Shown: piece after piece, positions 1-64,000 of the stretch
How the letters are laid out: each line of letters opens with the position of its first letter
Position numbering within the stretch: position 1 is the first letter of the stretch
NCBI GenBank assembly: GCA_051294375.1
Contig: CM119271.1
Span: forward strand, 6,697,632-6,761,631
From: Paraspadella gotoi
Lineage: Eukaryota > Animalia > Chaetognatha
Direction of reading: 5' to 3'
DNA: 64,000 nt
Notes under the pieces: generated by a model
Databases searched by the model: none
What the model was told of the DNA's origin: nothing
The model's input: only the letters and a program-made list of their open reading frames with translations
Position numbers and translations under genes: made by a program

Positions 1-3000
1 GGCAACTGCATATCCCCTTCCTGGTACAACTACCTCCGTTGAGACAAGCCTTTTTGCACTGACGATGCAGTGACGTCTGACACAAGGGTCCATCAAATCC
101 CTCGGGGCACTTGCACCGAGACTGACCAACGCAAGTTCCATTGTTTTTGCACAGACATGGAGAGATTTCGCATTGTGTACCTCTGAAAGATATTGGACAG
201 AGGCAACGAGGGCCATTCTCTTCGCGTTTACATGTGCCTCCGTTCTTGCAATAGTTTTGGCACCTGTCAATGTTGCATCTTTTACCCGTAAATGAGGGTA
301 GGCAATCGCATCTGAGGTCACCGATTTCGTGATGGTCTATACTACAATTCCCGTCATTGTGACAATAATCTTTGCACGCGTCCGTGTCGCACTGTGGGCC
401 AGTCCATCCGGCAAGACATATACATACAGGCTTATTGGAAACGATCTGGCAAACTCCGCCGTTACGACAAAGTCCATGGCAAACGTCCTCTTCACATTTG
501 GGCCCGTTAAATGCGGGCGGACAAGAGCAACGTGGGGTGCCGATTGAGTTGGAAGATTCATCACGCTGACATATTCCGCCGTTGGCACAGAACCACTCCA
601 CACACTGCTCGCAACGAGGACCCTCAAACTTGTTTTGGCAATTGCAGGAGGGCCTATCTTTTTTCACCACGCAGTCACCGCCATTCTTGCAATAATTCTT
701 GCAAGGATTTTTGTTTTTATTTTGACATCGGTGTCCTCCAAATGAAAAGCGACACTTGCAATGAGGCTGGCCCAAAGCGTCAATACTGCACGTACCCCTT
801 TGGTTGCAATAGTTGAGGCACTTCCAATTTTCACACCTCGTCCCGTTGAATCCTGGCTGACAATCGCAGAACACTTGCCGTTCCGGTTGACTTGGCACAC
901 GGCATTGGCCTCCGTTGTGGCAAAGACCGTAACAACGATCATTCTCGCAACGAGGTCCCGAGAAACGGTTTTTACACTTGCACTTGGATCGACCAGACTG
1001 ATCCTTCTGACACGTGCCACCATTTTGGCACGGGTTGTCTTCGCAAGTCAGTCCGTCGGAAACGCAGACAACTACAGTAGAATCCGGCACGGCCCTCTTG
1101 CCCTCAGGGCAATTGCAGGAGGAGCCATTTTTAGCCATGGATATGCATATTTGATCAGGGTCGCAGGTTGAAGGGAGACAATGGTTAATGAGATTCTTGT
1201 TCTGAGAATTTTCCTGAATTAAAATAATGTCGCCGATTTGTGTGAGATTCCGCAACAAGTAAACCGGGAGGCCAAAACCGAATTTGTGCATCTTGAACAA
1301 GTTATGCGTCCTGTCAGTGGTCACGTAGAGATGATCCTCAAACACACGAATGCCAGAAGGTTGATCGCCTCCAAGAGGGAAGCTCTTTACTACTTGGCGT
1401 CCGGTTCCATCGAGAGCAAGACTCTCTATAGTGCGCGCCTTAGGGTCGGCCCAATAAAGCCGACCATTGGGTCGATCTATGGTCAGGTCAGCAGGTCGCA
1501 AGAGACCTTTTTGCACTAAAATTTTCCTGCCCCTTCCGTCTAGGAGGGCGGCCTCTATCTTCGGGAAGTGGCCGAGGTCTATCCAGTACATCCAACCCCC
1601 CTCTGGATCGACGACTATCGATTCGGGTCGCGTCAAGCTTCCACTAACGATTATCTTTTTAAAGCGATTCTTGTCAAAAGTAATTGCTCGAATAGTTCGA
1701 CTGCCGGCCTCCGTCCAATAAACGATCCTGGATACCCAGTCAACGGCAATTCCTCTGGGATCATCCAATCCGCTGACGAGCGTCTGCGTCTCGTCAAAAT
1801 CCGAATCGTCGTGATCGCGACGACGACGTCGATCTCCCTGCATCTCAATCGGACGGGCTTGCTTGGGCGGCGGTATGGGCCGAAAGGAAATGGTCCCGCT
1901 GTGGTGATCCGTCCAAAATAACACGGGCCGATCTGGATCGGACATGTCCACATCGACGGAGGCGATCCGCGTCGACGCGTTCCCCTGAAACAAACGCGAG
2001 TAATACCCTCGGTCAAGGTATTGCGGGTTCAAGTGGCGCAGCTCGTTCTCGTCGGCAATTAAAAGGTAAGGCGGCGGTCCTTGAGCGCGGCAAGTCTTAT
2101 TATAATCTGCGGCCGGAGCTTTATCCAGTTTGATCTCAGCATAATCGGGTGCGCAAAGACAGTAGTAGCTGCCAATTAGGTTGATGCAGCGTTGAGAGCA
2201 TTTCCCGAAAATTTGACATTCGTTGATATCCACGCAGGCCGTTTTGCCGTCATGGGTGAGCCGAAATCCTGGCCGGCACTCGCAGTAAAAGCCACCTTCG
2301 ACGTCGACGCACTTGTGGTGGCAGGCGCCGTCGGCGCAGGTCCCGTTGTCGTTGCAGACGCGCTCGTCCGAATGGTCGGAGCAGTCGGAGAAGAGATCAC
2401 AAACGCGCTCCTTGGAAATGCATTCGCCCTTATGTTCGCACTCCCATTCACCGTTGGCGCAAGAGTGCGGTGGGGGTTCACAGTGACTCTCGTCGGACCC
2501 ATCGTCGCAATGAGAAATGCCGTCGCAGACGCGGGAGTTGGGGACGCACAGGCGCGAATCGCGGCATTGAAAGCGACCGGGGGGACAGCGAAGTTTCTCG
2601 CAGAGGCGCGGAAGTTCATCGCTGTTGTCGCCGCAGTCGTCGTCGCCATCGCAGCGCCACAAATTAGAGATGCAGAGGGTGTTGTTGCAGGTAAACTCGT
2701 GTTCCGAACAATTATGATGGCAGTTGAATTCGTCCGATCCGTCAGTGCAATCTGGCAAAAGAAAAAAAAATACTTCAATGTAAAAAGGGATACATAACGA
2801 AATGAGAAAATAAAATAATGCTGTTTTTCAAAAGTTGCAGAGATGTTTCGACATACATTAATCATAATATAAAAATATCCGCCAGATAAGTGGAAACAAA
2901 ATGTTCCCCGACTATCGGGAGAAAATAGAAGCGTAAATTGAGGAAAGAAAAACAAAAGACACCTGTATCATTATCGCATAACCACTGCTTTGGAATACAG

Positions 3001-6000
3001 AATCCAGTGTTATGGCATTTAAATTGCGAGTCTTTGCAAGTCGCCTCGCAGTCTTTTTCGTCGCTACCGTCGAGGCAATTACGTTCGCCGTCGCACTGCC
3101 ACGAGCCCTGAATTGTTTAAATAGGCAGAAAACTAAATTTAATAATATCATTTATCAACCTTCTCGTTTTGCTTTCTTATTGATTTACATCAAGATAAAA
3201 TAAATTAAATGAATGGGTAATTTTTATATTGTTGTACCAATTTCATAAAATAAAATATTAAAATAAACAACAATAAGGTTGACGCTTACCTGAATGCATC
3301 GGCCGTCGGTGCAACGGAACTCGCTTTCGCTGCAATTTCGAGGAACGCATTCATCCTCGTCCGAGTTGTCGCGACAATCGTCCTGTGAAAAAAAAAAATT
3401 ATTATTATTATTATTATTTTTAATATTATATTTTTATTTTTATTATTATCATTGTCGGGAAAAAACTTTCATGAAGATTCATCATCGGACTTTTATTCAT
3501 ATTTATTCATTGACAAGTAAAACGTCAACGTTATAATTATCATTTCCCGTGCGATCAGTTTGACTCACGTCATAGTCGCAGTGCCAGCGACCGGGAATGC
3601 ATCTGTTGTTCCTGCACTTGAAGTAAGTCTCTTCACAGGAGACTTCGGAGCACTGGTCCTTCGGTTCGTCGCTCCCGTCACCGCAGTCGTCGTCACCGTC
3701 GCAGCGCCACGACTCGGGGATGCACTGAAATTTTTTTTCAACTGTTAGGGGGCGAATCCCGAGTACCGCTAACGGATAATGATGAGTGTGGGCTGACACG
3801 ACACGACACGACAACAAATTAATGAGACGACTTGCGAAAAATATTAAAGAAAAAAAAACCTCAGCTTTCTTACCTTGCCAGTAGTGTTACACTTCATATA
3901 ATTTTCGGGACAATTGGCGTCTTTGCAGTTTTCTGGTTCGTCGGATCCGTCACCGCAATCTACAAAAAGAGTCAAATCGATAATATTAATGTAGAAATAA
4001 CGTTTTAAATTCAAATAAGTAGGACCAGAAAAAAAAAGGAATTATAATGATGACAAACCATTGTCGCCGTCGCAATTCCAGACGTAGGGAATGCACCGTC
4101 CGTTGTTACAGGGAAACTGACTGGTATCGCAAGAGGGAGGGTCGCAGTTGTCTTCGTCCTCTCCATGTTCACACTGCGTTTTGTTATCGCAGCGCCAAGA
4201 GTCGGGAATGCACTTGGGATTTTGATCCCGAACGCATTTGAACTGAAACATTAAATAGAATCCGATGGTTTAGTGCGGTTTACCGAAATATAAATTTTAA
4301 TCTTAATTTTTGTTATTCAGAAAATAAATATAGTAGATAAATACAAACTTTTCTCACATCGTTCTCTTTGCAAATCACATTCACAACAAAAATCCTTGAA
4401 CATAGATATTAGAAAATAAAATGGCTCGTAACTTTTTGTTAGTTACAATACCTCCGTCAGGATAATGTCAAATATTCAACAGTTACCGGATATTAAAAGA
4501 GAAAAAATTCAGCCTTTATTATTGGGTTAATCATTTAGAATTGAGAAAAAACGATTTTTTGTTTGTTTGGAAGACAACAACGCCCATTTTTATTTTTCTT
4601 GACAGAAAAATGAACGGGCATGTTTCGACAATAATGTTGGCCTTTATCAGAGAAAATTGGTGATAAAGAAGAAACTTCTAATTACTTCTTTATTATCAAT
4701 TTGCTCTGATAAAGGCAAACATTATTGACGGAAAAAATTGTTGTTGTTGTTGTTGTTATGCAAATAAAATTAAAAAAATCGTTTTCCTCGCTTACAAATT
4801 CAAATGCAACGAAAAGAGAGTAAAACAATGTCTCTCTTTACCTGAAAACGTGTTTATAATATATATGTCTATTTTTCACTTGCACCTCATAGAAAAACGA
4901 ATAATAAAACATCTTCAGTTTGTTCCCTCTCAATTTACGCTCTCGGTCTAACCTGATTATTCATGCAGGCGTAAGAATCACAGTTTTCCTCGTCCGATTG
5001 ATCTCTGCACTGAGAAACACCGTCGCAAATCTGTGTGGGTACAATACATTTAAGTGCGTCGTGGCACTGAAAGAGTCCTGGCGCGTGACATAGGTACGGG
5101 GTGCAGTTGGGCGGCTCGTCGGAATTATCGCCGCAGTCGTTCTGATTGTCACACTTCCACCAAAACGGGATACACTTGTAAGTATCTCGACAAACGAACT
5201 GAGAGGCCGTGCAGTTTGGAAGACAAGTCTTTTTGTCGGTAGCCAAGTAAAAGTTTTCCGGGCAAGCGCAAGTCCTCTTCCCGTCGGGTGAAAGTAGGCA
5301 AAGGTTGGTACAACCGCCATTATTCTCGCAAGGATTGGGTTTGTTGAGTGGCTTTTGTCTGCTGCTGTGTAGGACTTGGAGATCCATTGGCCTATGGATC
5401 ATGGTGGTAACGGTGAGGCGGCTCGTGCCGTGATATTTGTGCGCCCGCACGACGGCTTTCAGTTCCCAGTCGGACCAATAGATGTAATCCTCGAACATCG
5501 TGAGAGCGAAAACGTGGGGCAATTCGGTAGCGAGAACGATCTTCTGGTGGCGTCCCTCCAAGTCCGACATCTTGAGATAGTCTTCACGAGCATCCCCCCA
5601 GAACAGATTCTTAGTCACGTAGCAAATGGTGAGGGCGTTGGGCCATCCCACCGAGCTTGTCACAATGTTGCTTCGGTTGGTTCCATCCTACACAATTTAA
5701 AAAGAACAATAAAACAACTTCTCTTCTCGCTGAGAATCTCAGCTCACAACATTTCTCAGAAATACCCACCATGCCGATTTTCCCGATGTACGGTTTGTCC
5801 CCCCAGTCCGTCCAATACAGATAACCGCGATAAGGATCCAACACAATGGCCCGTGGTTCCCTTAGATCCGAATTGACGAGAACTTTCCGAAAGTTTCCGT
5901 CCAGCCTAGAAACCTCGATTGAATCAGTTCCTTTGTCGCACCAGTACAGATTGCGACCGATCCAATCCACAGCTGAAAAAATAAACGCACAAAAAAAAAA

Positions 6001-9000
6001 CCACATCTTATTCATGATTATTTATGATGTTGGACCAACTTTTGCTAATGATAATATATTTTTATTATATATATATCATTTTTCGGTAAAGGTTTTTAAT
6101 TTTTAACATAATTAATTCGAATGATAAAGTTTCATACGTAATTTTTCAAATATTGATCGAGCGGTACGTAATGTTAAGCTGCAAGTTAAAAGTAACGGTA
6201 ACCAAAAACTAACTCACCAAGCCCGTCGGGATTTTTTACGGTGAGTTCGTGGAGTATTTCTTTGGTCTTGAGATTCTCAGTGACGTTCCCACTGTAACTC
6301 ATTCGAGAAATGGTGGAGGCAGTGGAGGTTACATCCGACCAATAGATCATTTCTTCATGATAATCGAAATCCAGAGCCACAGCGTTGGTCAAGTCGCGGG
6401 CCACGAGTTTAGGATTCTAAAGATAGAGCCAAACTTCGTCAATGGGGTGGGTCAGAAGTTTGATTTGGGAACCTTTCCAAATGAAACTTCATACATTTCT
6501 GAGAAAACTTTCAATGGAGCAAAATTTTGTAAAATGGCAAGAAGCATTAGTAATTAATTTTTTAATATTTATTTATAGATAGGAAATGTCAAAAAAATTT
6601 TTTTGATTTTTTTATTTTTAAAAGCAGATTCAAATAGCTTATAAAAAGTTATCTACACAAAGTATAATTCTTTTTTCAATATTTTGATGATAAGTGGGTT
6701 AAAATTGAGAAAAACCTTAAAAAATCATCATCATCATCATCATCCGATAATTTTAGCAGTTTTTACTAATTTTTAGTAATAAAACATCAAAATTTTAGAA
6801 AGTTGTAATTATATTTTTTGCTTAACTTTTTAAGCTCTATCAGAATCAATTAAAAAAACTTAAAATATCCAAAAAAAATTTTTAACATTATATAGCAATA
6901 TAATAATATTAATTAGCGAATTAGTTCGGAACATTTTTGCAAAAAAATATTTTAACACAATAATTAATACCAATAATGGATTAGTTTAATGCTGTTCCCA
7001 TTGAAATCTGAATTTGGTCGGCTACCGCTACTAAAGACGTTGAAAATCAAAGAAAAGAGCAAAAAAGAAAAGGATCGACGTGGATAAGATTCCTCGTCTG
7101 ATTTGATGGCATAAACAACTTCGATAATTGGCAGATGAACCAGACTCACGTTTCCTTCCAGAGATATGGATCGAATGTAATAACGGTTGGAGACGAGAAG
7201 TCGAGGTTTTACTCCGTCCGTTTCGGTGACGATGCATCTTCGTTTGTCGAACTCGAGTCGAAAACCGTGGCCGCAGTAGCACTTGAACGAGCCAGGCGTA
7301 TTGATGCAATATTGAGAGCACGGCAGGTTTTCGCACTCGTTTATATCTGGTTAAAATTAGTAATTTAGTAAATTAGTAAAATAAATATTAATTCTTTAAT
7401 TTTAATTTAATCAAATCTACATAAAGACAGATATAAACTAACTAAACCATCTTCTAGTGGCTCCTCAGCTATTGTAACCATATGAAATTTCACTCTCTTA
7501 CATCATTTAATGGAGAGACATAAGAGGAATGAGAAGGAGGCTGAAAAGGAGAAATCCCAGTAATCCCACGAGCAAGAATTCGTTCAAAACTAGAAAACAT
7601 TTCTGCCATTTTCTGTTGAAATAAACCTCGCTTATAAACAATAAAACGTTTTCCGTACTTATCTCAAACGCAAAGAAAAGAAAGAAATAAAAGAATTGTA
7701 TTGATAAAACGCCATGCATTAATACAAACTTACCTTCACAAGAGACCGAGTCGTTTTTCAACTTAAACCCGGTTTTGCAATGACAAGAGAATCCGACAAC
7801 TTCGTCTTTACAGATGTGATCGCAAGGATGAGATCCTTGACATTCGTCCACATTACAGTCGTGCTCGTCGGAAAAATCGGGACAATCGTTGATGCCGTTG
7901 CAAAGAAGTTTCCGCGGAATGCAGAGATCGTTGGACTCGCACTTAAAGTTGTCGGCACTGCCGCAGACCTGGGCGGTGGCGCTCGGCGAGGCGGTGGTAG
8001 GACAGTGGACTGGATCTTCGTCGCTGCCGTCCTGACAATCTTCTATACCGTTGCATTTGTGAGAGTTGGGTATGCAACGACCGCCCTTGCACTGAAACTG
8101 ATCTTTGCTGCACGATTGGTAGGTGCAAGTGTCGGGTTCATCGGATTTGTCGCCGCAGTCGTCGTCACGGTCGCAGTAGAACGACATCCGGATGCAATGA
8201 TAGTTGGCGCACTGGTACTCGTCAGGTTGGCAGGCCAGAGGAGTGCACCCTTGCTCGGGATGCTCGTCGCTGGCGCGTTCGTCGCCGCAATCTAAGATTG
8301 AAATTAAACTTGTTACTATAATTTCAATACTAAAATAAATTTTTTTTGCAATCGAAGCTAACTAACCGTTGTCGCCGTCACATAGCCAGGTAGTCGGGAT
8401 GCATCGGCCAGTATTGTTACATTTAAACTCGTTTGTTTTGCACTGACGATGTCGACATCTGTCGTGTTCGTCAGATTTGTCATCGCAATCCGCGGCTCCA
8501 TCGCATGCCCACGACGCCGGAATACAGTGACTGTTATTGCAGGTGAATTGATTGGTGGCACAAGTGTAGGTGCAATTCTTTTCGTCAGACATGTCTCCAC
8601 AATCTGGAAAAGATTTTTAAACATTTTTAAAGTACATCTTTTATTTTTCTTTTCCCAAAATTTTACTTTCTGTGAACTACCAAAAGGAACGAAGGGAATT
8701 AATTACGATACCCGACCATATTGTTCGACGTTTTTTCATTCATTTTAAATAATTTTTACTTAACTTTTCATTAATTAGTTAAGATATGATATATATATTA
8801 GGCCGGAACAGGTTGAAAACTAGAAGTTCTCTCAAATAAATAATGGTTAAGTGACTGTTAGAGAATATGAAAATGAAAATAATTTTTAAAATTTAGTTTA
8901 TTGATAAGCGCACGGAAGCATTTAAAGATTATTTTATAACTATATAAATTTTAAAATTTTTTTTGGAATTTTTCAATTTTTTTTAATAGATTTTGATAGA

Positions 9001-12000
9001 GCTTTAAAAAACTATAAAATTCAGCCAATGATGATGATGATTTTTTAAGGTATTTTCTATTTTTAACCAATTTATTGTCAAAAATTGAAAAAATTGTAGT
9101 ACTAACTTTCATTTAACTTTTCAAGCTCTATAGAAATCCATTTTTAAAAAATAAAATTAAAAAAAAATTTTGTCATTTGTTAAATATTATATATATTAAG
9201 TATATATATTAAGTGCAACAACCCAATGAACTAATTCAAAAAGTTTCATTGAAAATCGATTTAGTACTAATAGTCTAATACTAATAGTAGTAGAAGGAAA
9301 AAAATTTTTTTTTTTTGGAGAAAACTAGAAGTTATAAAAAAGTGTTCAATTTTGGCCTGCCTTATTGTGTACCCCCATTGTTCTCAGGAGAACAAGGTCA
9401 AGGATTTATGCATTTAAATAAAATCCGAATCACTCACCATTGTCCCTGTCGCAACGCCAATTATTCGGAATGCATTTGGTATTAGCGCATCGGAATCCGC
9501 CAGAATCGCAGGTGGAAATGGTTTGAGACGGGCAATCGATCTCGTCGGAATTGTCCCAACAGTCGTTTTGTCCGTCGCAAATCCAAACCGGAAGGATGCA
9601 ATTCGTAGTCGTGTTGCAGGGTACGAAACCGTAGTCGGGGAGATTCGCCACTGGAATAACCGGACCCGCGACGACGGGTGGCCCGTGGCCAGACCCAGCT
9701 CGGCCCTCCCGTCCGCGACGAGCCGTCGCCACGTCGGAAGAATTACAATTGACGGACGGGCAGTCCATCTCGTCCGAAGCGTCGGGACAATCCCAAAGGC
9801 GATTGCAGCGAAAGGTGGCGTCGACGCACATCCCCTGTCGACATTTGAACTCGGTTCCTTCCTCGCAAGTGCAGTTGGCTTCGTCAGAGTGATCGCCGCA
9901 GTCGTTCTTCCGGTCGCAGAGGCGCGACACTGTGACGCAGCGATTCGTCGTGACGCAAGAAAAAAATCCCGATGGACAAACGCGCGTGGCACAAAAAGTG
10001 GGATCCTCATCACTTTTATCGTGACACTGTGATTCGCCATCGCAGGTCAGCGAGTAAGGGAGACAAGAGCCTTCGCGACACTCGAATTCGTCGGCGCCGC
10101 AGGTGACGTTGAGGCGATCAACGCACCTCTTACCCTTTTCTCCATCGGCCGAGACTTCGAGCAGGCGGCCTTCCCAGCAGCGGCACTCCACTTCACCCGC
10201 TGGAGTAACGGAGCACTTGTCAGAGCAGCCGCCATTGATCTCCAGACAGGGGTTGACGCTGCAGTCATCGGCGTCGCTCGCCACGGCCACGATACCCATC
10301 GGCTGACGCATGAGGTTTTTGGACAAAAAGGTCACGTCTCCGCCAGTGAACTTATTCACGCGGACAACGGCACGGAGAATCCAGTCGGTCCAGTAGATAA
10401 AGTCGCCGTAAACGGCGAGGCCGAATGGATGCTTGGGCTTGTCTCGCAAAACCACTTCCCGCTCTCGCCCGTCCAACTGGCACCGCTCAATCTTGTCCAG
10501 CCGGGCGTCCGACCAGTACAGCTTCTGCGCTCCGTGATCGATGGCCAATCCGTTGGGGACACCGACACGGTCGACGATGATGCTCTCCACCTTCCAGCCC
10601 GTCAAATAGGCCCGTTGAATAGAAGGTTGGCGTTCGTTCCAGTTGGTCCAATACATTCGAGATTCGCAACTGTCGATGGCGATGGCGCGGGGATGATCCT
10701 CCGATTGAAGGCGAACCACCTGAGTCGGTTCCGGAACATTATCCAGATCCTTGATTATCAGTCTGTAGATGGACGAGTGGGAGTAGGATGTCCAATAAAG
10801 TTCGCGCACGGAGGGCTCAAAGGCGATGCCCTCGACGCTTCCGACCTCCTTCTTCAGAGTTCTCAAATCGGTGCCGTTGAAGAAGACTGTTTGAATGTCG
10901 TGACGGTGGACGTCGCTGAAGAAAAGACGAGAGGCGTTGTAGTCGACCGCGAGCGCGATAACGTTGCGCATCGTCGACGACACGATCGGCTCCTTGGGGC
11001 TGTTCCGGTTCAACTCGGCGAACATGTGTAGCGAATCGATTTTAGTTGCCTTGGAGTACAGCAGGAAAGAGTCGAAATCTTCGCAGCGCCGCCCATCGGC
11101 CGACATCTTGCCGTGGGCGCAGTAGCAAGTCCCTTCCGTATCATTCGACAACAGGCAGAGCTCTCCGCAACCGCCATAACCGTTGTCTCGGCCGCACGGA
11201 GAGTTGGCCATCGCTGGTTGTCGGGCCAACCCGTAAAACTTTACGTCCTTGAGAGCGGGGCCAAGATCAGACTTAATAGTCGCGAATTCTTTTCCAGTTG
11301 CGCGGTGGACTCGCTTGATGCTCGAGTTGCCAGTGTTGCCCGCGTTTGAATCCGCCCAGTAGATAAATTCCCCAAAATTTGTAATCGCGAATGGGTCGAG
11401 GAGGGCCTCCGGGTCGGACAAAATCGTTCGTCGATCCTGGCCATTAAAATTGACCATCTCGATAGAGCGGGCGCGAGAGTCGACCCAATACAGTAGATCG
11501 AGTTCCATGTCGATCGTCATTGCGAAGGGATAGATACGCGATTCGTCGGTGGAATTGACAATCACCGAACGATCGGACCCGTCAAGGGCGGCGCGTTCGA
11601 TTTTGGGCGTGGCACCAAGGTCCGACCAAAACATGAGACCACGGTGGGGCGCGACGACGATGGCGCGCGGAGATTCCATATCGCCACTGACGACCACGTA
11701 GCGATGGCTCCCGTTCAGATGCGCTACTTCAACGACGTCGAGGTTGTTGTCGGTCCAATAGATATGCCCGGCGACCCAATCTTTTATCCAGAAAGAAAAA
11801 AATTTGAATGAAAATATAAAAAAAATATTAAAGGGAATAGTAACTGTTCCCTACCTATGGCCAAGCCAGTCACCATTCCGATTCCGTCGTTGATGACGGT
11901 TTCCCTCTGAGTCAAATCTCGTTTTATGCGGTTTATTTCTACGGCGTCGCGATCGACCCAGTAAATGTAATCCTCGGCTGCGGGGAGAGAATATAATTCA

Positions 12001-15000
12001 AAATGGCGAGTCCTGGACTTGAATCTGTTTATAATTATTAAAATATTAATTCTCTTATTTAAAATTATCTAATAATCTCTGCTTATTTGAAATACCTCGA
12101 AAAAGGATTACAAAAAAATATAAATGGTCTCGTAAATTCCAAAAAGAATTTTTAATCATTTTAATAATCTTTTTCATCTAACAATGAGATTACTAAAATA
12201 TTAATTAACTGTTATATAGTTATAGTTATATAGTTATAGAGTACAATAAGTATTCCCCGATCTAATACTTAAGGGAGTGGTCTTTTCATACAATTGAAAC
12301 ATAAGAGTGATGGAGGCCTTAAACCACCAAAGCCTGTCCAAAGTCAGGGGCAAGATAGCTTATTTATTAAATGAATGGATAATTTTTATATTGGTTGTAC
12401 CAATTTCATAATATATATAAAAAACGCAAAGTTAGTATAATTTTTTTTAAATGTTTATTTGACCTTAAATTATATAGAAGTGACTATTAATAATTAATTT
12501 ACCTGCGTAAAAGTCGATGGTTACGGCCATTTTGATGTGAGAAATCGTAGCGAGGGACGGCGTAGGTTCCGCGACTCCTGGAGAGCCTCCGTCGCTGTCG
12601 ACGGCGATACCTCGAATCTCAGTATCGATGGAGTACATCAAGAACGACGTAATCCCTTGACAAGTGGAATCGTCTGATAAAGAAGAAAGAAATGGATATA
12701 AATTTATTAAAAAAGCTTCTCAAGGTAGAAAAAAGAATTTTCCCTCGCTCACCATCGTTCAACTTGTATCCGCTTGTGCATTTACAAGTCCTTGTTGTCT
12801 CCGACACTGTTAGGCAGAGTTGCGAGCAGTTCCCGTTGTTATGGAGGCAAGCTGAATTGGGCGCGTCCGTCTTATCTCGAAGAGACCGATCGAATACTAT
12901 CATCGACATCACGTTGGCCGTGTTTTCTCTTATGACCGAAGATTCGATAACCGGCCCTTTTCCTTCATCGTCAACCGGAAGGGCGGCGTTGCGCAGGTTG
13001 ACGATCTTCTTCGTCGTTAACGAAGAGTAGAGAATGTCTGGGCCGCGCAGCGCCAAGGCAAAGGGATAATCCAGTGTAGCGTCGACGAGGCGAACGCGAG
13101 ATCCGTCGAGATCGCACGAGGCGATAGTGTTTGAGTCGCGATTGACCCAAAAGAGTCGGTCGGCGACGGTATCGACGGCCAGACTGACGGGGAATCGCAC
13201 GGAGCTGACTTCCGCATTTTTGGCAAATCGATCGGAGAGAATAAATCGGTCGCTCCCGTCCATGTCCGCCGCTTCGATCCGGTGGTCGTCCACAGAGACT
13301 CCGTGGTCTGCCCAGAACAGCTTGCCCTTGTAAGGATGGAGAGCGATGGACATTGGCCTGACGATGTTAGAGTCGACGACGGTGACGCGGAAGGCGCCGT
13401 CTAATTTTGCCACTTGAATCTTTGACTCCGTATAAACGGGAGAGCGGTGCGAGAATGTCGGTGTCTCTGTTGCGGCGTTTCCGGTGCGGCTGACGATATC
13501 CTCGCGGGCGCTGTCGCTTTCATCTTTAAACGAAGAGAAGAACATGTTGCGGCCGACCCAGTCGATGGCGAAACCGTAAGGGTTTGGGATTCCCGAGTCA
13601 ATGATGGGGCGAACACCAGACCCGTTGAGGAAGGCACGGTTAATAACCTTTTGCCGTAAATCCGTCCAATAGATAAAACCTTGTTTAGCGTCAAAATCGA
13701 CTGTGGAGGCGTTCTGCACCTTCGACACAGTGATGGATGGTATAAAGTTTTTCTCCGGTTCATCCAGGTTGATGCCACGAATCTCGCTCTGCCGACTTAG
13801 CAAAAGTGAGACACGGTGATCAACGCACGTGACGCCGTCGTCGAGCATTTTGGACAAGTGGGGGCATTTACATTCAAACCCGCCTTTAAAGGTCAACAGG
13901 CAGAGGTGGGAGCAACGTGCCTTGTTGCAAGGGTTGGTTGAGTTGGGTTGCCGTGCAGGGTGAAATATTTGAATGTCGAAAGGTTGCGCCCTTGTAGTGG
14001 TCCACACAACATGGACGTCGGAACCGTTCCACTTGTTGGCTCGAAGCAACCAGTTCATGTGCCAGTCTGTCCAGTAGACGTGATTGCCGAAGAGAGAAAT
14101 GGCGAAAGGATGCATTAGGTAATCATGTCCGCGAAGAATTTCGTGGTGGTCATCACCCATGTAGTCGACGGCGTGGATAGAATCGGAGCGAGCATCAATC
14201 CAGTAGAGGCGTCGGTTGTCGTAATCGAGGGTTAGACCGTTGGGCCACCCGCCCTCTGTCACATCCTCTCCCACGTCAAAGACGACGCGGCGCCCGGCGC
14301 CCGAGAGGCTGCAGCTCTCGATGCGCGGGTTGGTCGAGTCCCAGTCAGTCCAAAAGAGCATGCCGACGGCAGGGTCCAGAACGATGGCTCGAGGAGATTC
14401 CATGTTACCAGCGACGAGGGTAGCCCGCATGGACCCGTCCAATCTGGCTACTTCTATTTGATCCAAGTTGCTTTCAACCCAATAGAGATTCTCACCGATC
14501 CAGTCTACGGCGAGGCCTTCGGGAGTGGCTAAACCAGTAGAGATGATAGGCTCGATGTTGAGAAGTGAATTTGAATTGAGCCAGCCACGGTAGACTTTAT
14601 CATCGACGACATCGGTCCAAAAAATGAGCCTTTTCTCATAATGAAAATCGATGGCGATGGGATTCCTGAGTCCCGAAGCGAGAGAAGAATAAACTGGACC
14701 ATCCAAGTCAATCTTTGAAATATCGTGTCGAATGGAAAATACAATTGAAAGGGGAGTATTGATTTTGGGCTTGCAGGTAAAACCATCGCTTTCCAACGAG
14801 AATCCGTCCAAGCAGGTACATTTGTAGTGATGGTCGTTGTAGCCATAAACGTTTTCACATTTTTGAGAACAAATGCCCCATTCTTCGCAAGGAATTTTCT
14901 TGAGACAAGTGTGCTCATCGTCGCTAATTTTCATGTTCTCCGGACAAGAACAAACGTAACCGGGTTCCCAAGGAACGTTGCTGCAGTTGTGAGAACAAAC

Positions 15001-18000
15001 TCCTAGGTTGCCGCAAACGTCATCCTCGCAAAGGGCTTCCTCGTCAGCCGCCTCGGCGCAATCATTTTTCTTGTCGCAAAACGAACTGAGCTCGAGACAA
15101 ACGGTGGAGTTGGAGGAACAACGAAATTGGTTGGAAGGACAAGTGAAAACCTCGACGCAACCAGCTTCGTCTGAATTATCGAGACAGTCGTTATGCCCAT
15201 CACATCTCCATTTTAGCGGGATGCATCGACCGCCGCTATCGCCCTCCGCCAAACCGGCGCTCACGGCGCCGCGTGCTCGATTCCTAGGCGCAGGGCCGCA
15301 CTGAAAGGTGGGGCAGCTTCCATTCGACGCAGGGCAATCGATTTCGTCGGCGTTATTCAAGCACTCCTGCTGTCCGTCGCAGCGCCAAGCCTTTGGGATG
15401 CATTCGACGGGGCCGACGATCTTAATCGATGGCGAGAAGGCGTCGGGTAGAATGCAGGCGAACTCGGAATCGGCGCAAGGAATCTCCCCTTCGACGGTGG
15501 TGCAGTTGGCCTCGTCGCTTCCGTCATCACAGTCGCGGGTTCCGTCGCAGACAAACTCTTGGCCCAAACACTTAGTCGGCGTTTGATTTCCGCAAGTGTG
15601 TAAGGAATTAGAGCAGTTGGTGTTTTCGCAGTCTTTTTCATCCGAGAGATCTTGGCAGTCGTCGTCATTGTCGCATACATAGTTTTGCGGTATGCAGCGG
15701 TTGTTGTTGCAGGAAAAATAGTGAAAGGGACAGGTGGGGTACTGACAATCGTCGGGTTCGTCGGATCCGTCCACGCAATCTTTGTCCAGGTCGCACTTCC
15801 AAGAAGCGGGGATGCACCGTTGAGTCCCAATGCAGCGAAACTGATTGGGCGGACAAGTCTGGTTGTGGCAAGTCTCTGTTTTTTCATCCTCAGCATCCTT
15901 GCAGTCCTGGTCTCCGTCACAGAGCCAGCGGAGCGGAATGCAGCGGTTATTGGAGCAGCGAAACTGCTCGGCGCTGCACTGGTGCTGGCTGCAAACGCCA
16001 CCCTCCTTATTGTCCTCATCGCTCTCGTCACCGCAGTCGTCGTCGCCGTCGCAAAGCCAACGACTGGAGATGCATTTTTTGTTCTTGCATTCGAACTGAT
16101 CGCTCTGACAAAGTGGAGGCACCGTGTAGTTAGCGATGACAGTGCAGCCAAGGCCGCTCGAGTCCAACATCATCCCGTCGGGACATGCGCAAGCGCCACC
16201 AGAAGATGTGGTCAGACAGAGATATTGGCAACCGAGAGTGGCGGGATCCGTGCAGTCGTTGGATCCAGTTTGAGCGCTCTCGTCGTAGAAAACTAGATCC
16301 TCCACCCGAGGGTTCTCTCTTCTCAAGACCACGGTGACGTTGGAATCAAGGTCGTGCCTCCGAATGACACCATCGCGACGTTCGGCCCAGAACAAAAGAC
16401 GCTCGTTTCCGGCAACGTGCAGCGCTATGTAGAGTGGGTGGACGGCGTCCTCGAAGATCGTAACTCGGTTAGTTCCGTCGCTATCGATCCGTTCGATCTT
16501 GTCTAAAAAGGCGTCGCACCAGTATAGTTGTTCGCGATCGTAGTCCAGGGCTAGTCCGTTCGGCCAGAGGAGCTGCTCTTGAACGAGGGTCTCTGGATTG
16601 GACCCATTCATGCCGGCCGTCTTGATGTAGCCTTTGCCTGAGCCAGACCAGTCGGTCCAATACATGCGGCCGACGCGAGGGTGGACCACTATGGATCGTG
16701 GGAAGGAATTAGGCTGTGAGACAAGGGTCTTCTTGAGAGAGGGTTTCGAAAGCGAAGCCACGTTGATTGTTTTTAAAGTGACGTCCGAGAAGTAGATGTT
16801 CGCAGCGTAAAAGTCTATAGCTAACCCCTCGCATTTGTTAATCCCTGAAAGGAGTAAAGTTTTAATTGTAAATATTAATTTTTTTTATGTCATGGCGGTT
16901 ATTTCCAAAGATATCATTTGAAATGTTTTGACTCAATCACTCCGTCCCTTTTTTTTTAAATTGGAAATTGGAAATTTTTAACTTGACACTTTACAAGGAA
17001 TTTTGAATTGTTACAACGATTTTATTATTAATAAGTTGCAGACATGTTTCGACTCAGAGATTTTCGAGTCTTCATCAGCGCTTTTGACACTAAATTTTGA
17101 AATATTTTTTATCCGAAACAGTTTGTTTTTATTATTTTTATTTAACTATAAGCTTTCCATGAAAATCAAATTCAGAAAAAACCTTTCCTTACATATGTCG
17201 TTCAAAACCATTATATAATATGTAATCGATTCAAACCTCCCAGTTCTAGAGACACTTGCCTGAATCGATGAGTATTTGTATATCTTTGGAACCGTCGATT
17301 GATCGTTTTCCTATCAAATACTTTTTTGAGTCGCTGAAATAAATGGCCTTTTCTTTTCCATAGAAGTCCAGAGCTTGAGGTGATTCCAGAGGCGCAATGG
17401 GAACCTGATATTTAAAAAAAAAAATCAATACAAACATCAATTAGGAATTCAATCAATAAAGAAATCAACCAATATTTCATTTATTCGTATTTTCGTAAAT
17501 AAGCGGGAGGTTAAATTTTAATTAACTCACCAGAACTTCTTCGACTTCTTTCTTTCCCGTTTTGGGAGTGTAAGAGACGCCGCGAATGACGCCGTGATAG
17601 GCGTTGGCAAAAACGAGAAACTTTGGGACAAGGGCGGCCTCACACTGGCCGTTTCCGACGAGGCGATAGCCAGGGCGGCAACGGCAAAGGGGCAACGGAG
17701 CTCGGTTCCTCGAATCATAAGCAGGAATGCAGACGTGATCACACCCGCCGCGGCCAGAAAAGACGCAGGGATGAACCACACCACCGGGAATAGAGGGTTG
17801 CATCTGGATGTTTTAATTAAATTTATCAATTTTGTTGCACAATTACAGTTAAATTAGTCTCTTTAAACGACAACCTGCTGATGATAAACATGAATGGAAC
17901 CCGGCCGATCACTAGGCGATTCCCTTATAGCGACGTTCTCTTTGACGATCTCAGTGTGGCTTCCGTTGAACTTGTTAATGCGCAGGACGTGATTCTTGGC

Positions 18001-19692
18001 CGCCTCGGTTAGATAGAGCCACTGCCCGAACACGGAGAGCTCGAGCACGTTGTCGATGAAGGAGCCCTCCGCGATCGTAACACGGTTCTTTCCGTCGTAG
18101 TCTATCCTTTGGACGTGGTTTAGGTAAGAGTCCGTCCAGTACACATGTTGGTTTGCGTGGTCAAGGGACACACCGCGCGGATACACGATCTTGCTCGAGA
18201 CGAGGTGGGCTCGCCCGCAGCCGTCCAGCTCGGCCCGTTCCAGTTTCGGCTGAGCTCCCCAGTTGGCGAAAAAAAGAAAACCCCTGACAGGGTCGACGGC
18301 GATGCCCCGGGGGTTTTGCAGCTCGTCGTCGACGATAGAAACGCAAGAGACGCCGTCGGCGGTGCAAAGGAAGATGCGGTGCATGACGTCGTCAACGAAG
18401 TAAAAGTTATTGGCTAACCAGTCGAAAGCGATCTGCTCCACGTAATCCAGTCTCTCGGCGAAGGTGACGGTCCATCGAACGGAGGGCTCGGCGATTAAAG
18501 CGCACTGCATGACTCCCAAGGAAGCCGAGGCCTCTGCAGCGGGTGGCAAGAGGCGCTTTTTTTCCGCCTTGGCGCTTATCCAACAAACTGAGCCGTTGCG
18601 ATGGTTGATGTCCATGGCGCTCACCGAATCACTCTTCACGTGAAACTTGGTCTTTAAATCTTGACCGTCCAGCGTGGTCGCGATAACGGCGTCGACAGTG
18701 GTGAAGACTAGTTTGGCTAGATCTCCGGGTGGCTCGTTTATCGGATCGCAAGTTCCGTTAGGCAGGAGCTCGAATCCCTCCACACAGGAACAATTGTGCG
18801 AGCCGATTAAATCCTCGCACACTTGGTCGCAACGATTCAAGCCGAGAATAGCGAGATGGCCAGGTTTGAGGCCGCATTCGTTCAGGTCGTCGCATTCCGT
18901 GCCGTTGGGTGCTTGTCCTGGCGGACAGAAGCAACGGGCGCCGTTGAGCGATTCTTTGCATCCGTGAGTGCAGTTGGCCTCAGCGCACTGTCCACGCCGG
19001 CAGTGGGGGCCCTCGTCAGAGTGGTCGGCGCAGTCGGACTCGCCGTCGCAGAGAGAAGTGATGGGGATACATCGCTCAGTGCCGAGACACTGGTGCATGT
19101 TGGAAGGGCAGAAGCCATCGTCGAGAGAGGCGACGCCAACCCTGCGGCACATGTTGAGTTGTTCGTCGGATTTATCACCGCAGTCGTCGTCGCCGTCGCA
19201 TCGCCAACCCAGAGGAACGCAATTCTTGGACTCTTCGCACTGAAATTGGGAGGGACTGCAAGTGGCGGGCGGACAATGGGCGGACTCCGCCTCGTCAGAA
19301 CCGTCGTGGCAGTCTTCTTCGTGATCGCACTTCCAAGAAATGGGGATGCACTGAACGTGCCCATCCGGCTTTTTGGCGACGCATCGAAAGTAAGTTTCGG
19401 GGCATTCAGTCGGCGGAACGGTTGGGATTGGAGGGTGCCAATCGGGATCTTCCGGGTGCTCGACAGGGAGTCGACCAGCCCCGGGGTCTAGATTGGCAGT
19501 GCTAAGGTTGCTGACCCCGATACTTGGGGAGCCGGAATGGGAATCACGGGGCTGAGAGGGAAGGACGGGTGGGAAGTCCTCGGCGGGGTCAGGTTTCGAA
19601 GAAGCTGCCTTCCCCAGTAAGGACAGGGAAGACAAAAATAAAGAGAGGAAGACGAAGTGGAAGAAAACGAACTTCAAATAAATCAACTTCAT
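1..19692 (-). CDS. LRP1: Low-density lipoprotein receptor-related protein 1 (multi-exon; 3' end lies beyond the left window edge)
   Basis: Signal peptide [31 protein letters not shown] from ATG 19692. Four clusters of LDLa repeats (C..W.CDG..DC.D.SDE; cluster I has 3, cluster II has 8) are separated by EGF/YWTD propellers, with four propellers between clusters II and III. There is a polybasic furin-type site RRRRR (~1817-1831) inside the last propeller and a tandem EGF stalk (~1170 to 1). This is LRP1 rather than LRP2 architecture. About 19 GT-AG exons, e.g. ~17875-19692, ~12753-16844, ~9438-11781 and 1-~2751 (open to the window edge). Confidence 0.93.
4543..4789. repeat. Imperfect palindrome (hairpin/MITE remnant) in an LRP1 intron
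   Basis: CAATAATGTTGGCCTTTATCAGAG..AAAGAAG pairs with CTTCTTT..CTCTGATAAAGGCAAACATTATTG; outer arms are AAAACGATTTTTT and AAAAAATCGTTTT. Confidence 0.7.
6570..6895. mobile_element. AT-rich foldback MITE in an LRP1 intron; opposite-orientation copy at ~8945-9185
   Basis: Loosely palindromic. The AAAAACCTTAAAAAATCATCATC and AGCTCTATC blocks recur reverse-complemented at ~8995-9065. Confidence 0.55.
8945..9185. mobile_element. AT-rich foldback MITE (same family as 6570-6895)
   Basis: GATAGAGCTT..AAGCTCTATAG internal inverted repeat; GATGATGATTTTTTAAGG matches the reverse complement of ~6715-6740. Confidence 0.5.
12345..12412. repeat. Short dispersed intronic repeat (other copies ~3205-3248, ~29648-29704 reverse, ~31468-31535 reverse)
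   Basis: Core TTAAATGAATGG(A/G)TAATTTTTATATT(G)GTTGTACCAATTTCA is seen four times. Confidence 0.7.
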
Positions 19693-20614
19693 GGCGATTT
19701 TTTTGTTTTCAATGGAAGCGAATATTTTTGTGTTATATTTTGTGGTTTGGTTCAAGTCTTCGTTAACGGTTTAAGTATGGACATAGAAAATTTAGATTGT
19801 ATAGTAATTTCGATCGGTTTGTCTTCGTGGCTTTGTTTCATGATGATTGAGTATTTTTTAAAAGACTGGCGGTGTAAAAAAAATACCAGTGGAGATTGTC
19901 ACTGGCTTGAATATAAGGAGTAATGATAATTAGTCAGAGTTGTCTTTTTTTTTGCAACGCTTTTATTTTGGAGAAAAGTCTCGTAAAGACTTAAGTGTAA
20001 AAGTTTTTTTAGAGCGACTAAAATTACATAGTTTTTGAGACATCTATAGATGCAAAAAAAAAAAAAAATCATTGATACAAATCAGCTGTTGGGTAAAAAC
20101 GAGGAAGAAATTGTAACCCCGCTAAGACCCGTTCTCTGTTTGCGTATCATGCACTGTAAAAGTAATTAAACGTCCAAAAACGTTCGACCTTTGAGGGTGA
20201 TGGTTAATAACGATTGCGTTAAGGGAATGTTAAAGATTAAATACAGACTAAAACTTAAATATATTTACTTTTGTCCTTCAATACTGATTGACGTTATTGC
20301 AGTTTTGGATTAACTAAATACAAACGTTAAAAATCTTTATTTTAAAATAGGCACACAAAAGCTGTACTCTAAAAAAAAAAATTAAATAGAGATTATCCGT
20401 AACGAAATTCTTTAAGAAATGACTGACAAACCAAAATCCAAATTTGTACATACGTATTTCATGAAAGGAATATTAAAATAGCATTTAAAATCATTAACAT
20501 AAAAAAATTTGACGCCATTTTCAATATTTTTATTTTGGTTTCGCTTTCCTTTTCGTGCCCTGAGTCGGACAATGTTAGAGAAGGGACGTTAAACTCATTT
20601 CTGAGGCGACTTAC

Positions 20615-20667
20615 CCCAGGCCTCAATTATTGTAACTCAGGCCTGAGGAAAGTCGACTCAAGTCGAC
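20615..20667 (-). other. Possible non-coding 5' exon of LRP1
   Basis: Bounded on the minus strand by acceptor TTTATTTCAG (~20668-20677) and a strong donor GGG|GTAAGT (20614), ~0.9 kb upstream of the LRP1 ATG. Confidence 0.35.
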
Positions 20668-21309
20668 TGAAATAAACTAGCATTGCAACCGTACGGTAAG
20701 CTGTCTCTTATCAAGTTGGCTCTACACCTCATAATAATAAATAATTTATCGGAAAATTTATCATGGCGAATTTAGCAGGGGTTCAATTTGAAAGCAGAAG
20801 CTGAAATTCCGGGTATCTGACTAGATGACGGTTGCGAGGACGGCAGGGGATGTTCAAAACACAATCGACGTTTTCCTAAGTAACAAAGTTTTGCCTTTAA
20901 GATACTTTATTACTTATGTATGAAATACAATAATGTTGTGAGGAGACTACGCAAAAAAAAAACAAAAAAAAAAACAAACAAATGCGATGGGTACGATTGA
21001 GATTAATTGTCATAGGAAAAAAATTCTAAAATGAGATCTTTGATTGTTTTTTTTTCCTTTTTGAGGAATAAAAAAAATAAATAAAAAAGCTTATCTGTAT
21101 TACAAGTATTAAGAAACATAGGCTTTAATCGAATCATGTCATTTAAAATAGTGTTAAGAACAAAATATCACCAACGAGTATTGAAAATAAATTAATCAGA
21201 TAAATACGAACTAATGCCATAATGAAACTCCCCCCATATATTAAAATATAATTGAAAACCGTTCCGAGGGTTATTTGGGCTTAACTCCAGGAACATAAGG
21301 AGTTGAGCT

Positions 21310-24300
21310 TTAGATTTGAGGCAACTTATCGGCCGGGTTCATCCAGAGTCTCTTCTCTCCGCACATGCAACAAAAACGGGCCCAGGAGATGGGGAAGCGA
21401 GTTCCGCACGAGTGACAAAACTTGGCCAAAATCGCCTCACCACCACCGCCGTCTCCGTACATGTGACCTAATTAAATGAAATTACCTAAAGTTATAAACT
21501 GATCTCCAGAGAAGAAAACAAGCAATGGTAATTTTAATTTTTTTGACTTTCTTATTAATTACATGTGAAAGAGATGAACTTTTGATTCAACAGAAAATGA
21601 GATTGATCTCAACAATCTCATTTGCACATTGTCGCGTTGACATTAACTTGTCATAAATTCTATTCCTGTGTCATTTCATGGTCTTTTATCACGAATTCAT
21701 TCTTGACATTAGTGTAGCAATTGATGATAATGATTTCTAGGGTTTGGGACATTTAAAAATAATAAATTTAATAATAATTATCGTAGAAACTGATTCATAA
21801 ATATACTCATTGGATCCCGCAGTTTAAAGTCTTACGATTAACTATATTGTTTGACCTGGAACAGGGTTCCATTCTCTCTGGTCTTAGTCATTACTTTTGG
21901 GGTTGTCAGTTGCATTGTATATTTATCGATTAATAATGACTCTTTCTTTCCTTTTTATGTCATGCTTGGGCTTTCCTTCTATTTAGCTAGCTATATATTG
22001 CAAGCACGACAGCGTTCTGCCACAGTAAGTTAGCATCTCTTGTTCAGCAAGTAAGTTATTTGATATATTGAATATATTGTTATTAAGGAGCCCAGTTACT
22101 CACATACACTCACAAGGGGTGATTCAAAAAAAAGGATCACCTTGTTTGTGAGAAGAGCCTATTCCCCCGTCAGAGTTATTACTAAGATAACCCAAGTCCC
22201 CGTCCGACGATGACGGCGGGAGCGGGGGTAATTTTAGTTGTCCCTCCCCTTGGGGGTAATAGGTCGACGCACACATGGTACCCTCAATGGGCACAATGCG
22301 TAACCCCTCGTCGATGGCGTCTGAAAATGTATTAATAACATACCATATCAAGTCAATTAGTTTAGAGAAAAAATTAAACTCACTCGAATAATTATCACCA
22401 TTCGCTTTATATTCCAAGTCCAAATCGGTTCCTGGCGGCATAGATGTTGTCATTCGAGGGTCGAAATCGCCTAAAATCGAAACGAAGCGAGACATTAAAA
22501 TGATCGCCACAATTCTCTGCGATTAGATCGAAATTCAAAAAGTTTCGCACCCGCGCCCACGCGTTGCCCGAAACGCGTCTCCTTTTGCTTTGCGATGCGC
22601 AGCCGTCGCAGTTCGTTCGTTCTCACAATTCCGGGAAGGGTTTTCCCTGCGCGAACTAAATGTACATAATTATGAACCAAATATAATAATATAATAATAT
22701 CCTTTCGCTTCTCCCGCCAATATTCACCCGCGTTGACATTATCCCCCTGTGCTTTGGTCCCGACTTGCGCGGATCTCATGGACGGCGGTCTGGGGCTGAG
22801 GCCCCCAACACGTCCCCGTGACCCTGCTGCGTTTGCGGACCAACTACGATGTTCGCCGGATGCCACCGCTGATGCCGTCGATTCGCAACCAGAAGCGGCC
22901 GCGTCCGGCGCCCCCGTAGGCTGCTGTAGAGAAGGGTGATATCGCCGTAGTAGCTGCTTGTCTGGGAACGATTGGCTCCGGTTGATGACGGGAGGTGATT
23001 CAGGGCCAGAAGTGAGGGGTACGTCGCTGTCGCCTTTGAGGGGAAATTGAAAAAAATTAGGTACTAATATTTATATATATACTTATAAATAAGTTTTACT
23101 TTAATAAGCTAGAGGTCATATATATCATTTATAAAATGACCCGAAATCTTTAATATCGCTTTTTTCCAAACTAAAATTAAGAAATTAATAAGATTGTTAA
23201 AGCCTCTGATGAAATTACAAACCGAGATCCCTGAAGGTTAAATGACTATTCAAGGATTACGAAGAAAATAAAAAAATCCTTGCTTAACTTCGTCATTAAA
23301 AAAAGCAGAGAAATGAATATTTTGCTCTTCACTGACCTAACTGCGGCAAAGGAGGAGGAACGGACTGAGGCTTCTTAGACGCAGCGGCGGGGGAGAAGGT
23401 TCCGCATCCCGAATTAATGGAGGAGGCAGAACCCGCGGGCGAAACGTCTCGATAGGGTTTCGCTGCGGAAGAGGATCTCGTCGAACCTGTGGACGAGTTC
23501 GAGACGATCTTAATCTTTATCTGCTTTCCACCCGTCCCCCCCCCTCGCCCTTGTTTTCTGTCGAGCGATAATAAACACCCGCAATTCTGGAAGAAGATCT
23601 CTTCCTCCTGAGCTGACTTTTGGCGGTCGAAGGATAGCTCTTCCGATTCGGTCTTCCGGATTCCGCCGCCGTCGATGACTCGGCCTCGTTGCTACTTTTT
23701 CTGCGCGGCGCCAGTTCGGATTCTTGTCCTTTCTCGGTCGAAATCTTTACAAGTCGGCTGCTTGAATCTGAAAAGGAAAAATAGGAAATGAAAGGTATTA
23801 GTCACAAAATTTCAGCTCGAGACGAGAAAATATTCACCCGAATGTTGACCCTTGTCGGGCGTCCGTAAGCCACCCCAGGACTTTTCGCTGACGAGTTCGT
23901 CGTCGTCACTGTCGTCGTCGAAATACCTCGGCGTCAATTCGGAGCGGCGCGACGCCGTCAGTGGGGACAACGTATGATGACGGCGACGAACGGATGATCC
24001 TTTAGAGGAGATAACTTTGATGAAACGCGAAAATTTTGAAAACCTTTTTAAATTCCTCCCATTTTTCCTGATTGACAGAATTACCTTTGCTGTCCTCTCT
24101 GGTTTTTCTCAGAGTAACGGGAGAGGATCCGGCGGATTGACATTGTTGTTGCTGATTCGAGACGATTCCGGGGGTGGCAGTCGGCGTCTTTAATCCTGAT
24201 GAGATTTGGCGAGCCGGGGTTCCTGGGGCCTTCAACTTGGGTGCTTTGTACTTAGTTCTATAATAAAAACGAGAGACAGATGCAGAATAGAAAAATACTA

Positions 24301-25363
24301 CGTAGAATCGAAATTTCTTTTGATCATTCAATCTATCAAATTCTCAATAATCTACTCGAAGATAATCCGAGTACCTGGCCATCAATCGTTCCAAGGCGTG
24401 GTTGTCGACCTGCGGCTGAATGAGGCGATTCTTCTGCTCTCGACAAAACTCGATGTGGCGCTCGGCCGCCGTTTTATTGAAGTGACGACCGCAAAATTGG
24501 CACTGAACGTATCCCAGTGGGGGACCTGAAAAGGATTTATCTTCGTTACATTTTCTTCAAAAGTCTTAAGATTTCCTGTTCGACAAAAGAAGCCGAACCC
24601 GAAGGTTTGGAAGACGCGGGAGGAGGTTTTCCTTCCTTCATCGCCTTGGTAATTTCGCGGGCGTTTCGGATGTTCTGTCGCAATTCGTCGTGTTGAATTT
24701 TCCAGCTTGGTTTCTACGAAGGAAAAGTAAGCTGATTATATTAACGTACAAAGCCACAAAGTCTTCCTCCTATCCAACGGTTTCTCGAATTTACCTCCTG
24801 ATTGGCGTTGACCGGAGAGTTCTCCTTGCCGCGCTTGATCTGAGTCGCACTCGTCGAGATTTGCGAAATATCCAACTCGGACAAGCGCTGCTCGGCCATA
24901 TTGAACACCCTTCGATTACCTTTGGCGGCGTTGCGCTCGCAAATGGGGGAGTGACGAGCCAGGGATTCCGGGAGGAAGGTTCGTCCGCAAATGTTACAGG
25001 GCTCCAGATTAGAAGGACGACCTGTGATCAAGCGGAAACATAGAAGCTAAAGACCGAATAGCTTTGGTGGCCTTTCGGTAATCGGTGCGGATCAAGTGCC
25101 CACTAGCACAAATTGGCTATATTTTACATTTTTTTATTCTTTACATAATAAATCTCGGTGAATTTTTCCGATCAGTAAATGTTTGCGGTTGTAATGATTA
25201 ATGAATAAACATTTTTCATTGTTGATGAAATTAATGAAAAATATTTACATTAGTATATAAATGACTTACCTTCCATAAGGCGATAGTCGGACGAGGCGGA
25301 ATTATCCGCGGCGTCTTCATCCTCATGCTCTCCGTTGAGACGAGCGCTCAAGTCGTCAGCCAT
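21310..25363 (-). CDS. ZC2HC1A: Zinc finger C2HC domain-containing protein 1A/B-like (multi-exon)
   Basis: Start MADDLSARLNG. C2HC fingers EPCNICGRTFLPESLARHSPIC and VQCQFCGRHFNKTAAERHIEFC, then RTKYKAP and a low-complexity middle. Terminal exon 21310-21467 encodes the family's C-terminal ribbon AKFCHSCGTRFPISWARFCCMCGEKR. Internal exon boundaries are approximate. Confidence 0.85.
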
Positions 25364-25617
25364 TGTTCGACTGCGTCGGGAAAAACGATCACGCGATGTT
25401 TTTTCCTCGTTTTGATCGGTTCATGGTTTTTTTCATGAGCGAATTGGTTTTTTTGAAGAACCCGGATTAAATTCAAAACCCACCATCCCTAAAGATACAT
25501 GATAAAATATAAAAAAATCTAGAACACGTTAATAATAATAAAAATCACCGGCACCGTAAAGAATAACAAAATTAACGATAAAATTAAATATTCCCAATAG
25601 AGAGGCAAAGAAATTAA

Positions 25618-26406
25618 TTATTTAGTCGCACATCCGAGGAGAGTGAGACGAACCAAACTAAAGGGACTAAAGTTGGACTGCGATCCGAGGGATCGCTTTT
25701 CATAACGGACGTGACTGAAACCGGCTGCACAGATTTGGATGATCGGATCACGGTCAAAGTGGCATCCGTCAAGGGCGGGGCTCAGAATTGGAGTTAAGGC
25801 GCCTTGGAGGCGGACCAACCAGGGGTTCTTCACTTCGTCGGCGCGGTTGTGATGGAGAAAGAGAAAGACGCCGCCGGGTTTGAGGACTCTGTGCACCTGA
25901 CTCACGACGGCGGCAACGTCGTCGACGGAGCAGAGGACGAGGGTGGCAACCACGGCATCCGCGGAATTCTCCGCGACGAAGCTATCCATATCCTCGGCGC
26001 GACTCTGAACCGTTTTCGTCATAACAACACGGCGTCCGACGGCGTCGACTTCCCTGTTCAGCAAGGGCTTGTAGAGGGGGTTGGGATCGACGCCGATTAC
26101 CTCGCTGCCTTCGGGGTAAAAGTCGAAGTTGGAGCCGCCGCCGGGGCCGATCTCTACTATCTTCAGTGGACCCATGCCTTTGTTTAGTTCGTGCAAGGAG
26201 GAAAACAATTCCGTTTTGACGGATTTGAACTTGGCCGAGAAATTTTTGGCAAAGCGAACTTCTAATCGAACGAAGATCCGCCCCCAGAAAAATTTGACCA
26301 AACCCAGCTCGTAAGCAGCAAAAACAGCCAGGGAAAATATAGTAAGTTTCGGGTGCAAATACATATAAACCCGGCAGTCGTCGAAAAATTTTCGAACCAG
26401 TTCCAT
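25618..26406 (-). CDS. METTL7/TMT1-like SAM-dependent thiol methyltransferase, intronless
   Basis: N-terminal hydrophobic anchor, motif I VEIGPGGGSNF, GVDPNP, DAVVATLVLCSV, VHRVLKPGGVFLF and DGCHFDRD, as in METTL7A/B. Confidence 0.88.
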   Translation of the reverse strand: MELVRKFFDDCRVYMYLHPKLTIFSLAVFAAYELGLVKFFWGRIFVRLEVRFAKNFSAKFKSVKTELFSSLHELNKGMGPLKIVEIGPGGGSNFDFYPEGSEVIGVDPNPLYKPLLNREVDAVGRRVVMTKTVQSRAEDMDSFVAENSADAVVATLVLCSVDDVAAVVSQVHRVLKPGGVFLFLHHNRADEVKNPWLVRLQGALTPILSPALDGCHFDRDPIIQICAAGFSHVRYEKRSLGSQSNFSPFSLVRLTLLGCATK

Positions 26407-26724
26407 CTTGAAACTTTTGCAAGAACAAAATGTTGGGCCTTAAGTATTTTTCCCCCTTCAAAATCAGATCAAACTGATGGCCGATTGGAATTTACGTCGT
26501 TTTTTTACTCCAGTAGAAAAAGGTTTTTTTTTCCGATGATATGGCCAGATAGCGTCTCGTCACTACTATTTTCAAGACTAGAAAAATAAAATATATTCTA
26601 CTAAAGACATGATCACCAACAAACAAATATGCTCGTTTTGCAAAAAAAAAAATATATCCGTAAATAAATCACAAAGCTATCTAATAACATTATCACAATG
26701 TCGAAAAACTGAAAGCGGCAACGA

Positions 26725-28963
26725 TCAACTATCTCCAGAATTCTCGCCCGAACCGTTCTTAAATCCCCTGAGTGCATTCCATTTTCCCAAGATGGTCGCC
26801 GAAATGATGTCAGTCTCTCGCAGCAAATTCACGGCTTCCTGAAGTTTAATATCTGCCTCGTCCATCTCTTCCGATTGTTTTGTTTCGATCTCGATGTTTT
26901 CATCCTTCAAACAGACTTTCTGAAGGGTTTGCGACAATCCCTCCGGACATTCAGACCCATCCGCTTCCTTCAATTTCTCCGAAGAATAAGAAGCGACGTT
27001 TTCTTTGTCGGCGCTCCGGGATCGGCCCTCTGAGGGGAAAACGGCTGAGCCTCCCTGTCCGCGACGAGGAACTATGACGCCTCCGGTTCTCATATAAATT
27101 CTTACAGCTTCGAGAGCCACGATCTGGTCTTCCTCGGAGATGATATACTCCTCAAGCACGTTGTGCCAGAAAACATGATGGGCCGGGTGGATGCGCGGCG
27201 ATAAAAGTCGCGGTCGCGCCTGCACGCGATAGACGGCGACGATAAGATTGTGGACGAGCTCCTCGTGAGTAGACGGCTTTTCGGAGCAACCCTTAGGCAC
27301 AATGATTGAGTTGGTCTGCCTAAGGGCCTGCAAAAACTGCTCCGGAAGTAAGAGGGTTTTTAACTCGCGATGCATCCACCACTGGGTACCCATGGCCTGC
27401 TTATCCTCAAGGTTCATCCAGTGAAGAAAAATTATGTTTAGGTAATTGTAGCGCAGGTAACCGCTTCCCTCGCTGCGCCAATCCCTGGACTCTTCGCCCA
27501 TGAGATAGGCCTTTTTGGCGTCGACGATCGCTTCTTTCCCGTACCCCATCAACCCCTTGACGTAGCCCTGCTTGGAAAGATTGATTTTGACTCGATTCTG
27601 ATCGCGCTTGTCGCAGTTTTGAAGGATTCGGTACTCCTTCATAAAGAATTGCATGGCGCGCCGGTAGTCGTCCTCTTTCGTAGCTCCGGCAGCTCGGCAC
27701 GAAAGGCGCTTCATATAATAATCGCCATAAAATGAAGCAAACGTGGCGGTGATTTTATGATCACCATAACGCTTCTCCGCCTCTTTTAGCACCATGTCGT
27801 GGCCAACATCGCTCTCCTGCACTTGTCCGCCCATCATCTGGAGGTGCGCCTCTTTACTCACCGCGTGAATGTGCTGGATGATGACGTGACACGCGTCTTC
27901 CTTTCCCTCGTACCGATCTCGTGCTTGCTGCCAGTAATCTATAGATCTGGCGCAAAGGTAGCGCAGCTCGGTCTTCCACTCCGCATCACGACGAGTTCCG
28001 TCAATTAGTGGAGCTTTCTCGCGAATCTCCAGGGCCGCGTCATAATACAGACCCATGATGCAGGGGTGGTCCTGCAGTTTGAAGGAGAATTCACCAAATT
28101 ACATTAGCATGCCATGAATGTAAAGGAGAAAAATCGAAAAAAAAGCAAACCAGAACCTCCATGTCGTAGATCTGCTTGGCCCGGACCAAATCTATCTCCA
28201 TATTCTGGATTAGTTCTTTTCGCTCCACTGAGTCGCCCTTTTTTTTCGTGGCCCTGACAACGCAGTGGACCTTTTCTATTCTGATTATGAGCCCAAGAAG
28301 CAGAGGATGATCGCTCCAGTCGGCTTTGTCTAAGACCGCGTCTCGGAATGCCGCGTAGAATTCTCGATCCACTTCTTCCATTCGATCTCTCAAATACCAA
28401 AAGGCGCCGACAACGCTCGCCTCTTCAACGCGCCCGAAAAAGCTCTTGTGGAAGATCTGGCTCCAGAACGACTCAACATATTCGTGGTCACGCTCGTCCT
28501 CAAGCAGGACCTGGCGAAGGGCGTGAAAAATAAGGCGAGAAAGTGCAGCAAACTCAACGCAGCTGGAAGGATAAAGTTCCTTGGAGCTAAAATCGACGGT
28601 GATTTGGCGTAGCTTCTCGATCGTAGTCTCCAAGTGGCGACGGAGCAAATCTTGAATAAGCGAGCGCGTCTCTGTTAACCTGTGCCACGGAACTTCGATC
28701 TGGTATCTCGAGGCGGCGCCGTCCGCTTCGACGCCGTCTATTTCTGAGGCGGGAACGACGACGGGTTCCACGACCCCGAGCTCGACGGCGGCGGCGAGGA
28801 AGTCCTCGGCTGGGGTGTCCACTTTAAAGCCAAGGGACGACTCCACCCACTGAGCCTCGACAAGAGAGAATCCAGATGCAGGCAGAACGCTCCAATGCAA
28901 GAGTCGCTCGAATTCTGTCTCGTTGATTCCGAGCGATTTAAGAAAAACTTCTTTTTGCGTCAT
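26725..28963 (-). CDS. Uncharacterised helical-repeat (TPR-like) protein, ~717 aa, 2 exons
   Basis: Two long ORFs joined in frame by a GT-AG intron at 28072-28156 (..IYDME|DHPCIMGLYYDAALEIREK..). TPR-like segments include DHKITATFASFYG and DYRRAMQFFMKEYRI. The N-terminus resembles a STAND winged-helix. ATG 28963 was chosen because upstream sequence is AT-rich and non-coding-like. Confidence 0.7.
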
Positions 28964-29186
28964 GGTCAATAAAAAAAAAAAGTTTTCAACGTATGAAAGA
29001 TTTGGAGATAACCTGACGTTGAAAAAGCAGATTGGAAAAAAATAAATAACATCCAATTGGTTGAGGACGCGACCCATTAAAAAATAATCATAATACATTA
29101 ATAGTCATTAATAGAAATGCATAATTTCACATAGGTTGTGTTAAAAACTAAAAGGACAACAAGAAAGGTTTGTAAGCTTTAAAGAT

Positions 29187-31750
<2,564 letters not shown>

Positions 31751-32523
31751 ATTGTTGAAACCTAAAAATGACAAGTTACGAGCTTTATTTTTAAAAGAGA
31801 TTTTCTTTAAAAATATTTAAATTGGTTTAATTCTAAAATTAAAAGCTCACATATTTTTAAGGAAATTGATTGAACCACAGAGCAAGATCTTTTAAAACTT
31901 ATTCTTATTACACAAACGTTCAAAATTTGCGGTTGGGGAGATTCTTGATAAGAAATAGACTGACATTTGGTCATGGTCAATAAAAAAAAAAAAAAAATCG
32001 GATTCGATTTTCGCAAGTGCATCGGTTTTCTAAACCCACGTCAGCTCCGGATGACACTCGTTTTTTATCGAAAATTGTACCCCCGCAATTTTTGAGCAAA
32101 TTATATGCAGTGACTCAAGAAGAAAAAAATATGATAGACGTATACTTATTATCAATCAAAAGAACTTATGAGATGAGAAAACGTATTTACCAAAGTAACT
32201 TCATCAATATCACAAATTGTATCAACTCCAACAAAAAGATCACAGCTTTTCAGTTGGCACTTCGTCAACGTAGCGAATAACATTAAAACATACAGCAAAT
32301 ACAGTCGTGACAGAGTTGACACTTGGTCTTAAAAGAAAATCTTAATCCAAATTACTTAATCAGTCAAAGTTATTAATAATAATTAACGATACACGAGACT
32401 CGAGTAACACCGTCCCTAAATGTATTTCTGCTCTTGGCGACGTGTCCTGCGCAAGTTGGTAATGAGAAAAACATGCTACCGAGGAATACGTTGCAGAAAA
32501 AAAAAAACAACTGGGAAATAGGA

Positions 32524-33805
32524 TCAGGTAAACTTGCGGCCCTCGGACGAAGCCTCGTCGGGATCGTCTTCCATGGAGTCGGCGGAAAGTTCGGAAAAAA
32601 CTTGTTCGAAGTCGCACTTCATGAAATCGTAAGTGGCGGCGTCGTCGGCGCTGCAATCCTCGCAGTCGCAGTCTTCATCCGTCAGATCGAGGTCCTGGGA
32701 CACAATACGCAAAATATTTCCCAATGAATCATAAATCGTACCCCAAATATTTACTCCTGCCTCAAAAAAATAAACAAACCTGCTCGTCTTGATCCTCGTC
32801 GTAATGAAGATTAAGACAAGCGTCGCAGTCCTTTTTATCGTCTTCGCAACAGCAGATGGGAATCGAGACGGGATCTTGATTTAACATCGATCATTATTAA
32901 AACTCGAAATCAAATAAATTAATTAAGTTAATCATTTTTTTGAATCAACAGTCGAAACCTGGTATCGGATGCGTTCCAGCGTTGCCCCGCAGATCGGGCG
33001 ACGCGACTGCCTCTTGTCTGTAGTAGTCGGACATTATGAAGGAGGTGGTCAGCGCGGAATTCGAGGGTGCCTTCAACTTGCCCCGTCTGCCACGGAGACT
33101 AGCGAGACCAGAGGGTCCACGACCGCCGCCGCCTCCGCGCTTTGTGCAAAAACGCGGCCGGTTATAGGGCCGGTAGTTCTTTTTGCACTTGCCGCGCGCG
33201 GCGGAATGGTAATGGCCACGTTTTGACTGGTGCGGATGAAAAGGCTTTCCGTGCGAATGATGCGCTTCGTGGTGAGGTTGTTGTCGTTGATTGTAATAGG
33301 GATGCTTGTAGAATGGCCGAGGAGGAAAGACGCCAGGGCCGAAGGCGGGCGGGGGAAAAGCTGGGGGATAAGAGGACGACGGGGGATATGAGGAAGAGAC
33401 CGGAGGCGGCGGAGCCGGAATGTTGGGTCGCGGTTGAACGGAGATTTGATTAGAAAAAGGGTAAATCGTCTTCGGGAGCGGTTGCGACAGTTTGACGCCA
33501 GAAGGAGGAGGTCCGGGCCCCATGATGCCGCCACCTCCCCTGTGGTGGGGATGATGATGTTTGGGCTGGAACGGATGCCGCGGAGGAGGCGGAGGTCCAT
33601 GGTGGCCAACAGCTGAGACACGGTGGTAAGATAACCTTTGCGGTGGAACCAGGGGGCGACGAAACCCGTCGAAGTTGGGTGGCTTGGGGAAGTTGTGACG
33701 TTGGCGATCGCCTCCCATGCCGCCTCGCTTCGCCCTTGGTCCGTCGGAGACTCGTGGCTTCACGAAGACGTATTCGTTATCACCTAATGATTGCTGATTG
33801 GCCAT
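32524..33805 (-). CDS. Pro/His/Arg-rich protein with acidic Cys-rich C-terminus; HEXIM/CCER1-like motifs (3 exons)
   Basis: Exons ~32960-33805, ~32780-32874 and 32524-~32694 join in frame through GT-AG introns. Motifs: YRPYN, APSNSALTTSFIMSDY and FMKCDFEQVF. The gene is well supported; the family assignment is tentative. Confidence 0.6.
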
Positions 33806-34102
33806 ATTGCTTGTAATCGATTTTGTTTTTTGTTTGGTTTTTTGTTTTTCTATTTTTTTGAGTGAAATTTGCTTAGATCATTTTGGCTACACGTAGAATC
33901 AAGTCCCACATAGCTTATTGATCGTCTGAAACAAAAAAAAAATAAGCAACGCTTTAGGTAAATTATTGAAATTTTAAGTAAGTGACAAAAAAGTAAATAT
34001 GTCCGAAAAAACGCGGAATCGAAATAAAATATCAAATAAAAAAACTTTATTTAATTGTGACAAAAGGTCAATTAAAACAAACTTATCACATTGGAAACTT
34101 CA

Positions 34103-36058
<1,956 letters not shown>

Positions 36059-36278
36059 GGCTTTTCCAACGAAATTAAGAGAGACCTTTGCTAAAAATCA
36101 GCAATCGTATCAGAAAATCATTTACAAAGTCGAGCTAAATTAATTGATAAAGGGGAGGGAATGCAACTAACACCCACAATATCTCACAAAAACATTCGCG
36201 CATCCGTAACATGGAACATGACGAAAACAATTTTAGCTAAGTCTAAAGCAATTTCATGCCAGTTAGAAAACAATGATT

Positions 36279-42530
<6,252 letters not shown>

Positions 42531-42875
42531 GATCGCCTCTTTTTTGTTTTGCGACTTCGTAAAAAATATCTTCACCCAAGTTATGAATAATTTGGTGTAA
42601 ATATCACATTACAAAATTTAATTCATTGTAATTAAAAATATAAACCGTGTTTTAATAAAACAACAATTTCTATCACAGATCTTGCATTTAAAAAATGTAT
42701 TAAAAAAGCATTGAGGAATAACAAGTCCGAACAAAATCTGGAAAGTGACTAGACTAGAATAAAAAATCTTAAAAGTATAAGGATCGTTGCAATCGGCATA
42801 AGAAAAATCTGGATTGACGACAAATTTTTATACTAAAAAAATCAAATTTGAGAAAGGAAAATTAATTTATAAACA

Positions 42876-43525
42876 TGAAGAGACAGTGATATTTGTTATG
42901 TGTTAGTGATAGAACCGTTCAATATAAGCAGTCCCTGAGCTTCGGATCAGGCTGTAACACCATGTTACAGGCGGGTTAAGCGCCCCGTCCCTCTTAACTG
43001 CCAGACGACCACCGGGCTAGAACCCCGGACCTTTGGTTGGGAGGCGAATTGACTTGCCTCCGGCACCAATGGCCGCTGATGAACGGTTGGTGGATTTTAG
43101 TCCACCATACATCCCCCTCCCGTAGGGAGAAGTGTGTTGCGTCTCTTCAGTGAATTGTTGTTGTTGGTGGAAAGTTCATACCAAGTTGAGGCATGTCCGC
43201 TGATGTGTTTGTGGCGGAAAGTGCATCGCCAGGTTGAGGCATGTCGCCTGAAAGTGTTGTTGTTGCTGTTGTGTTCGGAAGTCGGGCTCACCAATGAAGA
43301 GACAGTGATATTTGTTATGTGTTAGTGATAGAACCGTTCAATATAAGCAGTCCCTGAGCTTCGGATCAGGCTGTAACACCATGTTACAGGCGGATTAAGC
43401 GCCCCGTCCCTCTAACTGCCAGACGACCACCGGGCTAGAACCCGACCTTTGGGTTGGGAGGCGAATGACTTGCCTCCGGCACCAATGGCCGCTGATGAAC
43501 GGTTGGTGGATTTTAGTCCACCATA
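42876..43525 (-). mobile_element. Non-autonomous LTR retrotransposon in miniature (TRIM) with tRNA-like sequence inside each LTR
   Basis: Near-identical ~230-bp direct repeats (42876-~43111 and 43295-~43525) with TG..CA ends. On the minus strand the 5' LTR is followed by PBS TGGTGAGCCCGAC (43281-43293), and the 3' LTR is preceded by polypurine tract GGGAGGGGGA (43112-43121). The flanks share (TA)AACA. There is no coding capacity. Confidence 0.9.
43005..43076 (-). ncRNA. tRNA-derived (Gly-CCC-like) degenerate sequence within LTR; second copy at ~43423-43492
   Basis: 72 nt with acceptor stem GCGGCCA/TGGTCGT, A-box-like TGGTGCCGGAGG, loop CTCCCAA and B-box-like GGTTCTAGCCC. The anticodon stem pairs poorly, so this is probably not a functional tRNA. 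Confidence 0.65.
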
Positions 43526-44493
43526 AACAGAAAGAAAAATTATATTTTGCGTTGTCAATTAAAAAAAAATAAAGTACCGAGGAAAATTATAGTTACAGTT
43601 TCTGAAAAAAAAATGAAAAAAGTTTTTTTTTTGTCATAGTCAAATAAACTGATCAGAGACGCAGCCCCTGAGAAAAAAAAATTGAAAAAAAAAAAATTAT
43701 AAACAAAGAAAAATTTTATTTTGCGATTGTCAATTAAAAAAAAATAAAGTACCATGGAAAATTAAAGTTACAGTTTCTGAAAAAAAAAGGGAAAAAAAAT
43801 TTCATTGTCAAAAAATAAATTAATCAGCAGACGCAGCCCCTGAGAAAAAAAAAACGAAATAAAAACCCGATGTTGCGATAGGAAAATGATAACATGCACG
43901 AATGCGACGCCTAATTTTACGAGTTCAATCCTAATTCAATTTTTTTTAAATAAAAACGCAGAGAGAGAGAGAGAGAAAAAAAGAAAGAAATCAAAAGGCA
44001 GCAGCAGAAGCAGCAGGAGAAAAGAGAGAGCCTCTGCAGAGCCAGCTGCAGACTCAAAAGGCAGCAGGAGAAAAAAGAGAAAAAGAATAAGCCCCTGCAG
44101 AGCCAGCTGCAGACTCGTTTTTTCCCCCCTATGAATCAGTGACTAGGAAAAGAGAGAGGGAGAGAGACATATAATTAAAAGAGAAAGAGAGAGAGAAAGA
44201 AATTATATAGAAATAAAAAAGAAAATTTGTTTGTTTTGATTAAACGTAAATAAAACATATTTAATAACTGTCCTGACTTAATTTTAAGCACATCAATGAT
44301 GTGAAGCTGGATATAAATTTTCAGCTTCATACACCCAACTTTAATCATAAAAATGGTGATCTATAATTTGGAACGCCAACGACGACGCCACTTATGTGCA
44401 AAACCACAGAAAAATCGCAAAGCGATTGCGACGATAAAAACAAACCCAACTACGTAAATTTCTCTTAATTTTTTGACGTTAAAATGTTTTCAG

Positions 44494-46094
44494 TCAGGAC
44501 TTTTTTCCTTTCTCCTCCTCTTCTTTATTTTTAGCAATCATATAGCAAATTCCTGCAGTAACTGCGGCGGAAACTCCACCAACCGCTACATAACTCAAGG
44601 CGGTGGAGATGCCCGCATCCCCTCCGCCTTGGTCACTTTCCCGATCCCCTGTTTCGGAGCTTCGACCTTCACAATGACAAGCGGGCGAAACGAACTGACC
44701 CACGATAGGATCGTATGGCCTCACGAGTCGTTCACGTTGGACCGGAACTAATTGACGATCCATTAATTCGCAGCCTACTTCAGAATAGGCGGGCAATACT
44801 TGAGGTACAACAGCTTCGCGAGCGACGACCACGTTTTCGCAATTGGCAGGGAGCCCAAGCTTTCCTGAATTTGTTTCAAAAGTCAATAGGTCATCGCAGG
44901 AAATGGATTGTATAATTTTTCTAGTCCGCTAATTCTTCCGTCACCTGAATATTTTTGTCGGAGAAGTTCCTGAAATTTGACTGCGCAGGCGTAAACTTCG
45001 GGCCATTGGGCAATTCCTCCGGCGACGTTGTTATACGGATTGGCGGGATCCACGATCAGAGGTCGTTGCTCCATCACCTCCCATGGAACTTCGGCGGTTT
45101 TATAATTTTTTTCCCAAACATAACTCAATTTTTCCTTATCGATGAGGACTTCGAGAACTTGATTGAACCAAACCAACATATCGTATTTGGTTCCGGCCAA
45201 TTTCTTTTCATAAGTGTAGAGACAAAGCAGTTCGAGCAGATACGACGGGAATCGTACGCGATTGTACCTTGGCTTCACCTCCGTCTTAAACCAAAATTTA
45301 ACCAGGAGCATCAATTTTTTAAGGTTGTTATTGTTGGTGATATTTAACTTATCGCCAAGAAAATCCTTCTGCAACTCGGCCAAACTAGCTGAGAAATGAT
45401 CGGCAAACCTCATGCTGTGCTCCTGTTTGTGGAAATAGCTGAACACCGGGGCACCATCCCTTCTTTCGGGCGCCACACCGCAGTAGGCGTAGAGGTCAAA
45501 GGCGGGAATAATGTCGACGTCAATCACGTCTTCCGCTTTCTCGGAATCCTCGTCCGGAACCCCATACTCCATCTTAACCCCTCGCGAATGGCTGCAAGGG
45601 ACGAGCTTAAGATTGAGCAAATATTCGTTGTGATAATTGTAGAGCGGAATGAAGGTTTTGTCTCTCAGCTGAGCCAGCGGCACGGCATTTGTCTTTCTCG
45701 TCCAGTAATCACCTACTTTATTCCAGCAATAATAGAAACCGAACTTGTCCATCACGCAACGAATAATCTGCTCGCGCTTTTCCAAGAAATCTTGCGGATT
45801 TGACAGTCGGCCACCTTGCTTTTCTACGAAGCAAACTAGATCGACGTCGACGTGGCCTCTGACCGCGGTTCCTTTTGTCAGTGACCCGCTCTTGAAAATG
45901 CGTTTAAACGACCAAGGAAATTCACGCCCTTCATCGCCGCACATGTCCCGGTGCGATTGCAAAAATCGGGAAGTCTCGTCGACGGCTTTGTTCAAAAATG
46001 TTACGGTATCCCTACTCAGTTGAACATTATCGGAAACGAACTTGGTCAACTCTTTTGCGTTCGGAATGGAATCGAAAAACGAAGAAATCTCCAT
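44494..46094 (-). CDS. 2'-5'-oligoadenylate synthetase-like nucleotidyltransferase; predicted spliced form 506 aa with C-terminal TM segment (unspliced form 403 aa, stop at 44883)
   Basis: Pol-beta NTase motif GSLTKGTAVRGHVDVDLV and third Asp in VDIIPAFD. OAS1_C motifs FSASLAELQKDF, LKKLMLLVKFW, PSYLLELL and RPLIVDPANPYNNVA. Candidate intron 44865-44944 joins it in frame to ORF 44494-44864. Confidence 0.9.
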
Positions 46095-46534
46095 TCCCCG
46101 TCCAATTTTTACTCCGAGCTACAAATCAAAATAAGTGAGCGCAAAATGCACGTTATAAAAAGGGCAAACTCAAAATAACAAGAAAATTAAGAAAACCATG
46201 CCATTTATATGAAATAAATATTAATATTAAATGATACAATCGAAGATGACAAAAAATAAACAAATCACTATCTAATGAAATTACGCACAACATTGGAGAT
46301 GGTGAAAGATTATGAAGAACATTAAATGTTTCAAAATTATTTTCTGAAAACAATGATCGTGAAAAATACGTAGTACTTCCAACAAAGTTACAAACTTCGG
46401 GAAGGTTAAACTTAGTTTGTGAAGCTGGAGATTTTGTTTTTAGAATGAGACTGAATTAAAATTGATTTTTGTTAATTACAAATACAACGTCCATGCAAAG
46501 ATTAATTCTAACGACTTTAAATTCATCCAGTGTG

Positions 46535-47625
<1,091 letters not shown>

Positions 47626-48141
47626 TTTTTTCCCAGAAATTTCCGATTTTGGTCAATACTTAAATTTTTTTCCTGAAAATATATAAATTTAAAAATAATC
47701 CTTAACACTAAAATGTTCAAACCATTTACCTCTAAATCTAAGGGGGGGGGTCTCTTTCATTAAATAAGCAATTACTCGTGACCCTTTACCCGAAGTGGCA
47801 AAGTAAAAGGGTTTGCAATTTTTTTTACGACTAATTAGGACAACTACTTTCGATGAAAACCAACCTCTACACATACCAATAAAATTAAAATAAACATCGA
47901 CTGGAGTAAACGAGCAACAATAATAGGCAAAAACATCAAGAATGATTATTTAACTTGATTTAGCATAGCAACGTCATTATGACTAGTAGGGAAGAATGAA
48001 ACTGGGAGAATCAATATCGATGACCTAATGAGAGAAGGTGACTCAATAGCGGTTAGCCGCCGATTAGAAATTAGTACCGCCAATTTAAAAAAATAAAAAT
48101 AAATAAAAATAAACAAATCCGAAGTTGGTTCGTTCTCCACA

Positions 48142-51100
48142 TCAAGTAGAGGAGACAACAATAGTCCTGACCGACTTGCATTTTTGCAAGACGAGGCAAG
48201 AGGCCTGATTGAAAGGCTCTTGGCTCTTGAAGCCTTCCTCTTCGATCATCCACATCGGAGCCGCCCTCACAGTAAGGGAGCTAAGGTTGTAGAGTCCGAC
48301 GCGATCGAAGCAGGCGATTAACTCGATCTTCGCTTCTGTCCCGGGCGTTAGGCGTCTTTGCCTCACCATCGGCCCCACCCATGAAAAGGGCGACCAAGAG
48401 AGACTCGTGTTCCGATTAGCGGTAGACGCCCCGATACCGCCCGTAGCTTCCGATGACGCCGACTGAGCGTGACCGCCAGTTTCCACGACGAATCCTACGT
48501 CGCAGTCGGATAGGTTGATGATCGATATCAGGATGCGCGCCTTGCAAAATCGGACGGCGGCAAAGTCATGAACGACTCGGTGCGACGGAAACGACAGAGC
48601 GACGGCGAGAAGTTGATTAAGGCTCCCCGGTTTAAGGGTGTCGATCTCCGGCGGACTCTGTTTGCGACGCGAATGATGAATAACCGGTGGAAACACGATC
48701 GGAGGTTTGACTGACAGGTGAGTAGTGTCCGATCCTCCGCAAGGCCGGAAACGAACCAGATCGTCCAGGGAGTCCAGGGTCACGTGATGTTGTCCCATGA
48801 CTGACGAACAGTTACCCATCGCGTCCAATATTGCCGCCTTCCAGAGCACAGTGATAACGGAATCGATCGTCCTGGCCTCCGCGACTCCACGCAAGTTGGC
48901 CTCCCTTTCGATAAACGCTGCATTCTTGGGTAGTAACTCATTGATGCCGCGATGATCGGCGTTGACCGAATCAATGCGTTGCCGCCAGAGGGAAAACCGG
49001 GCAAAAGGAAAGCAGGTGGCGTCAATCTCGTCTCCGCTAACGACCACGCTGCTTCCGGTCGAGGATTCAACGTCGGCGCTCTTGTCGCCACTGAGGGTGA
49101 GCAGCAGGTTTTCGGCGGCGTTGAACGTCCCTCTCCCTGATGCCTCTCCGCGGACGCAATCGAGGAGCCTCAGGCGCCGCGAAAAGGCGGAAATCTGCAG
49201 GAGTTGAAATTCGACAGCCGCGTCAACGGCGTCGTCCGGAACTCGTCGCTGCCCGTTTGCGGCATTGTGCATTTCTAAGTCAAGAGCAACGACGCCACCA
49301 CTCGTTGTTGACTCTGACGAACCGATCTCCGCTTGGTTTTCCGCAAAATTTCCACGGGATGCGACTGCGACGAATTGAAGCGAGGGTCGAGAGACGAGAA
49401 TGGATTTGTGGTAAAGAACTCGATACGGTAATCGCGGGTGACGCCACTCGGCAGGTGCTTCGTAATAAAACATAATCTTAAAAGAATGAAGGCCCGGTTT
49501 GTCTGGGCCACGCACCCAAACCGGAACGAAGCAAGACTCGCTCGGACGCAGTGATTCCCCCGGCGAGTGAAGCTTTAAGCAGGGAGAATCGTTGGACGAC
49601 TGGGAAAATAATCGCCTCCAGTCAAGTTCGGAATGGTGACGAAGTTGATCCGCCTCGGCCTTTGAGGACACCAGCCGTTCTCCGAAAGCCACTACGTCTG
49701 GTAAGTTACTAACGACGGTGAGGTTTAAAAGATCCACGGCTCCTTTGTTTTTCAACTCTGCCACACAGAAATGCAGTTGGCCGCCGAGAAGAGTCTCCGG
49801 AAACGGAGGCTCAACGGCGTCGGAAGAATTGGAATTTGATGACGATGCATGAAACTTAAGCCCGAGACAAGGTTGTCGGCAAACCACTTCGAGGGACAAA
49901 CGCTTGTCCTCACCATACACCAAGCTCTTCTTCTCCGCTTTGGTGTTATTGAGTCTGGGTCCCCGACAGTAGAGACGTTGAAAACCGTTTATAGCCATGG
50001 ACGCGTAACCGCGTTTGAAGGAACTCGGCGACGACGAGCCAGTAGGCGTGAGGGCTGAAGAACCAGCAGCCGAGACCGCAGCTGCGATTTGAGACTGGGA
50101 AGTGGAACCCAGAGAGTAGTCTATGCCGGTCACAGTCAAATAACCGCGCCGTCGAGGCACCAGCTTTAAAACAACCGCTTGAATAGTTCCAGCCGGAAGA
50201 ATGAACTCCGGCAGAGTCTCTGCTTCAACGTCGATCGAAGAAGGGGCATCATCGGCATCCGGTGCAAGAGTAAATTCCCAGCGCAGACGAATGTCGCACA
50301 GAACGAGCGGAACTTTGAGCGGATTGGAGGCCTTAATCTGAAAGGCGATGGGTTCGTCGACGGCCGTGAGAGGGGACGAGTTGTTCGATGTGTTTCGCGA
50401 TAAGAGACGCACTTGCGGTTTGAACCCTAGCATCATGTTGGGCGGAAGCTTGCCATTCCCAGCGGCGTTCCGAACTAACGCTTCCTCGAGACGCGCCCAC
50501 TCCCGGCCTTCTTCTTTGGTCGACGTTAATTCGGAAAAGTCAACCGAGGAAGCGTTTCCGAAAAGGACAGCGGCCGAAGCCCTCTCCGCTTCGTCTCCAT
50601 CGCGACTCTGCGGAGAGAGGTAGGCTTGGGTCGAAGGGCAGCCGAGCATGACCTTCGTTTCATTCTGTTCGATGGTGGGAAGATGAAGCTCGATCGCTGA
50701 ATCGGAACCACTTGGAAGTAGCAGCTGTTTCATAACATAGAGGTACTCTTTCAAAAAAGCAGTTTGTTGATGAGGCGTTTGAACGCTGCGTTCGGTCAAG
50801 AGCTTCTTGAAGGCGGAAGCGGCGTCGTCGAGGTTTTTGAGGTTGAAAGACTGCCGGCCGATGGTAAAGTTAATATGGTCTTCGGCGGGAGACCATCCTC
50901 GGCCGCAATATACGCTCATAGCCGCTTCGTAGCACCTCAGGGCATGCTGCCGTTGCGAAGCCTTACTAAAGCGATGACCGGCCAAAATCATATGGAATGC
51001 GTATTTGCGCACCATGGGAGTTTTCATGGCGAGAAAGCAGTGAGCCGCCTGTTCTAACAAAACGGCGCTTCGGAGGTCAGAGTCCTCCGACGTCATCTTG

Positions 51101-53245
51101 ATGAACTGCATGGCGGCGTCAGTGTAGTAACGCTGGCACTTGAGCGCCTCCGTGGAAATCATGACGGCGCGAGTAGCGAGGCCTGGCATCTTGCAGGTAG
51201 AGTCGTATGTGGTGATAGCTTGTTCCATGTAGCGCGTTGGATAAGGTTGACGTGATCCCCCATTGTGATTGGACTGGTGTTGCATGAAGTGGCTCACGGC
51301 GGCCATCTCCAGAGCACCGGCATAAAATGGCCAAGCTTGGTCAGTCTGAAAGTCCTTTTTAGCAGTGTAGTAATGCTTGAAAGCAAGTTCATAGTTTTGA
51401 AACATAAAGCTGATATCGGCAAGTCGCCGCAACTGTAACTCAGGACCCTCGGGGGCATAGGGACACTGAAGCAAACCCGTTTGGCGAAGAGGGTTGGAGG
51501 AGTTGGGACCATTACTGGACCGGTTCCCGAATAATCCCCATTTTCGAGTTCCTTGAAATCTTCCAAGAAGACCTTGCCGAGAGGCGACCTAATTTATAAA
51601 TCAAAGCAATAGTTACAACGCATAAACTTGTAATATGTAGTTCGTTTACCTGTTCATTAAGGTTACGCATGGTTCTTTCCACCCAGGGGACCAAACCGCG
51701 AACACAAAATTCGTGAATAAAAATTTTGATTCGATCCTGGTCACTGACAGTGAGGCATAACCCATGGGGGACGTTTGACGTGGACGCCTCGACGCCTTGC
51801 GAGCTAAAAAAGCTGGATGATCGACGGAAGGATTCCTCGCCGTCGCCAAGAAACGTGGGATCGCACGAGAATGATCCAAAGCCTGCGGTAGATGAGAAAA
51901 GGATTTAAAGAAAATACTTAAGTAAATATAGTTTGTAAATTGGATTGGAAAAGGAATTAGACGATAGACGGGGAGAGGAAATGGATAAGAGAGGAAAGAC
52001 ATAATTTATTTTGTTATTTCTCAGACATAAATTTTATCTCACCAGAACCGGCGATCCTATCGTCATCCTCAACAGGTTGAGCTCCATTTGAATTGGAGAG
52101 CGGGTGATCCACGACGGCCCCGACAACTGCCATCCCGTCGTCGGCATCGGACTCGAGCACGTCAACGGCGACGTCGACGACCGTGTTAGCCTGCTCGGTT
52201 ACTCTGGAAGGCAGGCCGGCCAAGTCGAGATCGCTGCCACCGCAAACGCTGCGGCTGAGACTGCTGGAGTCGGCCTTCGAATCCGGCTCCGCGACAGTAA
52301 CAACGCCGTTCAGTGGGGACGTCCGTGCCGACGCCGACGAGACATTTTTCGACAAAAAAAGCGCCCAGGGATCGGGAAAGTTGTTGCCTTCTTCGACGAG
52401 AAAACGTTCCACGCTTGATGCCGGACGAGAGTTTATTTGCAGCAAATGGCAATTGGTGGCCCCGTAGGCGTTCTTCATGCTCTGATAGACGGACTCTGCC
52501 CTGCCTTGAGCCCCATCCGAAACGTCGTGGAGTAGGACGTAGTATTTGTAAGTGTTGGAGGAAAACCACTTGGGATAAGGACGAGGAGGCATCATCGTTT
52601 GAGCCTTGTGTTGATCGGCTGTGAGCCGATCGAAGGTCGCCATCGGGTCATCAACGCCGCTAGAGACCACGAACACGCAAGCGAGGAAGTGGCGGAGAAA
52701 CTCCGTATCGATGGGCCACTGGCAGCCAAGGAACGCCTCGCGAAAGGCATCGTACCATGGAGTTGCTCGGCAGATTTCAAATTGGTAGTCCCCCACAGAT
52801 AACGTTTCTCTGTCTGAAAGATTGATATTGGCAAGTTATCCTTGGAAGGAAAAAACCGAGTGTAAAATTACACACGAATAAAATTTTCGATAGCATTTTT
52901 TTTTTTAAATTCTTTTATCGTTTCTTTTTTAAAATAACCTGCATTTGGCGGAAGTCGAGTTTTTGCCACAACTTCGGATAAGACTTTCTTCGCGAGAGTG
53001 GCTTGTGGGGGTGGAGTAATGGTGTCCTTGATCGCGAGTTTTAGGTTACTGACGGTATAGGCATACCCGCTGGGGTCGCGCACGCTTATTTCCGCGTTGA
53101 GGCGACTGAATGGCTGCAACAACTCCACCAAAGTCAAATTGTTTTTAGCACAAACGACGTCACAGTCGTCGCTGCATATCACAGCGATGTGGGGACTAAA
53201 TGTGCTTTTTACAAACTCGTCGTAAGGTTGCAAACACTGAGCCAT
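48142..53245 (-). CDS. TRAPPC8: Trafficking protein particle complex subunit 8 (TRAPPIII; ~4 exons)
   Basis: Start MAQC..FSPHIAV..ELLQPFSRL; TPWYDAFRE; EFLRHFLAC; PELQLRRLADISFMFQNYELA; DSDLRSAVLLEQAAHCF; RKYAFHMILAGHRFSKA; GPRLNNTKAEK. The last exon is ~3.4 kb (48142-51588). Confidence 0.95.
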
Positions 53246-53933
53246 TGTTTTTGTTTGCCTTTTAATGTGTTCGGAAGTTCTTTCACCTCTTCATGGTTCT
53301 TATTAACCTAACTTAGAATACTTTTGATATTTAAAAAAAATTTACATAATTGCGCGTGTATTAACCATACAAAAATCCATACAGAAATAGTTTTTGTAAG
53401 AACAACATTTTAATCATAAAGACGCTAACCAAACGCTGTGAGTCTGATATACTAATCAACCCTATGAAACAAAAAACACAAATGTGGCATCATAACATAA
53501 GGGCGAAGCTAAATATTGGAATCAAAGAATACAGAGGGTTTTTTAAAAAAATTAAGATGGGTAAGAATCCTTAAGTACATTTAAAACAAAATTTGTAGAT
53601 ATTGTATAATATATATATATATATATATAAACTGCAGCGACATGAATTATCGAGAAATAAAAATATAGTGATATAAATTGTAGGTTAAAAATTCTCGATA
53701 AAAATATAAAATCTAAAATTTCGTAACTCATAATTTTTTCGCATACCCAAAAATTTCAAGAAAAATTGGAAGGATGTTTCTCATAAGCATAAAATATCTG
53801 TACGAAAGCGAAGGTTATAGAATAGTCACCACAAAGATCATAAATGTATATAAAAATAAACCATCAAAATTTTTTTAACTCGCCCAAACGTATATTATGA
53901 AATTGGTATATTATGTTTCTAAAATGCTTCAAA

Positions 53934-53943
53934 NNNNNNNNNN
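53934..53943. other. Assembly gap (10 N)
   Basis: Run of n characters. True spacing and orientation across the gap are unverified. Confidence 0.99.
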
Positions 53944-54726
53944 GAAACTCAATTGACGATAAAATGTTGATAACGTCAAATAAGATTGCGTAGAAAAAAA
54001 ATTCCGGAAATCAGTTTCTCAAATTTCAAACTAAACTTACATAATGAACCTTATCTTAAAAATGTTTTTTTTTTCAAAATACCAAAACAGTTAATGAGAT
54101 AAAATTAAATGCGACGTTTTAACATACTAACATAGTAACAATAAATTGGTGAGAGTAATTAAAAAAATATTACTGTTTGTATTTCAATAGCCAAAAGATA
54201 GCTAAATAATTTTCGGCACCTAGGACGTTTTTATTTTTTCTTCGTTGTCAAATACCTTTTAGTTTTACGTTATATTATATATGTTTTCTTTAATTGTCGG
54301 AAACAATTTATTTTTGTAAAAGAGAACAAGACCAAAATATGAGTTTGGTCTCAACAATTTACGAAGCCATAAACAAAGTAGGTTGACGGGTTAGGTGCCA
54401 TGCCGCCATGGAATGTCAAGTCTCCCGAAAAGGAAAAACTTTTGCACAGCGAAGGGCGACGTGATTCTTGCATCGGCGCGCAGCTCCGCGAGACAAATCA
54501 AGATCAGCACCTGTTTTCCAATGTCAACCAAAGCGACACGCGAGACGGATCGGAAGAGGCCTCCGGTTGCATCGTCGAACCAGAAGGCCTGAAAAAAAAA
54601 CACTATTAACGTGACGTGGAACAATGAATAATGGGAGAAGGAACTGGGTTTTTTATGATCAGAAATTATATATCACGAAGATCCTGGCGACGAAAGATCG
54701 ACGAACGACTGGAGAAGTGACGAGAG

Positions 54727-57700
54727 TTAGCGAGCGACGCGCCCGCGGCCAGTGATGGTCGAGATGACAGAAATGTTTGACTCTGGATGCGAGGAGGACT
54801 CGGTTGGAGCCTTAGAAAAATTGAAGAGCGTTGCTAAACATTCTTATATTAGTTCCCGGTAAAAGTAGCAAAACTTTATTTTTACATGTTGACAATTTTA
54901 CAAGCGCCCGTAGAAATACGCTGTCATTTTCAAACAAGTGGTTATTTCATTGATTTTAAAATTTAGTTGAGTAGAAAATATTAAAACTATTTATGTGTTA
55001 AAATTTTATATTGATCAGTTAAGATATGCCTTGACAGAAAGTTAGTTGGCTTGTCAAATCGGGTTTCATTTTCCAATTCACTGTTTTTAAATTCAATTTT
55101 TTTTTGGAACTTTTCGCACTTTTTTAAACAAAGTATTTATTAAAATATTAACAATATTAATATCCTCAGAAAGCCCTTAAAAATATGAAGAGAATTATAT
55201 ACTTAAGAATACTGTAGTATGAAATTTAACTGGCCCAGCTTTAATTTAATTAGGATATTCAAAAACGAGACATCTTTTTAAAAATTAATAGCTGGAGAGT
55301 AAATTTATAATTTTTATCAAATTGTAATTGGCTATCTTAAATCTTTTTTTCTCAGGCTCTTTCATGATACTTATATAAATAATAATATTTTTGTTATAAT
55401 AATTTAAACAGGTCATATATTTTAAAAAAAGATTTAAAATTTAAAATAATTCACTTTTGACACTCTTACTTGAACCAAGGCTGGGCAGCTTACTTTTTAT
55501 GTTAGAGCTTTCATAAGTATATCAATCTCTTCATATTTTTAAGGGCTTTCTGAGGATATTAATATTGTTAATATTTTAATAAATACTTTGTTTAAAAAAG
55601 TTATAAAAGTTTCAAAAAAAAAAAAAGAATTTAAAAACAGTGAGTTTGAAAATGAAACCCAATTTGATAAACTGAGGCGACTTTCTATACTTAACTGATC
55701 AATATAAAATTTTAACACATAAATAGTTTTAGTATTTTCTACTCAACTAATTTTTAAAATCAATGAAATAACCACTGGTTTACAAATGACAGCATATTTC
55801 TACCGGAGCTTGTAAAATTGTCACCATGTACTTAGGAAGATCCATTGATATCATATAAAATTACATTAGATCTCAAGTGCAATATTACAAAACTGAAGAC
55901 AATTACGAACCTTAACTGTAAAACTTACGGCACGTTTAGAATTCAAAGTGGGGATGCTTTGACCTACGGTGGATATCGTCTTTATAGTTCTCGACTCCTC
56001 GCTTTCAGACTAAAAAACACAACAGAAGCATTGATTCATTTATAATTAAATTATAAACGCCAACTAATGCGTAGTAATGGTAAGGTGGGATGGTTAATGG
56101 TTATTTTAGTTCGTGTATGCACATCATCGCAGAGGAATCAAACTCAAGAAACCGGATCGGCGACGAAAGGAAAAGAAAGAAAGAGAAAAGAAAAGGAAAA
56201 GGAAAAGGAAAAGAATGAGAAACAAGTTGTCTCATCAAAAATACTTTTATTAGAATAATTTTAGGTTGGGTCACTTAGTTAAAACTTTCAAGTTAACTGA
56301 TTTTTTAAAATAATATTGGACATACAAAATAGGAAAGCATAAAAATTAGAAACCGATTAAAGAAAATCTACAATTATTTAAGGTAGGTGAAAATGAATTG
56401 TGCAAACTTATAATCAATAAAATTAAAACGATCTCATTTGGCCGTATCATAAAAAAAAAAAATCGTACCTGAAGACCGGTCTCTTTAGTCCTTTTGTGCG
56501 GCAGGTCCTCCGTCTCAATGACCAGTGACGGAGAATGAGCACGTTTTCCCGCTGGCGAAGTCACTGTCACCGTCTCTTCCTGCACTAACGCGGTAGAGCC
56601 ACCGTTAACGCTCGCCACGTTCGCCGGGGCGCCGGCGGGCGAATCATCTACTGGGGATCCGGACTTGGCCTGCTCGACTTCGTGGGGAGTCAAAAAGTCG
56701 GGCGCGCCTTCTAACGAGTCGCTGGTAAAGTCGATCTCCGTATCAGAGTTGCGCTGGGACGACTGAGAATGAGGCGAGTTTGACAGGGGAATGACGTCTT
56801 CGTTTCCCGTCAGCATGGGTCCCGGCTCTGGCCGCGCGTTTTTGGGAGGAGGTAAGTTGAGCCGCGACCGACCGCTCGTCGCCAGAGTCGGCGTCGGGGA
56901 CTTTCCCTTTCCAGTGAACAAGGATCCTGGATCGGTCTTGGAGCGTTGATGAGCGGCATTGACGGAATCTTTGAGTTGATTGACCGGGATGCCGCCAGAG
57001 CCGACGCTGTTTACGTTTTTTCTTTGCCTTATCGTCGGCACTATGTCCGGCGGAAGATACTCTGACAACTCCTTTCGTCGTACGTATTTAGCTTCGATTG
57101 TCATGCCTTCTTTAATGATGTTACTTTGGGTCCCTTGGCGATGGACTATATCCATGAAGGCTTTGATGTCGTAAGTGAGGTCTACGTTTAAACCGTCCGA
57201 TTTGTTAAACTGAAGTCCTATAAACCACATCGACGTGGTTAGAGGGCCGGAGGGCTCCGAAATATCTATCAATTCTGGATCTTCCTTCGGGGATTTAGAA
57301 CCTTCTGAGTGATCAGGGCCTTGATCATTGTCAGTAACATCCTGAACCTGGTCGTTATCGGCCTTAGGCGATTTTGACGGCTCTTCTTCATCCTCCTTGG
57401 TGAATTTGCGAACGTTTACGTGGGCTCGATTGATCACTGGATTCCGCTCGAGGTTGCCGACTAGGACGCGGATTTTGGATTCGACAAGTCCGACCCATTC
57501 CAAGTGATGCTCCGGGCTGCTTTTGGTCAGCAACACGATGAAATGCTTATAGCGAAGAAAAAAGTTAGGAGGCTCAAAAAGCTTGGACCATGTAGCTTTG
57601 TTCTCCTTTATGTCTTTGGTGATTTCTAGTCCAGTCTTAAATGCTTCTTCCATGATCGTTCTCGAGCTCACTGTGACATTGTACGTAGAATTTTGTTGAG

Positions 57701-58652
57701 GATACGCGGGCGTGATAATGGGCATCAAGTGAAAACGGTCTTGAAAATTGATTCTTGGGTCCCAAACGACGAAATTCAAGTTGAGCTGACTCTTGGTCAT
57801 TTCTTTCAAAAGAACGGGCGCCGGCCATTCCCAGGAAGAAAACACGAGAAAAAACTTGTGTACTATAGTAGAGGCCGACGCTTTGGGATACAACTGACAC
57901 GTTCGAGCGACTAGCATAGCCCACGAAACACCACCTAAAAAGCCCAAAACGTTGGAGTAAAGCCCGTGCCGTTTCGCCCAAAACTTAATGGCCCGCAGGG
58001 CCAGCCGAAAGGTCTCCACGTTCGGTACTAAATTGAGAATCTCGTCCGTGACGCGGCAACCGTTCAAACTCTTCACGCATCGTGGATCTAAATTTTTTAA
58101 AATAGACTCCGGCCTAAGATCAAGATCGTCGGGAATCGCGGGGAGAGCGAGGCGAGCGAAAAGAAGATCGATCTGGACCCCGTCGAAAACCATTTTAATG
58201 ACAGGAACGAAAGCGTCGGGAACGGGGTGAAGCTCTTGAACCTCGTCGCATCCTTTAAGAATTTCCATAAATGAACCAAAAAAGTCGGTTCGCTCCATGT
58301 GGCGAGGGGCGACGCAGAGCGAGTCAATATCACCCCCACGACTGTTAACGCCAAGTCGATAGGAGCCGAAGGTAAATATTTTTCCGCCTACGCTATCGGC
58401 GACGCTTGGCGGGATGTTTTTGAGAATGGACTGTTCTCGAATCCAATCCTTGACCAATTTGTTCAAGCGGTCCAAGACTTCCATCCGATGCGCCAACTCT
58501 TCGTCGGTTTCGAATATGTCATGGGGCAACAACGTTTCGACTAGTTGTTTTGTCAACTCCAAATCTATTTCTTTCGGACTGTCGTAAGAAAGGGCGGAAG
58601 TGATTCCGTACATGGGGAACTCTTTTGGACCGTGCTCTGAAGACGCCGACAT
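54727..58652 (-). CDS. Canonical nuclear poly(A) polymerase (PAPOLA/G family); 3' exons uncertain
   Basis: GGKIFTFGSYRLGV..DIDSLCV, FVPVIKM, SLNGCRVTDEIL, GFLGGVSWAML, MPIITPAYPQQNSTYNV and WVGLVESKIR all lie in one exon (56470-58652, donor CAG|GTACG). Possible further exons are ~55968-56009 and 54727-~54810; the stop position is an inference. Confidence 0.92.
54885..55828. mobile_element. Foldback/MITE with ~300-bp terminal inverted repeats, probably in a poly(A) polymerase intron
   Basis: Arms ~54885-55190 and ~55530-55828 are reverse complements (CATGTTGACAATTTTACAAGC.. / ..GCTTGTAAAATTGTCACCATG), with TA on both flanks. Confidence 0.85.
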
Positions 58653-59195
58653 CTTGCTATTTATGACGAACCGAAGGAAAATTCACACGTAACAGTCGGA
58701 ACAAAATAGTTCGTCCAAATTGTTATTAGGTTTCATAATTTTTAACCAGTCAACTGGATAGTGGACAGAAAGACATAGTAACAGAGTGAGAGTAACAATT
58801 TTTTGAAAAAACAATTGATGCTTAAGTAAAAAAAAATATTTATAGACTTCGGGTTAAACCTGAATACCACTTCTATCGTTGGCGTTTAGTGCGGAAAATT
58901 TACCAGTTTCAATAAAAAAATATTGTAAACAGCTTTAGGGTGTACCAGAAATTTAGTATTTTCTTCAAATGTTTTTTTATATCTTACAGCTACAGGATGA
59001 TAAGATTACGTATGTTGTTTTAGGGATGAATGTTTAAAATTAAAAAGAAGTATTATATGGAATATATATATAAATACGCATTATATTATAATCAAGGTTG
59101 TCAGATCAGAAATATTTAAACATAAAAATATACAAAATACTGTAATTAGGAAAATTAAATCTAGTCATTTTCGGAAAGAATAAACCAGTTTCGAT

Positions 59196-60020
59196 TTAAG
59201 GTCCAATATAAACAAAACGAGCACTGCATAAAGTATCATAGCGAATAAAGCCGTCCTTATAAAGTGTAGAAAAGATTAACTTTTTACCTTTTTCAATCGA
59301 CACAATCTTGACGAAATCGTTTCGAAGAAACAATCTCTGAACATTCTTCAGAAATTCTTCATGGGAGGATTTCTCAGCTACGTCAGACGATTCAAAAAAA
59401 AGAACATTATTTATACTTATCTTATAAGATTTTGGACGACATTGATAAATGGAAAATTCTAAATCAAGCGCGTCGGCTGCATTCTTCAATACATCTCCAA
59501 AGTTGCTTGAGCTGCCGTTCAATTTCACAGAATATAAAAATTCGCATAATGGTTTCAATTGATAAAGCTGTCGTTCATCTTGTTCAAATGAAAATTTGAA
59601 TGAATCATCTCGAGCAGTGAGCGGGGCTGGTACTATACGAAAAATGGAATTAAACTGTTTAAATGTTTTCACAACCTGGAGGTATTTTGCCAACTCTTCT
59701 TCTGGGGGCTCGTCCATGCCAGCCACATTTTTTAAACGATTTTTCTCATAAAGTAATTTTTGATAGATATTTTGAATTTCATTTTTCGTTAAGGTGGATG
59801 CTTTTTTATCCAACAGAAGCATATCTATTTCGTCCAGACCGAATAATTGATCACAAGCTATTTCATCACCCCCTCTTTGAGCCAATACATTCTGAATGTA
59901 TTGTTGTAAATTTTTACTCTTTTTATCAGCAACAAATTTCAAAAAACTTTGCAAGTCACTTGTTTGTCTGTATTTCAAAATATCCAATTCCATTTCTGCA
60001 GTTAATGATTGCAAGTATAC
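59196..60020 (-). CDS. Terminal exon of an uncharacterised gene; C-terminal part weakly resembles the CDKN2AIP/NKRF dsRBD-like domain
   Basis: Open frame of ~274 codons directly after a T-rich acceptor (TTTTTTTTAG|G at ~60021). The segment NFGDVLKNAADAL..KISINNVLF..VQRLFLRNDFVKI recalls the CDKN2AIP C-terminus from memory only. Upstream exons were not identified. Confidence 0.55.
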   Translation of the reverse strand, partial: VYLQSLTAEMELDILKYRQTSDLQSFLKFVADKKSKNLQQYIQNVLAQRGGDEIACDQLFGLDEIDMLLLDKKASTLTKNEIQNIYQKLLYEKNRLKNVAGMDEPPEEELAKYLQVVKTFKQFNSIFRIVPAPLTARDDSFKFSFEQDERQLYQLKPLCEFLYSVKLNGSSSNFGDVLKNAADALDLEFSIYQCRPKSYKISINNVLFFESSDVAEKSSHEEFLKNVQRLFLRNDFVKIVSIEKGKKLIFSTLYKDGFIRYDTLCSARFVYIGP

Positions 60021-60373
60021 CTAAAAAAAAAAGAAATGTTTCTTGTAAAATTATCGTTCTCCAGTACTTAATATGCATTAAAATTTTTTTCCCTATTTCT
60101 ATATATAATATAATTCGGAGTCGACGTAAAGCGACAGTGGTCTGACACAGGTCTGAAGTCCTTAAAGCAAGTTGGTTAAATTTTCACTACTCGAGTATTA
60201 CATGAAATCCCTCTGTAGCCAAAATGGTGAGCCCGATAGTCATTGTATGTGCAATTGCATGTTAGTGTAACTACATTTTCACAAAAAACTATTTTATTAA
60301 TGCATAAAAAGTAGTAAAAACTTGATTTCAAATAAAAATAATTTTTATAAGGTATTATTTATGTTATACTTGT

Positions 60374-61385
60374 AAAATCTTTTAAAAGCATAAGGATCGT
60401 CGCAATCGCATAAAAACAAGTTTGAGCAAACAATGTCGGATCTGCCCACGATCATTATCGGTAATTAATTATTTAATAATTAATTAATTAATAATTAATT
60501 CAAGTTAATTATTATAATTAATAATTAATTTGTTCAAGTTAATTATTTAATTAATTAGAGAATTAATTAATTAATTTGATCTGAAATGTTTGTTTTGATT
60601 AATTGACTGATTAATTATTGATTAATTAATTGACTAATTGATTAATTAACTGATTAATTATTTGATTAATTAATACATCTTGCATTTACAATTAAAATAA
60701 AAAGAAAAAGAAGCATAATCAATTAGTAAAACCGGTTCTTTGTTTTTTCCATTTAAACTCATTTCCACTCAAACGATCCATCGAAACTTGATTTCCAGTT
60801 TAATCACACACTTTTCTACCCAAATACAAAATTTCAAGTCAATAGCCCCATCCACTCATGAGTAATTGGTGTTAAAATAGTGAATTTGATAAGAGGAAAA
60901 CTAAGTTTTATACAAAACAAACTTGCTTAATATATCCATAAAATGAATTGAATGAATAAAATAAAATGAATGAATGAATTAAAATTAAATTTTATTTAAA
61001 TAAATGAAAGAATTAAGATCATTAAATTGAATAAATAAATTTAAAAAAATGAAATGAATTAAATAAAGTGAACGAATTTAAATTAATTAAATTTAAGTAA
61101 AGAAATTTAATGAATAAATGTATGAGAGATAGAGATAGATAAAGAGGCTGCGATGCTTAACATCACGAGTTAAGATGCTTACAAAAATAAAAAAGAAATA
61201 AAGAATGAAAGAGAGAAAAAGAAACTTTCAGTCCCTGCAGAGCTTAACTCATTTTTGGACGAATCAGAAGAGGCAGCAACTGAGAAAAAGAGATAAATAT
61301 AATTTAAGAAAAGAGAGAGAGAAAGCGATATATAAATAAAAAAAATTTGTTTTGTTTATATAAAACGTAAACAAATCATATTTTT
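60374..61385. repeat. Diverged third member of the same repeat family with TAAT/AATT low-complexity tracts
   Basis: Same 5' end AAAATCTTTTAAAAGCATAAGGATCGTCGCAATCGC; 61290-61380 resembles 44165-44260. Confidence 0.55.
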
Positions 61386-61798
61386 CATATAACCTACAGA
61401 GTTCGGACTAAAATCTTACCCCCCTAATCGATCCTCCCACACGCACAATTGTTTTACAATTTTTTAAAATTTTTTATAGCAGAAGAATCGTTAGGGATTT
61501 TGCTATCTTTTGGATTATATTTAGTTTTGCTATGTCGAAAAATATTAGTATGAGAAGCAACCGAAAACCAGGAGTCATGTTTGCTCCGCGCCCAAACAAT
61601 TAAAAATCAACTACATAAATATTTGATCTCCTGCAAAAGTTACAATGATTAACCTAATGGGTTTCTTTATGTTTGTATTGAGAGTTGACGTTATTCTAAG
61701 TACAATACACACATAGAATTAATGAAAAATCATTACTACAAATTTTTAAAGCAAACAAATTAATGCTGCGCAGCAATACATTAACATTTGTAATAAAA

Positions 61799-62975
61799 AA
61801 AATCTTAGAAGCAATAAGGATCGTCGCAATTCGCATAAGAAAAATCTGGATTGACAACAAATTTTTATAATAAAAAAAAAATCAAATTTGAGAAAAGAAA
61901 AAATTAATTTATAAACAAAAAAAGAAAGAAAAAAAATAAATATAAAGAAAGAATACGAAAGGAAAGAAAAAAGAAAGAAAAAAAGAAAAGAAAGAAAAAA
62001 TATTCAGAAGAACAGAACACGAAAAGAAAGTATAAAAGAAAAGAAAGAAAGAAGAGAAAAGAAAGAAAGGAAAGAAAGAATAGAAAGGAAAAAAAGGAAA
62101 AGAATAGAAAGGAAAAAAAGAATAGAAAAAAAGAAAGAATAGAAAGGAAAAAAGATAGAAGGAAAAAAAATAAAAAGGAAAAAAAAATAAAAGGAAAGAA
62201 AGAATAAAAAGGAAAGAAGGAATAAAAAGGAAAGAGAAGAATAAAAAGGAAAGAAAGAATAAAAATGAAAGAAAGAATAGAAAGGAAAGAAAGATTAGAA
62301 AGGAAACCAAGAACAGAAAGGAAAAAATAGAAATAAAAATAAAGAGAGAGTGACGAGAAGAAAGAACGAATAAAAAACCCGATGTTGCGAATATGCAAAA
62401 ATGATAACATAACAAATGCTAAGCCTAATTTTACCGAGTTCAATCCTCATTCAATTTTTTTTTTTTAATAAACCGCAGGAGAAGAGAGAAGCCAAACTCG
62501 TTTTTCGGACGAATGCAGCAGCGGCAGCAGCAGAGGCAACCCAGAAAAAAAAGAAATCAAAAGGCAGCAGCAGAAGCAGCAGGAGAAAAGACGAGAAAAA
62601 GAATAAGCTCCTGCACGAGCCAGCTGCAGACGCGTCTTTTCCCCCTATGATCATGCACAGGGAAAGAGAGAGGGAGAGAGACATATAATTAAAGAGAAAA
62701 GAGAGAGAGAAAGAAATATAAAATAAAGAGAAAGAAAATTTGTTGTGTTTTGATATAAACGTTAAACAAAACATTTAAAAACTTTTCCAGCTCTAATGTT
62801 TAAGCACATCGATGATGAGAAGCTGTTAATATAAATTTCTCCAGCTTCATACACACCCAAATTTAATCATAAAAAAGGCGATCCTACCTAATTTGGAACG
62901 ACGACGCACCAACGCCACTTATGGCGCAAAAGCGATAAAATATCGTCCGGCAAACCGCTAAACGATTTGCGACAA
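61799..62975. mobile_element. Dispersed non-autonomous repeat, copy B (no TRIM; expanded GAAA-rich tract ~61915-62350)
   Basis: Shares TAAGGATCGTCGCAAT..AAAATCTGGATTGAC, CCCGATGTTGCGA, TTTTACCGAGTTCAATCC, GGCAGCAGCAGAAGCAGCAGGAG and AACGCCACTTATG blocks with copy A. Confidence 0.75.
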
Positions 62976-63586
62976 AAAAATTATTTCTGATATGAGCCGC
63001 TATGGCGCTTCATCTAAGCATCTTGGTAAGGATAAAAAATACTGTATTATACATAAAAGGGAGACGATGCAGGAGTTTTATTTTCTTTTTCAACAAAATT
63101 TTAACTTTAAAAAAATTACATATTATATCATCAGGCCTCTGTAACTTTTTGTAGTTAATGAGATAAAGAATTTGTTAACCTTGTGGGCTATTAAAAATTA
63201 AAATACCTTAAAAAGTAGAATTCTCAAACCAAAAAATCAAATTTCTAGCATAAGCCAAAACTGTAGAGCAGCACAATATAAATCAGTTAGTACCTTATAA
63301 TTTGATATTTAAAGAACACTTGAAGCATGCCAGATATGCTGCAGTAACTTGGAAATACCATACAATTACCAGGATTGGTCTACCTGACTTATAAACCATC
63401 GCTCTATGTTATTTATACAGCGATAAATACAATCTAGTTACTAGTATATATGTAAGATTACTTTTAAATATAATTTCCCGAATTTTTGGCCTCAGGGCAT
63501 TTGCTCACCATATAATACAATCATAATCTAAAATAGCAATTTAGTTTCAGCACTCGCATAGTTTTAATGAAGACCAAGTTCGCTTC

Positions 63587-64000
63587 TTCAAAAGCCTAAT
63601 CGATCCAGGCCTTTGAATCACCAGTTTTCAGTTTTTCAAATTGAAAGCTTTGGAGAGGGGAGACGAGAGAATTCGACAAGTCAGAGACTGAGAAACAATT
63701 AGGATTGAAAAAATGCCACAAAGCTTGAGCACGCGTTGAAATCTGAACAGTTGTTAGTAGTAGAGAAGAGCCAGAGCTCGTAGATTTAGGAAGAATTAAA
63801 TTCTGGACTACTGAGCAGACGAGACGAGTGAATGCTAACGTTCACTATTTGGAATATTCATCAGAATGACAACAATGAAACTCGTATAATAGAGACTTAC
63901 ACCAAAAACACCCATGTGAGTTTTCAAATTGTCAGATAGGATTGACAATACTAAATCGATTCGGATAATGGCAGTCATGGAGCGATTAAATGTAACATCT
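63587..64000 (-). CDS. Possible 3' exons of a further minus-strand gene at the right edge
   Basis: An open frame from the window end to a GTAAGT donor (~63900), then an ~80-codon open frame after TTAG (~63835) ending ..KAWID*. No recognisable homology. Confidence 0.25.

Follow-up and report, generated by a model that had tools for sequence, protein, structure and literature searches.

A high-copy TRIM with a decayed tRNA-like cassette in each LTR, assigned to a new family within Helenus

Results and Discussion

Overview

The 64,000-nucleotide stretch of DNA analysed here (the window) carries, at positions 42876–43525 of the minus strand, a 650-bp miniature LTR retroelement that is almost certainly a genuine and complete TRIM. 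The reading that we consider probable is that of a non-coding, high-copy TRIM with a decayed tRNA cassette that likely acts as an internal Pol III promoter, and that was probably copied and inserted by the enzymes of a tRNA-Trp-primed, autonomous Gypsy element. On a string search and a by-eye reading of published consensus sequences, the element is set apart as a new family within Helenus.

Element structure

The termini of the element are TA...CA, as placed from junction contigs. Reading along the minus strand, the 5' LTR (43295–43525; 231 bp) is delimited by loose contig ends behind 43525/43526 and before 43295, and the 3' LTR (42876–43109) is 234 bp in length. The two are 97.5% identical over 236 columns, differing by one substitution and four small indels totalling five bases. 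The core between them is 185 bp long and non-coding and includes two imperfect 48-bp direct repeats (43155–43250, minus strand); no ATG-started open reading frame above 40 codons is found in the element (the longest has 40). A tRNA-Trp-like primer-binding site (PBS; 43281–43293, minus strand) lies one base (43294) beyond the CA of the LTR, and a polypurine tract (PPT; 43112–43121, minus strand) is followed by a 2-base TG spacer (43111–43110) and then by the 3' LTR. On the plus strand, the 4-bp target duplication AACA is found at 43526–43529 (5' side of the element) and at 42872–42875 (3' side). The initial annotation had described two direct repeats of about 230 bp around a non-coding core, and a miniature LTR retroelement with PBS and PPT on the minus strand; anatomy and junction contigs bear out this description.

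Copies in public sequencing runs

Part of the stretch is present in 11 of the 13 public sequencing runs listed, nine of which come from one organism (A) in three studies; five runs were compared (that run X5 is RNA is a guess only). Positions 42400–44000 are covered by 10310 contigs in run X1, 21734 in X2, 1331 in X5 and 2137 in X8, and the unique flank by single contigs. In these four runs, all from one organism, depth is raised over the core as well as over the LTRs. Summed contig depth does not equal copy number, and distinct junction contigs are the safer measure: among the rows listed for run X2, 135 exit behind 43525, 97 behind 43526 and 103 before 43295, giving at least 232 and at least 103 distinct junction contigs and the dispersed, multi-copy state of a Helenus family. 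The element belongs to a high-copy family with many insertion sites. Two low-depth contigs in run X10 (organism B) are too few for claiming a second host, and a metagenome scan with the LTR-PBS junction returned three matches, all due to chance (20–22 bases in bacterial-looking DNA).

The same runs bear on the differences between the two LTRs of the window copy. In run X2, 97% of contig depth at the substitution site carries the letter of the other LTR. Many contigs also have the variant of the other LTR at three of the four indel sites, so that some of these differences are probably assembly errors. The G run of the PPT is longer in many public-run contigs than in the window copy. We infer that the window insertion is very young, with gene conversion as an alternative source of the LTR likeness.

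Termini, target duplication and empty site

Rows of flanking sequence past the 5' end of the element read N-T-A-T on the plus strand (runs X1, X2 and X5), and those ahead of the 3' end read A-T-A-T (run X2). Agreement within these rows, from which letters identical to those of the window are excluded, is only about 0.4. The patterns at the two ends match in a 4-bp register only, which argues for LTRs of the form TA...CA, a target duplication of 4 bp and a preference for ATAN-like targets; the AACA of the window copy deviates from this family pattern. Of the two duplications previously proposed, AACA (4 bp) and TAAACA (6 bp), the junction contigs therefore uphold the shorter and speak against the longer: a 6-bp duplication would require an invariant TA at positions -6/-5 of the 3' end, and this is absent from the flank rows. 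An LTR beginning with TG was rejected for most copies, as it would require CA directly behind 43525, where rows beginning with C go on with T rather than A; no contig row among those listed ends behind 43111. The TG after the PPT is part of the core, not of the LTR.

The element interrupts an AT-rich host repeat (42761–44403) that has a paralog at 61797–62931 and high contig depth. This repeat is itself high-copy; it contains a 170-bp tandem duplication (43523–43693 and 43699–43865), and its second copy shows an A/G-rich expansion. The initial annotation had pointed to an empty site at about 61905–61920. A single TAAACA is indeed present there, but homology is limited to the left flank (61797–61917, 88% identity), beyond which the sequence turns into an A/G-rich simple repeat. 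The element-free repeat unit at 43699–43865 is better evidence of the empty state. Contigs linking 42875 to 43705 were obtained in four of four runs (two to five contigs each, the short side being just 18–25 letters). Contig 27 of run X8 crosses the 3' junction without a differing letter, reaching 63 letters to one side and 56 to the other; this junction is thus no assembly artefact of the window, unless X8 is the window's own source.

The tRNA-like cassette

Each LTR contains a tRNA-like cassette on the sense strand of the element: at 43422–43492 in the 5' LTR (minus strand; LTR positions 34–104) and at 43004–43076 in the 3' LTR (minus strand). An A-box-like motif, which we take to have one departure from the consensus, lies at 43473–43484 (minus strand; 3' LTR copy at 43057–43068), and a B-box-like motif with the GGTTC of Helenus lies at 43432–43442 (minus strand; 3' LTR copy at 43014–43024). 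The cassette retains the acceptor stem, the variable loop and GGTTC; the boxes keep their spacing and the cloverleaf its top half, whereas the stems of the D and anticodon arms are broken and the T loop is one base short.

Standard tools are silent on this likeness. The initial annotation had proposed a check with a tRNA covariance model, counting silence against its own reading, and the standard Rfam model gave no score (no tRNA match in the cassettes at E-values up to 5 or 10). ARAGORN called no tRNA in the cassettes with default settings. At 85% stringency, it made 15 calls in the window, 12 of them outside the element, and reported both cassettes as Gly(CCC) pseudogenes; a second call inside the element (43345–43420) is unsupported by either of the two models described below.

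Two tRNA models were run without filters. With a model built from 35 phage tRNAs, the cassettes score 8.6 and 6.4 bits in the window-wide search (ranks 4 and 8 of 14), with E-values of 0.008 and 0.053 within the element; a sequence-only version of this model matched one cassette at an E-value of 8.5 and left the other unmatched. The second model was built from 48 aligned matches to animal-type tRNAs, taken from contigs in bacterial assemblies that resemble host contamination and judged eukaryotic by eye, with 16 bacterial-looking loci excluded. With this model the cassettes rank first (3' LTR; 16.7 bits, E-value 0.008) and second (5' LTR; 13.5 bits, E-value 0.088) of 13 matches in the window, these E-values being rough owing to a short calibration; the next best match has 9.7 bits, and the alignment to the cassette covers model positions 1–73. 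In pairwise comparison with 52 animal-type tRNAs, when 550 tiles are ordered by the average score of their ten best alignments, the two LTR tiles come first and second, with 6 and 1 of 1000 shuffles reaching that average; for the best single tRNA, the corresponding numbers are 34 and 97 of 1000. The model and the pairwise tests draw on the same tRNA set, and the two copies of the cassette count as one observation.

Many bacterial assemblies (loci L009–L125) carry eukaryotic arrays of 5S, U1/U2 and tRNA genes, apparent host or plant contamination, and Rfam confirmed the contaminant 5S at 19 of the 20 loci scanned. At loci L056 and L115, a 5' part resembling a tRNA A box replaces the 5' half of the 5S sequence, which recalls the heads of tRNA/5S hybrid SINEs.

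We consider it very likely that the cassette derives from a tRNA. This relic is decayed and could not function as a tRNA. The tRNA-shaped stretch reported earlier for each LTR is thus present in both, on the sense strand and at the top of the animal-type ranking, with a weaker likeness than had been claimed; the tRNA-derived LTR sequence that characterizes Helenus is detected weakly, by the animal-type model and not by Rfam or default ARAGORN. Its proposed identity as tRNA-Gly did not hold up: "Gly" reflects the CCC loop alone, the best pairwise matches are to Cys, Ser, Lys, Gly and Val tRNAs, and no isotype stands out.

LTR folding

The LTR as a whole folds strongly (-84 kcal/mol for the 3' LTR, z -3.8). 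A 7-bp hairpin is found at the LTR start (43504–43523, minus strand; 3' copy at 43088–43107). In the fold of the 3' LTR, a predicted 9-bp stem (43496–43504 with 43332–43340 in 5' LTR coordinates) closes the region 43332–43504 (minus strand), which would enclose the cassette together with a second domain of several hairpins (43346–43420).

Primer-binding site and helper element

The claim that the PBS is one mismatch from the complement of the tRNA-Trp 3' end holds for bee tRNA-Trp (12 of 13 bases; Kojima Fig S2). The PBS of Gypsy-32_NVi agrees at 12 of 13 bases, and among 74 fetched tRNAs the best agreement is 11 of 13, common to two Trp tRNAs, one Trp-like tRNA and one Gln tRNA; all of these are sequences of other hosts rather than tRNAs of the window's host. 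No alternative letter is listed in the PBS at 15% of depth in run X2, so the Trp mismatch seems common to the family. Part of the PBS is copied anew from the primer tRNA in every cycle; together with a family-wide mismatch, this predicts a variant tRNA in the host that pairs fully.

No reverse-transcriptase motif that could mark a helper element was found in the window. The CsRn1 lineage of Gypsy resembles the element in its tRNA-Trp PBS and its typical 4-bp target duplication and differs in being autonomous and coding (available portions of PMC3630058), which makes it a candidate helper only. By this analogy, a helper of the CsRn1 type is a somewhat better than even prospect.

Comparison with Helenus and other known elements

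Helenus (TRIMp3) comprises TRIMs with tRNA-derived LTR sequence and was probably born many times (Kojima 2024, PMC10886601; here and below, from the available portions of that paper). Helenus elements range from 311 to 1263 bp, and those of animals have 4-bp target duplications and a Gypsy-type PBS. The GGTTC of box B is conserved, and TRGCY/YGG in box A, found in most families, is typical rather than defining. Pol III transcription of Helenus is untested in that paper, where the group is known from sequence alone; according to Kojima, Cassandra is the only TRIMp3 with demonstrated Pol III transcripts.

The window element shares with Helenus (PMC10886601) its build as a short non-coding TRIM (650 bp, under about 1 kb) with two LTRs, a tRNA-like sequence with GGTTC in both, an internal part that is bounded by PBS and PPT and a 4-bp duplication (AACA here, in a 4-bp register family-wide). 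Individual features have closer counterparts in the same paper: Helenus-2_SyJa/SyUm has a tRNA-Trp PBS of 13 bases after a single T, five wasp LTRs have the termini TA and CA, a similar CCC loop occurs in fish families, where by eye the cassette is not followed by a T run, and a short spacer often separates PPT and LTR. The element differs from bivalve and wasp Helenus in its more decayed cassette, with an A box that reads TGGTG and AGG where most Helenus have TRGCY and YGG. The cassette lies near the 5' end of the LTR, and some 130 structured bases come after it; in most Helenus it is placed, by eye, from the middle to the 3' part and followed by a T run (PMC10886601).

Five strings taken from the element gave no match in the Helenus supplement of PMC10886601, and no resembling family was seen by eye in the available part of that supplement, fungal consensus sequences excepted. 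In the literature searched, we found no later addition of Helenus families and none matching the window element. All structural features have precedents in Kojima 2024. The initial annotation had suspected a new family of a rare class rather than a new class, and this placement holds. The Trp-primed wasp LTRs of Helenus-2_SyJa/SyUm carry, by eye, a core resembling a hammerhead ribozyme behind the tRNA part; the word hammerhead occurs once in the text of PMC10886601, whose available portions make no mention of such a core; in the window LTR, no hammerhead-like core was seen and no ribozyme family was matched by Rfam.

Cassandra and Ajax are likewise TRIMs with an internal promoter derived from a small RNA; they differ from the element in their 5S boxes and, for Ajax, a 5-bp duplication (available portions of PMC7215508 and PMC10886601). 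The 5S test failed for the window LTR, in which no 5S rRNA-derived boxes were recognized. TARE1 of tomato provides a plant precedent for TA ends, both of its LTRs being TA...CA in an amplified family; unlike the window element it is an autonomous Copia element with a 5-bp duplication and without a tRNA cassette, and its TA is a mutated TG, whereas the window element still has a TG between PPT and LTR (available portions of PMC3701649). Further literature for comparison includes HaSE3 (PMC3272025) and PMC13570524, each available in part.

Proposed mechanism

The cassette is a putative working Pol III promoter, an assignment made from sequence that we regard as fairly probable. Pol III would start near LTR position 34, making the first 33 bases of the LTR U3 and the remainder, from position 34 to the end, R. 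As four T in a row do not occur on the sense strand, transcription would continue across the core and the entire 3' LTR and stop in the flank, the first downstream run of four T being a candidate stop at 42858–42861 (minus strand), 14 bases past the element. The absence of such a run is unremarkable: it is also absent in 328 of 1000 shuffles. A Trp-type tRNA would then prime the first strand at the PBS, and the PPT would prime the second. The resulting linear DNA would carry two extra bases per end, namely the TG after the PPT at one end and the spacer with the first PBS base at the other, and integrase would trim two bases from each end to leave TA...CA. The helper supplying these activities would most likely belong to the CsRn1 lineage, given the Trp PBS and the 4-bp duplications.

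Tentatively, and with the odds somewhat against so extended a reading, the element may represent an independently born TRIMp3 family, in a phylum without reported ones, that is active at hundreds of sites and has a design of its own: a tRNA promoter at the LTR start, no terminator, a folded R that takes up nearly the whole LTR, fixed TA...CA ends and sequence-preferring integration.

Alternative explanations

The most serious competitor to a working Pol III promoter is an ordinary Pol II TRIM in which a captured tRNA or SINE head is now a dead promoter, kept, if at all, for its fold. We consider this unlikely, at about one chance in four in our judgement. The degenerate boxes and sub-threshold tRNA scores are consistent with it, as is an AT-rich, TATA-like stretch at about 43337–43346, and the strong fold of the whole LTR means that structure alone may be under selection. 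Against this, the spacing of the boxes and the upper half of the cloverleaf have survived, the LTR has no AATAAA, and in the coarse table for run X2 the A and B boxes show no alternative letter at 15% of depth, in comparison with ten other places that do. A cassette that is simply GC-rich structured RNA, such as a packaging or strand-transfer signal with a chance likeness to tRNA, would fit the readiness of ARAGORN at 85% stringency to make calls elsewhere in the window and a second one in the element, the lack of a stand-out isotype and the roughness of E-values from a short calibration. It is nonetheless improbable, as both the animal-type model and the pairwise tests place the two cassettes at the top of the window, over their full length and on the sense strand.

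A 5S rRNA remnant behind the cassette, which would make the LTR a double capture of a tRNA head and 5S sequence (a Helenus/Ajax hybrid), was tried and rejected, and we regard it as very improbable. The best local 5S alignment does lie directly behind the cassette, covering the box A region, and by eye the element shares 12 bases with both Ajax LTRs. The idea arose post hoc, however, and support is marginal in the pairwise test and lacking in the profile: in alignments to 27 animal-type genes, out of 64 distinct 5S sequences, the mean score is equalled by 34 of 1000 shuffles and the best score by 37, 7 of 546 window tiles reach the mean, and the profile scores -0.1 bits, a value reached by 139 of 1000 shuffles. 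No match was obtained by nhmmer with all 64 sequences or by Rfam for 5S in the LTR. Scans of viral sequences for eukaryotic 5S or tRNA gave three matches that were not 5S, then none and none. Least probable are two neighbouring SINE copies mimicking LTRs, the arrangement that the initial annotation had itself named as the outcome that would overturn its reading. Each repeat does have a tRNA-like head, but PBS and PPT lie exactly at the junctions, the A-rich or simple-repeat tail and variable duplications of SINEs are absent, and the core is repeated as much as the LTRs. The sharp, family-wide ends in a 4-bp register rule such a pair out.

Host and genomic context

The genes of the window are animal-like. 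Its poly(A) polymerase is 85–89% identical to the four closest proteins and about 70% to the next (named) ones; for TRAPPC8 these values are 68–70% (two closest proteins) and 42–48%. In a quick tree of 33 rows (the window plus 32 chosen from about 120 matches), for which the tool warns of long branches, the window forms a long branch apart from the molluscs, nemerteans, Lingula, deuterostomes and two insects included; none of the rows was recognized as nematode, ctenophore, annelid or wasp. It is plausible that the host represents a new phylum for Helenus.

A gene on the same strand (38299–42608, minus strand) has its start codon (42530) 346 bp downstream of the 3' end of the element. This gene resembles the DDX46/Prp5 helicase; its first open reading frame had no match in Pfam. 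On the other side, 1.4 kb from the element, a single-ORF gene resembling 2'-5' oligoadenylate synthetase is found at 44883–46118 (minus strand; PF10421, E-value 1e-24, with a weak SMODS match). Two MITE-like elements (38866–39761 and 54883–55830) have terminal inverted repeats, of 32 nt in one and 141 plus 168 nt in the other, and both apparently end in TA, like Tc1/mariner derivatives. Imperfect long inverted repeats (6588–6910 versus 8925–9171) flank exons within 6588–9171 that we take to belong to an LRP1-like gene. Three open reading frames of 457, 337 and 274 codons (26725–29104 and 59196–60020, minus strand) match no Pfam family, and the 457-codon frame has weak TPR-like neighbours in the Atlas.

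Implications

The new family leaves the picture of what Helenus elements are unchanged. It illustrates that tRNA cassettes can decay below the thresholds of Rfam and ARAGORN, and that TA ends conceal such elements from finders based on TG...CA. The family also provides material for testing the Helenus promoter and for finding the helper; if the tentative reading of an independently born family of its own design is true, nature would have supplied plentiful copies on which to test whether tRNA-bearing TRIMs are transcribed by Pol III. The family is young and high-copy and adds another animal lineage, which supports the repeated birth of SINE/LTR hybrids.

Follow-up and report, generated by a model that had tools for sequence, protein, structure and literature searches.

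Results

The window, the whole 64-kb stretch of DNA that we analyzed, belongs to an invertebrate animal with a compact genome. The nearest named matches to its MCCC2 gene come from a pycnogonid and a shrimp, both at 77%. Eight genes could be identified between positions 1 and 60020, namely an LRP1-like gene (recognized by reading), a methyltransferase, MCCC2, a DDX46-like gene, an oligoadenylate synthetase (OAS) gene, ZC4H2, TRAPPC8, and a poly(A) polymerase. All eight lie on the minus strand, an arrangement with a probability of about 0.008 by coin toss. Long minus-strand ORFs at 26725-29104, 32945-33877, and 59196-60020 have no Pfam match at E 0.01, no second OAS occurs in the window, and no Rfam family reaches its gathering score within 40000-52000. 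The genes around OAS are closely spaced. The contig for TRAPPC8 stops at 47742; 70 nt further on, at 47673, an acceptor-like TTTCAG precedes the start of ZC4H2. The contig for ZC4H2 in turn runs to 46119, where an acceptor-like TTTGTAG immediately precedes the start of OAS (46100-46120). This operon-like packing, together with an unaligned stretch of 30 nt at the beginning of the OAS contig, makes either spliced-leader trans-splicing or unseen 5' exons possible.

Two repetitive features lie beyond the 3' end of the OAS gene. At 42875-43525, an interior of 185 nt is bordered on each side by a direct repeat of about 235 nt; on the minus strand, a motif resembling a TGG primer site follows the first copy, and a purine tract precedes the second. 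The feature looks like a miniature LTR element (TRIM) and has no Rfam match. A dispersed repeat at 44205-44420, just past the OAS 3' UTR, is 81% identical to a copy at 62716-62931 and is matched by many deep contigs of the sequencing run X1 described below.

The OAS gene contains an ORF at 46094-44883 on the minus strand that encodes 403 amino acids (aa) if read through; removal of an 80-nt intron yields a protein of 506 aa. The intron (44865..44944, minus strand) is a phase-1 GT-AG intron with the donor CAG/GTGACG at 44945/44944 and the acceptor AAATTCAG/G at 44865/44864, and it contains the stop codon of the unspliced frame (44885-44883). Coding exon 1 (44945..46094, minus strand) carries the whole OAS unit (residues 1-383), comprising the nucleotidyltransferase (NTase) lobe and OAS1_C, as delimited by Pfam, an alignment to pig OAS1, and a structure model. 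Coding exon 2 (44494..44864, minus strand), in frame once the intron is removed, carries a nonconserved linker of about 87 residues, a hydrophobic helix, a 12-residue polar tail, and the stop codon.

Splicing of this intron is directly visible in transcript contigs. Among public sequencing runs, the stretch was found in X1, whose record does not state that it is RNA. A 1671-nt contig of this run, aligned at 46100-44380 (44380..46100, minus strand) except for its first 30 nt, covers both coding exons and skips exactly 44865-44944, with CT..AC ends on the plus strand and zero depth inside the intron. Because three GT-AG introns (61, 63, and 103 nt) of the neighboring TRAPPC8 and ZC4H2 genes are likewise skipped in X1, this run behaves as RNA, and the sizes of these introns make 80 nt typical. 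Three coding positions differ between the contig and the window, so X1 represents another allele or individual. Run X2 gave no contigs aligned to the stretch, and X3 gave one, on a neighboring gene. The splicing evidence thus consists of contigs from one run of one study, and contig assembly drops rare forms. Six alternative GT-AG pairs (at most 130 nt apart) could equally lead into the tail frame; the contig shows none of them. An AATAAA at 44524-44529 falls within the final coding codons, some 30 nt ahead of the OAS stop, and appears unused, as the contig continues to 44380. The gene, its intron, and its tail are real and their coordinates exact; the original prediction, made from the sequence alone, had proposed both an 80-nt intron of typical size and the in-frame fusion of OAS to an extension with a hydrophobic helix, and the spliced contig bears out both.

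The encoded protein has the architecture of an OAS-related nucleotidyltransferase, with an NTase domain followed by OAS1_C as judged from profile matches. The Pfam OAS1_C profile matches with E 1.4e-24 (87 bits against a cut-off of 19.9), and NTP_transf_2 and SMODS fall slightly below their cut-offs (19.4 bits against 21 and 24.3 against 26.5, respectively). Pig OAS1 matches with E 6e-27, and its N-lobe aligns as well. A structure model with a mean pLDDT of 69.5 matches 4rwn in Foldseek (E 2e-14, TM 0.66). The best 10 Foldseek matches are all OAS chains (E 2e-14 to 1e-10), with CdnC at 1e-6 and a beetle cGLR at 4.5e-5; the modeled fold resembles OAS1 more closely than it does cGLR, CD-NTase, or DZF. 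Aligned to the DxD motif of pig OAS1 are D83 and D85 (codons at 45840..45848, minus strand), and aligned to pig OAS1 D147 is the third catalytic aspartate, D194 (45513..45515, minus strand); all three are invariant across the aligned sequences (9/9). A P-loop GS is also present (G70-S71). With the P-loop GS and the three aspartates intact, the protein is, by its residues, a catalytically intact OAS-family nucleotidyltransferase, in agreement with the OAS identity and the intact aspartate triad that had been predicted.

A distinguishing feature of this protein is its C-terminal end. Residues 472-494 of the spliced form (44533..44601, minus strand) form a predicted tail-anchor helix that is the only strongly hydrophobic window of the 506-aa protein, with the top hydropathy windows all falling within 467-495. 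Its Kyte-Doolittle mean is moderate (1.85 over 19 residues and 1.68 over 23), and it lies in a Gly/Ala-rich run of 28 residues devoid of D, E, K, and R. The helix is followed by a Lys-rich polar tail of 12 residues with a net charge of +1, and the protein ends with neither a CaaX motif nor a Cys among its final four residues. A single C-terminal helix with a short polar tail is the layout of a tail-anchored protein, here with moderate hydrophobicity.

The helix is conserved in a relative. OAS identity, splicing, and such conservation were the points on which the original prediction had offered itself for refutation, and all three are supported. P0011, a cluster member of 539 aa whose core is 53% identical, has a homologous C-terminal helix (hydropathy 1.64), after which comes a polar tail that likewise has a net charge of +1. 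The score of the helix alignment was reached in 0/5000 whole-tail and 0/5000 within-helix shuffles (BLAST E 3e-4), and the linker between core and helix is unalignable, such that the last third of exon 2 alone aligns. Because the helix is kept in register with P0011 despite the diverged linker, it is under selection, a conclusion that draws on one gene cluster consisting of P0011 and its fragment P0010. The single-sequence fold of P0011 is poor (mean pLDDT 36, terminal helix about 60). A search of the tail alone against longer proteins returned 0/480 candidates; these were cluster representatives, of which P0011 is not one, so it was missed. Against Pfam the tail gave only a pilin match at E 0.097, and an Atlas search gave no usable match.

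These properties make it very probable that the helix is a membrane anchor, and it likely inserts as a tail anchor in an organelle membrane. Alternatively, the conserved segment could be a peripheral or lipid-droplet helix, an acylated segment, or a partner-binding helix that does not span a membrane. The low hydropathy and the abundance of Gly, Ala, Ser, and Thr would suit such a role, the conserved Cys at the end of the segment would suit acylation, and the conservation of specific residues goes beyond hydrophobicity and exceeds the needs of a simple anchor. However, the 28 uncharged residues between charges at the extreme C-terminus match the tail-anchor layout, and the hydropathy is within the range reported for known mitochondrial anchors (PMC5450235), which leaves a nonspanning role distinctly unlikely.

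The original prediction had named the ER, the mitochondrion, or the peroxisome as the destination of the anchor. According to PMC5450235, mammalian tail anchors have mean tail charges of +6.03 (peroxisomal), +1.12 (mitochondrial), and +0.21 (ER), and yeast ER tail anchors have a hydropathy >1.75. With hydropathy below 1.75 and a tail charge of +1, a mitochondrial or ER location fits better than a peroxisomal one under this rule from mammalian cells. We therefore retain the first two destinations and disfavor an exclusively peroxisomal one, given a tail charge of +1 against a mean of +6.0. The chance that the target is the mitochondrial outer membrane falls somewhat short of even, the ER or endomembrane system has perhaps a third of the probability, and the peroxisome is highly improbable.

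In regard to isoforms, it had been proposed that the 80-nt intron is retained in a regulated manner, which would let the gene alternate between a soluble enzyme of 403 aa and an anchored one of 506 aa. The retained frame does keep the entire OAS core, and the acceptor has 8/17 pyrimidines, the fewest among four verified introns (9, 10, and 12 in the others). Retention of a last intron would also escape junction-dependent decay, and an anchorless form does exist in the relative P0004, by a different route. In addition, human OAS1 p42 is reported to derive from sequence that is intronic in p46 (PMC7612834). Against such a switch, none of the contigs on 44460-45360 in run X1 (0/1) retains the intron, although rare retention may go unseen in contigs of a single run. 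The unspliced frame stays open for 20 codons, and a length of at least 20 arises in 24% of 10000 shuffles of the intron interior (P=0.24), so a 403-aa form is the ordinary outcome of leaving a last intron unspliced. Neither AATAAA nor ATTAAA occurs within or directly after the intron.

Relatives of the protein also argue against a retention switch. Seven of them reach the intron position and then soon end, all within 1-14 unrelated residues that have no common sequence or length; five of these are fragments outside the tree. Six of the seven have a residue at this position that is compatible with a phase-1 GT donor, five of them Gly and one Ser; P0036 is the exception. We read these short ends, from the protein ends themselves, as gene-caller read-throughs of a conserved intron; pattern searches for the DNA around the relatives gave 0/284 and 0/212 confirmed matches in metagenome contigs and 0/174 in viral contigs. 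A retention switch is thus very unlikely, and we take the anchored form as the default product, with the 403-aa form at most a minor unspliced species.

A different kind of variation is seen between P0004 (463 aa) and P0011. Up to residue 435 the two show a single difference, and beyond it they diverge. The final 29 codons of P0004 are consistent with a shifted reading frame of P0011 (the longest such run in 200 shuffles is 13), which implies a deletion of 35 nt, and the contigs behind the two proteins, of 2234 and 2269 nt, differ by 35 nt. P0004 is consequently frameshifted and lacks the anchor. The 35-nt piece cannot start with GT but may have a terminal AG, provided that TCA is used for one Ser codon, and P0010, a separately called ORF that starts inside this piece, fits an intron just upstream. 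The difference fits an alternative 3' acceptor, and it would also fit an allelic indel or an assembly error. A splice toggle may therefore exist in this clade, at a site and through a mechanism different from those first proposed.

We placed the protein among its relatives with a quick tree of 115 OAS units and a more careful tree (LG+G4, no mixture) of 44 of those 115 rows, both without an outgroup. In the quick tree, the protein groups with environmental sequences in a clade of 11 rows (SH-aLRT 99), and this clade lies outside another of 42 rows that includes five vertebrate rows. The careful tree recovers its clade with 100/100 support outside the 9-row OASa group and joins this clade and P0034 with OASa against 27 other rows (99/97), a relationship that the quick tree leaves unresolved. 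The protein is, on these phylogenies, outside OASa, the jawed-vertebrate OAS1/2/3/L group; as for a grouping with OASb, the trees are unrooted and include none of the sequences of Chu et al. 2023.

Most invertebrate OAS-related matches end soon after the core, unlike this clade, which adds a long tail. Within their final 45 residues, only 3/154 matches have a hydropathy window of at least 1.6; these are Mytilus P0049, a fragment of 147 aa, and an end rich in Phe. This is an undercount because many matches are fragments or unspliced calls. Mytilus P0049 (XP_063396435) is a two-unit protein of another clade whose hydrophobic C-terminal helix is common to three species. Homology between this helix and the chaetognath tail is weakly supported (score reached in 110/5000 within-helix shuffles, although in only 15/5000 whole-tail shuffles), and the union of the clade with Mytilus OAS is rejected in the careful tree (AU p 0.0038). 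The hydrophobic tails of the two groups are thus likely to be independent gains. CaaX-like ends are found in Porites P0066 (marked partial) and Mytilus P0118.

Discussion

We propose that this locus encodes a default-spliced, likely tail-anchored, catalytically intact OAS with an RNA-triggered role in defense, a reading to which we assign a probability of about 0.47. In this model, the gene is spliced at its sole coding intron to give a 506-residue OAS-family nucleotidyltransferase whose helix would insert posttranslationally, placing the 12-residue tail inside an organelle and leaving the core facing the cytosol. Upon meeting foreign RNA, the core would make oligoadenylate second messengers from ATP. 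These might combine 2'-5' and 3'-5' linkages, as the products of sponge enzymes do, and would act through an effector other than RNase L. The antiviral role is suggested by analogy with OAS1 p46, OAS2, and Oas1b.

The original prediction had pointed to the lack of an RNase L-like gene in the window, an observation that is uninformative for a 64-kb eukaryotic stretch; the expectation comes from the literature. RNase L with intact domains has been placed at the jawed-vertebrate ancestor, and OASb is described in the same study as showing no coupling to RNase L in yeast (PMC10400998). Another effector is therefore to be expected.

Alternatively, the protein may be a membrane-anchored enzyme that acts independently of RNA, a sponge-type synthetase of 2'-5'/3'-5' oligoadenylates that is constitutively active and serves regulation or metabolism at an organelle surface, with no part in sensing viral RNA. 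Several properties of the core would fit this idea. Its pI is 7.0 with a net charge of 0, and four close relatives have pI values of 6.5-7.1, compared with 8.2-8.7 for five other OAS cores, including those of amphioxus and coral. The positions of pig R198, K203, and R209, which we take to function in RNA or nucleotide binding, are occupied by G, N, and L. The neutral core and the loss of these basic residues count against strong dsRNA binding, although bulk charge is a crude proxy for an RNA-binding surface. Furthermore, the equivalents of pig T187 and T190 align as Ala236 and Ala239, and Hu et al. associate substitutions of this kind with sponge enzymes whose products include 3'-5' links as well (PMC6307210), which suggests a relaxed 2' specificity here. 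Sponge OAS is reported to be dsRNA-independent, and older-branching OAS are described in the same source as not linked to interferon (PMC6307210). The uncoupling of OASb from RNase L and the tight packing of the OAS gene amid housekeeping genes on one strand would also be in keeping with such a function. On the other hand, repeated gains of membrane anchors in OAS are otherwise associated with virus restriction (PMC13372824), and we regard an RNA-independent enzyme as doubtful.

The proposed anchored RNA sensor can be compared with several known systems. Mammalian OAS proteins are reported to require membrane attachment, which they achieve by three different means (PMC13372824). One of these is the C-terminal transmembrane domain of mouse Oas1b, the flavivirus resistance protein, which loses its function when the tail is lost (PMC13372824, PMC5473748). 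Like Oas1b, the chaetognath protein combines a single OAS unit with a C-terminal transmembrane domain, here a predicted one. Unlike Oas1b, which is catalytically inactive, ER-localized, and a member of vertebrate OASa, it retains the catalytic triad, carries a long linker, and falls outside OASa. Courtney 2012 is the primary paper on mouse Oas1b. The two tails are inferred to be nonhomologous from the tree, the Oas1b sequence itself lying outside the comparison.

Human OAS1 offers a second parallel, as its last exon brings the membrane signal of p46 and splicing decides whether this signal is present (PMC8357416, PMC7612834). It differs in that p46 is prenylated at a CaaX motif that the chaetognath protein lacks, its second isoform has been shown, and OAS1 signals to RNase L. 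Human OAS2 is likewise an OAS enzyme attached to a membrane (as reported in 10.1101/2025.01.28.635220), but it is held by an N-terminal lipid (N-myristoylated, at the Golgi) and has two OAS units and a zinc dimer. Closer in domain content are OASb (Chu et al. 2023) and sponge OAS, which share an NTase domain with OAS1_C, the lack of a ubiquitin-like domain, and a position outside the jawed-vertebrate clade; the acceptor-pocket substitutions of the chaetognath protein are sponge-like. The titles and beginnings of abstracts that we searched contain no description of a transmembrane-anchored invertebrate OAS, and relevant information may be present in the supplement and domain figures of Chu et al.

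It is also conceivable, if unlikely, that OAS has been tethered repeatedly in invertebrates without interferon or RNase L, as the anchor of this clade, the Mytilus anchor, and the CaaX-like ends in Mytilus and Porites might indicate, and that a splicing toggle sets an active mitochondria-anchored RNA sensor against a soluble form, with an effector local to the membrane.

A transmembrane OAS is already known in mouse Oas1b, and what is new here is one predicted to be catalytically intact, outside vertebrate OASa, and in a lineage expected to be without RNase L. The surprise is limited because mammals already have three routes of membrane attachment, one of them a transmembrane tail. Nevertheless, a catalytically intact transmembrane OAS would provide a counterpart with which to compare the inactive Oas1b. 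A conserved anchor shows where the enzyme works, and hence where its ligand and effector may be sought. More broadly, our findings suggest that the placement of OAS at membranes is an old and repeated solution rather than a mammalian refinement.
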